Assembly (NCBI GenBank): GCA_902778055.1
Contig: CACYWL010000018.1
Coordinates: forward strand, 1,668 to 65,667
From: an uncultured Eubacteriales bacterium
GTDB lineage: Bacteria; Bacillota; Clostridia; Christensenellales; Aristaeellaceae
Length of the DNA: 64,000 nucleotides
Direction: 5' to 3'
The translations under genes and the position numbers were made by a program. Shown piece by piece: positions 1 through 64,000 of this stretch. The notes beneath the pieces are model-generated. The model made no database searches. It was not told the origin of the DNA and worked only from the letters and a program-made list of their open reading frames with translations. Numbering within the stretch: the first letter of the stretch is position 1; every line of letters begins with the position of its first letter.

Positions 1-194
1 ATGCCCTTCAGCCCGGCCACAATTTTCTCCGCGTCCTCCCGCGGAATGATTCCCTGCTCACCCAGCATGGTCGCATGGGCGATGGAGCCCTGAATATCCT
101 GCTCAAAAAGGCGCTGGTCAAAGGAAATGCTGGAATGAAAATCATCCACCAGCGCGTCCGTGGCCTTGCCGAACCGTCCTGCCCAAAGCTTCAT
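1..194 (-). CDS. argH: argininosuccinate lyase, N-terminal fragment (gene runs off the left edge)
   Basis: The reverse complement of 1..194 translates to [64 protein letters not shown]. This is the canonical ArgH N-terminus (W-G/A-GRF, SIxFD, GSIAHAxML). Confidence 0.85.
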
Positions 195-224
195 GTATCC
201 GTCGGTCCTTTCCCTGTATTCAGC

Positions 225-1871
225 TCAGTTCTTTTCCAGCGTGCAGCCGCCGATGAATTCCCGCAGCAGGCTCAGCGGCGGAATCTCGTCCAGCAGCTCC
301 TTCTCCACGTCCGGCAGATAGTTCAGCGTCTTGATCAGCCGCCGGGCCAGCAGATAGTTGGGGGAAGATTCCGGAATCTCCCGGAGCATTTCGTACACAT
401 AGCCCTTCAGCACCGGAAGCTCGTAGTGCAGCGCAGTGTTGAACATGCTGTCGGCATTCTCCTGATAGGGGAAAATCCACTTTTCCTCGCCCCTGCGGAC
501 GCTTCCCCACATGGACAGGGTTTCCTCCGGGTCGGTGCCGCGGAACAGATAGTCCCGAACCACCCGTCTGAGCAGCCGGACATCCGTGGTGCGGATGCGG
601 TTGTGATCGTCCAGGTTCAGGCAGGTCAGCGCGGACACAAAGACCCGATAGACCTCCTCCGGCGGGAACAGGGAGGAAATATCGGGATTCAGCCCATGAA
701 TGCCCTCCAGAATCAGCACCTCGTCGGGCCGCAGGGTGACCGTCTGAGCGGCCTCCACCCGCTTTCCCCTGGCGAAGTCGAAGGCCGGCATCTCCACCGT
801 CTCCCCGCTCAGCAGCGCATTGATCTTTTCCGCCATCAGGGCAAAGTCCACGGCCTCGGGGGACTCCAGATCCGTGATTCCATCCTCCCCGGGAAGAATC
901 TGATCCCGGTCGAAGTAGAAGTCATCCATCGAAATCCGCCTTGCGGGATGACCCTGCACCTGAAGATGAACGGCCAGCCGGCCGGCGAAGGTGGTCTTTC
1001 CGCTGCAGGAGGGCCCCGCCACCAGCACGATATGCTTGTACTCCCTGCTGATCCGGGCCGCGATCTCGCTGAGCGCGCCCTCATGCAGGGCCTCGTTCAC
1101 GCGGATAAAGTTCCGGAGCCTGTGCTGATCTATCATCGCAGAAACATCCGTCACGTTCCGGATTCCCAGGATATCGCACCACCGGGCGCTCTGCTGGAAG
1201 ATCGCCAGATGCTTCGGCCGGTACAGGTAGGGCGCCGCGTGGTCATGATCCGCGCCCGCCGGCAGCTGAAGCACGAAGCCGCCCCGAAGTTCAAACAGGG
1301 TGAACACCTTCACGTATCCCGTGGAAGGGGTCATGGCGCCGTAGAAGTATTCCCACATGCCGTCAATGGAATACATCGTGAAGTACGGAAGCCGGCGGCG
1401 CTCCAGCAGCTCGACCTTATCGGGCTGCTGCTCCTCCGCAAAGTAGTCGATGGCTTCCTCCAGGGTCCACCGTTTCTTTTCGAAGGGGAGATCCTGCGAG
1501 ATGATGCGCCGCATCTCGTTTTCGATCCGGACGATGTCCTGGCGGTGCAGCATCCGCCCGGGCAGCCGGACGAACACGCCGTATCCTACGGAATACTCGA
1601 TGCGCACCTGCTCGTAGGGAAAAAGGTGCTTCAGCGTCAGCAGCATCACGAAGCGCAGGGAGCGCTCATAGATGCGCCGGCCCTCCTCATGATCGAGGGT
1701 CAGCGGGGTGATCCCGCAGTCCTCCCGGATCGGCTCTCCCAGCTCCACGGCCATGCCGCCCTTCAGCGCGGCCAGCGTCCCGGCGGGAAAGGCATCCAGC
1801 GCCTTCAGGCAATCCTGTACGCTCGTTCCCTGCGGCAGTTCGGCTTCCCTGGTTCCGTAATGAATCCTCAT
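225..1871 (-). CDS. TGS/ThrRS-like N-terminal domains fused to a P-loop uridine/nucleoside kinase
   Basis: Track ORF 225..2087 trimmed to Met73 (MRIHYGTREAELPQG...). That ATG overlaps the stop of the upstream exonuclease gene (ATGA at 1868-1871). Walker A is GPSCSGKTT, followed by a uridine-kinase/PRK-type core (LILEGIHGLNP, RLLRRVVRDY). Confidence 0.8.
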   Translation of the reverse strand: MRIHYGTREAELPQGTSVQDCLKALDAFPAGTLAALKGGMAVELGEPIREDCGITPLTLDHEEGRRIYERSLRFVMLLTLKHLFPYEQVRIEYSVGYGVFVRLPGRMLHRQDIVRIENEMRRIISQDLPFEKKRWTLEEAIDYFAEEQQPDKVELLERRRLPYFTMYSIDGMWEYFYGAMTPSTGYVKVFTLFELRGGFVLQLPAGADHDHAAPYLYRPKHLAIFQQSARWCDILGIRNVTDVSAMIDQHRLRNFIRVNEALHEGALSEIAARISREYKHIVLVAGPSCSGKTTFAGRLAVHLQVQGHPARRISMDDFYFDRDQILPGEDGITDLESPEAVDFALMAEKINALLSGETVEMPAFDFARGKRVEAAQTVTLRPDEVLILEGIHGLNPDISSLFPPEEVYRVFVSALTCLNLDDHNRIRTTDVRLLRRVVRDYLFRGTDPEETLSMWGSVRRGEEKWIFPYQENADSMFNTALHYELPVLKGYVYEMLREIPESSPNYLLARRLIKTLNYLPDVEKELLDEIPPLSLLREFIGGCTLEKN

Positions 1872-2854
1872 GAAGCAGCCTCCTTCTGTTTGGTCGGTTG
1901 TTCCTCTGCTGTGCCGGGATCCGCCGCCTGCTGCGCCTGCCTCTGCTGCGCCTGGAACTGTTTGGTATGTACGTAGGCGATATGGGCATGATTCGCGGGC
2001 GCCACGGAGCAGCGCATCAGCAGCTGCCCCTCCTCCCCGTCCGCGCGCAGCGCCAGCCGGAGGAGCATCCTTCCGTGGTTTCGGCATTTCCCGATCGAGA
2101 TATATTTATCCGGGCTCTGCAGTACATATTCGCCGTCCAGCGCCAGAATCCTGCCGCAGCGGGGACAGGCCGGCTTCTGCGCGGCCTCGCTCTCCAGCGC
2201 CGCCTGAACCGAGGGAAAAGCGAGCGCAGCGGATCTGGCCCGGCTCTTCCGCGGCTTGTGAATCAGGGATCTGGGCGCCTGCACATGCTCCAGCGCCGCG
2301 GACGGATCCGGCAGGGTCTGAAAGACCAGCGCCGTATACCAGGCGTCGTTTTTCGCATTGTGGAAAGCCATGCTTTCGTCCGGCTCGATCCGCATCATTT
2401 CCATGGCCTTCTTCAGGGAAGGCCGGTCCTTCAGCTGATGCACCTGGGCGAACAGCTTCTGAATGTCGCACAGCGGAGCCAGGGGAATATCCCCGCATTC
2501 AAAAAAGTCAATGTTCTGCTGCAGCACGGAAACGTCATCGCATCCCCAGGTCAGCAGCACATAGTCCTCCCCGCACCAGGCCGCGAACTGCTCCAGTGCC
2601 TCCCGGAAAGCCGGCGCCCCGGCCAGCTCCTCCGGTCCCAGCCCGGTCATCCGGCGGATCCGGGGATGAATCTGAATATAATGGGTCGGAGCGATCGGCA
2701 GGGAGAGCGCCTCTGCAATCTGCAGGCTGTCATCCAGTTTCACCGCGCCGATCTGGATCATTTCAAAAATCAGTCTGTCTCCCACCTGCCTGTAGGCGGA
2801 ACTCTGCCAGGACAGCGGCTGGTTCCACTCCAGGTCCAGGACAATATAGTGCAT
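1868..2854 (-). CDS. DEDDh-type 3'-5' exonuclease domain protein (DnaQ/KapD-like) with a C-terminal zinc-ribbon-like segment
   Basis: MHYIVLDLEWNQP carries exo motif I (D-x-E), LTWGCDDV is motif II, and HNAKNDAWYTA is motif III (H-x4-D). A CPRCG...C..H segment and a Q/A-rich tail follow. The stop is coupled to the downstream kinase gene. Confidence 0.75.
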   Translation of the reverse strand: MHYIVLDLEWNQPLSWQSSAYRQVGDRLIFEMIQIGAVKLDDSLQIAEALSLPIAPTHYIQIHPRIRRMTGLGPEELAGAPAFREALEQFAAWCGEDYVLLTWGCDDVSVLQQNIDFFECGDIPLAPLCDIQKLFAQVHQLKDRPSLKKAMEMMRIEPDESMAFHNAKNDAWYTALVFQTLPDPSAALEHVQAPRSLIHKPRKSRARSAALAFPSVQAALESEAAQKPACPRCGRILALDGEYVLQSPDKYISIGKCRNHGRMLLRLALRADGEEGQLLMRCSVAPANHAHIAYVHTKQFQAQQRQAQQAADPGTAEEQPTKQKEAAS

Positions 2855-2921
2855 CGAAGTTTCATTCTCCTTTGATGATCAATTCCTTCAGGCCTCGCGG
2901 CTTTCCCGCGTCTCCCGGGCC

Positions 2922-2950
2922 AGTATACGGGAGCGCCGCTTTTTTTGCAA
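2922..2950 (-). promoter_or_regulatory. sigma-70-type promoter of the exonuclease-kinase-argH operon
   Basis: The minus strand reads TTGCAA, a 17-nt spacer, then TATACT, preceded by an A-tract. It lies about 65 nt upstream of the exonuclease ATG, which has an AAAGGAG SD. Confidence 0.5.
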
Positions 2951-2959
2951 GCATTCCGC

Positions 2960-4204
2960 TCAGTTCCCGGCCGCGCCTGCTCCGGCCAGCGCCCCCGTCG
3001 AAAACGCAATCTGCAGGTTGTAGCCTCCCGTATGGGCATCCACGTCCAGGATCTCTCCCGCAAAATACAGTCCCCGGATCAGCCGGCTCTCCATCGTTCC
3101 GGGATCCACCTCCTTCACGCAGACACCGCCCCGGGTGACCACCGCCTCCTCCGCGGGCCGGGTCCCGGAGATTCTCAGCGGCAGATGCTTCAGGCTCCTC
3201 AGCAGGCTTTCCCGCTGGGCCCCGGTAACCTGGCTGCACAGAAGGTCCTCCGGCCATCCGCACAGGGCGGGGAAAACCTCCGCCAGGCTGGCGGGCATCA
3301 GCGTCTGCAGGATGTTTCTGGCCTGCTTCCGGCCCCCGTTTTTCAGCTCCCTGCAAAGCCTGGCGTCCAGCTGGTCCGGTGTCAGCCCCGGCTTCAGGTC
3401 CAGCTCCAGCTCCGCCTTTCCTCCGTCCTCCGGCAGATGGCAGCTGGCCTCCAGGATCAGCGGGCCGGAAAAGCCGAAATGCGTGAACAGCATCTCTCCC
3501 AGCTCGGTATACAGCGTCTTTTTTCCGCAGCGCATCGTCAGCCGTACGTTTTTCAGGCTCAGCCCCTGCAGCGCCGCCGGCCAGGCCTCCGCGGCACACA
3601 GTCCGATCAGGCTCGGGCGCAGCGGAATCAGGGTATGCCCCGCCTCCTCCGCCATGCGGTATCCGTCCCCGGTGGAGCCTGTGGCGGGATAGCTGATTCC
3701 CCCGGTGGCCAGGATCACCGCGTCCCCGCGGAGCTCCGTCCCGTCCGCGAGTACAATTCCGGATGCCCTCCGCTGCCCCGCTGCCCCCGTCTCCGTCCGC
3801 AGGCTCCTCACCTCCCGGTGATACAGGAAGCGCACGCCCTGCCTTTCGCAGAGGCTGAGCAGCGTCCGGGTAACGTCGCTGGCCTTCATGGAGGCCGGAT
3901 AGGCCCGTCTTCCCCTCTGCACCTCCACAGGGCATCTGTTTTCCTCCAGAAGGGCGATCATGTCCTGGGGGGAGAAATGGCTCAGGGCGCTGTAAAGGAA
4001 GCGGGGATTTCTGGGCACCTCCCGCAGAAATTCCTCCATCGTGCAGTCGTTCGTCACATTGCAGCGGCCTTTTCCGGTGATGTAGATTTTCTTTCCCGCC
4101 TTTTCGCCGTGCTCCAGCACGGTAACCTTCGCGCCGTACCGGCTTGCGAAAACAGCCGCCATCAGACCGGCCGCTCCGGCCCCCACAATCAGTATTTCCG
4201 CCAT
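2960..4204 (-). CDS. HI0933/YhiN-family (BaiN-like) FAD-dependent flavoprotein
   Basis: MAEILIVGAGAAGLMAAVFA is a GxGxxG dinucleotide fold. KIYITGKGRCNVTN and the C-terminal GGYNLQ..FSTG are typical of the HI0933-like family. Confidence 0.8.
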   Translation of the reverse strand: MAEILIVGAGAAGLMAAVFASRYGAKVTVLEHGEKAGKKIYITGKGRCNVTNDCTMEEFLREVPRNPRFLYSALSHFSPQDMIALLEENRCPVEVQRGRRAYPASMKASDVTRTLLSLCERQGVRFLYHREVRSLRTETGAAGQRRASGIVLADGTELRGDAVILATGGISYPATGSTGDGYRMAEEAGHTLIPLRPSLIGLCAAEAWPAALQGLSLKNVRLTMRCGKKTLYTELGEMLFTHFGFSGPLILEASCHLPEDGGKAELELDLKPGLTPDQLDARLCRELKNGGRKQARNILQTLMPASLAEVFPALCGWPEDLLCSQVTGAQRESLLRSLKHLPLRISGTRPAEEAVVTRGGVCVKEVDPGTMESRLIRGLYFAGEILDVDAHTGGYNLQIAFSTGALAGAGAAGN

Positions 4205-4302
4205 GTTTCCTTTCCCGCCTTCTCCCGGAGCCGCTCCGGTTCCTTCAAAAGAACCCGGAGCAGGCCTCCCTGCGTCCGGGTTCCTTCCGTTCTTCCTTCA
4301 GA

Positions 4303-6726
4303 TTATTTCACGACAATATTCACGATCCGGCCCTTGACATAAATCTCCCGGATCACGGTTTTTCCGCTCATGGCCGTCTGCACGTTCTTCATGGCGTGCG
4401 CCTTCTCCAGCACGGAATCCTGCTCCTCGTCCACGGCGATTTCCACGGTGGCCCGAACCTTTCCGTTCACCTGCACGGGAATCTGGATCGTATCCTCCCG
4501 GATCTTGTCCTCCTCCCAGGCCGGCCAGGGCTCCCGCGCCAGGCTTTCCCCATGGCCGAAAATCTCCCAGATTTCCTCGCCCAGATGCGGGCAGATGCAG
4601 GAAAGCATCTTTACAAAGCTCTCCGCGTAGGCCTTCGGACAGCTGCCTTTCTTGTAGCAGGCATTGACGAAGATCATCATCTGGCTGATCGCGGTATTGA
4701 AGCCGAGGTTCTCGAAATCCTGCGTGACCTTTTTCACCGTCTGGTGGTACACCCGGTCCAGCTCGCCGTCCGACTCCGCCGTCAGGTTCTCCTCCTTCGT
4801 GAAGAAGGTCCAGACCCGGTTCAGGAAGCGCCTCGCGCCTTCGACCCCCTGGGGGCTCCAGGGCTTGGAAACCTCCAGCGGACCCATGAACATTTCATAC
4901 AGCCGCAGGGTATCCGCACCGTAATCCCGGACGATATCGCTGGGGTTGACCACATACTGGGGGAAGCGCTTTCCCATCTTGATGCCGTTCTCGCCCAGGA
5001 TCATTCCCTGGTGAACCAGCTTCCGGAAAGGCTCTTCCACCGGGCTGATTCCCTTGTCATACAGGTAGCGGTTCCAGATCCGGCTGTACATCAGATGCCC
5101 CACCGCGTGCTCCGGTCCGCCGATGTACAGGTCCACCGGCAGCCAGTGCTTCAGCAGCTCCGGATCCGCGATGGCCTGGCTGTTGTGCGGGTCGATGTAC
5201 CGCATGTAATACCAGCTGGATCCCGCGGAACCGGGCATGGTGGAGGTTTCCCGGGTTCCCTTCACGCCGTTGCGGTCATATTTTTTCCATTCCTCCGCGT
5301 TTTCCAGGGGGGCCTTTCCGTTTTTGCTTTTGTAATCCTCCAGCTCCGGAAGCTCCAGCGGCAGCTCCTCATCCGGGAGAACATACAGCCCGCCGTCCTC
5401 CGTATGCACGATCGGCACGGGCTCTCCCCAGTAGCGCTGACGGGCGAAGATCCACTCGCGGAAATGATAGTTCACCGTCCGCTTCGCCACACCCATTTTT
5501 TCGAGCTTGCAGGTAATGGCCTCCTTGGCCTCCTCGGCGGTCAGTCCGTCAAACTCCCCGGAGTTGATCAGCCTGCAGCCCTTTCCGAGATAGTCTTGCT
5601 TCTCAAAGGCGCGCTCGGAACAGTCCCTTCCGGAGATGACCTGAATCATGGGAATCCCGTGGGCCTGCGCGTACTCAAAGTCCCGCTGGTCATGGCTGGG
5701 CACGGCCATCACCGCGCCTGTGCCGTAGCTGGCCAGCACGAAATCGCCGATAAACAGCTCCGCTTCCCTTCCGTTCACGGGGTTGATGCACTTCACGCCC
5801 TCCAGGCGGCATCCGCTCTTGCCCCGGTTCAGTTCCGTCCGGTCCATATCGTTTTTCTTCCGGGTCTCCTCGATATAGGCCTTCACTTCCTCCTGGTTCC
5901 GGATCCTGGGCATCAGATCCTGCACCAGCTGTCCGTCCGGCGCCAGCACCATGAACGTAATGCCGTAAATGGTTTCGATGCAGGTGGTGAAGATGCTGAA
6001 CTCCCCGCCGCCCACGATCTGGAACCTGACCTCCACGCCCTCGGATTTGCCGATCCAGTGGCGCTGCATATCCTTGGTGCTCTCCGGCCAGTCAATCTTC
6101 TCCAGGCCCTCCAGCAGCTTCTCCGCGAAGGCCGGCTGATTGATGACCCACTGCTTCATGTTCTTCCGAACAACGGGATACCCGCCCCGTTCGCTTTTCC
6201 CGTCGATGACCTCGTCGTTGCTCAGCACGGTGCCCAGTTCCTCGCACCAGTTCACGGGCATATCGATATACTGGGCATACCCGTCCAGATACAGCTGCTT
6301 GAAGATCCACTGGGTCCATTTGTAGAATTCGGGATCGCTGGTCGCAATCATTTTGCTCCAGTCATAGTCAAACCCCAGCTCCCGCAGCTGCTTGCTGAAG
6401 GTCTCGATATTATGCTTCGTAAAGCCTTCCGGGTGGTTTCCCGTGGAGATGGCGTACTGCTCCGCCGGCAGCCCGAAGCTGTCATAGCCCATGGGATGCA
6501 GCACATTGTACCCCTGCATTCTTTTCATCCGGCTGACGATGTCCGTCGCGGTATAGCCCTCCGGATGCCCCGCATGCAGGCCCACGCCGCTGGGATAGGG
6601 GAACATGTCCAGCGCGTAGAATTTCGGCCTGGAAAAATCCCATACGTCCGTCCGGAAGGTCTGATGCTCCTCCCAGTAGCGCTGCCATTTGGGTTCAATG
6701 ACTCCGGGGTCATAATTACGTTCCAT
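4303..6726 (-). CDS. leuS: leucine--tRNA ligase
   Basis: 807 aa. N-terminus is MERNYDPGVIEPKWQRYWEE. PYPSGVGLHAGHPEGY is the HIGH-type motif and KMGKR is KMSKS-like. The CP1 editing domain is present. Confidence 0.95.
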   Translation of the reverse strand: MERNYDPGVIEPKWQRYWEEHQTFRTDVWDFSRPKFYALDMFPYPSGVGLHAGHPEGYTATDIVSRMKRMQGYNVLHPMGYDSFGLPAEQYAISTGNHPEGFTKHNIETFSKQLRELGFDYDWSKMIATSDPEFYKWTQWIFKQLYLDGYAQYIDMPVNWCEELGTVLSNDEVIDGKSERGGYPVVRKNMKQWVINQPAFAEKLLEGLEKIDWPESTKDMQRHWIGKSEGVEVRFQIVGGGEFSIFTTCIETIYGITFMVLAPDGQLVQDLMPRIRNQEEVKAYIEETRKKNDMDRTELNRGKSGCRLEGVKCINPVNGREAELFIGDFVLASYGTGAVMAVPSHDQRDFEYAQAHGIPMIQVISGRDCSERAFEKQDYLGKGCRLINSGEFDGLTAEEAKEAITCKLEKMGVAKRTVNYHFREWIFARQRYWGEPVPIVHTEDGGLYVLPDEELPLELPELEDYKSKNGKAPLENAEEWKKYDRNGVKGTRETSTMPGSAGSSWYYMRYIDPHNSQAIADPELLKHWLPVDLYIGGPEHAVGHLMYSRIWNRYLYDKGISPVEEPFRKLVHQGMILGENGIKMGKRFPQYVVNPSDIVRDYGADTLRLYEMFMGPLEVSKPWSPQGVEGARRFLNRVWTFFTKEENLTAESDGELDRVYHQTVKKVTQDFENLGFNTAISQMMIFVNACYKKGSCPKAYAESFVKMLSCICPHLGEEIWEIFGHGESLAREPWPAWEEDKIREDTIQIPVQVNGKVRATVEIAVDEEQDSVLEKAHAMKNVQTAMSGKTVIREIYVKGRIVNIVVK

Positions 6727-6763
6727 CCTGACTCACCCGATCCTTTCCGAAAACAATGGCACG

Positions 6764-6772
6764 AGTATAGCA
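6764..6772 (-). promoter_or_regulatory. possible extended -10 element (TGcTATACT) for leuS
   Basis: The minus strand reads gTGcTATACT about 35 nt upstream of the leuS ATG, inside the 72-nt spacer after the phosphatase gene. There is no good -35 hexamer. Confidence 0.3.
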
Positions 6773-6798
6773 CGATCCGTGCAAATAGAAAAGCATTT

Positions 6799-8901
6799 TT
6801 ACGCCCCGCGGTATGAAAAGCCGAGCATCGTGATATCGTCGAACTGCTCCGCCCGGCCCGCAAAGGCCTCCACATCCCGGAGCACCGCCCGGAGCGTCTC
6901 CTCCTCGGAAGCGTCCTTCAGCCCGTTCAGCGCGTCCGTAAGCCGCTCCAGTCCGTAGGCCTCCTCCGTTTCGCTGATCGCCTCCGGGATGCCGTCGGTA
7001 TAGACAAACAGCCGGTCTCCCGGGTTCAGATCCATCTCGTACTCCTTCACGGGCACCCCCTCCAGGACCGCCAGTGCCATGCCGTGCGGATCCCTGAAAA
7101 CCTCATAGTTTCCGCCGGCGCGCAGGAGAATCGGGTATTCGTGGCCGGCATTGGCGCAGCGCATCTTTCCGGTCCGCAGATCGATGATTCCCAGCCACAC
7201 GGTCACAAACATTTCGGCTTCGTTTCCCTCGCACAGCGTATCATTCACCCTGGAGAGGATCTGCTTCGGCGACAGGCCGGAACGGGCCGCATTTTTGATC
7301 GTCGTTTTGGACTGCATCATGAACATGGCGCCCGGTACGCTCTTGCCGGATACATCCGCGATGACCAGAGCCATTCTGTCGATATCCAGGAAGAAGAAGT
7401 CATAGAAATCCCCGCCCACTTCCCGGGCCGGATCCATCAGGGCATAGATTTCGAATTCGCTGCGGGGAAAGCTGAAGTTTTTCGGCAGGGCGGACTCCTG
7501 GATCGCGGATGCCAGTTTCAGATCCTTCTCCATTCTCCGCTCCGCCTCGTCGATGTATCCCTTCAGCGCGTCCACGGTCCGGTTGATATCATCCGACAGT
7601 TCGGCAAACTCCAGGGAGGTTCGCACGGAGACCTTTTCCTCCAGATCGCCGGCGGTGATTCTGGCCAGGGATCGGTTCACTTCCCTCAGCTTCTGCACGA
7701 CGATTTTTTCCACCATCAGGGAGATCAGCAGGTAGAGCGTGCTGAAAATCAGGATGTTGGAGAAGATCATATCGTAGATCATGAACTCTCCGCTGGTGCG
7801 GGCCAGGGCGGCGTAGCTCCAGCAGATCAGACAGTACCTGTCCGTCAGCGGAGTACAGACAAAAACGGCTTCCTCGTCTCCCGTCCACTTCAGGCGGCCG
7901 GTAAACGCATCCCGGCCCCGGCGGGCAAGCAGAAAATCCAGTTCCTCCTGCTTCAGCCTGATCTCTTCGGATTCCCCGCCGACGGGCCGGAGGAGCAGGG
8001 AGTCTTCCGTATCCAGCAGCAGAGTGGCGGAATCATACTCCCCGGAGACCAGGCTCTGGTTATTCAGCACCGCTTTCATCGCCTCGATATCGTTTCCCAG
8101 ATCCCGGAAATAATACTTCAGCTCTTCCGTTTTGTTTTCCAGCTCCCGCTTCTGTCTCTGTGCGGAAAGCTGGAGCTGGCTCCCGTAGCCGACCAGTACG
8201 CTGAGGACAAAGAGAATGACCGTCACCGTCAGGAGGCCCCGGCGGAAATGGGCAAACACCGGCGTCCTTTCCTCCGGCTGCAGCGCGCTCTTCCCCGGCC
8301 GGTCATGGGACCGCCGCTGAACCGCCAGCACGCAGAGGGCCACGCCCAGCGCGGTGAATACGATCATCGGAATGGAGCAGACCTGAACCACATAATAGGC
8401 CATGTCAAACGAATCACGGTTCGTCAGCAGCACGGCATACATATGGAAAACCTCCATGGTGGCCCCGGTCATAAAGGCCTGCGCGGGGAGCGGTGTTTTC
8501 CTTTCGTAAACCCAGAGATGCATCGCGGCCGCCAGAAAACCCGCCAGCGCCGTGGACAGCCCGCACGCGACCCGGGTGAAGGAGCCGATCTGCCAGAACT
8601 CCCCGATCAGGTAGCGCTCCACGCCTCCGATCAGCCCCGCCAGAATGCCGGAGAGCGGATCGAAGAGGAGCCCGGCGGCCAGCGGGCCGATATCCCGGAC
8701 ATTGAGCATCATCAGGCCGTACTCGATGCCCAGATGATTCGAGGCAATGCAGCACAGCCCGAAAAACACGCCTGCCGCGACCCTGAGCGGAAGAGTTTTC
8801 TCCCTCTTCTGCCAGAAGCGCCAGGCCAGCGCCGTTGCCGCGACGTACATCGCCACGGCGGCGCTCATTTTCAGAATCATTACCAGGGTCTCCGTGTCCA
8901 T
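6799..8901 (-). CDS. membrane sensor phosphatase: LytS/YhcK-type 5TM receptor domain, HAMP, PP2C/SpoIIE phosphatase
   Basis: Track ORF 6799..8949 trimmed to Met17 (MDTETLVMILK), which has an AAGGAGAG SD. It has about 6 N-terminal TM helices and a HAMP-like segment (LARITAGDLEEKV). The PP2C motifs are GGDFYDF, DVSGKSVPGA and YTDGIPEA. Confidence 0.8.
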   Translation of the reverse strand: MDTETLVMILKMSAAVAMYVAATALAWRFWQKREKTLPLRVAAGVFFGLCCIASNHLGIEYGLMMLNVRDIGPLAAGLLFDPLSGILAGLIGGVERYLIGEFWQIGSFTRVACGLSTALAGFLAAAMHLWVYERKTPLPAQAFMTGATMEVFHMYAVLLTNRDSFDMAYYVVQVCSIPMIVFTALGVALCVLAVQRRSHDRPGKSALQPEERTPVFAHFRRGLLTVTVILFVLSVLVGYGSQLQLSAQRQKRELENKTEELKYYFRDLGNDIEAMKAVLNNQSLVSGEYDSATLLLDTEDSLLLRPVGGESEEIRLKQEELDFLLARRGRDAFTGRLKWTGDEEAVFVCTPLTDRYCLICWSYAALARTSGEFMIYDMIFSNILIFSTLYLLISLMVEKIVVQKLREVNRSLARITAGDLEEKVSVRTSLEFAELSDDINRTVDALKGYIDEAERRMEKDLKLASAIQESALPKNFSFPRSEFEIYALMDPAREVGGDFYDFFFLDIDRMALVIADVSGKSVPGAMFMMQSKTTIKNAARSGLSPKQILSRVNDTLCEGNEAEMFVTVWLGIIDLRTGKMRCANAGHEYPILLRAGGNYEVFRDPHGMALAVLEGVPVKEYEMDLNPGDRLFVYTDGIPEAISETEEAYGLERLTDALNGLKDASEEETLRAVLRDVEAFAGRAEQFDDITMLGFSYRGA

Positions 8902-8938
8902 GAGCCGCCTCTCCTTTGTCCGCGCCGTTCCTACGGGA

Positions 8939-9583
8939 TCAGAAGACAAACAGGTAGATTCCGATCCAGTGGGCCAGCGCGCCGAACAGCACGAAAAAAT
9001 GCCAGATGAAATGCGCGCCCCTGGTTTTTTTCGCGAAGGGTATAATTCCCAGGGTATAAATCACGCCGCCTCCCAGGGTGGCATACAGCAGCGGACGGTT
9101 CGTCCGGAACATCCCGGGCAGAAAGCACAGTCCGCTCCATCCCAGCACGATGTACAGCGTCATATGCAGGGCCTTCAGGCGCCCCGGACCGAAAACGGAA
9201 ACCAGCGTAATGCCTGTCACAATGATCACCCACTGGGCAATGCACAGCGCGATCCCAGCCGTATTTCCCCAGTAAACCAGCCACAGCGGCGTAAAGGTCC
9301 CGCCGATGAGCAGATAGATGGACAGATAGTCAAACCTTCTCCACAGTCGCTTCACCCGGCTGCCCCAGCGGAAGGAATGGTACAGGCAGCTCATCAGGAA
9401 GAGCAGGAAGAGGCAGGCCCCGTACACCGCCGCGGAGAAGACCTTCATCCCCGTGTCGGCCTTCAGCAGAAGGAGCACCGTACCCGCCGCGCTGGCCAGG
9501 GCGCCCACCCCGTGAACCACGGCGTTCCCGACCTCCTCGAGAACGGTTCTCCGGGGCGGTTCGTTCGCTGCGATCCTTTTCAT
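8939..9583 (-). CDS. hemolysin III / PAQR family membrane protein
   Basis: 214 aa with 7 predicted TM helices. Motifs are EEVGNAVVHGVG, SCLYHSF and HFIWHFFVL, typical of the YplQ/TrhA family. Confidence 0.8.
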   Translation of the reverse strand: MKRIAANEPPRRTVLEEVGNAVVHGVGALASAAGTVLLLLKADTGMKVFSAAVYGACLFLLFLMSCLYHSFRWGSRVKRLWRRFDYLSIYLLIGGTFTPLWLVYWGNTAGIALCIAQWVIIVTGITLVSVFGPGRLKALHMTLYIVLGWSGLCFLPGMFRTNRPLLYATLGGGVIYTLGIIPFAKKTRGAHFIWHFFVLFGALAHWIGIYLFVF

Positions 9584-9656
9584 TGCATGCAGGCCTTTCT
9601 TCGATCAGACTGACCGGATTATACCCAATTTCCGGAGGAAAAGCAAACGGCCCCGG

Positions 9657-9691
9657 CATAAAACAGCCCCCCTCCTTGCAGAGGGGGGCGG
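9657..9691 (-). terminator. rho-independent terminator after gdhA
   Basis: The minus strand reads ccgcccccctct-gcaa-ggaggggggctg followed by TTTTAT, about 15 nt after the gdhA stop. Confidence 0.7.
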
Positions 9692-9705
9692 GGAATCCGG
9701 ATTCG

Positions 9706-11055
<1,350 letters not shown>

Positions 11056-11097
11056 TTACGCTTCTTTCCCAGGCGTCCTCCGCCTGCAACGGGGATT

Positions 11098-11126
11098 ATT
11101 ATGAAAAGCGAAGCCTCCAAAATCAA
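11098..11126 (-). promoter_or_regulatory. sigma-70-type promoter of gdhA
   Basis: The minus strand reads TTGATT, a 17-nt spacer, then CATAAT. A 5'UTR hairpin (caggcg-gagga-cgcctg) and a TAAGGAGG SD follow. Confidence 0.5.
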
Positions 11127-11217
11127 GCGTTTTTCTGTTCTTCCCGTGTTCTTTTGCGACCGGGGAGCGCGGTTTCCGCGGAAGGCCCGGGCGGGATTCC
11201 GGGAACGGAAATGCGGT

Positions 11218-11246
11218 TTGACCGGAAGCGGGCCGGGCGATATAAT
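11218..11246 (+). promoter_or_regulatory. near-consensus sigma-70 promoter of the deaminase-like gene
   Basis: TTGACC, a 17-nt spacer, then TATAAT, lying 31 nt upstream of the ATG at 11277. The SD is GGGGAGGTGG. Confidence 0.6.
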
Positions 11247-11276
11247 CATTCCGAAGCGCGCCGGGGAGGTGGAAGC

Positions 11277-13757
11277 ATGGTTCCCTTTGGGCTTTTTTAT
11301 CTGGATAAGGAAAAGGACATACAGGTGGAGCTGTTCCTGGAAAAGGAGGAGATCAGCTATGTTCTGCGCACGCCGAACCACGGCACGGGCAATCTGATCA
11401 CCAACCTGGCCCTTCTCTGCCGTCTTCCGCTGGACACGGATCCGGACGGCCTGAAGGTGATCCGGGGGAAGCTGCCCTGCTATATTGACGGCCAGAACCG
11501 GGTGCTCTACGTATTCCGGCTTCTGGACACCAAGATTGCGAACATCTATCCGGACGGGCGGATCGAGCGGAAGGCCTCCATTCCCGCCATCGCCAAAACG
11601 CTCATGAGCCAGACGAAGGACTATCGGCTGAGCTTCCGGCAGACCGTCGTGAAAACCTATATCTTCCGGGAATGCAAGTTCCGGACGGATCTTCACACCC
11701 ATATGAACGCAAATCTGGATCCGGATCTGCTGATCGCGCTGGGCATCCATCATCAGATCCGTTATCCCCTGTATTATATCCGGAAGCTGGGTCTCCGCTG
11801 CTCTCCCGCGCAGGAGCAGCTGCTGGCGCGGCGCCGTTCCGCCGTGGCGGAGGCCTTCCGGGATTCCCCGCTGAAGGGAAAATATCTGGACCGGAAAATC
11901 AACGACTCCGTTTTTCTGAATTTTGCCTCCCTGATTCTGGAAAACCCGGAGAACGCCTCCTGGAATCTGCCGCGGATCCGCGCCTCCCTGGCCGTCATGA
12001 AGGACGGGCAGGCCGTCTTTACCAATCTGGAAAAGGTCTATCTGTACCGCTACGTCTTCTGCAAGGGGGTGCCGAGCGAGGATCCGATCGCCCTCTCGGG
12101 GGCGGAAAGCATTCCGGATGAGGATATCGTCACGGCGCTGCGCCGGATGGCGGAGGATCGAAAGCATCCGGTTTTCGGAAGCAACACGCTGCTGGAGGAC
12201 AAGCTGCTCTGGATCGCGCGGAGCTATGCGGCCCGGGGAATTGACTACGCCGAGATCTCCGATACCGCTCTGGTCCGGCCGGAGGCCGCGCCGGAGCTGC
12301 TGGCCCAGGCCCACCGGGTTCTGCCCGCCGTTCGGGCTGAAACCGGCGTCACCCTGCGGTTCCTGGCCGCTCTCCGCCGTACGCCGCTGACCATTCTGAA
12401 GGACAAAATCGATCCGGAGAACACCGTGCGCGAAAATCTCCGGACCCTGAGGGCGGTTTCCGGGGATCCCTATGTCGCGGGCAGCGATATCGTGGGAGAG
12501 GAAATGAACGATATCCGCGATCTGGCCCCCCTGCTCCGGGAGCTGGCCCGGATCGCGGAGGAGGATCCGTCCTTTACCGTCCGGGTGCACGCGGGGGAGA
12601 ACGACAGCCTGCCGGACAATGTCGCCAACGCGGTCCGGTGCGTGCGGGAGGGGCTCCGTCCCGGGCAGCCCATGCCCAGGATGCGCATCGGCCACGGCCT
12701 GTATACCACCAGCCTGTCCTCCGCCAAGGGGCGGGAGCTGCTGCGGGTCCTGCGGGAAAGCGGCACGGTGCTGGAGTTCCAGATTACCTCCAACGTGCGT
12801 CTGAACAATCTCAGCTCCCTGCGGGCTCATCCCCTCCGTCAGTATCTGGCCGCCGGCGTTTCCTGCGTCCAGGGTACGGACGGGGGCGCCCTGTACGGGA
12901 CGGACTCCATCGATGAGCAGCTCGCCCTGGAAAAGATGCTGAATCTGACCCATGAGGAGCTGCTGGCCATGCGGCGCGCCGAGGACCGGGTCCGGGAGGA
13001 CGGGCTCCGCGCTCAGCGGGAGAAGGAGGCGGCCTTCGCAGCCAGTGCCGGCGGGATTTCCGTCGCGGATTATTACAGGAAGCGGATCCTCGCGGAAGCA
13101 AAATCCACGGAGATTCTGATGGAAATGCCCGCCCTGCAGGACAGCTCCCTGCTCTTCGGCTCCCGGATCCGGGAGCTGCCCACGGACCGGGTGCCCGTGA
13201 TTCTGATCGGGGGGTCCTTCAACAACGACCGGCATCTGACCCGCCGGAGGGCCGGAATCTGTGATCTGCTGGATCAGGTCCTCGACCTGTGCGATCCGTC
13301 CAGGATGTTTTTCGTCCTCGGCCACAGTCTTTCCGGCTATGAGCAGTACCTGGCCGAAAAGGCCCGCGGCCGTTTTGACCTTTTCGCCTTTGTCCCCTCC
13401 CGGATGGAAGCGCGGGAAGCGGGCAGGCTGAAGGCTTCCGGAGCGGGCATCCGGGTCTCCATCGAGCCCAGTCCCATGGGGGTCTACAAGAGCTTTTCCT
13501 ACGAGATATTCAAAAGACGCCCGTCCGTGCTGATCGCACTGGACGGGAATTCCTCCGCCGCCAATATGATCCAGGAAGCCCGGAACGGCAAGCGGAAATG
13601 TCATATTTTTGTCTGTGAAAAGGCCCGCGTCCTGCGGGAAAAAGCCCTGGGCCTGCAGGGATACGCTGTCCTGTTCGGGGAGGGGAGCGACCTGGCGGAG
13701 CAGGTCCGGCAGGCGGTGGACATCTGCTATCCCCAGCGGTGGCTCAGAACAGAATAA
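11277..13757 (+). CDS. large adenosine/AMP-deaminase-like (amidohydrolase-fold) protein with an N-terminal unknown domain and a C-terminal LOG/SLOG-like Rossmann domain
   Basis: Track ORF 11154..13757 trimmed to Met42 (MVPFGLFYLDKEK) on SD and promoter grounds, giving 826 aa. Deaminase metal and catalytic motifs appear in canonical order: DLHTH (138-142), VHAGE (437-441), IGHG (471-474), ITSN (503-506) and GTDGG (533-537). C-terminal residues about 636-815 carry VILIGGS, LGHSLSGYE and ALDGNSSAANMIQEA, resembling the LOG/SLOG glycine-rich and PGGxGTxxE-type motifs. Confidence 0.7.
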   Translation: MVPFGLFYLDKEKDIQVELFLEKEEISYVLRTPNHGTGNLITNLALLCRLPLDTDPDGLKVIRGKLPCYIDGQNRVLYVFRLLDTKIANIYPDGRIERKASIPAIAKTLMSQTKDYRLSFRQTVVKTYIFRECKFRTDLHTHMNANLDPDLLIALGIHHQIRYPLYYIRKLGLRCSPAQEQLLARRRSAVAEAFRDSPLKGKYLDRKINDSVFLNFASLILENPENASWNLPRIRASLAVMKDGQAVFTNLEKVYLYRYVFCKGVPSEDPIALSGAESIPDEDIVTALRRMAEDRKHPVFGSNTLLEDKLLWIARSYAARGIDYAEISDTALVRPEAAPELLAQAHRVLPAVRAETGVTLRFLAALRRTPLTILKDKIDPENTVRENLRTLRAVSGDPYVAGSDIVGEEMNDIRDLAPLLRELARIAEEDPSFTVRVHAGENDSLPDNVANAVRCVREGLRPGQPMPRMRIGHGLYTTSLSSAKGRELLRVLRESGTVLEFQITSNVRLNNLSSLRAHPLRQYLAAGVSCVQGTDGGALYGTDSIDEQLALEKMLNLTHEELLAMRRAEDRVREDGLRAQREKEAAFAASAGGISVADYYRKRILAEAKSTEILMEMPALQDSSLLFGSRIRELPTDRVPVILIGGSFNNDRHLTRRRAGICDLLDQVLDLCDPSRMFFVLGHSLSGYEQYLAEKARGRFDLFAFVPSRMEAREAGRLKASGAGIRVSIEPSPMGVYKSFSYEIFKRRPSVLIALDGNSSAANMIQEARNGKRKCHIFVCEKARVLREKALGLQGYAVLFGEGSDLAEQVRQAVDICYPQRWLRTE

Positions 13758-13844
13758 GCCCCCGGGCTCCCGGCCCGGCGGCTTTTCCGTTCCGCCTTTC
13801 GGCGCCTATGGGATCCGTCCGCGGAAGGCGGCCGGTTTTTCCTT

Positions 13845-14297
13845 TTATTCCTGCTCCAGCAGGCCGTGAAGCAGCTCGTAAAGCCGGGCCGCGTCCTCCG
13901 GAGAAATCCGGACGCATTCTCCCAGCTGTTTCGGGATCTCCTTCACCTGATCGCGAAGGTTCCATCCCTTCTCTGTCAGGCAGATCTTCACCACCCGCTC
14001 ATCCTCCGGATGGCGGTGCCGGGTCAGATAGCCCTCCTGCTCCAGCCTCTTGATCATCGGCGTGATCGTACCGTTGTCCAGGTACAGGCGCCTGCAGAGA
14101 TCTCCCACCGCGGTTTCTCCGTACTCCCAGAGGCAGAGAAAAACGATGTACTGGGTATAGGTCAGCCCCAGCGGCTTCAGATAGGGCGTATAGGAATTCA
14201 CGATCCGCCTCGCCGCCGCGTACAGCGGAAAGCACAGCTGGTTCTCCAGCATCAGCTGCGGATAGGTCTCCAGGGTGGTCACGGGTTCCCCGTTCAT
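13845..14297 (-). CDS. ohrR: MarR-family organic-hydroperoxide-sensing repressor (OhrR-like)
   Basis: Track ORF 13845..14327 trimmed to MNGEP (GGGGAGAAG SD). LENQLCFPLYAAARR (sensing Cys) and LYLDNGTITPMIKRLEQEGYL closely parallel Bacillus OhrR (LENQLCFLLYA, LYLDSGTLTPMLKRMEQQGL). Confidence 0.75.
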   Translation of the reverse strand: MNGEPVTTLETYPQLMLENQLCFPLYAAARRIVNSYTPYLKPLGLTYTQYIVFLCLWEYGETAVGDLCRRLYLDNGTITPMIKRLEQEGYLTRHRHPEDERVVKICLTEKGWNLRDQVKEIPKQLGECVRISPEDAARLYELLHGLLEQE

Positions 14298-14411
14298 CTT
14301 CTTCTCCCCTTCATGCGGAACCCGCACCCCGTCCCGGGGTGCGGGAAAACACTTCCGTCGGACGGCCGTCCCCGGAGGAAACGCTCCCTTCCGTTCCGGC
14401 CCTTCCGTGTT

Positions 14412-14726
14412 TTACAGATTGCTCCTGATCCAGCCGGTCACAGCCGCCTGGGGCTTGAAACCGATGGACTGGCTCACGAATTCGCCCTTCTTCATCATCA
14501 CCAGGCAGGGCACGCTCTGCACGCGGTACTCCGCCGCCAGCTCCGGGCATTCATCCACATCCACGCTGTAGAAGCTGACCTGGCCCTCCAGCTCCCCGCT
14601 GACCGCCTCCAGCACCGGCGCCAGCATCCTGCAGGGCCCGCACCAGGTGGCGTTGAAATCGACCACGGCCGCGTCCGCTGCCTTTGCATCCTTCAGGAAT
14701 TCCTCCGCATTTACCTTTCTGACCAT
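14412..14726 (-). CDS. trxA: thioredoxin
   Basis: 104 aa with the WCGPC active site. Confidence 0.9.
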   Translation of the reverse strand: MVRKVNAEEFLKDAKAADAAVVDFNATWCGPCRMLAPVLEAVSGELEGQVSFYSVDVDECPELAAEYRVQSVPCLVMMKKGEFVSQSIGFKPQAAVTGWIRSNL

Positions 14727-14796
14727 GTTCTTTTCCTCCGTTCTTTCTGTTTCCCGGCAGGCCCGGGGTTATCCCCGCTCCCGTTCCGGCGTTGTT

Positions 14797-15654
14797 TTAT
14801 CTGGCGGCGCTCAGGTAGCTGACCGCGCTCAGAGCCGCAATATTGCCCTCCCCCGCCGCCTTGATGTACTGATAGGGGGGGCCGACGATATCCCCGCAGG
14901 CGAAAAGGCCGGGCAGACTGCTCTCCATGCTGCGGTTCACCCTGACATGAGGGCCTTCCGTTTCCAGCCCCGGCACCAGCTGGCCGGGGGCCACCGCGTC
15001 GCGCAGGACGAAGACCGCGTGCACGGGATACTCTCCCGCGCCGGTCCTCAGAAGCATTCCGTCCTCCGTTCTCTCCAGTGCGGCGACCTTCTCCGGAATC
15101 ACCTTCACGTTCTCCGGCAGGCTTCCGGTTTCCCCGTACGTCGGGAAATACAGCACCTCCGGGCAGATCTCGCTCAGGAAGGCAGCTTCCGCCTCCTCCT
15201 TCGCGCTGAAGCCCACAACGGCTACTTTCTTCCCCCGGACCAGCGCTGCGTCGCAGGTCGCGCAGTAGCTGACCCCGTGGCCCAGGGCTTCCTCTTCTCC
15301 GGGCAGCGATTTGCCCTGCACGACACCGGTCGCGAGGATGACGCAGGTGGCTTCGATCATTTTCTCCCCGGCCTGCAGCGCGTAATAATCCCCCATGGCA
15401 TAAACCGCGCTGACCCGTTCCTCCGTAATCCCGATGCCCAGCTGATCCAGATGCCGCTGAAAAGCCAGCGCAAGGTCCTCCCCCTTGACCGCGGGAAAGC
15501 CCAGATAATTCTGGATCTCATGGGCTTTGATCAGCTTCCTGCTCAGTTCCTTCGAGCCCAGCAGAATCACCCGCTTGTTCCGGATCGTGGCGGTGATGGC
15601 CGCCTCCAGTCCGGCCGGGCCGGTTCCGATAATGGCGATATCATAGCGTTCCAT
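14797..15654 (-). CDS. trxB: thioredoxin-reductase homolog lacking NAD(P)H-binding motifs (ferredoxin-dependent FFTR-like)
   Basis: 285 aa. It has the FAD fold IIGTGPAGLEAA and the redox-active CATCD. The positions of GGGxxA and HRRxxxR are occupied by VVGFSAKEEAEAAFL and YFPTYGETG. Confidence 0.8.
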   Translation of the reverse strand: MERYDIAIIGTGPAGLEAAITATIRNKRVILLGSKELSRKLIKAHEIQNYLGFPAVKGEDLALAFQRHLDQLGIGITEERVSAVYAMGDYYALQAGEKMIEATCVILATGVVQGKSLPGEEEALGHGVSYCATCDAALVRGKKVAVVGFSAKEEAEAAFLSEICPEVLYFPTYGETGSLPENVKVIPEKVAALERTEDGMLLRTGAGEYPVHAVFVLRDAVAPGQLVPGLETEGPHVRVNRSMESSLPGLFACGDIVGPPYQYIKAAGEGNIAALSAVSYLSAAR

Positions 15655-15706
15655 GATCCGGTCTCCTTTTTTCCAACGGTGGCGCGATTTCAGCGCGGTC
15701 CTTTTC

Positions 15707-16249
15707 TTACAGCAGGCTCTCCACGCAGGCCCGGACGTCCTTCATGTCGGCGGTGGGCTCAAACCGGGCCACCACCTCGCCCTGCCGGTTCACCACAAAC
15801 TTGGTGAAGTTCCATTTGATGTCCGGATTGCTCTTGTAGTTCTTGTCAATCTTCTTCAGCATGATGCCCATCGCCAGCGCGGCCGGACCGTGGCCGAAGC
15901 CTTCAAAGCCCTTCTGGCTCTTCAGATAGGCAAACAGCGGCAGCTGGTTCTCCCCGTTGACATCGCTTTTCTTCATCTGCGGGAACTGGGTGTTGTACTT
16001 CAGCGTGCAGAATTCGTGGATTTCCTCGTCCGTTCCGGGGGTCTGGCCCGCGAACTGGTTGCAGGGCACGTCGATGATCTCCAGCCCCTTCTCATGATCC
16101 GCCTCGTACATGGCTTCCAGCTCCTTGTAATGCGGAGTAAAGCCGCAGCCGGTCGCGGTATTGACAATCAGAAGCACCTTGCCCTCATAGTTCTTCAGGG
16201 AAATCTCCTCCCCGGCGGGAGTGGTCACGCTGTAATCATAAACGCTCAT
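15707..16249 (-). CDS. gpx: glutathione-peroxidase-family thiol peroxidase (Cys type)
   Basis: 180 aa with VNTATGCGFT (peroxidatic Cys, not Sec), PCNQFAGQ and WNFTKF. Confidence 0.9.
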   Translation of the reverse strand: MSVYDYSVTTPAGEEISLKNYEGKVLLIVNTATGCGFTPHYKELEAMYEADHEKGLEIIDVPCNQFAGQTPGTDEEIHEFCTLKYNTQFPQMKKSDVNGENQLPLFAYLKSQKGFEGFGHGPAALAMGIMLKKIDKNYKSNPDIKWNFTKFVVNRQGEVVARFEPTADMKDVRACVESLL

Positions 16250-16286
16250 TCTGTCTGCTCCTTCCGATCCGGTTTTTTCTTCGAAA

Positions 16287-16302
16287 ACCTTTGATCAAAT
16301 AT
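16287..16302. promoter_or_regulatory. operator copy 1 (ACCTTTGATCAAATAT), abutting the -10 and covering the predicted +1 of the gpx operon promoter
   Basis: Exact 16-nt repeat containing the 10-bp palindrome TTTGATCAAA. An identical copy lies 47 bp away. Confidence 0.55.
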
Positions 16303-16332
16303 ATTCTATCACGATCTCTTTTCCCGTGTCAA
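16303..16332 (-). promoter_or_regulatory. sigma-70 promoter of the gpx-trxB-trxA-ohrR operon
   Basis: The minus strand reads TTGACA, an 18-nt spacer, then TAGAAT (preceded by TGa). It lies about 50 nt upstream of the gpx ATG, which has a GGAAGGAG SD. Confidence 0.6.
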
Positions 16333-16333
16333 T

Positions 16334-16349
16334 ACCTTTGATCAAATAT
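16334..16349. promoter_or_regulatory. operator copy 2 (ACCTTTGATCAAATAT), 1 bp upstream of the -35
   Basis: Identical to copy 1. Together the two copies bracket the promoter hexamers. Confidence 0.55.
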
Positions 16350-16377
16350 TTTAAAGCCGTTTCTCTGGCCGGAAGGC

Positions 16378-17085
16378 TCAGAACCCACCGCGCATAATCG
16401 CCAGAATCAGCTGACTTCCGTTAAACAGGGGAGCCAGCGTGCTTTCCGCCGTCATCTGCGCAATGCCGTCGAGCGGAACCACGGTCTGGATCAGCGGCAT
16501 CAGCGCAAAGGCAATAAACACCAGCAGCGCGCCGCGCAGCAGTCCGAAAACCCCGCCGGCCAGCGAATTCAGCTGCTTGAGGACCGGAAAGCTGAAGATG
16601 GCCTTCAGGAATCCCAGCACCAGATGGAGCAGCAGAAAGCAGACCAGAAAGCAGAGGATGAAGCAGATCACGTTCAGCACAGCGCCCACAATCGTCTGCG
16701 TCACATAGTCCCCTACCTGGCTGAGGCCGGCCGACTGGAACACCTGGTTCTGCAGGTTGTTCTGCAGCAGCGAGTTCAGGGGCTCGGGAAGATTCACCTT
16801 GGACAGAATCTCCGCGATTCCGCTGCTCCCAAGATTTGCCACGCCGGTCTGCGCCAGCGTCTGATCGCCGATGCGCGTTCCGGCATCCGTATAGGACATC
16901 AGAGTCCGGATGATTTCAGGATTGCTCCGTACCCATTCCACGATTCTGGGATTCAGCCAGAAGCTGAGGCCCAGGGAAAGCAGGCAGCTTCCGAGGCTGG
17001 CCACGGAGGCCACAAAGCCCCGGTACAGCCCGACCAGTACGCTGATGCCCAGGATCCCCAGAATGATCATGTCAATCGTGTTCAA
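16378..17085 (-). CDS. cvpA: CvpA (colicin V production) family membrane protein
   Basis: MNTIDMIILGILGISVLVGLYRGFV is the typical CvpA N-terminus. It has multiple TM helices. Confidence 0.8.
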   Translation of the reverse strand: MNTIDMIILGILGISVLVGLYRGFVASVASLGSCLLSLGLSFWLNPRIVEWVRSNPEIIRTLMSYTDAGTRIGDQTLAQTGVANLGSSGIAEILSKVNLPEPLNSLLQNNLQNQVFQSAGLSQVGDYVTQTIVGAVLNVICFILCFLVCFLLLHLVLGFLKAIFSFPVLKQLNSLAGGVFGLLRGALLVFIAFALMPLIQTVVPLDGIAQMTAESTLAPLFNGSQLILAIMRGGF

Positions 17086-17098
17086 TATCGTCCTCCTG

Positions 17099-18403
17099 CT
17101 ATTTCAGCGGTTTCGGGCAGTCCTGACGCGCCTCGCTCAGGATGGGATCGTGATCCCCTCCGAAGGCATATTTCGCGTTGATCGCCTCAATTTCCGCCCT
17201 GCGAAGCGCCGGTGCGCAGTGCTCGCAGCGTTTCAGCCGGGAAAATGGCTTTTCCTCCAGCCGGCCGTAGGCAAAGCTCTTCAGCTTCAGCCCGGCCCGG
17301 GTGCTCAGGCAGGTCTCCTTGGCGTGATAGTATTCCCCCCGGCCGGGATTGTAGTACAGCAGAGTCTCGTCGGAGGGAATGTCTATCTGTCTTCCCTGCC
17401 AGTCCTCCCAGATCATCAGGCGAGTCTGGGAATTGTTCTTCAGGCGGTTCCAGATCCATCCCATGTTTACGCCCTCCGGCGTCTCCCTCCGCTGGACCCG
17501 GATGCAGCCGTGGCTCGCTTTGGCCCCCAGTTTGCTTTCACAGACCCTGTAGTTGGTGGTCCCGTCCTCGTATTCCACCCTCGGCACCTCATGAAGCAGA
17601 TCCCCCCGGTCGAACCGGATTGCCATGCCGCACAGCAGATTGTCCGAACGGAAGGTGCCCACCTTGCTTGTCAGCAGAAACTCTCCGCTGCGGGTTTCGT
17701 TGTAAGGCTGCTTCGCGTTGCTCAGGCCGGTGGAGACCATCAGGGTGGAATACAGACGGCCCTCCTGAAAGACGTACAGCCTCTGGGTCAGCTTGTCAAT
17801 CACCAGTCCCAGGGTCTGATTCGGAACGATTTCCCGCAGGTATTCCGTGGGGACATATCCCTGCACCAGGGCGTTCCAGTTCAGGATGGGGGAATCATGG
17901 AAGGAAGCGGAATAGCACTCCACCAGGCTCCATTCTTTTCCCCTCTCCAGGACATGCACCCCCTGGGTTGAGCAGGTGATGCTTCCCAGTCCCCTGCTCT
18001 CCGGATCCGGCTTTTCCCGAAGAACGATCTGCGCCCGCTCTCCCTTGCCGTTGTCCACCACGGTCATCGGGGCGGTCAGGGCCTGCCAGACGGCTTTCTC
18101 GTCCTCAATCCGCATCGCCAGCGTCCAGTAGTTCAGCGTCGGATCCCGTCCGTCATAGGGACTGCCCGTCGTCGGAGTGAACGTCAGCTTCAGCGGTTCC
18201 GCCTGCTCCGCCGTCCGGATCTTCACGGGCACCGATTCCTCCGGCGGTTCCGCGGGTTCCGGAGAAGGGCTTTCCGCCGTTTCCTCCGCCGGCCCGTCCG
18301 CCGGAGCTTCCCCGGATCCGAAGCCTTCCGGAACGGGGCTTTCCGCCGGAGCGGTCAGGGGAAGCATGCACAGGACCAGCAGAAGGAGAATCCATTTTTT
18401 CAT
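17099..18403 (-). CDS. secreted L,D-transpeptidase (YkuD) family protein
   Basis: It has a signal peptide (MKKWILLLLVLCMLPLTAPA) and a P/E-rich linker. The catalytic signature is ASHGCIRV. Confidence 0.8.
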   Translation of the reverse strand: MKKWILLLLVLCMLPLTAPAESPVPEGFGSGEAPADGPAEETAESPSPEPAEPPEESVPVKIRTAEQAEPLKLTFTPTTGSPYDGRDPTLNYWTLAMRIEDEKAVWQALTAPMTVVDNGKGERAQIVLREKPDPESRGLGSITCSTQGVHVLERGKEWSLVECYSASFHDSPILNWNALVQGYVPTEYLREIVPNQTLGLVIDKLTQRLYVFQEGRLYSTLMVSTGLSNAKQPYNETRSGEFLLTSKVGTFRSDNLLCGMAIRFDRGDLLHEVPRVEYEDGTTNYRVCESKLGAKASHGCIRVQRRETPEGVNMGWIWNRLKNNSQTRLMIWEDWQGRQIDIPSDETLLYYNPGRGEYYHAKETCLSTRAGLKLKSFAYGRLEEKPFSRLKRCEHCAPALRRAEIEAINAKYAFGGDHDPILSEARQDCPKPLK

Positions 18404-18446
18404 GCCGTCTCCCGTTCCTTTCTTTTTTCCTGTTCTCTGATCCGGA

Positions 18447-21320
18447 TCAGTAGATTCCTGCCATGGCCTGAGTCAGGGCCGCCATGGCCGCGGCCACCTC
18501 CGACTGGCTCGGCGCCTCCTGCATGATGATATTCTCCAGGGCGGTCGCCGCGCTGTTGATCGCCTGCCAGGCCGCGGAGGACGGATCCATGCTCTGGAGC
18601 ATGGCCTCCGCGTTCGCCAGCAGCACCTTCGCATCCGCGATCAGCGCGGCCGTCGTCGCCGAGACCGCCTGCTGCTGGTTTTCCGCGTTGTGCCATGTGC
18701 ACACCAGGCCCGAGGAGGCCGCGGCCGTGCCCAGATATTCCTCCAGCACCTCCTGATACTTCGTGCCCAGGAAGGAATACAGCGGATGGCCCGCCGGAAT
18801 GCTGATCACGCCCCGGCTGACCGGATTGGGGCACCAGGGAGAGGCCGCCATGCCTGTCTCGGCGCATACGGTTTCCGTCACATGCATCTGACAGTACATG
18901 GTCGGTGCGGTTCCTTCCGCCCAGTAATCCGTCGTGGTTCCGTATCCCATCGCGTCGGCCCGGCAGGCGTCCGTGGCCAGCTGTCCGCTGACCGTGCAGG
19001 TTTCCACCCGGACCACGTGATAGTTGGAGGCGTTTCCCTCCAGAATATCCCGGTTCGGAAGATTGGCGTGCAGTCTGCTCATATAGGCCTGCCAGAGCGG
19101 CGCCGCCGCGCCGGAGCCTGTGGATTTGGAGCTCAGCGCCCTGTAATTGTCATGTCCGACCCAGAGCGCGGAGGCGTAGTATCCGGTCAGGCCGGAAAAG
19201 AAGACGCCCTTCTGGTCGGAATTGGTTCCCGTCTTTCCGCCCACCGTCTGTCCCTTGATCCGGGCGGAGGTTCCCGTTCCGGAGGAGACAGCCGTCTTCA
19301 GCATATCCACCATCATCCAGGCGGTGCTGTCGGAAAAAACCCGCCTGCGCTCCTGATGCAGATGCCCGTCCCAGACCACATCGCCGTTGGAATCGGAGAT
19401 GCCCAGCACGGAGATCGGCTCCTGATAGATGCCGCCGTTGGCCAGTACGCCGAAGGCCACCGTCATCTGCAGCGGTGTAATGCCGGAGGAACCGAGGGAC
19501 AGACCGAAGGGAGTCGCGTCGATATGCCCGTCGTCGATTCCCATCCGGTGAAGGAAATCCACGCTGCGCTCCACCCCGACCTTCGTCAGCAGCGTGTACG
19601 CCGCCGCGGTATTGTGGGATTTCGCCATGGCCGTTCTCAGCGTTTCCGGCCCGACGTATCCGCCTCCGCCGTAGTTGGTCGGCCAGCTGTCGTTTCCCTT
19701 CGCGTCCTTCCAGCCCGGAATCGGCAGCGGCATATTGTACGCGACGGAAGCCGGGCTCGCGCCCAGCTCCAGCGCCGGAGCATAGACTGCGATCGGCTTG
19801 ATGGAGGATCCCACGGGCATCTTCATGTCCGTCGCCCGGTTCAGGGTCTTGCGGGAGGTCACTTCCGTGCGCGATCCCACGATCGCCTTCAGCTCTCCCG
19901 TCCGGTAATCCAGCACCGCGCAGGCCGCCTGAGGCTGGACAATCTCCGTGTAGGTTCCGTCCGAATTGCGGCTACGGAAAACCTTGTCCGCGGGATCTCT
20001 CAGGGCCGGGTACTTGTCCCAGTTCTGAAGCGTCTCCTGAACCGTCTCCTGCGTCTGCGGATCCAGCGCCAGCTTCACACGGTATCCTCCCGTACGAAGC
20101 CGGTTCTCCATCGCGGCGCGGTTGGCGGGCGTGTTCTCCAGCTTCCCCATTTCCAGGAAGATGTCGATGACCTCCTCCACCGCATACTCCACATAGTGCG
20201 CGTAGGGATACATCGCGTCCCCGGCGATGGGGGAGGTTTCCAGCACGTGGGCCGTTTCAGGGTCCAGCGCCTTCTGATACTGGTCATAGGTGATGAACTG
20301 GTTCTCGTACATGCACCGGAGCACATAGTCGGTCCGGTTGTTCGTCACCGCCTGATAATCCACGGTTTCGCTTTTCCGGGTATACAGGTTCCGTCTCGGA
20401 TTGTAGTAGTAGGGATTGTTGTTCACCCCGGCCAGAATCGCGCACTCCCGCAGCGTCAGTTCTCCCAGGGATTTCCCGAAATAGCCCTCCGCCGCCACCT
20501 GCACGCCGTAATAGTTTTCTCCCAGATAAATGGTATTCAGATAGCTTTCCAGAATCTGATCCTTGGAATACTTCATTTCCAGCTGCATGGCCAGCCAGGC
20601 TTCCTGGATTTTCCGCTTGTAGCTCTGCTCCGGGGAGAGCAGGGTAATCTTGATCAGCTGCTGGGTGATCGTGGAGCCTCCCTGGGTTCCGCTGGAGGTC
20701 AGGTTGTTCACCAGCGCGCCGAAGATCCGCTTCAGGTCGATTCCGGCATGGGAATAGAACCGGGCATCCTCCACGGCGACATAGGCGTTTCGGAGATTTC
20801 GGGGCATTGCGCCCAGGGAGACCATCACCCGGTTTTCGGTCCCCTTGTATTCTGTAATCAGCTGGTTGTTCGCGTCATAGATGAAGGAGGTCTGCGCCTG
20901 GCTGTCCAGCGCGGCCAGGTCCAGCTCCGGCGCCGTTTCCACGTATCCCTTGGCTATGCCGAGCACCGCGCCGATCCCGGCGAGACCCGCCAGGAGAATC
21001 AGCAGCGCCGTCACGCGCACCACGTTGACCGCTACGCTCAGCACAAAATTCGGTTTCCTGGTTTCCGGGCGGAAAATGCTGTGCTTCTCCGGCGGTTCCT
21101 CCTCCGGCGCTTCGGATTCCTCTTCCCCGTCCCCGGGATTCCGGAATCCTTCCTCCTGCTCCGCGGGATCCGGCCAGGTTTCTCCGTCCGTCAGGCGCGG
21201 CGATCCCGAAGCATCCGGGTAGTCCGCTTCGTCCTGGAACTCTCCGTCCTGCGTCTGTTCCTCCTCATAGGTTTCCGGGATAAAATCATACTTCCCCTTT
21301 TTCCTTCCGCGTCCGGGCAT
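18447..21320 (-). CDS. class A penicillin-binding protein (glycosyltransferase + transpeptidase)
   Basis: Glycosyltransferase motifs are EDARFYSHAGID, GGSTITQQL and RKIQEAWLAMQLE. Transpeptidase motifs are SSIKP (SxxK), SHN and KTGT. The track ORF starts at 21356. I prefer Met13 (21320) because it has a GGGAGG SD, while the putative promoter ends only about 8 nt before 21356. Confidence 0.9.
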   Translation of the reverse strand: MPGRGRKKGKYDFIPETYEEEQTQDGEFQDEADYPDASGSPRLTDGETWPDPAEQEEGFRNPGDGEEESEAPEEEPPEKHSIFRPETRKPNFVLSVAVNVVRVTALLILLAGLAGIGAVLGIAKGYVETAPELDLAALDSQAQTSFIYDANNQLITEYKGTENRVMVSLGAMPRNLRNAYVAVEDARFYSHAGIDLKRIFGALVNNLTSSGTQGGSTITQQLIKITLLSPEQSYKRKIQEAWLAMQLEMKYSKDQILESYLNTIYLGENYYGVQVAAEGYFGKSLGELTLRECAILAGVNNNPYYYNPRRNLYTRKSETVDYQAVTNNRTDYVLRCMYENQFITYDQYQKALDPETAHVLETSPIAGDAMYPYAHYVEYAVEEVIDIFLEMGKLENTPANRAAMENRLRTGGYRVKLALDPQTQETVQETLQNWDKYPALRDPADKVFRSRNSDGTYTEIVQPQAACAVLDYRTGELKAIVGSRTEVTSRKTLNRATDMKMPVGSSIKPIAVYAPALELGASPASVAYNMPLPIPGWKDAKGNDSWPTNYGGGGYVGPETLRTAMAKSHNTAAAYTLLTKVGVERSVDFLHRMGIDDGHIDATPFGLSLGSSGITPLQMTVAFGVLANGGIYQEPISVLGISDSNGDVVWDGHLHQERRRVFSDSTAWMMVDMLKTAVSSGTGTSARIKGQTVGGKTGTNSDQKGVFFSGLTGYYASALWVGHDNYRALSSKSTGSGAAAPLWQAYMSRLHANLPNRDILEGNASNYHVVRVETCTVSGQLATDACRADAMGYGTTTDYWAEGTAPTMYCQMHVTETVCAETGMAASPWCPNPVSRGVISIPAGHPLYSFLGTKYQEVLEEYLGTAAASSGLVCTWHNAENQQQAVSATTAALIADAKVLLANAEAMLQSMDPSSAAWQAINSAATALENIIMQEAPSQSEVAAAMAALTQAMAGIY

Positions 21321-21364
21321 TCTCCGCACCTCCCTTCCCGCTGTCTGATCGGGCATTCTCCGTT

Positions 21365-21394
21365 ATTCTATCATAGATCGGCGTCCCCGCGCAA
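21365..21394 (-). promoter_or_regulatory. candidate promoter of the PBP gene
   Basis: The minus strand reads TTGCGC, an 18-nt spacer, then TAGAAT (preceded by TGa). Confidence 0.4.
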
Positions 21395-21499
21395 TCATTT
21401 TTGAAACATAACCGTAACATTTGCTTCTTCTTCTGTTCATGGTTTCGGGCTTTTCGCGCGCAAAAAAAGGCGAAGCCGTGCCTCGTCCTTTTTCCGGAA

Positions 21500-22258
21500 T
21501 CATTCTCCGGGCAGCAGCGCCGAGCTTCGGATCCGCCCGCCCAGCCTTTTCTCCGTATATCTGCGCAGCAGCGCGAAGGGAGCGCAGCTGTCGGGCCGGT
21601 CCACCCAGGAGGATGCGCCGCCCTGCAGGGCCTCCCGCATCCATCGGACCTGCTGCGCCGTCACCGCCTCCGCCTTTTCCCGGCCGCCTTTTCCCGCGCG
21701 GCGCTTCCTTTCCTCGCATTCTCCGCAGCAGAGACCGCCCTCCTCCTGGTCAAAGAAGAACGGCCCCTCCTCACCCATCCGTTTCCCGCACAGCACGCAG
21801 TGCTGCAGCCTGGGCTTGAATCCCTCGCAGCCCGCGAAATGCAGCAGAAAGCCGGCCAGGAGCGGCCGCCAGGGCTGATCGGAAAACGCGAGCCGGCTCA
21901 GGGTGTGCAGCAGCAGCATGAACAGCTCCTGCCGTTCCTGCTCCGGTTCCAGCACCGCGTCGCACAGGTTCAGCAGATAGGTGCCGCAGGTCATGCGCTC
22001 ATAGTCCTGCCGCAGGGGATAAAAGGTCTCGATTAAATGAACGGAGGTCACCGTAGCGCGGCCTCCGTTTTCATGAAGCATGTAATCTCCCAGCGCAAAG
22101 AGCTCCCCCGCGTTCAGGTTATGGGATCTGGGCTTGCGGCAGTTTCGGATCGCGGCGTCGATTCTGCCCCGGGAGGGGCTGAACAGCGTCACCATCCTGT
22201 CATTGTCCCGGTAATTTGCATAGCGCAGGACGATGGCCGTGTTTTCCGTCTGTGTCAT
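21500..22258 (-). CDS. recO: DNA repair protein RecO
   Basis: 252 aa. The N-terminal OB fold begins AIVLRYANYRDNDRMVTLFSPSRGRI. Cys-rich zinc motifs are CVLCGK...CCGEC. The ATG overlaps the stop of the upstream acyl-CoA synthetase gene. Confidence 0.85.
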   Translation of the reverse strand: MTQTENTAIVLRYANYRDNDRMVTLFSPSRGRIDAAIRNCRKPRSHNLNAGELFALGDYMLHENGGRATVTSVHLIETFYPLRQDYERMTCGTYLLNLCDAVLEPEQERQELFMLLLHTLSRLAFSDQPWRPLLAGFLLHFAGCEGFKPRLQHCVLCGKRMGEEGPFFFDQEEGGLCCGECEERKRRAGKGGREKAEAVTAQQVRWMREALQGGASSWVDRPDSCAPFALLRRYTEKRLGGRIRSSALLPGE

Positions 22259-23925
22259 TGGCTGTCCCTGTTCCGGATCTCAAAGCGGCGCACCTTTCCC
22301 GAAATGGTCTTCGGCAGCTCGCTGACAAACTCCACCTTCCGGGGATATTTGTAGGGCGCGGTCAGATGCTTGACGTGATCCTGCAGTTCCTTCACCATGG
22401 TCTCCGAGGCTTCATAGCCGGGCTTCAGCACGACCGTCGCCTTGACGATCTGTCCCCGAAGCGGATCCGGCACGCCGGTGATCGCGCATTCCAGCACCGC
22501 CGGATGCTCCAGCAGGGCGCTCTCCACCTCGAAGGGGCCGATGCGGTATCCGCTGGACTTGATGACATCATCCGCCCGGCCGATGTACCAGTAGTATCCC
22601 CACTCATCCTTCCAGGCCAGATCCCGGGTGTGATACACGTTCCCCTGCAGGGCCTCCTCCGTCATCTCCGGATGCCTGTAGTATCCGGCAAACATGCCGT
22701 AGGGCCGGCCGTGATGTACGCGGATGACGATCTCGCCCGTCGTGCCGGCCGGGCAGGAGTTGCCCTCCCCGTCCACGATATCCACGTCAAACAGCGGCGC
22801 AGGCTTGCCCATGGAGCCCTGCTGAACCTTCATCCAGGGGAATGTGACCAGCGTAGGCACCAGCTCCGTCTGGCCGAAGCATTCATGCAGCTCGATGCCC
22901 GTCTGGCGTTTCCAGTCCTCCGCAATCTCCGGACTCAGCGGCTCCCCGGCCACGGAGCAGTGGTGCAGGCTGCTCAGGTCGTACCCGGACAGGTCCTCCT
23001 GCAGGATGAAGCGGTACATGGTCGGCGGCGAACAGTAGGTCGTGATCCTGAATTTCTCGATCATTGCCAGGATGTCCGCGCCCTTGAACTTGTCAAAGTC
23101 GTATACAAAGACGCAGCTTCCCGCCAGCCACTGCCCGTACAGCTTGCCCCAGACGGACTTGGCCCAGCCCGTTTCGGAAACGGTCAGATGCAGGCCTCCG
23201 TCCTCGCACTGCAGCCAGTAAACCCCGGTCAGGATATGGCCGAGCGGATAGCGGAAATCATGGGCCACCATCTTGGGCTGCCCCGTCGTCCCGGAGGTAA
23301 AATAGACCAGCATGATGTCCCCGTCGCAGGCCAGCGCGTCTCCCTCCGGCTTCCGCCATTCCTCCGACGCGGCCGCAAAGCCCCGGTCGAAGCTCTCGAA
23401 GCCCTCCCGCTCTGTCCGGACCATGACCAGATGCTTCAGCGTCGGGCAGTCCGGAGCGGCCTCCAGCACCGCGTCCGCCACCGAGGTGGTGTGCTCCGTC
23501 GTAACGATGACGCTGATTTCCGCGCTCTGCACCCGGTAACGGATATCCTTGGCCGTCAGCAGGTGGGTCGCGGGTACGGCGATGGCGCCCAGCTTGTGCA
23601 GGCCCATCAGAATCGGCCAGAATTCATGGTGCCGCTTCAGGATCAGCAGCACGGCGTCCCCCTTCCGGACGCCCAGGGAAGCAAAATAGTTGGCGGCTTT
23701 GTTGCTGTCCAGCATCATCCGGCGGAAGTCGTACTTCACCACGTCCCCCTCCGGATCCGTCCACAGCAGCGCCGGCCGCTCCGGATCCTCCCGTCCGTAA
23801 CGGTCCACCACATCGTAGGCAAAGTTGAAGCCCTCCACCTTTTTCAGGCGGAAGTTCTTGTTGAAATCGTCATAATTCAGGAAGTCGCCTTCGACATCCA
23901 GATATTCATGATAGAGAGGCCGCAT
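22255..23925 (-). CDS. AMP-forming acyl-CoA synthetase / acyl-CoA ligase
   Basis: The AMP-binding motif is YFTSGTTGQPK, with GYYWYIGRADD and ISGKVRR also present. The start was moved to Met11 (MRPLYHEY), which has an AGGA SD at 6 nt. The alternative start at 23955 has no SD. Confidence 0.85.
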   Translation of the reverse strand: MRPLYHEYLDVEGDFLNYDDFNKNFRLKKVEGFNFAYDVVDRYGREDPERPALLWTDPEGDVVKYDFRRMMLDSNKAANYFASLGVRKGDAVLLILKRHHEFWPILMGLHKLGAIAVPATHLLTAKDIRYRVQSAEISVIVTTEHTTSVADAVLEAAPDCPTLKHLVMVRTEREGFESFDRGFAAASEEWRKPEGDALACDGDIMLVYFTSGTTGQPKMVAHDFRYPLGHILTGVYWLQCEDGGLHLTVSETGWAKSVWGKLYGQWLAGSCVFVYDFDKFKGADILAMIEKFRITTYCSPPTMYRFILQEDLSGYDLSSLHHCSVAGEPLSPEIAEDWKRQTGIELHECFGQTELVPTLVTFPWMKVQQGSMGKPAPLFDVDIVDGEGNSCPAGTTGEIVIRVHHGRPYGMFAGYYRHPEMTEEALQGNVYHTRDLAWKDEWGYYWYIGRADDVIKSSGYRIGPFEVESALLEHPAVLECAITGVPDPLRGQIVKATVVLKPGYEASETMVKELQDHVKHLTAPYKYPRKVEFVSELPKTISGKVRRFEIRNRDSQ

Positions 23926-23947
23926 CGGTTTTCCTTCTTTCTGCGAA

Positions 23948-24514
23948 TTATTCATTCACGCTGGTTTTGATTACCACCGCGATAAAGCGGCAGTCCCCCT
24001 CCGGGGCATACATCACGTGCGGCAGGGAGGAATCGTAGTACACGCTGTCCCCGGGGGCCAGCAGCAGCTCGTTTCCTCCCAGAATAATTCGCAGATAGCC
24101 CTCCAGGACATAGTCAAACTCCTGTCCCTCATGGCTGTGAGCCTGCTTGACGACGCCGGGCTGATCCTTCTCCACGGTCACGATGAAGGGTTCCGCCAAC
24201 TTGCGGGAGAAATTGTAGGCCAGGTGCTGATAGTGATACTGCTTCCGCCGGTCAAAGGCGAGGCCCTTTCCGTTCCGCGTCAGGATATATCCCCGCAGCT
24301 TCGGGCTCTCCCCTGTCAGCAGATCAGAGATATCCACTCCCAGCGTCTCCGCGATATTGAACAGATTGGAAAAGGAGAAGTCCTTCTCCCCCCGCTCGTA
24401 AGCCTCATAATCCTCCAGCGGCACCTGGCTCTTCCTGGCAACCTCCTCCTGGCTCATCCCCAGGATTTCCCGCAGGTCGGCAATACGCATGGCGATCATC
24501 TGAATCTGGTTCAT
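23948..24514 (-). CDS. XRE-family HTH regulator with C-terminal cupin domain
   Basis: The N-terminal HTH_3 region is IADLREILGMSQEEVARKSQV. The C-terminal cupin region is HSHEGQEFDYVLEG...GDSVYYDSSLPH. Confidence 0.8.
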   Translation of the reverse strand: MNQIQMIAMRIADLREILGMSQEEVARKSQVPLEDYEAYERGEKDFSFSNLFNIAETLGVDISDLLTGESPKLRGYILTRNGKGLAFDRRKQYHYQHLAYNFSRKLAEPFIVTVEKDQPGVVKQAHSHEGQEFDYVLEGYLRIILGGNELLLAPGDSVYYDSSLPHVMYAPEGDCRFIAVVIKTSVNE

Positions 24515-24602
24515 GGGCTGTCCTCCGTTTTTCCCGAGCTCCTCACCGGAGCTTTTCGGATACTTATATCATGATTCCACGGGAAAAGCAATCTCCATAC
24601 GG

Positions 24603-24647
24603 CAAAAAAACAAACGCAAAAAAACGCCGGAGCCAGAGGCTCCGGCG
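24603..24647 (-). terminator. rho-independent terminator of the rpsF-ssb-rpsR operon
   Basis: The minus strand reads cgccggagcc-tct-ggctccggcg followed by TTTTTTTGCGTTTGTTTTTTT. Confidence 0.8.
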
Positions 24648-24662
24648 GCATGGATCATGAAC

Positions 24663-24920
24663 TTAATCCGCGGTGTAGGGCATCAGGGCGATGGCACGGG
24701 CGCGCTTGATGGCCTCACTCAGCTGGCGCTGATGTTTCGCGCAGTTTCCGCTCATCCGGCGGGGCAGAATCTTGCCGCGCTCATTGGTGAAGCGGCGCAG
24801 ACGGTTGATATCCTTGTAATCGATATACGCAATCTTATCCACACAGAAAGCGCACACCTTCCGGCGGGGACGGCGTCCTCCGCGGGGGCGGGGCCTTCTT
24901 TCTCCACGGTCTTCAGACAT
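24663..24920 (-). CDS. rpsR: 30S ribosomal protein S18
   Basis: The diagnostic sequence is [45 protein letters not shown]. Confidence 0.95.
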
Positions 24921-24945
24921 GGGGCAGTACCTCCTTACTCAAGCA

Positions 24946-25377
24946 TTAAAAGGGCAGTTCATCGGTCTCCACAGCGGTAAAGCCTGCGGACGGGCTCTCC
25001 CCGGCGGGCGCGGGTGCGGCGGGCGCGGCATAGCCGGCTTCGCCGTCCGTCTCATTCCGGGAAGACAGGAACTCAACGTCGTTCGCCATGACTTCCAGGG
25101 AAGCGCGGGTCTGTCCGTCGCTGCCCTGATAGGTCCGGACGCTTACAGGGCCTACCACGCAGACCTTCCGGCCCTTGGCCAGATAGCGCGCACAGTTTTC
25201 CCCAAGCTGGTTCCAGGCCGAAACGCGGAAGAAATCCGCCTCCGGCTGATTGCTCTGAGCGTCGCGGCGGCCGCGGCGGTTCACCGCCACGGTGAAGGAG
25301 CATACGTTTGTCCCCGACGGGGTGGTCCGCAGCTCCGGATCGCGCGTCAGATTGCCGATAATGGTCAGTCTGTTCAT
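24946..25377 (-). CDS. ssb: single-stranded DNA-binding protein
   Basis: The OB fold begins MNRLTIIGNLTRDPELRTTPSG and the acidic tail ends in DELPF. Confidence 0.95.
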   Translation of the reverse strand: MNRLTIIGNLTRDPELRTTPSGTNVCSFTVAVNRRGRRDAQSNQPEADFFRVSAWNQLGENCARYLAKGRKVCVVGPVSVRTYQGSDGQTRASLEVMANDVEFLSSRNETDGEAGYAAPAAPAPAGESPSAGFTAVETDELPF

Positions 25378-25395
25378 TTCCCTTTCCTCCTCCGC

Positions 25396-25815
25396 TTACT
25401 CAGCGTCAGCGGCGGGCGCGGCTTCCTCCGCGGGAACTTCCGCGGCGGGGGCTTCCTCGGCGGGAGCTTCCGCAGCAGCGGGCTCAGCCGGGCGCTCGGG
25501 GCGCGGCTTCACAGAGGAATGCTTCTCCTCCAGCTTCACCGTCAGATAACGCAGCACGTTCTCGTTGATCTGCAGGTTACGCTCGATCTCGCGGGGCAGC
25601 TCGGCGGAGGCCTTGTAGTTCACCAGCACGTACCAGCCCTCGGTCTTGTAGTCAATCGCGTAGGCCAGGCGGCGCTTTCCCCAGGTCTCGTCGACCTTTT
25701 CGATCTCACCACCGTTGGCGGAGATCAGCGCGGAAACCTTCTCAATCAGCTCCTTGCGAGCGGCTTCCTCGAGCCCCGTGTCGATGATGTAGATCATTTC
25801 ATACCTGTTCATCAT
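25396..25815 (-). CDS. rpsF: 30S ribosomal protein S6
   Basis: YEMIYIID...WGKRRLAYAI is the S6 signature. It has an A/E/P-rich C-terminal tail. Confidence 0.9.
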   Translation of the reverse strand: MMNRYEMIYIIDTGLEEAARKELIEKVSALISANGGEIEKVDETWGKRRLAYAIDYKTEGWYVLVNYKASAELPREIERNLQINENVLRYLTVKLEEKHSSVKPRPERPAEPAAAEAPAEEAPAAEVPAEEAAPAADAE

Positions 25816-25831
25816 TCTTTCACCTCCTCAC

Positions 25832-25872
25832 GGACATATGGCGCTGCTTATCCTGCAGCGCAAGGATGTGCC
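25832..25872 (-). promoter_or_regulatory. structured rpsF 5' leader hairpin (candidate S6:S18 autoregulatory element)
   Basis: The minus strand reads GGCACAU-CCUU-GCGCUGC-AGGAUAA-GCAGCGC-CAU-AUGUCC, a two-helix hairpin with an internal loop. It ends about 10 nt before the GAGGAGG SD. Confidence 0.3.
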
Positions 25873-25880
25873 AATTGGGG

Positions 25881-25909
25881 AGTATAACAGACTTCTCCCC
25901 TCTTTGCAA
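25881..25909 (-). promoter_or_regulatory. sigma-70 promoter of rpsF-ssb-rpsR
   Basis: The minus strand reads TTGCAA, a 17-nt spacer, then TATACT, with an upstream A-tract (UP-like). Confidence 0.6.
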
Positions 25910-25926
25910 GCTTTTTTTGCTTCGGA

Positions 25927-27003
25927 TCATCTGATCCGGACAGCCTTCTCCTGCGCGATGAGGCACAGCTCCGCCGCCTTGAAGGCATGGGCCTGCGTCA
26001 TGGCGTTTTCCGTCCGGTTCAGGCAGTCGAGAATCAGCTGTCCGAAGAAGGGATAGCCGGTCACTCCCACGGCGTTCAGGTACTTTTCTCCCTGTCCGTT
26101 CACCAGATACACATGGCCTCCGCCGGCCTCCGCGGCCGCCAGATTCACATATTTGCGGATCTCCACGAAGCCCTCCGTGCCCTGGATGAACATGCGCCCG
26201 TCGCCCCAGGTGCGCAGCCCGTCCGGCGTAAACCAGTCCAGCCTGAAATAGCTGGCCGTCCCCTTCTTCCCGGTCAGGGTCATGTCTCCGTAATCCTCCA
26301 GCTCCGGATACTCCGGATGGGCAAAGTTCGCGATCCGGCTCGAGTTGACCACCGCGTCCTCCTCTCCGCCGTAGAAAAGGAACTGCTCCAGCTGGTGGCT
26401 GCCGATGTCGCAGAGAATGCCGCCGTATTTCTCCCGCTCAAAAAACCACTTCGGCCGTCCCGCAGCGCCCAGCCGGTGGGGTCCGAAGCCGGTTACGGAA
26501 ATCACGCGGCCGATTTCCCCGGCCTGCACCAGCTCGCCCGCCAGAATCGAGCCCTCGTCGTGCAGCCGTTCCGCATAGTAGACCATGTATTTTCTTCCGG
26601 TGCGCTTCACGGCCTCCCTGGCGCTTTTCAGCTGCGCCATGGTTGTGAAGGGGGCCTTGTCCGTAAAATAGTCCTTTCCCGCCGCAATGACCCGCAGTCC
26701 CAGCGCGCAGCGCTCGCTGGTCACCGCCGCCCCGGCAATCAGGTGCGTCTCCTGATCCTGCAGGGCCTCCTCCTCGCTTCGGGCCGCCCGGGCCTGGGGA
26801 AAAGCCCGCAGGAAGGCCGCCACCTTCGCCTCATCCGGATCCCAGACGTATTTCAGGGTCGCTCCGGCTTCCGTCAGCCCATTGCACATGCCGTAGATAT
26901 GCCCGTGGTCCAGTCTCACCGCGGAGAAGACAAATTCTCCGGGACGGACCACCGGCTGCGGCTTTCCCTTGGGCGCATAGTTCATTCCGTCCGATATTTT
27001 CAT
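25927..27003 (-). CDS. Gfo/Idh/MocA-family oxidoreductase (divergent N-terminal dinucleotide-binding loop)
   Basis: 358 aa. The family-typical central and C-terminal regions are present (GEIGRVISVTGFGPHR, GGILCDIGSHQLEQF). The start overlaps the stop of the upstream paralog (ATGA). Confidence 0.7.
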   Translation of the reverse strand: MKISDGMNYAPKGKPQPVVRPGEFVFSAVRLDHGHIYGMCNGLTEAGATLKYVWDPDEAKVAAFLRAFPQARAARSEEEALQDQETHLIAGAAVTSERCALGLRVIAAGKDYFTDKAPFTTMAQLKSAREAVKRTGRKYMVYYAERLHDEGSILAGELVQAGEIGRVISVTGFGPHRLGAAGRPKWFFEREKYGGILCDIGSHQLEQFLFYGGEEDAVVNSSRIANFAHPEYPELEDYGDMTLTGKKGTASYFRLDWFTPDGLRTWGDGRMFIQGTEGFVEIRKYVNLAAAEAGGGHVYLVNGQGEKYLNAVGVTGYPFFGQLILDCLNRTENAMTQAHAFKAAELCLIAQEKAVRIR

Positions 27004-28181
27004 GCCCGGTTTTCCTTCCTTTCCTCCCTGTTTTTCAGATCGCTGCCGAAGGTAATCTCCCCGTCCAGATCCTGCAGGGAGACGGACTTCTCGTAGAAAT
27101 GGGGCGCGTTCGCCCGGATTCCCTCCACCGTGTAGAAGGGATCCTCCGGCTTCAGGGGCAGCTCCGCCGGAATTCGTGTCGAGCCGGCCTTGTAGATCGC
27201 CGTAATCAGCTCAATGGTCCTCCGGCCGTCCTCACCCGTGATCGCCACCTCCCCGCCGGTCTCCAGCGCCGTCAGCACGTTTTCCAGCTGTCCCTCATGC
27301 ATTTCATGGCGGATCGGCGGCAGCGCCGCCAGCAGCGCATCCGCCTGCCGGCGAAATTCTGCGTCCGGTTCCTTCAGCGGGAATCCGTTCGGCTGCGAAA
27401 TGGAGGCGAACACCTCGTAGGGAGCGGCCAGCTTGGCCTTCTCGCACTGAAAGGTCAGGGACTGATCCTCTCCGTGATGCACCACGGAGGCGGTGACCGT
27501 GGCCAGCGCGCCGGGATATTCCATCACGGAGACGGAAAGATCCTCCACCTCCGCGTTGTCATGTCCCACGTTGGCCAGCACGCTGGTGACCCTTTCCGGG
27601 GTTCCCATCATCCAGCCCAGCATGTCGATATGATGCACGGCATGGTTGAGGGTGCAGCCTCCCCCCTCCTTCTCCCAGGTTCCCCGCCACCACAGGTCAT
27701 AGTAGGAGTGTCCCCGGAACCAGAAGGAATTGATTTCCGCCGCCCGGATTTTTCCGGCCAGGCCGCTGTCCAGCAGGGCCTTCAGATTCCGGATGGGCTC
27801 CCGGAAGCGGTTCTGGGCAATGATGGAAAGCTTCCTTCCGCTTTCGTCCCGCGCGCGAAGCATGGCATCGCATTCCTCCAGGGAGGCCGCCATGGGCTTT
27901 TCGCAGACCACATGATGGCCGGCCCGGAGCGCGTTGACGGCAATCTCCGCGTGGACAAAGGGCGGGGTACAGATGTCAAACAGATCAATCTCCCGATCCA
28001 GGATTTCATGATGATCCAGGAAGACCTCCGCGTCCAGGTGATACTGTTCCTTGACACGCTGCGCCTTTCCGGGGATAATATCGACGAGTGCTACGATTTT
28101 GCATCTTTCCGGAAACCGGAGATACGCTCCGATATGCGCGTGGGAAATGTTTCCGGTTCCGATGACCGCGACCCTGATCAT
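27000..28181 (-). CDS. Gfo/Idh/MocA-family oxidoreductase
   Basis: Only the C-terminal 393 aa of track ORF 27000..29171 is real. It begins MIRVAVIGTGNISHAHIGAY (Rossmann GxGxxS), contains EKPMAASLEE, and has a GAGGTG SD. The upstream part of the ORF is antisense to the AraC gene. Confidence 0.8.
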   Translation of the reverse strand: MIRVAVIGTGNISHAHIGAYLRFPERCKIVALVDIIPGKAQRVKEQYHLDAEVFLDHHEILDREIDLFDICTPPFVHAEIAVNALRAGHHVVCEKPMAASLEECDAMLRARDESGRKLSIIAQNRFREPIRNLKALLDSGLAGKIRAAEINSFWFRGHSYYDLWWRGTWEKEGGGCTLNHAVHHIDMLGWMMGTPERVTSVLANVGHDNAEVEDLSVSVMEYPGALATVTASVVHHGEDQSLTFQCEKAKLAAPYEVFASISQPNGFPLKEPDAEFRRQADALLAALPPIRHEMHEGQLENVLTALETGGEVAITGEDGRRTIELITAIYKAGSTRIPAELPLKPEDPFYTVEGIRANAPHFYEKSVSLQDLDGEITFGSDLKNREERKENRA

Positions 28182-28298
28182 GTCAATCACCTCATCTCTT
28201 TGAATTGGACAGCGTTCCTTCTTCTTTCTCAGCTTTTGAATTTCCGAAAAGCCAAAGAATTGACCGAACCTGCCGGATTGGAAGCCAAAGGAGTCCAT

Positions 28299-29186
28299 AT
28301 GAAGGAATACAGCAGTCTCCCGGCCTTTGAAACCATGGAGAAAAGCCCGCAGGGGTATGAAGCCCACTGTCTGCACAGCGAGCACATGGAGGTCTCCCAG
28401 TACCACTGCCACGACTATTTTGAATTCTACCTGCATCTGCACGGCGGCCAGTTCATGGGCGTGGACAATCATCTGTACGCCCTGCGCCCGAATCAGGTTT
28501 TTATTCTTCCGCCCTTCTTCATGCACGGGCTGAACTGCCGGGAGGAAATGCAAAACTACGATCGGGCCTTCCTGAACATTTCCCCGGAAGTGCTTCAGCG
28601 TCTCGGCTGCGGCCAGATCGATCTGGTCTCCTACTTCCGTTCCAACGCCTCCGCCGGCCGCTATACCTATCAGCTGAGCGGCGAGGCCGCCGGCCGGTTC
28701 GTCTCCTGTCTCCGGCAGATCCAGGAGCAAAGCCGGATGCCCTCGGATCAGTTCAGCCGTTTCAGGGACTGCTCCCGGATGATGGAGGCGCTTCAGCTGA
28801 TCTGCGATGCCATGGGGGAGGCGCCGCCCGTGGAAAGCGAGCGTCTGACCAACAGCCTGATTCAGGATGTGCTGCTGTATATCAACACCCATTACACGGA
28901 GCCCATCAACGTTTCCGGTCTCGCCCGGATGTTCAACGTCAGCTCCTCCTATCTTTCCCACGAGTTTTCCCGCTTTACGAACCGCAGCGTTTATGAATAC
29001 GTGATCTACCGCCGGATCATGCTTTCCCGTCAGCGGATGCTGGGAGAGGAAAGCCTGAACACCATTGCCTTCCAGTGCGGCTTCAACGATTATTCCAATT
29101 TTCTGCGTTCCTTCAGCCATATTGTCGGGATGTCGCCCCGGGCCTACCGGAACCAGCTCCGGGATCTTCACGGCCGGGAGGCCTGA
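28299..29186 (+). CDS. AraC-family transcriptional regulator (cupin + HTH)
   Basis: This is the last 295 aa of track ORF 27099..29186, starting MKEYSSLP with an AAAGGAG SD. The C-terminal AraC HTH is IAFQCGFNDYSNFLRSFSHIVGMSPRAYR. Confidence 0.85.
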   Translation: MKEYSSLPAFETMEKSPQGYEAHCLHSEHMEVSQYHCHDYFEFYLHLHGGQFMGVDNHLYALRPNQVFILPPFFMHGLNCREEMQNYDRAFLNISPEVLQRLGCGQIDLVSYFRSNASAGRYTYQLSGEAAGRFVSCLRQIQEQSRMPSDQFSRFRDCSRMMEALQLICDAMGEAPPVESERLTNSLIQDVLLYINTHYTEPINVSGLARMFNVSSSYLSHEFSRFTNRSVYEYVIYRRIMLSRQRMLGEESLNTIAFQCGFNDYSNFLRSFSHIVGMSPRAYRNQLRDLHGREA

Positions 29187-29226
29187 AAAGAATCCTTCTT
29201 CCCCCCGAAAAAAAGCAGTTTTTTAA

Positions 29227-29256
29227 AACAGGGCGCCGGATGGCCGGCGCCCTGTT
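29227..29256. terminator. bidirectional terminator between the AraC gene and the ABC binding-protein gene
   Basis: aacagggcgccgg-atgg-ccggcgccctgtt is flanked by A-runs upstream and T-rich sequence downstream. Confidence 0.7.
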
Positions 29257-29288
29257 CCGTTCGTTTGTTCCTTTTGTTTTGCTTCAGA

Positions 29289-30881
29289 TTACAGGTTTCC
29301 CGGGTACACGCCGCGATAGTTGCCGTCCTTGTAGGCCTGACGGAATTCGTCGATCATCTGCTGCGCGCCGCTGTTCAGGATATCCTGCAGGCCCGCGTCG
29401 TAGACTTCGTCGAACTTCTCCGGATCCGCGCTGACCACGTCGGCCAGGAACTTGCCCTGGGCGCTCTTCACGGTCGCGCCGAAGTCGGTCTCCGCCTGGA
29501 TGGACACGGTGAAGCTGATCTGCGTCCAGGCATCGGTCAGAGCATCCTCGTAGGAGGCGACCACATCGTCCTCATAGCCGGCGAAGGGCAGGGCCAGAGC
29601 CGCGTTGTTCTTCGCATCGTCGCCGTAGCACAGGCCGTTGGAGATGAAGCAGATGTCTCCGGCATGCATCTTGTTCTCATTGGGGACATCGTCCGCGCTC
29701 TTCACGCCGTAGGGAATGCCGTCCTCGGTCAGGCCGGTGTAGTTGATGCCCTCCAGGCCGTTCTGCATCATGAACATGTTTTCCGGCTGAGCCATCCAGT
29801 CCATGTACTTGATCGCGGCGATGGCGGTCTTCTCATCGGTGGTCAGCGGGATGATGATGCTCAGGCCGGCAGGCGCATAGATGTCATGCAGGGTCTTGCC
29901 GCCCAGGCTCTCGTTCTTGAAGGGGTTCACGGTCACCCAGTGAGCGCCTTCCACGTTCTTTTCCATTTCGATTTCGTAGTTCTTGTCCGTCCGCCAGGGC
30001 TGATCGGGCTGCTGGGAGAAGAAGCCGTTGTAGCCCATGATCAGGGCGGTGTCGTTCGCCTGATCATTGTCGGTCAGGGCGAAGGTGTCCGGGATGATCC
30101 CCTCATGATACAGGGTGTTCAGCCAGCGGAAGCCTTCCTTCGAGCCGGGCAGCATCTCGGGGTTCCGGGCATAGGCGAACCAGTCTTCCTCGGAAACCTG
30201 GGAGAAATCCACCCAGGCATCGGTGAACCGGCGCACGTTGTACAGCGGATCCGGCGCATAGATGCCGAAGGCGAAGGGCGTCGTGGTGGTGCCGCCCAGG
30301 TTGGCCGCCTTGGCGTCCCGCAGATACTTGGTGAACTCTTCGATGTTGGTGGGCTTCTCCATGTTCAGCGCCTTCAGCCAGTCTTCCCGGATGAAGTTGC
30401 CCACGTTGGCGCGGGAGATCCGGCGGGCGGGAATGTACCACTGTTCCTTCACGCCGTCGCCGTCATGATCGCTCTGGCCGTAGCCCAGCAGCTCTTCGCC
30501 GAGGAAGGCCTTCAGGTTGGGGCCGTATTCGTTCAGCAGATCGTCCAGCTGCCAGATGCCTTCATCGTCAATCGCCTGCTGAACCAGGCCGCCGTTGTAG
30601 GTCAGGCAGATGTCCGGGGCGGTGCCGCCGGCCAGAGCCACCGTCAGCAGATCGCCTTCCGTCCAGCGGGCGTAGGAGACGAACTCCAGCTTGATGTGAT
30701 TCGGATCGCCGAAATGCTCCTGAGCATAATGGAGCTGCCAGCAGTTGGTCACATCCAGACCGGCAATCTCGCGGTCATAGGTCTCCACACGCAGGGTAAT
30801 CCAGTCGTCCTCCGCAAAAGCGGAGCCTGCCAGCCCCAGCAGCAGCGCCAGGGAAAGCAGAATAGCCAGTGCCTTCTTCAT
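29289..30881 (-). CDS. extracellular solute-binding protein of a carbohydrate ABC transporter (large LplA/YtcQ-like type)
   Basis: 530 aa with signal peptide MKKALAILLSLALLLGLAGSAFA. Its size and composition are typical of family-1 sugar-binding proteins paired with LplB/LplC-type permeases. Confidence 0.75.
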   Translation of the reverse strand: MKKALAILLSLALLLGLAGSAFAEDDWITLRVETYDREIAGLDVTNCWQLHYAQEHFGDPNHIKLEFVSYARWTEGDLLTVALAGGTAPDICLTYNGGLVQQAIDDEGIWQLDDLLNEYGPNLKAFLGEELLGYGQSDHDGDGVKEQWYIPARRISRANVGNFIREDWLKALNMEKPTNIEEFTKYLRDAKAANLGGTTTTPFAFGIYAPDPLYNVRRFTDAWVDFSQVSEEDWFAYARNPEMLPGSKEGFRWLNTLYHEGIIPDTFALTDNDQANDTALIMGYNGFFSQQPDQPWRTDKNYEIEMEKNVEGAHWVTVNPFKNESLGGKTLHDIYAPAGLSIIIPLTTDEKTAIAAIKYMDWMAQPENMFMMQNGLEGINYTGLTEDGIPYGVKSADDVPNENKMHAGDICFISNGLCYGDDAKNNAALALPFAGYEDDVVASYEDALTDAWTQISFTVSIQAETDFGATVKSAQGKFLADVVSADPEKFDEVYDAGLQDILNSGAQQMIDEFRQAYKDGNYRGVYPGNL

Positions 30882-31036
30882 GATGGGAATCCTCCTTGTT
30901 TATTTCGTCGCGGAATTCCTTCCGCGCGGGAAACGGATATCGTGGCATGATCCGCTCTCCCCCGCGCCGCGGGGCGGATCATGCCTTGCCCGGTCGCAAA
31001 CACAGTCGCGTCCGCACGCCGTGCGGCAGACTTCCT

Positions 31037-31951
31037 TTACCCTTTGACGGCGCCGATGGTGACGCCGGCGACAAAGTACCGCTGTACGAAGGGATAGACA
31101 ACCAGGATGGGCAGCGTGGCAAAGATAATGGTCGCAGGCTCGATGGATTCCGACACGCTGGTCGCCACCGTCGAAGCGCCGCCCTCCATGGCGGCCACGT
31201 CCACCGCCTGGGAGCCCTTGATAATGTGGTAAAGCTTCAGCTGAAGGGGCTGGAACGCCTTGGTGCTGATATAGTACAGGGCGTCCTGGAAGCTGTTCCA
31301 CTTGCCGACGGCATAGAACAGCGTCAGCGTCGCGAGGGAGGCCATGGACAGGGGCAGATAAACCCGCAGCAGCACCTGGAAATCCGTGGCTCCGTCAATG
31401 ATCGCCGCCTCCTCGAGCTCGTTGGGCAGCGCGGAGAAGAAACTCTTCAGGATGATCATGTTGTAGGTGCTCAGCATGCCGGGCAGAATCAGCGCCCAGG
31501 GGCTGTCCAGCAGGCCCAGCTCCTTGATGTTCAGGTAGATCGGAATGGTTCCGCCGGAAAAGTACATGGTGAAGAGCGCCAGGAAGTTGAAGAACTTCCG
31601 TCCGTGCAGCCGCTTCTTGGTCAGCGGATAGGCCATCAGGATCGTCAGGATCATGGAGAACAGGGTGTACCCCACCGTGATCTCCACCGTGAAAACCAGG
31701 CTGTGTATCATGCTGGGGTCCGAGAAAATCGCGGAATACGCGGTCGTCTCAAACTCCACCGGCCAGAAGGAAACGTCTCCGCGGAGAATGGCGGACTTGG
31801 AACTGAAGGAAACCGCCGCCACGTTGACGAAGGGAAGCAGGCAGGTCAGGCTGAACAGCAGGATCACCAGCATCAGGATCACCTGAGGCAGCGTCCAGAC
31901 CTTCGGCTTGCTTTCGATCAGCTTGTCTTTTTTCGGAGAGATTGCCGTCAT
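31037..31951 (-). CDS. carbohydrate ABC transporter permease (LplC/YtcP-like)
   Basis: 304 aa with 6 TM helices. It has the EAA-type loop region (LPNELEEAAIIDGATDFQVLLRVYLPL). Confidence 0.85.
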   Translation of the reverse strand: MTAISPKKDKLIESKPKVWTLPQVILMLVILLFSLTCLLPFVNVAAVSFSSKSAILRGDVSFWPVEFETTAYSAIFSDPSMIHSLVFTVEITVGYTLFSMILTILMAYPLTKKRLHGRKFFNFLALFTMYFSGGTIPIYLNIKELGLLDSPWALILPGMLSTYNMIILKSFFSALPNELEEAAIIDGATDFQVLLRVYLPLSMASLATLTLFYAVGKWNSFQDALYYISTKAFQPLQLKLYHIIKGSQAVDVAAMEGGASTVATSVSESIEPATIIFATLPILVVYPFVQRYFVAGVTIGAVKG

Positions 31952-31965
31952 CTTTCGCCCCTCCT

Positions 31966-32901
31966 TTACCAGATACCCTCTTCACCAAGCTTCCTGGTGA
32001 TAAGGTTCGCGCCTGTAATCAGAATCATGCCGACCACGGACTGGAAGAGCCCGATGGCGGTCGCCCGGGCGAACTGGGAATTGGTGATGCCGGCGCGGTA
32101 CACGAAGGTGGACAGCACGTCGCAGTAGTTCTGCACCATCGGATTGCCCAGAACATACGGCCGGTCAAAGCTGATGTTCATCATCTGGCCCACGTTCAGG
32201 ATCAGCAGCACCACGATCGTGGGCCGGATTCCCGGCAGCGTCACGTGCCAGATCTGCTGCATCTTGTTGGCCCCGTCGATCTTGGCCGCCTCGAACAGCT
32301 CCATATTGATTCCCGTGATGGCGGAGAGATACAGGATGGTTCCCCAGCCCATGCTCTGCCAGACACCCACCAGCGTGTAGGTGAACTGCCAGTGCGGGCC
32401 GTCGGTCAGGAAGGGAATCCCCTTGTCGATCCATCCCCATTTCAGGAGTGTGGCATTGATGATTCCCGTGGAGGGGGAGAAGATCTGCAGCACCATGCCG
32501 CCGATGATGATCCAGCTCAGAAAATGGGGCAGGTAGAGCAGCGTCTGGGAAACCTTCTTGAAGGGAACGCTGTGAAGCTCGTTGAGCATGATGGCCAGCA
32601 CAATCGGCACGGGAAATCCGGCGATCAGCCCCATCAGGTTCAGAAACAGCGTGTTCCTCAGCGCCACGGGGAAATCGGGCATGTTCATCACAAAGCGGAA
32701 GTTCTCCAGCCCGATGAACTTGCTCCCCCACATGCCCTTGAACATGTTGAACTTCTGGAAAGCAATCATAAGCCCAAGCATGGGCTTGTAGCAAAAGATG
32801 AGATAGAAGGCCACGGGCAGGATCAGCATAACATACAGGCGCCAGTCCCTCCTGATCCAGCTCAGTCCGCGCGGCTTTTTGACCCGGGTTTCCCCGCTCA
32901 T
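31966..32901 (-). CDS. carbohydrate ABC transporter permease (LplB/YteP-like)
   Basis: 311 aa with 6 TM helices. It has the EAA loop (MELFEAAKIDGANKMQQIWHVTLPGI). Confidence 0.85.
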   Translation of the reverse strand: MSGETRVKKPRGLSWIRRDWRLYVMLILPVAFYLIFCYKPMLGLMIAFQKFNMFKGMWGSKFIGLENFRFVMNMPDFPVALRNTLFLNLMGLIAGFPVPIVLAIMLNELHSVPFKKVSQTLLYLPHFLSWIIIGGMVLQIFSPSTGIINATLLKWGWIDKGIPFLTDGPHWQFTYTLVGVWQSMGWGTILYLSAITGINMELFEAAKIDGANKMQQIWHVTLPGIRPTIVVLLILNVGQMMNISFDRPYVLGNPMVQNYCDVLSTFVYRAGITNSQFARATAIGLFQSVVGMILITGANLITRKLGEEGIW

Positions 32902-33147
32902 GGCGCTTCCTCCCTCCGTCCGAATGTATAATATGGAAAGCGATTAACCATTTCATGCCATGGATATTATATCGGGCTTTTTCAGCCCATTCCATGCAAA
33001 TAATGCATAAAAATATGTAAAATTTGTTCATGCAGGGTGCTTTGGACTGCCTTTTCGGCGCTGAGGCAGGCTGAAGCCGCTCCCTCACATCCCGGAAAAA
33101 ATAGCATCCGGTGAGCAGAACCGAATCGGTTTTTCTTCTTTTGCTTC

Positions 33148-33188
33148 CGGAAAAGCGGAAGGACACCGGATTTCCCCGGTGTCCTTCC
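33148..33188 (-). terminator. rho-independent terminator after the third Gfo/Idh/MocA gene
   Basis: A 13-bp stem (ggaaggacaccgg/ccggtgtccttcc) begins 5 nt after the stop and is followed on the minus strand by CGCTTTTCC. Confidence 0.6.
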
Positions 33189-33192
33189 CGAA

Positions 33193-34377
33193 TTACCATC
33201 TGGTCTGCCAGCGCTCGGCGTATTCTCCCGTGACCTCTTTTCCCAGGCCGGAGGCGGAATCCCTTCGCCTGGAGGAAAGCTGACGTTCGGCCAGCAGCCG
33301 GTTGAAGCGTTCCTCGTCGGCCGGAAGGGCAACCGTCCGGCTGCCTTCCCAGGCGGACAGGTACGCCGCGTTGGACAGCATCAGCTCGAAGAGCCCGTCC
33401 TCCGCCGGGGACAGCAGCTCCGCACCGTGCAGCACCGCGTCCGCAAAGTTCCGCAGGATCCCCGCGTGGCCGCTTCCCTGCGTATCCGGCGTCCATTCCT
33501 CATAGTCCAGAGGAAGATGGGGCATGCTCTCTCCGGATTCGAACCGGGCCCTGGCCTCATCCTCCTTCAGCCGCCAGAATTTCAGTTTTCCCTCCTCCAG
33601 CACAATTTTCCCCCGGGTCCCGCTGATCTCCAGCCTGTTGGTCCCGGGAGATTCCCCGGTGGAGGTGATGAAGGCGCCCGTCGCCCCGCCCGGATAGCGG
33701 ACAAAGATCGTCGCCTCGTCCTCCACCTCAATGTGATGGTATTTCGCCACGTCGCACCAGGCCGTCAGCTCCGAGGGCATCCCGCAGATCCACTGCCACA
33801 GGTCCAGATTGTGCGGCGCCTGATTCAGCAGGACGCCGCCGCCCTCGCCGCTCCAGGTGGCCCGCCAGTCCCCGCTGTCGTAATAGTGCTGCGTCCGGTA
33901 CCAGTTGGTGATGATCCAGACGCTCCGCTTCAGATCTCCCAGCTGCCCGCCCCGGACAATCTGCCGGGCCCGCTGAAAAATGGGATTGGTGCGCTGGTTC
34001 AGCATCACCGCAAAAACCCGTCCTGTTTCCTTTCCCGCCGCGACCGCCTTCCGCGCGTCGGAAACCCGGATGTCCAGCGGTTTTTCCGACAGCACGTGGA
34101 GTCCCGCCCGCAGGGCTTCGTCCGCAATCCGGCTGTGCAGCGGATGCGGCACAGCGATCACCGCGGCGTCCGCCGCGTTCCCGGCCAGCAGCTCCCGCCA
34201 GTCCGCAAAACGCCTGACCCCGGGGAACTCCCGTTCCGCCCATTCCAGCCGATCCTGCGCCAGGTCACAGACGGCGGAAAGAACCATTCCCGGAACCTTT
34301 CCCTCCGCGATGCAGCGCGCATGGGCGCTTCCCATGTGGCCGATTCCTATCACTGCCGTACGTATGTTTTCCGGCAT
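33193..34377 (-). CDS. Gfo/Idh/MocA-family oxidoreductase
   Basis: Track ORF trimmed to Met15 (MPENIRTAVIGIGHMGSAHA), which has a GGGAGGA SD. EKPL and the C-terminal alpha/beta domain are present. Confidence 0.8.
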   Translation of the reverse strand: MPENIRTAVIGIGHMGSAHARCIAEGKVPGMVLSAVCDLAQDRLEWAEREFPGVRRFADWRELLAGNAADAAVIAVPHPLHSRIADEALRAGLHVLSEKPLDIRVSDARKAVAAGKETGRVFAVMLNQRTNPIFQRARQIVRGGQLGDLKRSVWIITNWYRTQHYYDSGDWRATWSGEGGGVLLNQAPHNLDLWQWICGMPSELTAWCDVAKYHHIEVEDEATIFVRYPGGATGAFITSTGESPGTNRLEISGTRGKIVLEEGKLKFWRLKEDEARARFESGESMPHLPLDYEEWTPDTQGSGHAGILRNFADAVLHGAELLSPAEDGLFELMLSNAAYLSAWEGSRTVALPADEERFNRLLAERQLSSRRRDSASGLGKEVTGEYAERWQTRW

Positions 34378-34565
34378 CCGTCCGTCCTCCCGTCTTTTTC
34401 TTCCGAAGCCATTATACATGGAAACCTCCGAATTACAAGAACAAACTCCTTCGGAGAAAGCGGTGTTTTCTCCCCTTTCCAGGCCCGGGCGGAAGGCTTG
34501 CTTTTCCCCTGCCGGCGGGATACAATAGGCCTGTCTTAGATCGAAGCTGTACAGGAAAGGGAGGG

Positions 34566-35213
34566 ATGCCGCCCATGGACGAGCTGCTGCTGAAAAAGGC
34601 GCAGCGCGGGGATCCGGAGGCTTTTGAGCTGCTCATGGCGGATCTGGAATCTCTGGTCTGGCGCGTCTGCTGGCACTATACGGGCAACCGGGAGGACGCC
34701 TCCGACTGCGGTCAGGAGGCCATGATCAAAATCTGGCGCGGTCTGAGTTCCTTCCGCTTTGACTGTGCCTTTGAAACCTGGGTCTACCGGATTGCGGCCA
34801 ACTGCTCCCTGGATTTCCTGAGAAAGGCGGGCAGGATTCCCGAAACCCCGCTGGAGCCCATGAAGGAGGAAGGGTTTGATCCGCCGGATCCCTCTCCCGG
34901 CACCGAGGAGCAGGTGCTCCGGAAGGAGGAGTACGCCGGCCTCCGGGAGGCCGTTGCCTCCCTTCCGGAAGAGCAGCGGGACGCCCTGGTGCTGACCCAG
35001 CTGGAAGGAAAATCCTACGAGGAGGCCGCCCGGCTCCTCTCCGTCACGGAGGGGACGGTCAAAAGCCGGGTCAACCGGGCCCGGAGCCGCCTGAGGGAAT
35101 TCATCCGCCGGCGGGAGGAACTTTCTTCCTCCCCCCGCGTCCAAAGAAGTGAAGGCACGCAGGGATCCCGCGGGTCTTCGGAACAAAGAAAGGAAAGGAG
35201 GGGAAGGCTGTGA
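34566..35213 (+). CDS. ECF-type RNA polymerase sigma-70 factor
   Basis: Region 2 is FETWVYRIAANCSLDFLRK. Region 4 is ALVLTQLEGKSYEEAARLLSVTEGTVKSRVNRARSRL. An alternative start at 34575 (Met4) has better SD spacing. Confidence 0.85.
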   Translation: MPPMDELLLKKAQRGDPEAFELLMADLESLVWRVCWHYTGNREDASDCGQEAMIKIWRGLSSFRFDCAFETWVYRIAANCSLDFLRKAGRIPETPLEPMKEEGFDPPDPSPGTEEQVLRKEEYAGLREAVASLPEEQRDALVLTQLEGKSYEEAARLLSVTEGTVKSRVNRARSRLREFIRRREELSSSPRVQRSEGTQGSRGSSEQRKERRGRL

Positions 35214-36124
35214 CGGATCGGGAAATTCACAATTCGGATGCTGACCGGGCTGACCTTTCCCTTCAGGCGCAGCTGGATCAGATGGCGTCGGAGGTCCCCG
35301 AGATGCCGGAAAGCTTCCGGCAGGGATGGCGCGAGGCCGTCCGCGCGGAGGCGCGGGCCGCTTCCTCTTCCGGGAATTCCGTTTCCTCCGCCGGCTCCGT
35401 TGCCTCCCGGGTTTCCTCCGGAAGGCGCTGGTCCTGGCAGCGTTCCGTAAGCACGGCCGCCGTTCTTGCATTCCTGCTGGGCGGCGCGCTGCTGGGGCGG
35501 GATGCCGCCCGTCTGCAGGATATTCGGATCGGCTCCGAATCCTTGACGGAGGTCACCCCCCTGATTTCGGAGCAGGAGCTTTCCGGGCCCGGGGAGGATA
35601 TCGTTTCTCTCTCCGCGGCTCCGGTTTCCATAACCGCTTCCCTGAGGGAGGAAGCGCTGACGGCCTCCTCGGAGGCGGACGCGGGCTCCGGGAACACCGT
35701 GCCGGCCGCGGCGGACATGCCCCTTGATGCGGACAGCATTCAGGCGGCCGGCGCCGCGGGCGCTCCGCAGGATACCGCGGCGAGGCTGGAGACCCTGCCG
35801 GAGGCGGAGGCCGTCCTTTCGGAGGAAGCGGCCGCCCCGGAAACCGAAGAGGTCCTCCCGGAAGAGGATGCGGCCGCGTACGGGGCGGATTTTGCCGAAG
35901 CGGAAAAGAAGGCCGCAGGGCCGGAAAAAGAAGCTGTCTCCGCAGAGCAGGAAACCGCCGCGGAAGAGGAAAAAGCCGCCGCGGAGGAAGCTCCGGAACC
36001 TGCACAGGCTGCGGTTCAGGCTGCCGCCTCCCCGGGGATCCGCCCCCTGCGTCTTGCCGGCATTCTGCTCGTCTGTCTGGCCCTGGTACTGGCGGCCCTG
36101 CTGCTGATTTTCGGACGCCGCTGA
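35210..36124 (+). CDS. membrane protein translationally coupled to the ECF sigma gene (putative anti-sigma factor, non-ZAS)
   Basis: The GTG start overlaps the sigma-gene stop (GTGA). A TM helix lies about residues 84-100 (AAVLAFLLGGALLG). A long A/E/P-rich low-complexity region follows, with a second TM helix at the C-terminus. The function is assigned from position only. Confidence 0.5.
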   Translation: MTDREIHNSDADRADLSLQAQLDQMASEVPEMPESFRQGWREAVRAEARAASSSGNSVSSAGSVASRVSSGRRWSWQRSVSTAAVLAFLLGGALLGRDAARLQDIRIGSESLTEVTPLISEQELSGPGEDIVSLSAAPVSITASLREEALTASSEADAGSGNTVPAAADMPLDADSIQAAGAAGAPQDTAARLETLPEAEAVLSEEAAAPETEEVLPEEDAAAYGADFAEAEKKAAGPEKEAVSAEQETAAEEEKAAAEEAPEPAQAAVQAAASPGIRPLRLAGILLVCLALVLAALLLIFGRR

Positions 36125-36155
36125 GCAAATCCTTCGCATCAAAAAAGGAGCGGCC

Positions 36156-38486
36156 CTACAGGACGGGCCTGCTCCAATGCCCCCGGGTGCTTTCCCCGGG
36201 GCTTTTTTGATGCGCCGAAAGACGCCTCAGGATTTCCTCCGCTTCCTCGCCTGTTTCCGTGGTCATCTCCGCGGCTCGGGAAGCCGTCATCCGCTGATCT
36301 CCCAGATCCGTCGGCACCGTGTTCAGCAGCCGGATCAGGCATCCCTCCGGCAGGCGGATCCGCATCAGCGGAAAGCTGTGTCCCTGTTCATCCTCCAGGC
36401 TTTTTCCTTTCAAGGCCCGGGGGTCTCCCTCGTCGCAAAGCACGCAGGCCGCGTGCCCCCGGCTCAGTCCCAGGGCGGTCCGGGCCGGGCAGTGATGCAG
36501 CAGCATCAGCTGTGTCCGGCCCCAGGCGCAGCACACGATCTCCGGAAGGTCCCTTCCGGGAGCGGTCAGCCCCTTCAGCTCCGTTCCCGTCAGCTCCGGA
36601 CTGGCATAGACGTACCGGCAGCCCTCTTCCTTCAGCAGACGGGCCGCCTCCCGGTTCATGACCGGGACGCCCGGTCCCGCAGCCACGGGCACCGGCCACT
36701 CCGTGCCCAGCTGCCCCACGCTGCCCAGCTCCACGCCGCCGAGCTTTCCGGCATTCCGTTCCGTCCAGGCGCGGATTGCCTGAAGCGTCGCCTCCTCGCA
36801 GACCTCCGGAAGCCTCACCCACTCTCCGGGAAGCATCCGCTCCTCCAGCGCCTTCAGCGCCTTTTCCCGGAAGTCCTCCGGCGCCCAGATGATCTGAACC
36901 TTCTCCCCGCGGCAGGCGGAGGCCTGCTCAGGGGTGCGTACAATGACCCGAAGCCCGGAAGGCCTTTCCTCCGTCCCGTCTTCCCCGGGGCTCTCCGGAG
37001 TCTCCTCCCGCTCCGGTCCCGCCGGCCAGGCAAACCGCTCCCGGCGGGCTTCCGCCAGCTGCTCCAGCCCCGCTCTCCGCAGCCCGTTCAGCGCGGAAAC
37101 AGGCACAAAGGCCCCGGCGGTGCGTACCCGGATTTCCCGGACCTCAAAGTCCGTTCCGCCCGTCTTTTGAAGCTGGCGTTTCATTTCCTCCCCGGTGGTT
37201 TCCCTGTTTCGGGCCTCCGAAACCGGCTCCCCGTGCACCTGGATTTCCAGCTCCCCGTCGGAAACGGACAGGCGAAGCTCCTTTCCCGGCCAGGCCTCCG
37301 CCTCCATGCGGACCGGTATCCTCCGCAGGGGAGCCTCCGCCGCCCGCTTCAGCTGCTCCGCGTCCGTCAGCCGCCAGACCTCATCCCCCGGAGAGGCCGT
37401 CACACCCTCCCGGAGGCGGACCGTCGCGGTTTCTCCGGCCTCCGCGGTTTTTCCGGCATACAGCAGCTCCCATTCCTGCTCTCCGTGCTTCACCCGCAGC
37501 CCGTCCCCGTCATGGAGCCGGCGCTCCAGCCGCACCCGGGCCAGGTTTCCCCGGCAGGAGATCACCTTTCCGGCGCGCAGCCCCTGATGGTTCACGCTTC
37601 CGGGCTGAATCACGCCCGCGTCCTCCGCGCCGAAGGCATATCCCCGCATGAATCCGCCCCGGTGAAAGATCTGCTTCAGCGCTTCCTTTTCCTCCGGGTC
37701 CGCGGGCCGGAACTTTCCCTCCCGCAGGCTGTCCATGCCCCGGCGGTAGCTTTCCGTCACCGCAAAGACATATTCCGGCCGTTTCAGCCTGCCCTCTATC
37801 TTCAGGCTGGCCGCTCCCGCCTCCGCCAGCCTCGGCAGGTCATCCCGCAGGCACAGGTCCCGGGGACTCAGCCAGGCGCCCGGCCGGCCTCCGAACAGGT
37901 ACTGCTTTCTGCAGGGCTGGGCGCATCTTCCCCGGTTGCCGCTGCGTTCGCCGACCATGCTGGAGAACAGGCATTCTCCGCTGACGGAGACGCATTGCGC
38001 TCCGTGGACAAAAACCTCGATCTCCGTACCCGTCCCGGCGCTTCGGCGGATTTCCTCCAGGCTGCACTCCCGGGCCAGCACAACCCGCTTCATTCCCTTC
38101 CCGGCACACCAGCGGACGCCGCTCTCGTTGTGAACGGCCATCTGGGTGCTGGCGTGGATCCGAAGCTCCGGGAAGCGGCGCCGCGCCATCCGCAGAATGC
38201 CCAGGTCCTGCACCAGCACCCCGTCCGCCCGCAGGCGGTTGAGCATCCGCAGCAGGGCGAGCACTTCCTCCAGCTCCCCGTCCCGGACCAGCGTGTTGAC
38301 CGTCACATAGACCCGCATATGATGAAGATGCGCAAAGGCCAGCGCGTCCTTCAGCTCTTCCGCGTCGAAATTGCCTGCGCCGGCCCGCGCGCTGAAGGCG
38401 GCATATCCCAGATACACCGCGTCCGCGCCGGCGGCCTGCGCCCTTTCCAGCGCCTCCCGGCTTCCCGCCGGAGCCAGAATCTCCAT
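36156..38486 (-). CDS. peptidase U32 family protein (long form)
   Basis: MEILAPAGSREALERAQAAGADAVYLG is the typical N-terminus. The U32 signature region is EIEVFVHGAQCVSVSGECLFSS. Confidence 0.85.
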   Translation of the reverse strand: MEILAPAGSREALERAQAAGADAVYLGYAAFSARAGAGNFDAEELKDALAFAHLHHMRVYVTVNTLVRDGELEEVLALLRMLNRLRADGVLVQDLGILRMARRRFPELRIHASTQMAVHNESGVRWCAGKGMKRVVLARECSLEEIRRSAGTGTEIEVFVHGAQCVSVSGECLFSSMVGERSGNRGRCAQPCRKQYLFGGRPGAWLSPRDLCLRDDLPRLAEAGAASLKIEGRLKRPEYVFAVTESYRRGMDSLREGKFRPADPEEKEALKQIFHRGGFMRGYAFGAEDAGVIQPGSVNHQGLRAGKVISCRGNLARVRLERRLHDGDGLRVKHGEQEWELLYAGKTAEAGETATVRLREGVTASPGDEVWRLTDAEQLKRAAEAPLRRIPVRMEAEAWPGKELRLSVSDGELEIQVHGEPVSEARNRETTGEEMKRQLQKTGGTDFEVREIRVRTAGAFVPVSALNGLRRAGLEQLAEARRERFAWPAGPEREETPESPGEDGTEERPSGLRVIVRTPEQASACRGEKVQIIWAPEDFREKALKALEERMLPGEWVRLPEVCEEATLQAIRAWTERNAGKLGGVELGSVGQLGTEWPVPVAAGPGVPVMNREAARLLKEEGCRYVYASPELTGTELKGLTAPGRDLPEIVCCAWGRTQLMLLHHCPARTALGLSRGHAACVLCDEGDPRALKGKSLEDEQGHSFPLMRIRLPEGCLIRLLNTVPTDLGDQRMTASRAAEMTTETGEEAEEILRRLSAHQKSPGESTRGHWSRPVL

Positions 38487-38535
38487 CCGGTTTCTCCTCC
38501 GTTTTCCGTCAAAGAAAGCCCCCGAAGGGGCTGAT

Positions 38536-38850
38536 TCAGCGTATTTCCGTCTGCTGCCCGGAGGGCTTCGACTCCGTTTCTCCCGGCGCGTCCGTTTCCT
38601 TTCCGGCAGCCAGGCGCTGCATGCGGCGCTTCAGCTCGGTGTTCTCATCCCGCGCCTTCAGCAGCTCATCCGCCAGGTTGAAGCAGGTCAGCACCGACGC
38701 CTGCTGCAGCGCCATGCCGCTCGCAATCTGCATTTCATTCAGCCGCCGGTCCACCAGCGCGGCCACCCTGCGGACATATTCCGGCGGATCGGAGGAAATC
38801 AGCGTATAATTCTTTCCCCCGACCCGGACGTTGATTTTCTGCTTCTCCAT
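38536..38850 (-). CDS. zapA: cell division protein ZapA
   Basis: 104 aa. INVRVGGKNYTLISSDPPEYVRRVAALVDRRLNEM is followed by a C-terminal coiled coil. Confidence 0.8.
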   Translation of the reverse strand: MEKQKINVRVGGKNYTLISSDPPEYVRRVAALVDRRLNEMQIASGMALQQASVLTCFNLADELLKARDENTELKRRMQRLAAGKETDAPGETESKPSGQQTEIR

Positions 38851-38987
38851 GTTTTTCCGCGCCTCCTGTCCGCCGTCTGTCTGAAGGGCTCTTTCCCGGG
38901 CCTCCGGGGCCGCGCCGTCCCTGAAAAGGTGATGGCGCGGAAAGGACTTTCCTCCCGCGCCGTCCGGCTCTTTCCTTCTCCGCTTTC

Positions 38988-39506
38988 TCAGAGCTGCTCG
39001 AAGGGATAGACCTCGCCAAAGGTTTCAACCCGGACGGAGGCCATCCGCTGCGGCTCCAGGGGCTTGTCCGCCGCGTCCCGGGGCGTGTTCACGATCGATT
39101 CAGCCACCTCCATGCCCTCCAGCACCTTGCCGAAAGCGGCATACTGGCCGTCCAGATGCGGGCTGTCGCTGGTCATGATGAAAAACTGGCTCCCCGCGGA
39201 GTCCGGATTCATGCTCCGGGCCATGCTCAGCACGCCGTAGGTATGCCGGACCGGATTGTTCACGCCGTTGGCCGCGAACTCGCCCTTGATGGAATACCCC
39301 GGTCCGCCGTATCCCATTCCCTTGGGATCCCCGCCCTGAATCATGAAGCCCGGAATCACCCGGTGGAAAATCAGCCCGTCGTAGAAGCCGCTGTTGGCCA
39401 GGGCCACAAAATTGCCCACGGACTGGGGCGCGGTCTCGGGATACAGTTCCCCCTTCATCTCGCGCCCGTCACTCATCACAATCGTAAACACAGGTTTCTG
39501 TGCCAT
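38988..39506 (-). CDS. ppiB: peptidyl-prolyl cis-trans isomerase (cyclophilin type)
   Basis: The diagnostic motifs are FHRVIPGFMIQGGDP and SQFFI. Confidence 0.9.
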   Translation of the reverse strand: MAQKPVFTIVMSDGREMKGELYPETAPQSVGNFVALANSGFYDGLIFHRVIPGFMIQGGDPKGMGYGGPGYSIKGEFAANGVNNPVRHTYGVLSMARSMNPDSAGSQFFIMTSDSPHLDGQYAAFGKVLEGMEVAESIVNTPRDAADKPLEPQRMASVRVETFGEVYPFEQL

Positions 39507-39617
39507 GCTTCTCCCCCCGCATTCTGATCTGACGTCTCCGGCGCTCCGGCCGGCACGTCCCGTTTCTCCTCACTGAGGCACCCTATTTTAGCAGTATTTC
39601 CCCTCCTTGGCAAGCTT

Positions 39618-39647
39618 TTGACAGACAGCCTTCCTCCATACTATAAT
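39618..39647 (+). promoter_or_regulatory. consensus sigma-70 promoter of the GNAT gene
   Basis: TTGACA, an 18-nt spacer, then TATAAT, lying 68 nt upstream of the ATG at 39716. Confidence 0.6.
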
Positions 39648-39715
39648 AAAGCGGTCACCGGGCGTTTTGATTTGGTTCTCTCCCGGTCGATTTTCCGCGG
39701 AAAGGAACGGCTTCT

Positions 39716-40519
39716 ATGACGATTATTCACCCGCTGCAGCCCGTCAATCAGATGAACCCGGAGGATGTCTTCCTCGCGGTGGACGATCTGGGGACGCAGA
39801 CCGGCTGCGGATATATTCTCTATCAGCTTCAGCCCGGCCTGTATCCGGACTGTCCGGTCAACATGTACTTTTCCCTGGAGGGGGATCCCGGCAGCCGCTA
39901 TCTTCTCTTCGGCGCGCTCGTGGCCCGGGCCCGTCAGCTGCAGAACGTGAATCCGCAGCTTCGCGCCCGGCTGTATACCAGTCTGGATCCCCGGGATGAG
40001 GAAAGCCGGGAGTTCTATCTGCACAACGGCTTTGATCTGGATGAGAGCGATGTGCTCGTTTCGCTTCAGATTCCCTTCGGCGACGGGCGGATTCCCATGA
40101 GCTGCACCGTGGCCGCCACCCCGCTGAACACCTGGGAGGAGCAGCAGAACCTGCTTTCCCGCCTGCAGCTCAACGAGATTACGTATCTGGATCGGAGCAC
40201 CCTGGTTGAAATGATGCATATGCCCCATTTTCTCGCCCTGGGGCTGTACCGGAACGCCGGGCTCATCGGCGACACGATTCTCGCCGGCCAGGGAAGCGAC
40301 GCGGAGCTGGTCGCCATCTGCATCGAGCCCTCCAGCCGCCGCCAGGGGATGGCGCGCTGCCTGCTGCACAGGTCCCTGGCCATCATGGCCGCCGAGGGGG
40401 TCACCCGGGTGACTGCCAGGATCATGACCCGGAGTCTTCCCCAGGCGCACCTCATGAACGATTTCGGTGCCGCGCAGATCGGTGTCAATATGCTCTTTCC
40501 CGGAATGTATCTGAACTGA
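39716..40519 (+). CDS. GNAT-family N-acetyltransferase (two-lobed)
   Basis: The acetyl-CoA binding motif is [29 protein letters not shown] (Q/RxxGxG/A type). Confidence 0.7.
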
Positions 40520-40652
40520 CCCGCGCCCCGGCGCGGATAGTTTCCGCCCTTCCGGGCGGGAAAAACAGGTTTTCCTCTCCCTCAGCGGAACCGGGAGCGG
40601 AAAGCCGGCCCCGGCAAGGATCCGCAAATCACAGAAATGGAGGAGAGCCATC

Positions 40653-41726
40653 ATGAAAATGACCTTCCGCTGGTACGGCAGCAAGACCGATCCCATTCCC
40701 CTGAAGTTTATCAAACAGATTCCCGGCATGACAGGCCTCATGGGTCTGCTGGACAAGCCCGCCGGAGTGGACTGGCCCGAAGAGGAATTTGCCGCCCTCC
40801 GGAAGGAGGTTCAGGAGGCCGGTCTGGAGCTGGAGGTCATTGAGTCCGTCAACGTCCATGAGGACATCAAAACCGGTCTGCCCGCCCGGGACGAATATAT
40901 CGAGAATTACATCTCCACCGTCCGGATGCTGGCACGGCAGGGTGTGAAGGTGATTGTCTACAATTTCATGCCTGTGTTCGACTGGCTGCGGACCGATCTC
41001 GCCCGGGTCATCCCGGAGGACGGAAGCAACAGCCTGTATTTTGACGAGAAGGATCTGGGGGCCATGGGGCCGCTGGAGATTGTCCGCAAGACCGCGGAGG
41101 ACAGCCACGGCTTTACCCTGCCCGGCTGGGAGCCGGAGCGTCTGGCCCTGCTGGAGACGACGCTGAAGCAGTACGAAGGCATGACAGGGGACGATCTTCG
41201 GAAGAATTACAAATATTTCCTCGACGCGGTCATTCCCGTCTGCGAGGAGGTCGGCGTCCGCATGGCCTGCCATCCGGATGACCCCGCCTGGCCCATCTTC
41301 GGCCTGCCCCGCATCGCCCACAGCCAGGAGGATTTCGACAAAATCGTCGCCCTCCACGACAGTCCGGCCAACACGCTCTGCCTCTGCACCGGCAGCCTCG
41401 GTTCCAATCCGGACAACGATATTCCCTCCATCATCCGGCATTTCGGCAGCATGAACCGGATCGGCGCCATGCATGTGCGGAACGTGAAATACCTGGGCTA
41501 CCATCATTTCCGCGAAGCGGCGCACCTGAGCTCCACCGGTGATCTGGACCTGTATGAAATCATGAAGGCCGTCCATGAAACCTGCCCCGATACGTATATC
41601 CGGCCGGACCACGGCCGCATGATCTGGGACGAGCAGGGCCGCCCCGGTTACGGTCTGTATGACCGGGCACTGGGCGCCGCCTATCTGAACGGCCTGTGGG
41701 AGGCACTTGAAAAGGGCAGCTGCTGA
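40653..41726 (+). CDS. uxuA: mannonate dehydratase
   Basis: [25 protein letters not shown]...[17 protein letters not shown] shows strong UxuA family identity. Confidence 0.9.
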
Positions 41727-41753
41727 GCGCTGCCCTGAAGGAGATTCTGTTTT

Positions 41754-42203
41754 ATGCGCTGTGTTGTTCAGAGAGTTCTCTCCGCCTCGGTCACCGTGGA
41801 AGGTGAAACGGTCGGGGCCATCGGTCCGGGCCTCCTGGCCCTGATCGGCGTCTCGTCGGAGGATGGTCCTGCCGACGTGAAATACATTGCCGACAAGGTG
41901 ATGCACCTTCGCATCTTCGATGATGAGAACGGCGTCATGAACCGCTCCGTGCTGGACGCGGGCGGTTCCATTCTCGCCGTCAGCCAGTTCACCCTTTACG
42001 GCGATGCCCGGGGCGGACGCCGGCCCAGCTATTTCCGTGCCGCAAAGCCGGAGGCGGCGGACGGGCTCTACCGCCGGGTCATTGAGGCCTGGCGGGCGGC
42101 CGGTCTCCCGGTGGAAACCGGCCGATTCCGCACGGAGATGCGGGTTTCCCTGGTCAACGACGGCCCCGTGACCATTCTGCTGGATTCGGAGAAGGCCTTC
42201 TGA
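41754..42203 (+). CDS. dtd: D-aminoacyl-tRNA deacylase
   Basis: 149 aa with MRCVVQRV...LALIGV and the SQFTLYGD motif. Confidence 0.9.
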   Translation: MRCVVQRVLSASVTVEGETVGAIGPGLLALIGVSSEDGPADVKYIADKVMHLRIFDDENGVMNRSVLDAGGSILAVSQFTLYGDARGGRRPSYFRAAKPEAADGLYRRVIEAWRAAGLPVETGRFRTEMRVSLVNDGPVTILLDSEKAF

Positions 42204-42244
42204 GCCTTCTCCGTTTTCTGCTGTCCGGGCTTTCCGCCCGCATG

Positions 42245-42273
42245 CGCTCCGGCCTTCCGGCCGGAGCGTTTTT
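42245..42273 (+). terminator. rho-independent terminator after dtd
   Basis: cgctccggcc-ttcc-ggccggagcg is followed by TTTTT. Confidence 0.75.
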
Positions 42274-42307
42274 CCGCCCCCGGCGCCGGTTCGGGAATCG
42301 CCGCGCC

Positions 42308-43330
42308 TCAGGACTGCGCCAGCTGTCCGGCCAGATTCTGAAGGCCCGCTATCACCCGGTCGCACCAGGCGTCGAAGTCCGGATCCGGCGTCTGGCACTC
42401 CGGATGGGACAGAACGTAATCCAGGGTGATCCGAACCCCCTGATGGAAGGGGGTCATCGTGGTCATCTGCGGAACCAGCGCCTTGATTTTGCTGTTGTCG
42501 AACACGACGGTATTGGACTTGTCCCCGATCAGCGATCCCGTGTAGTCGTACTGCGGGCCGGCGGCCGCCAGGAATTCCGAGGAAACGTGGCAGGCGTGCA
42601 GCGGAACCCCCAGGGCATCCGCGATGGTCTCGTAGATCTGATTCCAGGTCAGGCTCTCGTCGGAGGTGATGTGGAACGCTTCTCCGATCGCCTGGCGGTT
42701 CCCCATCAGGCCCGTGTATCCCACGGCAAAATCCCTGTTGAAGGTCATCGTCCACAGGCTGGTTCCGTCCCCCTGGATCAGGACAGGTTTGCCCTCCCGC
42801 ATCCGCTGGATCACCTGCCAGGCGCCCTTCGCCCCGTGGACGCCCAGGGGCACGTTCCGCTCGTCATATGTGTGGGACGGCCGGACAATCGTCACCGGGA
42901 AGCCGTCCTTCCGATACCTCTCCATCAGGTATTCCTCGCAGGCAATCTTGTTTCTGGAGTATTCCCAGTAGGGATTGGCCAGCGCCGTTCCCTCCGTGAT
43001 CCGGTAGTCTTTCACGGGCTTGTGATAGGCGGAAGCGGAGCTGATGTAGAGATACTGGCCCGTTCTTCCCCGGAACAGCCGGTAATCCCGCTGCACCTGC
43101 TCCGGCACAAAGCCGATAAACTCCCCGACGCAGTCAAAGTACATCCCGTCGATCGCCCGCAGGACGGTCTCCTCATCATTGATATCCGTCTGAATCGAGC
43201 GGCACCCCTCCGGCAGCTCCGCCTTCCGGGTGCCTCTGTTCAGCAGGTAAACCTCCCATCCGTCCCGGACCAGCTTCCGCGTAATCGCCATGCTGATGGT
43301 CCCGGTTCCGCCGATCAGTAATGCCTTCAT
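42308..43330 (-). CDS. SDR-family NAD-dependent epimerase/dehydratase
   Basis: Track ORF trimmed to MKALLIGGTGTISMAI (GxxGxxG), which has an AGGAGG SD. The catalytic YSRNK (YxxxK) is present. Confidence 0.8.
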   Translation of the reverse strand: MKALLIGGTGTISMAITRKLVRDGWEVYLLNRGTRKAELPEGCRSIQTDINDEETVLRAIDGMYFDCVGEFIGFVPEQVQRDYRLFRGRTGQYLYISSASAYHKPVKDYRITEGTALANPYWEYSRNKIACEEYLMERYRKDGFPVTIVRPSHTYDERNVPLGVHGAKGAWQVIQRMREGKPVLIQGDGTSLWTMTFNRDFAVGYTGLMGNRQAIGEAFHITSDESLTWNQIYETIADALGVPLHACHVSSEFLAAAGPQYDYTGSLIGDKSNTVVFDNSKIKALVPQMTTMTPFHQGVRITLDYVLSHPECQTPDPDFDAWCDRVIAGLQNLAGQLAQS

Positions 43331-43403
43331 GTTTTTTCCTCCTGTTTTCAGAAATGATCTCTGTTTTGCTGTTTTCCGCAAAGGGAGCACTGTATCTGCG
43401 GCC

Positions 43404-43433
43404 ATTCTATCATGCGTCCGCTCCGTCTGGCAA
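43404..43433 (-). promoter_or_regulatory. sigma-70 promoter of the SDR epimerase gene
   Basis: The minus strand reads TTGCCA, an 18-nt spacer, then TAGAAT (preceded by TGa). Confidence 0.5.
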
Positions 43434-43568
43434 GCTCATTTTCGCGTCTCGGCACCGGCCTGAGAAAGAGCTGGTCTGTCTCCGCCGGATGTGGTATACT
43501 CCTCCGCAGAGGCTCCGGGAGGTTCCGGCGCGGCGCGCCCCTTCCGGGCGGAACAGGAGGAACGGAAA

Positions 43569-44798
43569 ATGAAGGTAACTGAGGAACTGCTTCAGAAATA
43601 CGCGCGGCTGATCGTCCGCACGGGCGCCAATGTCCAGCCGGGGCAGAAAGTGCAGCTGGTCGCCTCCGTGGAGCAGCACGCCTTTGCGGCCATGGTGACG
43701 GAGGAATGCTACAGGGCCGGCGCCAGCCTGGTGCAGATCGACTGGACCAGCGATGCCGCTTCACGGTTGCATTATCTCTATGCGGATCAGGAAACCCTGT
43801 CCGAGGTCCTGCCCTGGCAGGAGGAAAAAATGAAGCAGGCCGTGAAGGACCTGCCCTGCCGGATCTTTATCGAATCCGAGGATCCCGACGCCATGAACGG
43901 CATTGATCCGGAGAAGCTGTCCGCCGTCATGCAGGCCCGCGGCCGGGTCATGAAGCCCTACCGCAACGCGATGGAGGGAAAGCACCAGTGGGTCATCGCC
44001 GCCCATCCCTCGGAAAAGTGGGCCCGGAAATGCTTCCCCGGGGCGGAAAACCCGGTGGAGCTCCTGTGGGACGCGATTCTGAAGACCGTGCGCGTCACGG
44101 AGGACAACGACCCCGTCCAGGCCTGGAAGGAGCATACCGATTTCATCTCGGAGAAGGCCGCCTGGCTGAATGCCCGGGGTTTCTCCTCCCTGCGGTACCG
44201 CAGCGCCAACGGGACGGATTTCTCCGTGGAGCTGATTCCCGGCGCCAAATGGGAGGGCGCCGGCTCGGTCAATCCGGTCAACGGCGTCTTCTATATTCCC
44301 AACATGCCGACGGAGGAGATCTTCACCTCCCCGATCGCCGGAAAATGCGAGGGCACTCTGGTAGCGGTCAAGCCCCTCTCCTGGAACAGCCAGCTTATTG
44401 AGGATTTCTCGATCCGCTTTGAAGGCGGGCGGGCTGTTTCCTGTCAGGCGCGCCGAGGGCAGGAGCTGCTGGAAAAGATGATCCGGATGGATGAGGGCGC
44501 CGCGAGGCTCGGCGAGGTGGCCCTGGTTCCCCGGGAGAGCCCGGTGAATCAGTGCGGCTTCCTTTTCTACGAGACACTCTTCGATGAAAATGCCTGCTGC
44601 CATGTGGCTCTGGGCATGGGCTTCAAGGAGGTGCTTCCCGGCGGAGACGATCTGACCATGGCGGAAGCGCAGGAAAAGGGAATCAACGATTCCATCATCC
44701 ATGTGGACTTCATGGTCGGCGCGGACGATCTGTCCATCGACGGGATTCTTCCCGACGGCACCGCGGTGCCGGTTTTCCGGAACGGGACCTGGGCCTGA
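43569..44798 (+). CDS. M29-family aminopeptidase (AmpS/PepS type)
   Basis: Track ORF trimmed to MKVTEELLQKYARLIVRTGANVQPGQKV (AGGAGGAA SD). The C-terminal region is EGAARLGEVALVP...HVALG...IHVDFM. Confidence 0.85.
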   Translation: MKVTEELLQKYARLIVRTGANVQPGQKVQLVASVEQHAFAAMVTEECYRAGASLVQIDWTSDAASRLHYLYADQETLSEVLPWQEEKMKQAVKDLPCRIFIESEDPDAMNGIDPEKLSAVMQARGRVMKPYRNAMEGKHQWVIAAHPSEKWARKCFPGAENPVELLWDAILKTVRVTEDNDPVQAWKEHTDFISEKAAWLNARGFSSLRYRSANGTDFSVELIPGAKWEGAGSVNPVNGVFYIPNMPTEEIFTSPIAGKCEGTLVAVKPLSWNSQLIEDFSIRFEGGRAVSCQARRGQELLEKMIRMDEGAARLGEVALVPRESPVNQCGFLFYETLFDENACCHVALGMGFKEVLPGGDDLTMAEAQEKGINDSIIHVDFMVGADDLSIDGILPDGTAVPVFRNGTWA

Positions 44799-44828
44799 GG
44801 GCAGTTCCTTTCCGGGCGCAGGAATGCA

Positions 44829-44868
44829 CAGGGGCGCGGAGAAGCTTTCTCCGCGCCCCTGTTTTCTG
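44829..44868. terminator. bidirectional terminator between the aminopeptidase gene and hemZ
   Basis: caggggcgcggagaa-gc-ttctccgcgcccctg is followed by TTTTCTGTTTATTT. Confidence 0.8.
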
Positions 44869-44869
44869 T

Positions 44870-46429
44870 TTATTTGATTCCGTCCCGCGCGTCCTCCGGG
44901 GACCGCGCGGCACCCTTCCCTTCGCTTTCGTCCAGAAAGAGCTCCCTTTTCCGGCGGATCATTTCATCCAGCCGGCCGATGTAGGTTTCGATGTGGCTGA
45001 CATTCGGAGCCCGTCCGATATGTCCCTCCTCCGGATAGATCCGTTTGGAGATGCCTCCCGCTCCCAGCGCGAGAATATGGGAGGTCTCCTCCATGATGTC
45101 CACGTTGTAGAGGCATTCGTGCCCCGGCAGCGCATAGCCCGTGTTTTCCAGATTCCCGGCCATGTATTTCTGCTTGTACAGGTAGTAGGGCCGCATGCCC
45201 ATCCGCTCCGCGGTTTTCCGGCCCTGCCGCACCATCTCCTCCGCCGTTTCTCCCGAAGGCAGCGTCGGGCCCGCTTCGGTTTCCTCCGTCCCTTTTCCTT
45301 CGGCTCCCTTCCGGATTCCGCCTTCCTTTTCCAGCCGCGCGGCGGTCCATTTTTCTCCCCAGGGAGAGGATCTCTTGATGGCCAGCGTGTGTACCGTCAG
45401 GCTTTCCGGCCGGAGCCGTTCCGCCTCCTCCATGGTCCGCGCAAAATCCTCCGCGTCTTCTCCGGGCAGCCCGGCGATGACGTCCATATTGATATGGGGA
45501 ATGCCCTCCTCCCGGGCCAGGGCATAGGCCTCCCGAACCTGCTGCGCCGTATGCGCGCGGCCGATGAACCGCAGCGTGCGGTCATTCATGGTCTGGGGAT
45601 TGATGGAGATCCGCCGGACGCCGGCCTCCCGGATGGTCCGCAGCCGCCCCTGCGTCAGGGTATCCGGTCTGCCGGCCTCGATGGTGTATTCCGCCGCGCC
45701 GGGGAAGATGGCCATCATCCGGTCCGTCATCCGCTGGAAATCCGCCTCGGGCAGAGCGGTCGGCGTGCCTCCGCCCACATAGACCGCGCGCAGCGTTCTT
45801 CCGCTTTCCGCCAGGATCTCCGCACCGGCGCGCATCTCCCGCTCCAGCGCATCCAGATAGGGCGCAACCAGCCGCCCGTTCCCGATCTCTCCCGAGGAGA
45901 AGGAGCAGTAGGCGCAGCGGGTCGTGCAGAAGGGAATGCCGATGTAGACATCCATCCACCGGTCCCCGGGCGGGGGCAGGCCCGCCTGGACCTCCGCGAT
46001 CTGCGCCAGCAGCTCTGCTTTTTCCCCGGTCACGTCAAACTCCGTCCGCAGCCGCGCCACCGCCTGCTCCCGGCTCAGCCCTTCGGCCAGCGCCTCCAGC
46101 ATCAGGTGGGTCGGCCGGACGCCCGTCAGGCTGCCCCAGGGCGGATGAATTCCCGTTTTTTCCCGGCAGAGATCGTACAGCGTCTGCTTGCAGAGCCGCC
46201 GGGCCGCCCGCTTCCGATGGAGCTCCCGGAGTCGGAGATCCTGATCCTCCGGGACCGCCGCCGCGCGCCGGACCGTATGCTCCCCGTCGGTGAAGGCGAT
46301 CCGGAACACGCCCTCCCCTTCCTCCGCCTCCATCCGGAATTCCTCCAGGTGATCCGCCAGGCCAAAAAGCCGGGCTGTATGCGCCAGCTCCGGCTGAATG
46401 GTTTCCAGATACTCCGAAATCTTTGCCAT
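44870..46429 (-). CDS. hemZ: radical-SAM coproporphyrinogen dehydrogenase HemZ-like protein
   Basis: Track ORF trimmed to Met74 (MAKISEYLETIQPEL). The upstream part of the ORF is the translated tandem repeat. The radical-SAM cluster is FCTTRCAYCSF, and the VYVGGGTPTAL motif is present. Confidence 0.8.
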   Translation of the reverse strand: MAKISEYLETIQPELAHTARLFGLADHLEEFRMEAEEGEGVFRIAFTDGEHTVRRAAAVPEDQDLRLRELHRKRAARRLCKQTLYDLCREKTGIHPPWGSLTGVRPTHLMLEALAEGLSREQAVARLRTEFDVTGEKAELLAQIAEVQAGLPPPGDRWMDVYIGIPFCTTRCAYCSFSSGEIGNGRLVAPYLDALEREMRAGAEILAESGRTLRAVYVGGGTPTALPEADFQRMTDRMMAIFPGAAEYTIEAGRPDTLTQGRLRTIREAGVRRISINPQTMNDRTLRFIGRAHTAQQVREAYALAREEGIPHINMDVIAGLPGEDAEDFARTMEEAERLRPESLTVHTLAIKRSSPWGEKWTAARLEKEGGIRKGAEGKGTEETEAGPTLPSGETAEEMVRQGRKTAERMGMRPYYLYKQKYMAGNLENTGYALPGHECLYNVDIMEETSHILALGAGGISKRIYPEEGHIGRAPNVSHIETYIGRLDEMIRRKRELFLDESEGKGAARSPEDARDGIK

Positions 46430-46452
46430 TTTTTCTCTCCAAAGGCCACCGG

Positions 46453-46662
46453 CGGCCGTCGGCTTCCCCGGTCGCCGCCATGGTCGCAGCGCCGCACTGC
46501 GGCGACTGCTTCCTGCCGGCTCTGTAAACCGCCGACGGTTTTTCCGCCAGCGGCCGTCGGCTTCCCCGGTCGCCGCCATGGTCGCAGCGCCGCACTGCGG
46601 CGACTGCTTCCTGCCGGCTCTGTAAACCGCCGACGGTTTTTCCGCCACAGGCGGCCGTCGGC
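46453..46662. repeat. perfect 98-bp tandem duplication (2 full copies plus an 11-nt start of a third) in the rel-hemZ spacer
   Basis: Unit sequence: cggccgtcggcttccccggtcgccgccatggtcgcagcgccgcactgcggcgactgcttcctgccggctctgtaaaccgccgacggtttttccgcca. It occurs at about 46453-46550 and 46551-46648, differing only at the last base. cggccgtcggc recurs at about 46652. The duplication also shows as repeated peptides in three track ORFs. Confidence 0.85.
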
Positions 46663-46665
46663 GGT

Positions 46666-48873
46666 TTACCCCGTGATGCGGTAAACGTCGAGCACATCCG
46701 CCTTGTTGCGGATCGCCTGAATCACCCGGTCCATCTGCTCCCTTGAGGTCACATCCAGCGTCAGTTTCACGGTGGAGATCCGGGTTCTGTCATCCGTCTG
46801 AACCTGGGCGGCCTTGATGGAGACATTCATTTCCCCGACGATGGAGGCAATTTCGCCCAGCATATTGACCCGGTCATAGACCAGGATCTTGATGGACGCG
46901 TAGAAGGATCCGCCGCTCTCCGAGGCCCATTCCACCGGGATTTTCCGCTCCGGCTCCGCCCCCGCGGCATTGGGACATTCCGCCTTGTGGATGGTAACGC
47001 CCCTTCCCCGGGTGATATATCCCACGATCTCGTCCCCCGGAACGGGGCTGCAGCACCGGGCAAAGCGGATCGGGATATCCAGGTCCTCGTTTTCCGTCAG
47101 CACGATGCCGTGATTGGCCCGCCGCTCCCGCAGCTGCTTTTCATCCGCGATGTCCGGAATCTCCTCCGGAATGACGGGCGCCGACGGCGCCTCCCGGCCC
47201 CTCTGCTCCTCGATCAGGCGGGTGACCACATACTGGGCCGCCATTCCGCCGTAGCCGACCGCGCAGCAGATGTCGTCAAAGTCGCTGAATCCATATTTTT
47301 TCAGCATGGATTCATAGTACTCGGGCTTCAGCAGCTCTCCGAGCCGCACCCCTCTCCGGGCGCACTCGTGCTCGATCATTTCCCGCCCCAGGCTCAGGTT
47401 TTCCTGCCGCAGCTCCTTCTTCAGGTACTGCCGGATCTTGGCCTTGGCCTGCGCCGTCTTGCAGATCCGGATCCAGTCCGAAGAGGGGCCCTTGCTCGAC
47501 GCGGAGGTCATGATCTCGACCCGGTCCCCGGTGGCCAGCTCCGTGTCCAGGGGAACAATTTTCCCGTTCACCCGCGCGCCGACGCATTTGTTTCCGACCG
47601 CGGAGTGAATGCGGTAGGCAAAGTCCAGGGGCGTGGAGCCCTTGGGCATGGAGATCACGTCGCCCTTGGGGGTGAAGAGGAAGACCTCGTCATCAAACAG
47701 GTCGGTCTTCAGGGTGTCCATGAACTCCCGGCTGTCCCGGGTATCGCTGCTCCAGTCCAGGATCTGCCGCACCCAGGTGAGCTTGGCGTCCAGGTCATCC
47801 CCCTTCTCCCGGCCCTCCTTGTACCGCCAGTGCGCGGCGATGCCGTATTCCGCAATCCGGTGCATCTCCCAGGTCCGGATCTGCACCTCGAAGGGGAAGG
47901 GCATTTTCCGCCCGCCCATGACGGTCGTATGCAGGCTCTGGTACATATTGGCCTTCGGCACGGAGATATAGTCCTTGAAGCGTCCCGGCACCTGGTTCCA
48001 CAGCGTGTGGACAATTCCGAGCACGGTGTAGCAGTCCGGCACCGTATCCACGATGACCCGGATGGCGATCAGGTCATAAATCTGGTCAAAGGTCTTATGC
48101 TGAAGGATCATCTTCCGGTAGATCGAATAGAAATGCTTGGACCGGCCGTCGATGTCAAAATGAATATGCTGCTCGTCCAGCTTCGCGCTCAGCTCATCGA
48201 TCACCTGGCGGATGTTCTCCTCCCGTTCGGCCCGCTTCATCCCGACCAGATGGACAATGTTGTTGTATCCGTCCGGATCCAGGTACTTCAGGCTCAGATC
48301 CTCGAGATCCTGCTTCAGCGCATAAACGCCCAGCCGGTGCGCAAGCGGGGCATAGATGTCCAGCGTTTCCCGCGCGATGGCCTTCTGGCGGTCCGGCGTC
48401 TGATAGCGGAGGGTATACATATTGTGAAGCCGGTCCGCCAGCTTGATCAGCACGACCCGGATGTCCCTGCTCATGGCGAGGATCATTTTCCGGACGCTTT
48501 CCGCCTGCGCCTCCTCCCGGTTGGCAAAGTCCAGCTTGTTCAGCTTGGTCACGCCGTCCACCAGCTCAGCCACCTCGTCATTGAACTCTCCGCGCAGCGT
48601 ATCCAGCGTGATGCCTTCGCAGTCCTCCACCGTATCATGCAGCAGCCCCGCCGCGATGGTGGGCGGGTCAATCATCAGATCCGTCAGAATGCTGGCCACA
48701 AAGCAGGGATGAATGAAATAGGGCTCTCCGCTTTTCCGGACCTGCCCGGCATGGGCCTTCTCCGCAAAGTGCCAGGCCTTTTCCACCAGCTGGTAACCGT
48801 CCCCCGGATGATATTTCTGAATCCGCGCCAGCATCGTGCCCAGCGGCATCGCCTCATAGGATGCAAAACTCAT
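46666..48873 (-). CDS. relA: bifunctional (p)ppGpp synthetase/hydrolase (RelA/SpoT homolog)
   Basis: 735 aa. It has the HD hydrolase motif (HDTVEDC), the synthetase region (YQSLHTTV), a TGS domain (FTPKGDVISMPKGSTPLDFAYRIH) and a C-terminal ACT domain. Confidence 0.95.
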   Translation of the reverse strand: MSFASYEAMPLGTMLARIQKYHPGDGYQLVEKAWHFAEKAHAGQVRKSGEPYFIHPCFVASILTDLMIDPPTIAAGLLHDTVEDCEGITLDTLRGEFNDEVAELVDGVTKLNKLDFANREEAQAESVRKMILAMSRDIRVVLIKLADRLHNMYTLRYQTPDRQKAIARETLDIYAPLAHRLGVYALKQDLEDLSLKYLDPDGYNNIVHLVGMKRAEREENIRQVIDELSAKLDEQHIHFDIDGRSKHFYSIYRKMILQHKTFDQIYDLIAIRVIVDTVPDCYTVLGIVHTLWNQVPGRFKDYISVPKANMYQSLHTTVMGGRKMPFPFEVQIRTWEMHRIAEYGIAAHWRYKEGREKGDDLDAKLTWVRQILDWSSDTRDSREFMDTLKTDLFDDEVFLFTPKGDVISMPKGSTPLDFAYRIHSAVGNKCVGARVNGKIVPLDTELATGDRVEIMTSASSKGPSSDWIRICKTAQAKAKIRQYLKKELRQENLSLGREMIEHECARRGVRLGELLKPEYYESMLKKYGFSDFDDICCAVGYGGMAAQYVVTRLIEEQRGREAPSAPVIPEEIPDIADEKQLRERRANHGIVLTENEDLDIPIRFARCCSPVPGDEIVGYITRGRGVTIHKAECPNAAGAEPERKIPVEWASESGGSFYASIKILVYDRVNMLGEIASIVGEMNVSIKAAQVQTDDRTRISTVKLTLDVTSREQMDRVIQAIRNKADVLDVYRITG

Positions 48874-48928
48874 TTCATTCCCCCCTTCCTGTCCTCTTCC
48901 GCAGCCCTCCGCAGCCGGAACGGCCGCC

Positions 48929-51004
48929 TCAGCTCCGGGGCCCGGCAGCCGTCAGGCTCTGCATGTACCGCACCGCCGGGCTGCTCTCCGGATCGATTTT
49001 TCGGACCGGCAGCATCCGAAGCCGGAAGGGCGTTCTCTGCCATTCCAGCAGCCCCAGCTGCTCAAAGGCCGTCAGCGCGAAGAGCACCTGCTCCGGCGCG
49101 GCCCCGCTTTCTTCGCAGAGCTGCCGCAGTCCGCCCTCTCCCGGCGCGAAATCCCTGATCCGGCGGTACATGTCCCGCAGCGCCTCCGTGGAGGCGTCCA
49201 CCCCGGCCAGCCGTTCCTTCAGCAGATGCTCCGGCCGCAGCCCGGCCCGTCCCGGGATATGCTCTGTCCCATTCGCCGAGAGCCGGCTCATTTCCTGCAG
49301 ACAGCGCAGAAAAAAGTCCTCCGGATCCCCCGCCGGTTCCGCTTCTCCGGCTCCGCCCGCGGGGCGGATTGCCAGCACCTGCATCTGCGGGGTGATTCTC
49401 CCGTTGAATTCATTCCGGTCCGGCCGGAACAGCACGTCCGTCCGCTCTCCCGCCCGGCTCCCCTCGTCCGCCAGGCCGAAGCCGATACCGTCCCGGACGG
49501 CCTGCCCCTCCAGCAGCGTCAGCTTCAGGTGGCTCCGGTCCTTTCCGACCGCCCGGGCGCTCTGGACAAACGCGCTGCGGCACCGAAAGACCGGCGGCGG
49601 GTTCCCGAAGCCCACCGGTTCCAGCGCCTCCAGAGCGGCCGCCGTCTCCAGCGTCACCTGTTCGAGGGGCATTTCGCTGTCGTATTCGCGGACCGGCACG
49701 AAGCAAGCCTCCGCGCAGTTTTCCCGGATCGCCCGGTTCAGCCGCTCCCGCAGCTCCGGAATTCTGTCCGCCGGGACCGTCAGCCCCGCAGCCTGCTCAT
49801 GCCCTCCGAAGCGCACAAAAAGGTCCGCGCACAGATTCAGCATCTGCCAGATATTGACCCCGGGGATGGACCTGCAGCTGCCCACGGCGGTTTCTCCCTG
49901 CCGGCTCAGCACCACAACGGGATGATGGAATCTCTCGCAGAGCTTGCCCGCCGCCAGGCCGATCAGCCCGGTGTTCCATCCCTCGCCCTCCAGAATGACG
50001 GCCCGGTCCCGCCTCAGATCCACCTGTTCCGGGAAGACGCGCAGCGCCTCCTCCAGGATCTGCCTCTCCTGTTCCTGCCTGCTGCGGTTGTTCTCCTCCA
50101 GCTCCCTCGCCAGCGCTTCGGCCTCCTCCGGATCCTCCGTCATCAGCAGGCGAACTCCCCGTGCCGCATCCCCCAGCCGACCCGCGGCATTCAGCCGGGG
50201 CGCCAGCCGGAAGGCGATATCGTCGGCGCGCATGGGAAGGGTGATGCCCGCATTTTTCATCAGGGCCCTCAGCCCGGGGCGGGCCGTCTCTGCCATTCGC
50301 CGCATCCCTTCCCGGACAATCAGCCGGTTTTCATCCGTCAGCGGAACGATGTCCGCCACCGTGGCCAGCGCCGCGATCTCCAGCCTGCGCGCCGTCCCGG
50401 CGTCCCCCTGGAGGGCCTGGCAGAGCTTGAGAGCCACCCCGGCGCCGCAGAGGCGGCGGAAGGGATAGTCCCCCAGCAGCGGATTCAGCACCGCGTCCGC
50501 GGGCGGCAGCGAAGCGGGCAGTTCATGGTGATCCGTGACAATGACCTCCAGGCCCAGGCTCTTCGCCAGCCGGACCTCGTCCGCGCTGGCAATCCCGCAG
50601 TCCACGGTGATCAGCATCCCGTATTTCTCCGCGATCTCCCGCACCGCCTTCTCGTTCAGCCCGTATCCCTCGGTCTGGCGGCAGGGAATCCGGAAGTCCG
50701 CCTCCGCCCTCTCCTCCCGCAGGGTCTCCAGCAGAATGGTAACGGCGCTGATCCCGTCCACGTCGTAGTCCCCGTAGACCAGGATGCGTTTTCCCTCCGC
50801 GATGGCCCCGCGGATCAGGCGCACCGCCCGGTCCATGTCCTGCATTCGCTCCGGCGGGTGCAGATCCTCCATCCGGGGATGCAGGAATTTTTCCGCCTTC
50901 TCCGGCGTATCAATTCCCCGGGCCCACAGCAGCTCGCTCTCCCAGGCCGGCAGCCCGGGCAGCGTCCCCGCCGTCCCGGAAAACCGCTTTCTGAATTCCT
51001 GCAC
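48929..51004 (-). CDS. recJ: single-stranded-DNA-specific exonuclease RecJ
   Basis: DHH family motifs are GDYDVDGISA and VTDHHE. The track ORF (to 51277) overlaps secF and its terminator. I start at the GTG of codon 92 (VQEFRKRF), which has an AGGAAG SD. That start is uncertain. Confidence 0.85.
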   Translation of the reverse strand: MQEFRKRFSGTAGTLPGLPAWESELLWARGIDTPEKAEKFLHPRMEDLHPPERMQDMDRAVRLIRGAIAEGKRILVYGDYDVDGISAVTILLETLREERAEADFRIPCRQTEGYGLNEKAVREIAEKYGMLITVDCGIASADEVRLAKSLGLEVIVTDHHELPASLPPADAVLNPLLGDYPFRRLCGAGVALKLCQALQGDAGTARRLEIAALATVADIVPLTDENRLIVREGMRRMAETARPGLRALMKNAGITLPMRADDIAFRLAPRLNAAGRLGDAARGVRLLMTEDPEEAEALARELEENNRSRQEQERQILEEALRVFPEQVDLRRDRAVILEGEGWNTGLIGLAAGKLCERFHHPVVVLSRQGETAVGSCRSIPGVNIWQMLNLCADLFVRFGGHEQAAGLTVPADRIPELRERLNRAIRENCAEACFVPVREYDSEMPLEQVTLETAAALEALEPVGFGNPPPVFRCRSAFVQSARAVGKDRSHLKLTLLEGQAVRDGIGFGLADEGSRAGERTDVLFRPDRNEFNGRITPQMQVLAIRPAGGAGEAEPAGDPEDFFLRCLQEMSRLSANGTEHIPGRAGLRPEHLLKERLAGVDASTEALRDMYRRIRDFAPGEGGLRQLCEESGAAPEQVLFALTAFEQLGLLEWQRTPFRLRMLPVRKIDPESSPAVRYMQSLTAAGPRS

Positions 51005-51087
51005 CCGTTTCTTCCTCTCTTTCCTCCGGCTCCGGCTTTTCCCCGGGGCCTGCTTCCCGGCTTCCTTTGCCCGCAGATCCCTCCCGG

Positions 51088-51120
51088 AAAAAAGGAGACC
51101 GCCGGACCGGCGGTCTCCTT
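51088..51120 (-). terminator. rho-independent terminator after secF
   Basis: The minus strand reads aaggagaccgccgg-t-ccggcggtctcctt followed by TTTTTT. Confidence 0.8.
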
Positions 51121-51135
51121 CTGCTTCCGGCAGAT

Positions 51136-52023
51136 TTATTTTTTCCTCGCCCGGCGCTTTTCTTCCAGATACGCCCAGACATATCCGTTGATCATGTTGG
51201 CGCTGTAGACGCCGCTCAGAATGCCGACGATGATCGGCAGGGCAAACTCGCGGATGCTCGCCACGCCCAGGATGCACAGCGCCACGATGGTGATCAGCGT
51301 GGTCGCGGTGGTGGTCAGGGTGCGCCCGAGGCTCTCGCGGATGGAGATGTTGGTCACCTCGGCCCGCGGCATATTCGGATACTTCTTCGCATTCTCACGG
51401 ATCCGGTCGAAGATCACGATCGTGTTGTTGATGGAATATCCGACGATGGTCAGCGCCGCGGCGATGAAGGAGGAATTCATCTGAATGAAGCTGCGGAAGA
51501 TGACCATGAAGCTCAGCATGATCAGCACGTCATGCAGCAGCCCGAACACGGCGGAAAGTCCGCTGTTCAGGTCGAACCGGATCGCAATGTAAACCAGCAT
51601 CAGCGCCGCGGCCAGCAGCACGGAGATCACCGCGTTGCGGACCAGCGTGGCGCCGGCCACAGGTCCGACGTAGTTCACGTCGCCGACGGATTCGGCCTCC
51701 GGATATTTTTCCTTCAGCTTTTCCTCAAACTGAGCCTGGATGTTCTGAATGTCATCCTGGGCCACATCCTTGATGCGGATAACGGCCTCGCTCTCCCCGC
51801 TGCCCTGATAGGTCACGGTGCTGGAGGCAATACCCATGCCGCTGAGAATCGCTTCGATGTCGCCCTTCTCCGCCTGCTGCTTGAGGTTATACTCCATGGA
51901 CAGGCCGCCCTCGAAATCGATGCCCAGGTTGATCCCATGACCGAAAACGGTCAGAATCAGCGCCAGAGCGATGATCGCGCAGGAGATGATCAGGCAGGTC
52001 TTGGAACGGTTCTGAATTTTCAT
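51136..52023 (-). CDS. secF: protein translocase subunit SecF
   Basis: 295 aa with a 6-TM topology and SecF motifs (GIDFEGG, IVGYSINNTIVIFDRIRE). The start overlaps the secD stop. Confidence 0.9.
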   Translation of the reverse strand: MKIQNRSKTCLIISCAIIALALILTVFGHGINLGIDFEGGLSMEYNLKQQAEKGDIEAILSGMGIASSTVTYQGSGESEAVIRIKDVAQDDIQNIQAQFEEKLKEKYPEAESVGDVNYVGPVAGATLVRNAVISVLLAAALMLVYIAIRFDLNSGLSAVFGLLHDVLIMLSFMVIFRSFIQMNSSFIAAALTIVGYSINNTIVIFDRIRENAKKYPNMPRAEVTNISIRESLGRTLTTTATTLITIVALCILGVASIREFALPIIVGILSGVYSANMINGYVWAYLEEKRRARKK

Positions 52024-53339
52024 TGCGCCTCAACCTCCTTTCCCGCGCTGACTTTGGTGTACAGGCTCTCCTTGACGCACCCGGCGTTCACCAGGCGGTT
52101 CATCAGGAACCGGGTCACCAGAATCGCGGAGAACATGGAAACCACAACGCCCAGCAGCAGCGTCCTGGCAAAGCCCTGGATGGAACCCGTGCCGTAAATC
52201 AGCAGGACGACGCCCGCGATCAGGGTGGTCACGTTCGAGTCGAGAATCGCACTCATGGCATTGCGGAAGCCTGTACGCACGGCAACCTTGACGCTCTTGC
52301 CCGCGCGGATCTCCTCGTTGAAGCGTTCAAAAATGATGACGTTGGCATCCACCGCCATGCCGATGCCCAGCACCACGCCGGCCAGGCCGGGCAGCGTCAG
52401 CTGGATGCGGAACACGGCGATGAGCATGAACAGCACGATCGTGTAGATGGCCAGGGCCCAGGAGGCCACCACGCCGTTGAGGCGGTACCGCACGATCATC
52501 AGCAGCATCACCAGGAGAATGCCGATCACTGCGGCCAGCACGCTGGTGCTCAGCGCGTCGCGGCCCAGGGTGGCGGACACCTTGTCCACCTTCTGCTGCG
52601 TCAGCTCCAGGGGCAGGGCGCCGCTCTGAATCTTGGCGGCGATGGTCGTCGCGCGTTCGGCGCTGCCCATGCCGTTGATCACGCCGGAGCCGTTGGTAAT
52701 CGCGTTCTGCACGGTCGGGGAAATCAGCTCCTCGCCGTCCAGATAGATGGAGATCCGCCGGCCGACGTTCGCCGCGGTCATGTCCGCGAAGATCTTCGCG
52801 CCCTCTTCCGTCAGCGTGAAGGCCACCTGATGGTCGCCCTCGGCGTAGTAGTAGGTCGCGGTCTTGACCATGTCACCGGTCATGAACACTTCGCCGTTGG
52901 GATCCCGGAACTCCAGCTTGGCCGCCGCGCCGATCAGATCCAGCACGGTATCGTCCTGCACGTCCGGAATCTCCACCCGGATCCCGTCGCCGCCGATCTG
53001 CTGCACGTTGACTTCCGTGAAGCCCTTGTCGGCCAGGCGCTGCTGAATAATGGACATGGTGCCGTTCATCAGGGATCCGAAGTCCGCCTCCGAGCCCTCC
53101 GGCGCCTTCGCCGAATATTCAACATACATGCCGCCGCGCAGATCCAGGCCCAGGGGAAGCACCTGAGGCCAGCTGTCCGCATTGGTCGTCGGCAGCCAGG
53201 GCATCACCCGGTACAGCCCGCGGGGCGGAATGGCCCACCCGTTCGCGCCGAGCAGCGCCAGCACGATTGTGCAGATCAGCACAATGCACAGCGCGACAAT
53301 GGACCCGGTCCTGCTGCCGCGCCTTTTGTTGGATTTCAT
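52020..53339 (-). CDS. secD: protein translocase subunit SecD
   Basis: Track ORF trimmed to MKSNKRRGSRTGSIVAL (AGGAGG SD). Motifs are LGLDLRGG and GMAVDANVIIFERFNEE. Confidence 0.9.
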   Translation of the reverse strand: MKSNKRRGSRTGSIVALCIVLICTIVLALLGANGWAIPPRGLYRVMPWLPTTNADSWPQVLPLGLDLRGGMYVEYSAKAPEGSEADFGSLMNGTMSIIQQRLADKGFTEVNVQQIGGDGIRVEIPDVQDDTVLDLIGAAAKLEFRDPNGEVFMTGDMVKTATYYYAEGDHQVAFTLTEEGAKIFADMTAANVGRRISIYLDGEELISPTVQNAITNGSGVINGMGSAERATTIAAKIQSGALPLELTQQKVDKVSATLGRDALSTSVLAAVIGILLVMLLMIVRYRLNGVVASWALAIYTIVLFMLIAVFRIQLTLPGLAGVVLGIGMAVDANVIIFERFNEEIRAGKSVKVAVRTGFRNAMSAILDSNVTTLIAGVVLLIYGTGSIQGFARTLLLGVVVSMFSAILVTRFLMNRLVNAGCVKESLYTKVSAGKEVEAQ

Positions 53340-53376
53340 GACAATCCATCCTCCTTCGTATAAACGCAATGAAAGG

Positions 53377-53405
53377 ATTATAAACCTCTTCCCTTTTTTC
53401 GTCAA
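53377..53405 (-). promoter_or_regulatory. sigma-70 promoter of secDF
   Basis: The minus strand reads TTGACG, a 17-nt spacer, then TATAAT, about 37 nt upstream of the secD ATG. Confidence 0.6.
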
Positions 53406-53436
53406 GGCGCGCCGGGAGGCCTTCCGGGGCCTTCTT

Positions 53437-54351
53437 TCAGAACAGCGCCTCCACAAAATCCTTCGCGTTGAAGGGCTGCAGATCATCAATTCCCTCGCCG
53501 ACGCCGATGTACCAGACCGGCACCTCCAGCTCCTGTCGGATGGCCAGCGCAATGCCGCCCTTGGCCGTGCCGTCCAGCTTGGTCAGGATGATGCCGCCGA
53601 TTTCCGCGACCTCCTTGAAGGCCCGGGCCTGCTGCAGGCCGTTTTGCCCGGTCGTCGCGTCCAGCACAAGGATGCATCGGGTGTCCGCCTCCGGATACTC
53701 CCGGTCGATGACCCGGCGCATCTTGTTCAGCTCGTCCATCAGGTTCTTCTTGTTGTGCAGCCGCCCGGCGGTATCCACGATCAGCAGATCCGCCCCCTGG
53801 GCCTTCGCGCTCTGGATGGCGTCATAGACCACGGCCGCCGGGTCCGCTCCCTCCTCGTGCTTCACGATCGGCACCCTGGCCCGCTCAGCCCAGACCGTCA
53901 GCTGCTCCGCCGCCGCCGCGCGGAAGGTATCCCCCGCGCAGAGCATGACACGCCGGCCGATCGTCTGGAAGCGCAGGGCCAGCTTGCCGATGGTCGTCGT
54001 CTTGCCGACCCCGTTGACCCCGACCATCAGCATCACCATCGGCCATCTCAGCGGCGGACGGGGAACATCCATCTGCTCGACCATGATCTCCTTCAGCATT
54101 TCCCGCGCGGCGGCCGCGTCCTTCACATTCCCCGCCTTCACGCGTCTGCGGAGCTCGTCGGTGATCACCGTGGTCGCCTTCAGGCCGCAGTCCGCCATCA
54201 CGAGGATGTCCTCCAGCTCCTCGTAGAAATCCTCGTCCACCTTCCGGTTTTCCCGGACCATCTCGTCGACCTTTTCGGTCATATTTCCCCGGGTTTTGCT
54301 CAGCCCCTGCCGAAGACGGGCAAAAAGGCCCTTTTTCTTCTCGTCGCTCAC
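53437..54351 (-). CDS. ftsY: signal recognition particle receptor FtsY
   Basis: GTPase motifs are GVNGVGKTTTIGKLA, DTAGR and TKLDGTAKGG. The start is set at the GTG of codon 45 (VSDEKKKGLFARL) with a GGGAGG SD. A good promoter lies inside the longer track ORF. Confidence 0.9.
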   Translation of the reverse strand: MSDEKKKGLFARLRQGLSKTRGNMTEKVDEMVRENRKVDEDFYEELEDILVMADCGLKATTVITDELRRRVKAGNVKDAAAAREMLKEIMVEQMDVPRPPLRWPMVMLMVGVNGVGKTTTIGKLALRFQTIGRRVMLCAGDTFRAAAAEQLTVWAERARVPIVKHEEGADPAAVVYDAIQSAKAQGADLLIVDTAGRLHNKKNLMDELNKMRRVIDREYPEADTRCILVLDATTGQNGLQQARAFKEVAEIGGIILTKLDGTAKGGIALAIRQELEVPVWYIGVGEGIDDLQPFNAKDFVEALF

Positions 54352-54439
54352 TTTTTTCCTCCCGTTTCGCGCCGCTCGGCTCTCCGCTCCGCCGCGCGTT
54401 TTTCCGGTTCTCCGGCCTTTCCTGCGGCCGCCGGCAGGA

Positions 54440-54468
54440 ATCATACCACAAAAGCACAGCCCTTTCAA
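54440..54468 (-). promoter_or_regulatory. sigma-70 promoter of ftsY
   Basis: The minus strand reads TTGAAA, a 17-nt spacer, then TATGAT (TGg extended -10). It is back-to-back with the glyQS promoter. Confidence 0.55.
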
Positions 54469-54476
54469 TCTTCTCC

Positions 54477-54505
54477 TTGACAAACCAGACGCCGGATTTT
54501 AAGAT
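54477..54505 (+). promoter_or_regulatory. sigma-70 promoter of glyQS
   Basis: TTGACA, a 17-nt spacer, then TAAGAT, about 45 nt upstream of the ATG. The leader is too short for a T-box. Confidence 0.55.
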
Positions 54506-54549
54506 TAATTGTTCACTGGTATTATGGTGTATTTGGAGGAAAAACGGCT

Positions 54550-55929
54550 ATGGCGGAACTGACGATGGACAGGCTGGTGGCGCTCTGCAAGGGCAGAGGC
54601 TTTATTTTCGCTGGCTCCGAGATTTACGGCGGTCTGGCGAACACCTGGGATTACGGTCCCCTCGGCGTGGAGCTGAAAAACAACATTAAAAAGGCCTGGT
54701 GGCAGAAGTTTGTCCAGGAAAGCAAGTACAATACCGGCCTGGACTCCGCCATTCTGATGAACCGGGAGGTCTGGGTCGCCAGCGGGCACGTCGGCGGCTT
54801 CAACGATCCGCTGATGGACTGCAAGGCCTGCAAGGCCCGTTTCCGCGCGGACAAGCTGATCGAGGATTTCACGAAGGGCGAGGAAACCGGCGACGGCTGG
54901 ACCAATGCCGAGCTGGAGGAGTACATCGGCTCCCATGACATCGTCTGCCCGGTCTGCGGGAAGAAGGATTTTACCGGCATCCGCCAGTTCAATCTGATGT
55001 TCAAGACCTTTGCCGGCGTGAATGAGGACAGCGCCAATGAGATCTACCTCCGTCCGGAGACGGCGCAGGGCATCTTCGTCAATTTCCAGAACGTGATGCG
55101 GACAACGAGGAAGAAGCTTCCCGCCGGCATCGCCCAGATCGGCAAATCCTTCCGGAATGAGATCACCCCCGGCAACTTCATCTTCCGCGTCCGCGAGTTC
55201 GAGCAGATGGAGCTGGAGTTCTTCTGCAAGCCCGGCGAGGATCTGGAATGGTTCAATTACTGGCGTTCCTTCTGCAGGGACTGGCTGCTCTCCCTGGGTA
55301 TCCGGGAGGAAAGCCTCCGTCTGCGGGATCATGAGCCGGAAAAGCTCGCCTTCTATTCCAAGGCGACGACGGACTTCGAATTCCTCTTCCCCTTCGGCTG
55401 GGGCGAGCTCTGGGGCGTGGCGGACCGGACGGATTACGATCTGACCCAGCATCAGAATCATTCCGGCAAAACCATGGAGTATCTGGATCCCGTGACCAAT
55501 GAGAAGTATATCCCCTACTGCATCGAGCCCTCCCTGGGCGTGGACCGGATGCTTCTGGCCTTCCTCTGCAATGCCTATGAGGAGCAGGAGCTGGAGGGCG
55601 GCGATGTCCGCACCGTGCTGCACCTGCACCCGGCGCTCGCGCCCTACAAGGCGGCGGTGCTCCCCCTGCAGAAGAACAAGCTCGGCGCCCTGGCCTCGGA
55701 GATTCACGCGGAGCTCACGAAATACTTCCCCGTGGAGTATGATGAAACCGGCTCCATCGGAAAGCGCTACCGCCGTCAGGACGAGATCGGTACCCCCTTC
55801 TCCATCTGTGTGGATTTCGAAACGGAGGAAACCCGTTCCGTCACCATCCGCGACAGGGACACCATGGAGCAGGTCCGCGTTCCGCTGGATCAGATCCGTG
55901 GATGGATTGAGGAGCGCATGCGGTTCTGA
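54550..55929 (+). CDS. glyQS: glycine--tRNA ligase (homodimeric class II type)
   Basis: 459 aa with [28 protein letters not shown] and [25 protein letters not shown]. Confidence 0.95.
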
Positions 55930-55950
55930 TTCCGCGCCCCGGCCGCGGAA

Positions 55951-55979
55951 GCGCCCTTCCGCGGCCGGAAGGGCGCTTT
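55951..55979 (+). terminator. rho-independent terminator after glyQS
   Basis: gcgcccttccg-cggc-cggaagggcgc is followed by TTTG. Confidence 0.6.
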
Positions 55980-56024
55980 GCTGTACCCGGTGTTTTTCCG
56001 CCGGTTTGGTCTCGGGAGGAAAGA

Positions 56025-57767
56025 ATGCAGAAGAATGATAAGTTGGAGCGGCGCCCGCGGCGCCGGGTTCTGATTGTCGATGATGAAATCATTGACCGCC
56101 AGCTGCTGAAGGCCATTGTCTCCCGGAAGTACGAGGTTCTCTGCGCCGAAAGCGGGGAGGAGGCTCTGGAAACCATCCGGAGCCAGCCGCTGAGCCTTGT
56201 TCTGCTGGATCTGATCATGCCCGGCATGAACGGCTATGAGGTGCTCCGGGCCATCCGGAAGGACCCCGCCCTTCGTCAGCTTCCGGTCATCGTCCTGACC
56301 GCGGAAAAGGACGCGGAGGTGGAAACGCTCCGCCTCGGCGCGACGGATTTTATTCCCAAGCCCTTTTACATGCCCGAGGTGATTCTCGCCCGGATCGACC
56401 GGTCCATTGAGCTGGCCGAGGACAAGCTGATCATCAGCGGCGCGGAAACCGATCCCCTGACCGGTCTGTACAAGCAGGATTTCTTCCTGCATTATGCCCG
56501 TCAGCTGGACCGCTTTGAGCCGGACCTTCCGATGGATGCCGTCGTCCTGAACGTCAACCGTTTTCATCTGGTCAACGAGCTTTACGGCCGGGCTTTCGGC
56601 GATTCGCTGCTCCGGGAAATCGGGAGCATCCTCCGCCGGCTGGTCCAGGGCACGCCCGGCCTCGCCGGCCGGACGGCTTCGGATACCTTCGTCCTTTATC
56701 TGCCCCATCGGGAGGATTATGAAGCCTCCCTTCTGGCGCCTCTGGCCGCAGCGGGAGGCGCCCCCGGCCGCGCCAGGGCGACCGTCCGGGTCGGGATCTA
56801 TCCCCTCGCGGCAAAATCCGCGGATCTGGAGCAGCGCCTGGACCGGGCGAATCTGGCCTGCAGCCGGCTGAGGGGAAACTATGCAACCGCCTGCGCCTAC
56901 TATGATACCTCCACCCATGAGGAGGAACTCCGGGAGGAGCGGCTCATCAGCGGCATGGAGACCGCCCTGCAGGAAAGGCAGTTCCGGGTTTTCTATCAGC
57001 CGAAGTATCTGATCCAGGGAAGCCGTCCCGTCCTGGCCAGCGCGGAGGCGCTGATCCGGTGGTTCCACCCCGAAAGGGGCATGATTCCCCCCGCCTCCTT
57101 CATCCCGCTCTTTGAACAGAACGGGCTCATCTCCCGGCTGGATCACTATGTCTGGCGGGAGGTTGCGGAGCAGATCCGCGCCTGGAAGGACCGCTACGAC
57201 TTCTCCGTTCCCGTCTCCGTCAACGTCTCCCGGGTGGATCTCTTTGATCCGGGCCTGGAGGACACGCTGCGGGAGGTGCTGGATGCCTGCGGACTGGAGC
57301 CCTCGGAGTATCTGCTGGAAATCACCGAATCCTCCTATACGGATCATGCCGAGCAGCTGGTGGAAACGGTTCGCCGTCTGCGCGCCCTGGGCTTTCAGGT
57401 GGAGATGGACGACTTCGGGACCGGCTATTCCTCTCTGAATATGCTGACCGCGCTGCCCATCGACACCCTCAAGCTTGATATGGGGTTCATCCGGAACATC
57501 GCCTCCAGCCCGAAGGATCTCCGCATGGTCGAGCTGATGCTGGACCTTGCGAAGTTCCTTGCGGTTCCGGTGGTCGCGGAGGGCGTGGAGACCGAGGAAC
57601 AGTACCGGCTGCTGAAGAACGCCGGCTGCGAGCTCATTCAGGGCTATTATTTCTCCCGTCCCGTTCCGCCGGAGGAATTTGCCCTGCTGATTGAAAAAGA
57701 ACTGAAGGAAAGAGAATCGGACGCGCAAAACGGCGCGGACCAGACGGGGAGGAATGAATCATGCTGA
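56025..57767 (+). CDS. response regulator: REC + degenerate GGDEF + active-looking EAL (c-di-GMP phosphodiesterase)
   Basis: The REC domain has VLIVDDE and LVLLDLIMPGMNG. The GGDEF position reads GRTASDTF. EAL motifs are intact: EALIRW, EITES, DDFGTGYSSL, KLD, EGVETEEQ and QGYYFSRP. Confidence 0.85.
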   Translation: MQKNDKLERRPRRRVLIVDDEIIDRQLLKAIVSRKYEVLCAESGEEALETIRSQPLSLVLLDLIMPGMNGYEVLRAIRKDPALRQLPVIVLTAEKDAEVETLRLGATDFIPKPFYMPEVILARIDRSIELAEDKLIISGAETDPLTGLYKQDFFLHYARQLDRFEPDLPMDAVVLNVNRFHLVNELYGRAFGDSLLREIGSILRRLVQGTPGLAGRTASDTFVLYLPHREDYEASLLAPLAAAGGAPGRARATVRVGIYPLAAKSADLEQRLDRANLACSRLRGNYATACAYYDTSTHEEELREERLISGMETALQERQFRVFYQPKYLIQGSRPVLASAEALIRWFHPERGMIPPASFIPLFEQNGLISRLDHYVWREVAEQIRAWKDRYDFSVPVSVNVSRVDLFDPGLEDTLREVLDACGLEPSEYLLEITESSYTDHAEQLVETVRRLRALGFQVEMDDFGTGYSSLNMLTALPIDTLKLDMGFIRNIASSPKDLRMVELMLDLAKFLAVPVVAEGVETEEQYRLLKNAGCELIQGYYFSRPVPPEEFALLIEKELKERESDAQNGADQTGRNESC

Positions 57768-58099
57768 CACTGGAAGCGCTCCGGAGCTACGGAGCCGACG
57801 TCGAGGAAGGCCTGCACCGCTGCATGAACATGGAAGCCTTCTATCTGAAGCTCTTTGATTCCCTGAAGGGGGATACGCGGGTGGAGGAGCTGAAGGCCGC
57901 CATTGCCGCAAAGGATCTGGACCGGGCCTTCGAAACCGCCCACGCCCTGAAGGGGATTTACGGCAACCTGTCCCTGACGCCGCTTTTCCAGCCGATTCAG
58001 GAGCTGACAGAGCTGCTCCGTGCCCGGAAGGATACGGATTATTCCGCCCTTCTGGCGGAGATTACCGCCCAGAAGGAGAAGCTGGACGCCCTCCTGTGA
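57761..58099 (+). CDS. Hpt (histidine phosphotransfer) domain protein
   Basis: 112 aa with the HALKG phospho-His motif in a four-helix-type sequence. The start overlaps the REC-EAL gene by 7 nt. Confidence 0.75.
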   Translation: MLTLEALRSYGADVEEGLHRCMNMEAFYLKLFDSLKGDTRVEELKAAIAAKDLDRAFETAHALKGIYGNLSLTPLFQPIQELTELLRARKDTDYSALLAEITAQKEKLDALL

Positions 58100-58125
58100 T
58101 GTCCTCCGCGGAATTTCGCTGCGTG

Positions 58126-58155
58126 AAAACGGCCGCCCGTCCGGGCGGCCGTTTT
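58126..58155. terminator. bidirectional terminator between the Hpt gene and the ABC ATPase gene
   Basis: The sequence aaaacggccgcccg-tc-cgggcggccgtttt has A and T runs on both sides. Confidence 0.8.
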
Positions 58156-58168
58156 GCTGTTTGTCTCT

Positions 58169-58912
58169 TCAATCCTGGGCCAGAAAGCGCTTCAGGAATT
58201 CCCTTGTACGGGTGTCCTCCGGGTTCACCAGCACCTGGGAAGGCGGCCCCTCCTCGGCAATGACCCCGTCCGCCATGTAGACCACATGGGTGCTGACATC
58301 CCGAGCAAAGGCCATCTCATGGGTCACGACCAGCATGGTCATCCGTTCCGACGCCAGGCTTTTCATGACATCCAGCACCTCCCCCACCATCTCCGGATCC
58401 AGCGCGGAGGTCGGCTCGTCAAAGAGCAGCACCTCCGGCTCCATGGCCAGCGCCCTTGCAATGGCAACGCGCTGCTTCTGGCCGCCGGAAATCTGGGCGG
58501 GCCGGGCGTTGATATAGGGCAGCATGCCGACCTTTTTCAGGTAGTACAGCGCCCGCTTCCGCGCCTCCTCCTTCGGAACCCTGCTGACCTTTCTCTGGCC
58601 GATGACGCAGTTCTCCAGCACTGAAAGGTTGTTGAACAGGTTGAAGCTCTGAAAAACCATGCCCACCCTCGCCCGGTAGGCGCTCTGGTTCAGCTTTCCG
58701 CCGGTGACGCTTTCCCCGTGGAACAGGATCTCCCCCGTGGTCAGCGTTTCCAGCAGGTTGATGCACCGCAGCAGCGTGCTCTTCCCGCTGCCGCTGGCCC
58801 CGATGATGGAGGTCACGTCTCCCTTCCGGACCGTGAAGTCCACATCCTTCAGCACCGCGTGGGTGCCGAAGGTTTTGGAGAGATGCCGGATTTCCAGGAT
58901 GTTCTCGTTCAT
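58169..58912 (-). CDS. amino-acid ABC transporter ATP-binding protein
   Basis: Walker A is GASGSGKST, the signature motif is ISGGQKQRV, and Walker B is [11 protein letters not shown]. It is of the GlnQ/ArtP type. Confidence 0.9.
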
Positions 58913-59733
58913 GGCTTCTCCCCCTGATAATCCCGGCTCTTCTCCTCGTAGGGAGCCTCTCCGGTGAATTTGTAGGTTCCTGCGGTCATCACCAGCTGGT
59001 CCTCGTTCACCAGCTCATAGTTTCCCTTGCCCTCCATCCGCTTTTCCAGCCTGCGCAGCAGGAAGCTGGCCAGCAGGGTCAGGCACAGATACCCGCCCAT
59101 CTCCAGAAATGCGGAGGGGAAGTACTTGAACACCGCGCCGCTGACCATTTTGTGCACGGCAAAGAAATCCTGGAAGCCGATGATGAACATGACCGAGGTA
59201 TCCTTGACGTTGATGATGTAATTGTTTCCGATCTGGGGCATGATGTTCCGCAGGGTCTGGGGCAGCACAATATACAGCATGGTCTGGAAATGGTTCATGC
59301 CGATCGCCCGGGCGCCCTCAAACTGGCCCGCGTCGATGCTCATGATGCCGCCGCGGACGGATTCCGCCATATACGCGCCGGTATTGATGGAAACCACCAG
59401 AATGCTGACCGTCCAGATGTCCCGGAAGCTGACGCCGAAGAAGTAGGGCATTCCGTAATAGATAAACACGGCCTGCAGGATCATGGGCGTTCCCCGGAAA
59501 ACCTCGACATAGACCCGGATGATCCCCCGCAGCAGCCGAAGCAGCGCACGCTTCACCCACAGATCGCCGGGCAGGCAGGGGATGGTCTGCAGAATACCGC
59601 AGATAAAGCCGATCACACAGCCGATCAGGGTGGACACCGTAGCCAGGATCAGCGTGTTCAGGATGCCTGTCAGATAGACCGTGCCGTATTTGGCCCAGAT
59701 GGATCCGATGTCTGTAAACAGCTGTTCGACCAT
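58909..59733 (-). CDS. amino-acid ABC transporter permease
   Basis: 274 aa. It has the His/Glu/Gln/Arg-type permease core ([37 protein letters not shown]). It overlaps the ATPase gene start. Confidence 0.85.
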
Positions 59734-59744
59734 GCCGCTCCCCT

Positions 59745-60575
59745 TTACTCGCTCAGGGGCTGCACGGCAATCGCATCCGCCATCAGGGCGTTGAAGTCCT
59801 CTGCCGTTTTGTCCTTCAGGCAGGCGTTGATCGCGTCCAGCAGCTCGGTATTGCCCTTCCGGACGGAGATTCCGATATTGATATCCTCCTGGGAAACCGC
59901 GAAGTCATCCCCGGTGCCCGCAAAGTCCAGCAGCTTCAGATCCGGGTAGGCGATCAGGGCGCCCTGGGCCGTAGGCATGTCGGTGCACACGAAGTCGACG
60001 GTTCCGCTTTCAACCGCCATCAGCATGGCCGGCGCGGATTCCGCCGGAGGCACGATCGTCGCTCCCTTGACCTGGGGCAGGCAGGTGTCGTACCAGATGG
60101 TGCCGCTCTGGCTGGTCGCGGTTCCGCTCAGCCCGCTGATGCCCTTCGCTTCCGTGTTCGGATTTCCTTCCTTCGCCAGGCAGACGATCGTGGCGTAGAG
60201 ATAGGGTCCCGCGAAGTCCACGGCTTCCATCCGCGCGGCCGTCATGCTCTGGCCGGCGATCACCGCGTCCGCAATGCCGCTCTGCACGGCGGGGATCAGG
60301 CTGTCCCAGTCCAGCTGCATGATTTCAAGCTGCCATCCGTTCGCCTCGCAGATGGCCTTGGCCGTCATCACATCGTATCCGTTGGCATACTGGCCCGGAT
60401 GATCCTTGATCGGCACCGCGCCGTTGCTGTCGTCCGGCTGGGCCCAGTTGTACGGGGCGTAGGCGCATTCCATCGCGACGGTCAGCACGCCGTCCTCCAC
60501 CCCGGTCTCCGCAGCCGCGATCCCCGCCGCGGCCGCCAGCATCATCGCCATGATCAAAGCCAGCATCTTCTTCAT
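59745..60575 (-). CDS. amino-acid ABC transporter substrate-binding protein (family 3)
   Basis: It has a signal peptide (MKKMLALIMAMMLAAAAGIAAA). DVMTAKAICEANGW and DAVIAGQSMTAARM are typical of polar amino-acid binding proteins. Confidence 0.8.
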   Translation of the reverse strand: MKKMLALIMAMMLAAAAGIAAAETGVEDGVLTVAMECAYAPYNWAQPDDSNGAVPIKDHPGQYANGYDVMTAKAICEANGWQLEIMQLDWDSLIPAVQSGIADAVIAGQSMTAARMEAVDFAGPYLYATIVCLAKEGNPNTEAKGISGLSGTATSQSGTIWYDTCLPQVKGATIVPPAESAPAMLMAVESGTVDFVCTDMPTAQGALIAYPDLKLLDFAGTGDDFAVSQEDINIGISVRKGNTELLDAINACLKDKTAEDFNALMADAIAVQPLSE

Positions 60576-60844
60576 TTCATTTTCCTCCTTGTCTGTTTTC
60601 CTTCCCTTTTCGGGGCCGGCATCTCCGGCGGACTGTCCGCCGGGCCGGAGCCCTCTGCGCCGCCTGCGCTTCTGAATGGGGATATGGTATCACAATTCGT
60701 CCGTTTTTCAAGGCCAAACCGCTCTCCTGTCCTGTTTTCCTTTTGTTTCTTCCCTCCCGGATTCTGAGCAGGGAAAAAACATTCCCCGCCCGGAAAGTAT
60801 GATAAGATGGATGCATGCGCGAGGAAAGGAAGGAACGCACAAAA

Positions 60845-63145
60845 ATGGTCAGACTGTATGAAAAGGGAATATATCTGCTGGGCGGCCGGAGCATCATACC
60901 CGAAGAGGAAGCCGGCGCCTTTTTTGCGGCCCGGGGCCTTCAGAAGCCTCCCCGGGAGGCCGCCCGCCGGGGCACAATCTCCTGGACCGTGCTGCAGGCG
61001 CACAACCGCTCCGACGATCCGGAGCAGCTTCGCCTCCGCTTTGACGCCCTGGCCTCCCATGACATTACCTTCGTCGGCATCATCCAGACGGCGCGGGCCT
61101 CCGGCATGGATCATTTCCCCCTGCCCTATGTCCTGACCAACTGTCATAACACGCTCTGCGCCGTAGGCGGCACCATCAACGAGGATGACCATCTGTTCGG
61201 CCTTTCCGCCGCGCGGAAATACGGCGGCATCTTTGTTCCCCCCCATATCGCCGTGATCCATCAGTATATGCGGGAGATGCATGCCGGCTGCGGAAAGATG
61301 ATTCTCGGTTCCGACAGCCACACCCGTTACGGCGCCCTGGGCACGATGGCCGTCGGCGAGGGCGGCGGCGAACTGGTCAAGCAGCTGCTGGAGGACACCT
61401 ATGATCTCCGGTATCCCGGCGTCGTCTGCGTATATCTGGAAGGAAAGCCCCAGCCCTTTGTCGGCCCCCAGGATATCGCCCTGGCCATCATCCGCGCGGT
61501 CTTCCGGAACGGATATGTGAAGAATAAGGTGATGGAGTTTGTCGGCCCCGGCGTGTCCGCCATGAGCACGGATTTCCGCAACGGCGTGGACGTCATGACG
61601 ACGGAGACGACCTGTCTCTCCTCCATCTGGCGGACGGATGAGGAAACCCGCTCCTTTCTGAAAGTGCACGGCCGGGAGGCGGATTTCATTCCCCTGAGGC
61701 CCGCGGATCTGGCGTACTATGACGGCTGCGTCCGGGTCAATCTCTCCGCGGTGCGGCCGATGATCGCCCTTCCCTTCCACCCCTCCAACGCCTATACGAT
61801 TGATGAGCTGAACGCAAACCTCACGGATATTCTCGCCCAGACGGAGAAGGAAGCCGAAAAGGTCTCCGGCGGACGCGCCCCCTTCACCCTTCTGGACAAG
61901 GTCCGGGACGGAAGGCTCCATGTCCAGCAGGGCGTTATTGCCGGCTGCGCGGGCGGAAACTATACCAACGTCGTCGAGGCGGCGAATCTGCTGAAGGGCC
62001 GGGATCTCGGCTCCGGGGAGTTCTCCCTGTCCGTCTATCCCTCCTCCCAGCCGGTGCTGCTGAATCTGACCCGCCAGGGCTATGCGGCGGATCTGATGGA
62101 AGCCGGAGCCATCCTGCGCTCCGCCTTCTGCGGCCCCTGCTTCGGCGCCGGGGATACCCCCAGTCACAATGCCCTCTCCGTCCGCCATACGACGCGGAAT
62201 TTCCCGAACCGGGAGGGCTCGAAGCCCGGCAGCGGCCAGATGGCCGCCGTCGCTCTCATGGATGCCCGCTCCATCGCCGCCACGGCAGCCTCCGGCGGCG
62301 TCCTGACCTCGGCGGAAGCCTTTGACGGCTGGGGCCGGGTGCCGGAATATACCTTTGACGGCACCGTCTATGACCGCCGGGTCTACCGCGGCTTCGGCCG
62401 TCCGACCGGAGAAGAGCTGATCTCCGGCCCCAATATCCGGCCCTGGCCGCAGATGAGTTCCCTGACGGAAAACATTCTTCTGCGGGTCTGCTCCAAAATA
62501 CTGGATCCCGTCACCACGACGGACGAACTCATTCCCTCCGGGGAAACCTCCTCCTACCGTTCCAACCCGCTGGGTCTGGCGGAGTTTACCCTCTCCCGGC
62601 GCGATCCGGAATATGTCGGCCGCTCCAAGGCGGTGGACCGGCTGGAAAAGGCCCGCGCCGCCGGGGAGGACGTTCTGGCGGCCGAGCCCGGGCTGAAGGA
62701 GGTCTTCGCGCTTCTCCGCACCCTGCCGGGCCAGGAGGAGCTGGATCCCGCCGCCACGGAAATCGGCTCGGTGATTTACGCGGTCCGGCCCGGGGACGGC
62801 TCTGCCCGCGAGCAGGCCGCATCCTGCCAGCGGGTGCTCGGCGGTCTGGCCAACATCGCCCGGGAATATGCCACCAAGCGCTACCGTTCCAATGTGATCA
62901 ACTGGGGAATGCTCCCCTTCCAGATGGAGGCCGATCCGGAGGACTTCGATGTGGGCAGCTATATCTTTGTCCCCGGTGTTCTCGCCGCCCTTTCCGGGGA
63001 TCTGAAGGAGATCCCGGCCTGGGCGGTCCGGGACGGCGCCCTCCGGCCGCTGAAGCTGTATCTCGCCGAAATGACGGAGGATGAGAAGGCCATTGTCCGC
63101 GCGGGCTGCCTGATCAACTTCAACCGTCAGCGCCGGGGGCTTTGA
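60845..63145 (+). CDS. aconitase-family Fe-S hydratase (substrate unassigned)
   Basis: Track ORF trimmed to [10 protein letters not shown]. Aconitase-family motifs are [23 protein letters not shown] and, in the swivel domain, [10 protein letters not shown]. Confidence 0.8.
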
Positions 63146-63208
63146 TTGACGAATCCGCCGGAGGCGTGTAAAATAAGAGCTCAGAGAAAAACCGGGAGGA
63201 ATAAGATC

Positions 63209-63847
63209 ATGGCGATTTCACTGGTAAAGCTTCCCACACAAAGGTACGGGCTGACGCTGAGGGTCTGCAAGGGGCATTTTGCGACCAATCACAGCCACAT
63301 CAATTACTATATCGACGTCACGGCTCAGAAGTTCCGCCTCAGCGAGGCCAAGGCCGTGGCCCGGGAGCTGACCAAGGAATACAAGTACCGCGGCGCGGTG
63401 GATACGATTCTCTGTCTCGACGGGACGGAGGTCATCGGCGCCTGCATGGCCAGCGACCTGATGAAATCCAATGTCCTGACCAGCAATGAGCACGGCAGCC
63501 TTTATGTGGTGACGCCGGAGCACGCCGTCGGCAGCCAGCTGATTTTCCGGGAAAACACGGTTCCCATGATTTCCGGCAAGCATGTGCTGATCCTCCTGGC
63601 CAGCGTTTCCACGGGATATACGGCCGATTCCGCGATGCAGGCGATCCGGTATTACGGCGGTCAGGTGGTCGGCATTGCCTCGATCTTCGCTTCCGTCTCC
63701 GAATGCCAGGGCATCCCGGTGACGCATATCTTTGACACCAGTGACCTTGCGGATTATCAGAGCTGGGATGCCAACAGCTGCCCCCTCTGCCGCCAGGGCG
63801 TCCGGCTGGACGCGCTGGTCAATTCCTACGGGTATTCGAATCTTTGA
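63209..63847 (+). CDS. type I phosphoribosyltransferase-like protein with a degenerate PRPP loop
   Basis: Track ORF trimmed to MAISLVKLP. It has a PRT-like fold pattern, but the PRPP motif reads VLILLASVSTGYTA and lacks the acidic pair. A C-terminal CPLC is present. Confidence 0.55.
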   Translation: MAISLVKLPTQRYGLTLRVCKGHFATNHSHINYYIDVTAQKFRLSEAKAVARELTKEYKYRGAVDTILCLDGTEVIGACMASDLMKSNVLTSNEHGSLYVVTPEHAVGSQLIFRENTVPMISGKHVLILLASVSTGYTADSAMQAIRYYGGQVVGIASIFASVSECQGIPVTHIFDTSDLADYQSWDANSCPLCRQGVRLDALVNSYGYSNL

Positions 63848-63887
63848 TCGTTCCTGAAGTCCGGCTCCTTCAAAGCCGGAGGCAGAC

Positions 63888-63927
63888 AAAGGCGCCCCGG
63901 GAGAAATCCTCTCCCGGGGCGCCTTTT
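63888..63927. terminator. bidirectional terminator at the convergent junction
   Basis: aaaggcgccccgggag-aaatcct-ctcccggggcgccttt is followed by T. A second small hairpin (tccggct/agccgga) lies at about 63860-63880. Confidence 0.7.
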
Positions 63928-63935
63928 GCTTTCCC

Positions 63936-64000
63936 TTATCCGACGTATTCGTATCCGGCCTCCTCGACCGCCCTGCGCAGCGCTTCCTCCGGCACATCGC
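63936..64000 (-). CDS. C-terminal fragment of an unidentified gene, possibly a heavy-metal-associated (HMA) domain protein
   Basis: The minus strand reads ...DVPEEALRRAVEEAGYEYVG-stop. This resembles the end of HMA/CopZ-type domains. Only 21 codons are visible. Confidence 0.3.
   Translation of the reverse strand, partial: DVPEEALRRAVEEAGYEYVG

Follow-up and report, generated by a model that had tools for sequence, protein, structure and literature searches.

What is the function of a protein that joins an adenosine-deaminase-like barrel to a Rossmann-like module in a single chain? The question is raised by an 826-residue protein encoded in a 64,000-nucleotide stretch of DNA (hereafter the window) from an uncultured Eubacteriales bacterium. 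The original prediction read it as a deaminase fused to a LOG/SLOG-like domain, and as either a ligand-gated nucleotide effector or a bifunctional enzyme of purine-nucleotide catabolism. The protein, here called ADA-SLOG, represents a well-conserved family of fixed architecture carried by at least 565 species genomes, and we found neither a study of it nor a description of the fusion in the literature searched. Each of its two modules is already familiar from nucleotide signalling and immunity: in Cad1 and RADAR, ADA barrels deaminate ATP, and SLOG sensors act in ThsA and in TRPM channels. Solving ADA-SLOG would tell whether enzyme regulation by SLOG domains extends beyond Thoeris, and could uncover either a bacterial counterpart of the allosteric AMP deaminase or an immune effector of a new, one-gene kind. 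It would also define the target of an ADA active site in which Gly replaces the N7-binding Asp. The labels "adenosine deaminase" and "hypothetical protein", which named homologues bear, could then be corrected across the many rumen and gut genomes with a member of the family.

The gene and its deaminase core

The complete coding sequence (826 aa plus the stop codon) lies at 11277..13757 on the + strand, and every motif of the original prediction was found at its predicted position. The homologues begin with the same Met. A Shine-Dalgarno sequence, GGAGG, can be read at 11265..11269 (+), 7 nt before the ATG. A consensus scan placed a candidate sigma-70-like promoter, TTGACC-17-TATAAT, at 11218..11246 (+); this pattern match agrees with the consensus at 11 of 12 positions, as anticipated, and the scanned 3-kb region contained two promoter-like sites as compared to 0.7 expected from shuffles. 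The near-consensus promoter suggests that the gene may be steadily expressed. The same type of scan gave a weak candidate for a terminator-like hairpin with a 5-bp stem and a T-rich tail at 13815..13841 (+), where the end coordinate includes the 10-base tail printed by the scan; it begins 58 nt past the stop codon. The codon composition is native, again as predicted, with GC1/2/3 of 0.65/0.43/0.79 resembling the rest of the window, neighbouring genes included. The gene is the only + strand gene amid 27 kb of - strand genes.

Residues 136-570 (11682..12986, +) form an adenosine-deaminase-family TIM-barrel core, as delimited by Pfam, PDB alignments, Foldseek and conservation. Pfam A_deaminase (PF00962) matched residues 346-565 with an E-value of 2.6e-15 and 56.8 bits (cut-off 27). 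It was the sole Pfam report at E ≤ 1, the AMP_deaminase family giving no match, and it is also a precomputed match in all 120 best-listed homologues. ADA structures were the best PDB matches of the protein by sequence and by fold, and Foldseek matched them to the barrel with an E-value of 2e-6. The motifs of the core are DLHTH (138-142), VHAGE (437-441), IGHG (471-474), ITSN (503-506) and GTDGG (533-537). H140, H142, H438, E441 and H473 are invariant in 74/74 genome copies, and D535 is retained in 73 of the 74. In alignments with Plasmodium ADA structures, VHAGE, RIGHG and SN fall on the matching motifs and TDGG falls on SDDP, so that H438, E441, H473 and D535 align with their counterpart residues. 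The HxH segment aligns weakly, with a single PDB match, P. aeruginosa ADA 3ou8, at an E-value of 0.35 that is not significant alone; in this alignment H140 and H142 fall on both His residues of the 3ou8 HxH strand. By its sequence, the core is an ADA-family amidohydrolase with its metal and catalytic residues intact, which bears out the deaminase assignment, and the barrel is apparently active as a deaminase.

Gly536 takes the place of the second Asp of the TDD motif, as had been noticed before, in 74/74 copies and also in distant members of the family. Distant AT-rich members keep the motifs, as DLHCH, DLHNH, DVHSH and GTDGYG. We take the position of Gly536 to be that of the Asp which contacts the purine N7 in mouse ADA (Asp296), and the structure of the D296A mutant, 1FKX, was among the fold matches of the protein. 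Because Gly536 replaces the N7-contacting Asp, the substrate or its mode of binding may be unusual.

The spacing between HxH and HAGE, predicted at about 300 aa, is 296 residues from H142 to H438. The first half of the barrel holds about 100 extra residues, since position 113 of the PF00962 profile corresponds to residue 346. This insertion lies within residues 143-345, where it has no PDB match and an AF2 pLDDT below 50; the AF2 model of the barrel is below 50 throughout residues 98-267, HxH included. In the region of the insertion (residues 136-270), 36% of the positions are invariant. Housekeeping Add/ADA enzymes (PF00962, TIGR01430) share HAGE, IGHG, SN and TD with the C-terminal half of the barrel, but they are about 330-370 aa in length as compared to 826 aa, and ADA-SLOG differs from them by the insertion after HxH, by Gly for the second Asp of TDD and by two extra domains.

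The spacing had suggested a comparison with AMP deaminases and RdrB, which did not hold up beyond size. RdrB of RADAR, an ADA-family deaminase of ATP and dATP, is a large protein of about 800 aa (PMC9994260), and ADA-SLOG has the large size and the family in common with it. However, the RdrB model of PADLOC gave no match to ADA-SLOG, the fold match to 8hr7 was poor (TM 0.18, probability 0.47-0.63), and the accessory domains of the two proteins differ.

Two segments precede the barrel. Residues 1-95 (11277..11561, +) form a beta-rich N-terminal domain, predicted by AF2 to contain eight short strands and one helix (pLDDT 52-80), with 21% of its positions invariant in 74 copies. No part of the protein is more conserved than residues 96-135 (11562..11681, +; mean top-residue frequency 0.86, 35% invariant), which show the pattern ERKASIPAIxKTLMSQTKDY...KTYI and have low AF2 confidence. 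Residues 1-135 matched nothing in Pfam or among PDB sequences, in line with the earlier failure to place them. After the barrel, a helical linker (residues 571-635; 12987..13181, +), where AF2 places long helices at 559-591 and 596-609, is poorly conserved, with zero invariant positions and a mean top-residue frequency of 0.46.

The C-terminal SLOG-fold domain

The C-terminal alpha/beta domain of seven strands (residues 636-820; 13182..13736, +) was delimited from an AF2 domain model and Foldseek. AF2 modelled these roughly 190 residues confidently (pLDDT 90.5). The top 26 Foldseek matches in the PDB, namely TRPM (TRPM4/8/2), DprA, Moco carrier protein and YgdH/PpnN, all belong to the SLOG superfamily, and LOG structures follow at ranks 29 and 46. 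The SLOG-superfamily matches have probabilities of 0.95-1.0 and a best E-value of 1.8e-5. In this model, the C-terminal module adopts the fold of the SLOG superfamily. The best structural matches are the N-terminal (MHR1/2) SLOG domains of TRPM, led by TRPM4 9mt8 (E 1.8e-5, query-normalised TM 0.53), although these are modules of eukaryotic ion channels with 10-13% sequence identity to our domain. According to their titles, several of the matched TRPM entries are complexes with ATP (TRPM4) or ADP-ribose (TRPM2). These TRPM ligands are located in the SLOG domain.

The domain carries the motifs VILIGGS (641-647), LGHSLSGYE (681-689) and ALDGNSSAANMIQEA (754-768), and its conserved loops read GGSFN, GHxLxGYE, (F)VP, IEPSxMGxYKS and DGNSxxANxxQ. 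G682, E689, Y737, K738, F745, G757 and A768 are invariant family-wide; R726, K746, R747, R748 and K789 are conserved basic residues. In the predicted model, G682, E689, Y737, K738 and G757 sit with the conserved basic residues in loops after strands. Such loops are the usual ligand crevice of the SLOG fold, and we regard ligand binding there as putative. The SLOG domain was found solely in fusion with the ADA barrel, so both probably act together.

The prediction of a LOG/SLOG-like module thus stood as to the SLOG-superfamily fold, and failed as to a LOG domain of the PGGxGTxxE type. No Pfam LOG/SLOG family matched the C-terminal domain, and none of 43 members gave a match to PF03641/TIGR00730 at E ≤ 10. 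With hhalign, the probability was 0.3% for the LOG profile against the profile of the domain, and 0.2% for E. coli PpnN. We compared the LOG motifs with the LOG of locus L035 and with a LOG alignment. PGGxGTxxE is absent; in an alignment made by eye from strand order, the equivalent segment reads DGNSxxANM (here DGNSSAANM), the segment equivalent to the M-x-E-R-K helix of LOG reads M-G-V-Y-K, and Tyr737 appears to stand where LOG has its catalytic Arg. By its sequence, the domain falls outside the LOG family.

Distribution and genomic neighbourhood

The gene had been called an orphan. It does stand alone in its neighbourhood, but it is not an ORFan, since a relative with the same architecture is encoded in at least 565 species genomes, mostly of rumen and gut Bacillota and Atopobiaceae. 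With the full-length protein as query, 5601 proteins matched at E ≤ 0.001, ordinary deaminases probably among them. The best 120 of these 5601 matches are all 825-846 aa long and at least 70% identical. Identity is at least 58% between all groups of ADA-SLOG sequences, and the three-domain architecture of the family is fixed. One inter-phylum transfer, between Bacillota and Atopobiaceae, is evident. The gene was absent from the plasmid, phage and IMG/VR collections.

In the window, the neighbours are gdhA and, as predicted, redox genes: thioredoxin, a thioredoxin-reductase-like protein and glutathione peroxidase, together with a MarR gene. The ten nearest neighbours gave no defence match, no RdrA, TIR, cyclase, Cas or other defence gene lies near ADA-SLOG in the window, and no cas or CARF match was found there. 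The MarR neighbour matches the CARF_TM model at that model's C-terminal end only, a part which is presumably its wHTH.

A survey of homologous loci likewise agreed with the original argument against a defence island. No conserved neighbour of the gene was found across 80 loci. The 149 flanking proteins of 40 loci gave generic PADLOC matches only and belong to diverse housekeeping Pfam families; RdrA was found neither among them nor among the proteins of the window. Purine genes were also scarce among the 149 neighbours (PNP_UDP_1 in two, adenylosuccinate synthetase in one), and neither defence nor purine genes are enriched near the loci. Synteny decays fast, any neighbour being shared in 17 of 96 pairs at 85-90% identity. 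The fast loss of synteny and the inter-phylum transfer fit an accessory gene, as many defence genes are. The gene is outside any defence island, and its context argues mildly against a defence role; the missing synteny with purine genes equally fails to show an ordinary salvage enzyme.

Functions consistent with the architecture

The explanation that we favour, with nearly even confidence, is a deaminase of adenine nucleosides or nucleotides that works alone and is controlled through its SLOG domain. The gene would encode a stand-alone three-domain enzyme that can be transcribed constitutively. From the residues of the barrel we infer a catalytically competent ADA domain, which would remove the amino group of an adenine compound by hydrolysis and so yield the corresponding inosine compound; the substrate would most likely be a nucleotide or nucleoside of adenine. 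The SLOG domain may bind a phosphorylated nucleotide-type ligand in the crevice of its conserved loops, and this binding would tune the deaminase allosterically, probably through a rearrangement of the oligomer or the linker. The gating is proposed by precedent: in Cad1 a Rossmann-like CARF sensor gates an ADA domain (PMC11645235), and in ThsA a C-terminal SLOG domain binds the signalling nucleotide 3'cADPR and gates the SIR2 enzyme (PMC11204291). The physiological role in these gut and rumen anaerobes would then lie in purine salvage or in controlling the purine-nucleotide pool, which appears likelier than a multi-gene defence.

The same two precedents may also be read in favour of immunity. 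In such a scheme, ADA-SLOG would be a single-gene, ligand-gated immune or abortive-infection effector that depletes nucleotides; its SLOG domain would sense an infection-derived or trans-encoded nucleotide signal and trigger deamination of ATP/dATP to ITP/dITP, in the manner of Cad1 or RADAR. We consider this unlikely. The architecture does parallel both Cad1, a sensor Rossmannoid with ADA (PMC11645235), and ThsA, an effector with SLOG (PMC11204291). Cad1 of type III CRISPR (PDB 9ebt, 9ubl) combines an ADA barrel and a Rossmann-like sensor of nucleotide ligands in a single polypeptide, and both proteins retain the His, Glu and Asp residues of metal binding and catalysis. The CARF_ADA model of PADLOC weakly matches the ADA part (E 1.7e-6, 25 bits, model positions 333-571 of 605), and PDB chains of Cad1 match the protein weakly (E 0.034). 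However, CARF is N-terminal in Cad1, whereas ADA-SLOG has a C-terminal SLOG fold, an additional N-terminal domain, the insertion of about 100 aa and no CRISPR or cas genes nearby in the window, and by sequence ordinary ADA (56.8 bits) is nearer to it, the Cad1 model scoring 25 bits. It shows neither the CARF domain nor the association with type III CRISPR that mark Cad1.

The likeness to ThsA (SIR2-SLOG, type I Thoeris) is that of an enzyme domain followed by a C-terminal SLOG-superfamily domain. In ADA-SLOG, unlike ThsA, the enzyme is an ADA barrel rather than SIR2, no ThsB/TIR gene lies near, and the C-terminal domain has no STALD or other SLOG Pfam match; ThsA structures are outside its top 50 fold matches. 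The Thoeris models matched neither the protein nor its neighbours. The variable neighbourhood with its fast decay of synteny, the Bacillota-Atopobiaceae transfer and the lone position on the + strand would suit an effector. Against it stand the lack of defence genes nearby, with generic PADLOC matches only among the 149 neighbours, and the absence of the gene from plasmids, phages and viral contigs. Moreover, the whole protein, putative sensor included, is highly conserved, which is unusual for fast-evolving defence sensors, and the near-consensus promoter suggests steady expression.

A related and similarly doubtful proposal is that ADA-SLOG represents a new class of stand-alone, signal-gated adenine-nucleotide deaminases. 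Here the SLOG domain would sense an infection- or stress-derived nucleotide second messenger or alarmone and set off a reaction that turns ATP/dATP, or else a signalling nucleotide, into its inosine form. The protein would be a SLOG-based counterpart of Cad1 without nearby CRISPR, TIR or cyclase partners, with the N-terminal domain perhaps acting as a second sensor.

Quite improbable, in our judgement, is a bifunctional purine-nucleotide catabolic enzyme, in which the barrel would deaminate AMP or adenosine and the SLOG domain would act as a LOG/PpnN-like N-glycosidase/phosphoribohydrolase yielding hypoxanthine or adenine and ribose-5-phosphate. The seven-stranded SLOG fold is common to ADA-SLOG and LOG/PpnN (YgdH), strands 1 and 2 being followed by glycine-rich loops in both, and the fold matches include 5its, LOG with AMP (5zbl) and YgdH/PpnN (9us2). 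The order of the strands is paralleled in the type-I LOG of locus L035, as are, judged by eye, the loops (GGS, the G-rich loop, (V)P, M-x-x-[R/Y]-K and ALPGG/ALDGN), and the invariant E689, Y737, K738 and D756 could equally serve catalysis as a second active site. Nucleic acid turnover is high in rumen organisms. On the other hand, no sequence or profile similarity to LOG/PpnN is detectable: Pfam LOG and hhalign are negative, DGNSxxANM stands for PGGxGTxxE and apparently Tyr737 for the catalytic Arg, and the best fold matches are the non-enzymatic SLOG domains of TRPM, DprA and Moco carrier protein. The absence of the LOG catalytic signature and of similarity to the LOG profile favours binding over LOG-type hydrolysis, and we infer that the SLOG domain is regulatory rather than catalytic.

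Also quite improbable is a deaminase of a non-canonical substrate (for example an adenine nucleotide with an N6 modification, a 7-deaza base or another alteration, or a signalling nucleotide such as cAMP or ADPR), with the purine pocket remodelled by the Asp-to-Gly change and the substrate held with the help of the SLOG or N-terminal domain: Gly536 is invariant where the ordinary family has Asp, the conserved insertion and the N-terminal domain surround the entrance region of the barrel, and the NCBIfam equivalogs score far under their cut-offs (TIGR01430/PRK09358, best 48 bits vs. 216.55; other adenosine-deaminase models, 19-42 bits vs. 412-549), but the inference is purely negative, with no positive sign of any particular substrate, and the remaining catalytic residues are all canonical.

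The gene and its deaminase core

The ORF at window 11277-13757 (+) encodes 826 residues. An in-frame TTG upstream, at 11154, was rejected as the start because homologues share the Met used here, and their N-termini open at it with the consensus MEAFGHFYLDKEKD. A GGAGG element was read from the sequence 7 nt 5' of the ATG on the + strand. A consensus scan located the promoter-type site TTGACC-17-TATAAT of the original prediction at 11218-11246, and a weak terminator-like hairpin 3' of the stop codon. The codon-position GC of the + frame is 0.65/0.43/0.79, matching the real genes of the window. An antisense ORF of 854 aa lies opposite the gene at window 11040-13604 (-). Because the + frame has gene-like codon-position GC, a Pfam match and many homologues, the antisense ORF is most likely a high-GC artefact of a kind common throughout the window.

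Pfam A_deaminase covered residues 346-565 with 56.8 bits (cut-off 27), whereas the NCBIfam adenosine-deaminase equivalogs reached 48, far below their cut-off of 216. The protein is thus a member of the adenosine-deaminase (ADA) family, yet not a housekeeping Add. All motifs named in the original prediction were found at the residue numbers assigned to them. The closest PDB relatives by sequence were the Plasmodium and Salmonella adenosine deaminases. In these alignments VHAGE, RIGHG and SN coincide and GTDGG falls on SDDP, which makes D535 the metal-binding Asp and puts Gly536 in place of the second Asp. The PDB profile search gave no significant match for the first half of the barrel. The single PDB match of the DLHTH segment was the HxH strand of P. 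aeruginosa ADA (E 0.35), with both His aligned.

The 74 full-length copies compared, taken from the genomes of different species, all have H140, H142, H438, E441 and H473; 73 of them have D535. The replacement of the second Asp of TDD by Gly, pointed out in the original prediction, recurs as Gly536 in 74 of 74 copies. AT-rich distant members retain DLHCH, DLHNH or DVHSH, plus GTDGYG. This conservation, which extends to the distant members, indicates that the catalytic machinery is under selection and marks the Asp-to-Gly change as a family hallmark. Since Pfam profile position 113 corresponds to residue 346, about 100 additional residues follow the HxH strand. This insertion had no match in the PDB profile search and an AlphaFold2 pLDDT below 50; residues 136-270 are strongly conserved, with 36% invariant in the 74 copies.

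A fold search with the full model retrieved ADA structures at E 2e-6, and RdrB, the RADAR deaminase, at a TM of 0.18 only. The core had been likened to AMP deaminase and RdrB; kinship with either was rejected, as the profile searches (Pfam, PADLOC) and the fold search were against it. These results show a barrel of the ADA family whose catalytic residues are conserved.

Preceding the barrel, residues 1-95 are predicted to form a small beta-rich domain, and no other stretch of the protein is as conserved as residues 96-135. The original prediction could not place this N-terminal domain, and we fared no better: it had no match in Pfam or PDB profile searches, and the full model had no significant match in the BFVD (viral-structure) fold search.

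Fold of the C-terminal domain

The C-terminal domain (residues 636-820) had no match in Pfam or in the PDB profile search. When this domain was searched exhaustively by phmmer against 1.84 billion representatives, 117 proteins matched; most are fragments, and all belong to the same family. Those that were checked and were long enough to tell all bear the ADA domain. Modelled alone from 43 sequences, the domain reached a pLDDT of 90.5 and a pTM of 0.86, and is predicted to have seven strands with helices between them. Foldseek matched the model in the PDB, at probabilities of 0.95-1.0, to the N-terminal domains of TRPM4, TRPM8 and TRPM2, H. pylori DprA, the Chlamydomonas Moco carrier protein, N. 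meningitidis YgdH and C. glutamicum LOG; no other family was among the top 26 PDB matches. These are precisely the families composing the SLOG superfamily, and the SLOG assignment is therefore supported at the fold level.

We built a LOG profile from the type-I LOG of a Lachnospiraceae locus (L035), its homologues and E. coli PpnN. Aligned by hhalign with a broadened profile of the C-terminal domain, it gave a probability of 0.3%, and LOG membership was rejected for this lack of similarity. The LOG/SLOG call of the original prediction is thus retained for SLOG, on the Foldseek matches, and dropped for LOG, on the hhalign result and the missing Pfam match. Weak Toprim_2 matches occurred in 20 of the 43 C-terminal-domain sequences and Toprim_4 matches in 8 (best E about 0.01, sub-threshold). 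We attribute them to the ALDGNSAGAN segment at window 13536-13580 (residues 754-768). Toprim identity was rejected because the matches are sub-threshold, the sequences lack the Toprim Glu and DxD, and SLOG is the fold that the structural search returned.

Residues G682, E689, Y737, K738, F745, G757 and A768 of the domain are invariant family-wide, and the basic residues R726, K746, R747, R748 and K789 are conserved. In the model, both sets occupy the loops after the strands, where the SLOG fold customarily has its ligand crevice. Taken together, the data show that the ADA barrel is obligately fused to a SLOG-fold domain whose crevice is conserved.

The type-I LOG used for the profile (TIGR00730, PGGTGTLEE motif) is a genuine one, encoded at L035:729-1259 (-), about 8 kb upstream of the deaminase-SLOG gene there. 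This arrangement was seen in one locus only and is probably a coincidence.

Distribution and gene neighbourhood

The best 120 database matches are all 825-846 aa long with at least 70% identity. With one genome scanned for each species, the gene turned up in at least 565 loci. The best 80 of these are mostly of rumen and gut origin and fall in Clostridia, Lachnospiraceae, Ruminococcus, Erysipelotrichaceae and Atopobiaceae/Coriobacteriaceae. Identity between groups, Bacillota families included, is 58-62%, except for the Atopobiaceae/Coriobacteriaceae (Actinomycetota) copies (L009-L027), which share 69% identity with the query-like Clostridia group (the window copy with L006, L008, L018 and L082). 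This higher identity points to transfer between phyla, apparently inside the rumen/gut community. The Lachnospiraceae MAG RGIG5770 carries one copy on each of two contigs (L035:8923-11358 and L040:1773-4211). The two are 95% identical and could be a duplication or a strain mix in the bin.

An all-against-all ORF comparison of about 80 loci revealed no conserved partner gene. The largest neighbour cluster, a generic ABC ATPase, occurs in 14 loci, and its distance from the gene varies. Among 96 pairs of loci whose proteins are 85-90% identical, only 17 have any neighbour in common; a contig with 99% identity has the neighbours of the window, and one with 80% identity does not. The deaminase-SLOG gene was shown to be monocistronic and without partner genes. 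Over the first ~27 kb of the window (1-27000) it is the sole gene on the + strand, the other called genes all lying on the - strand, and its codon-position GC resembles that of its neighbours despite this lone orientation.

The 149 flanking proteins of 40 loci comprised transporters, dehydrogenases, regulators and similar families by Pfam, and purine genes accounted for 3 of them. PADLOC matches of these proteins and of the 45 other window proteins were confined to generic cross-hits of the ATPase, HTH and metabolic kinds, with no defence system among the 45, which bears out the earlier argument against a defence island. Nine of the ten nearest window neighbours had no PADLOC match at all. The tenth, a MarR-family regulator downstream at 13845-14327 (-), matched CARF3--CARF_TM weakly (E 5.9e-6). 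The match spans just the C-terminal end of the CARF_TM model, which we take to be its wHTH region, and CARF identity was rejected for this reason. The gene was not found in the plasmid collection, which yielded ordinary add genes only, nor in the phage collection or IMG/VR.

The MarR gene belongs to a co-directional redox cluster at window 13845-16249 (-), with thioredoxin, a thioredoxin-reductase-like flavoprotein and glutathione peroxidase. The cluster is convergent with the deaminase-SLOG gene and unrelated to it in other genomes.

Possible function and other genes of the window

We tentatively read the protein as a deaminase acting on an adenine nucleoside or nucleotide; its SLOG domain would regulate the deaminase by binding a phosphorylated nucleotide-type ligand. 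There are precedents for such an arrangement. In Cad1 a sensor domain, CARF, gates an ADA domain (PMC11645235), and in ThsA a SLOG domain gates an enzyme, SIR2 (PMC11204291). A single-gene immune effector is unlikely: the genomic context and the strong conservation lead us to favour a metabolic or homeostatic role over immunity. We give still less credence to a bifunctional deaminase/N-glycosidase. When the C-terminal domain is aligned with LOG by eye, following strand order, the counterparts of the M-x-E-R-K helix and the PGGxGTxxE loop are M-G-V-Y-K and DGNSSAANM, so that both LOG catalytic residues appear to be missing. A deaminase for an unusual substrate, as Gly536 might suggest, is similarly improbable.

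We favour, then, a SLOG-regulated deaminase. Among the papers listed for adenosine deaminase and SLOG, none describes an ADA-SLOG fusion, and no paper in the library searched names both a SLOG domain and a deaminase domain, though a brief earlier mention is possible. The interest of this sensor-fused ADA-family enzyme lies in the size of the family and its conservation.

Two other regions of the window deserve mention. A membrane sensor phosphatase of 716 aa (5TMR-LYT, HAMP and SpoIIE/PP2C) is intact at window 6799-8949 (-). In the 99%-identical contig the gene calls split it into two ORFs, 541 and 149 aa long (L085:1554-3625), which points to a frameshift or to a difference between strains. 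Codon-position GC is atypical, at about 0.38/0.66/0.90, in two short ORFs at window 53468-54226 (+), which are probably a wrong frame or strand call, or a non-coding region.
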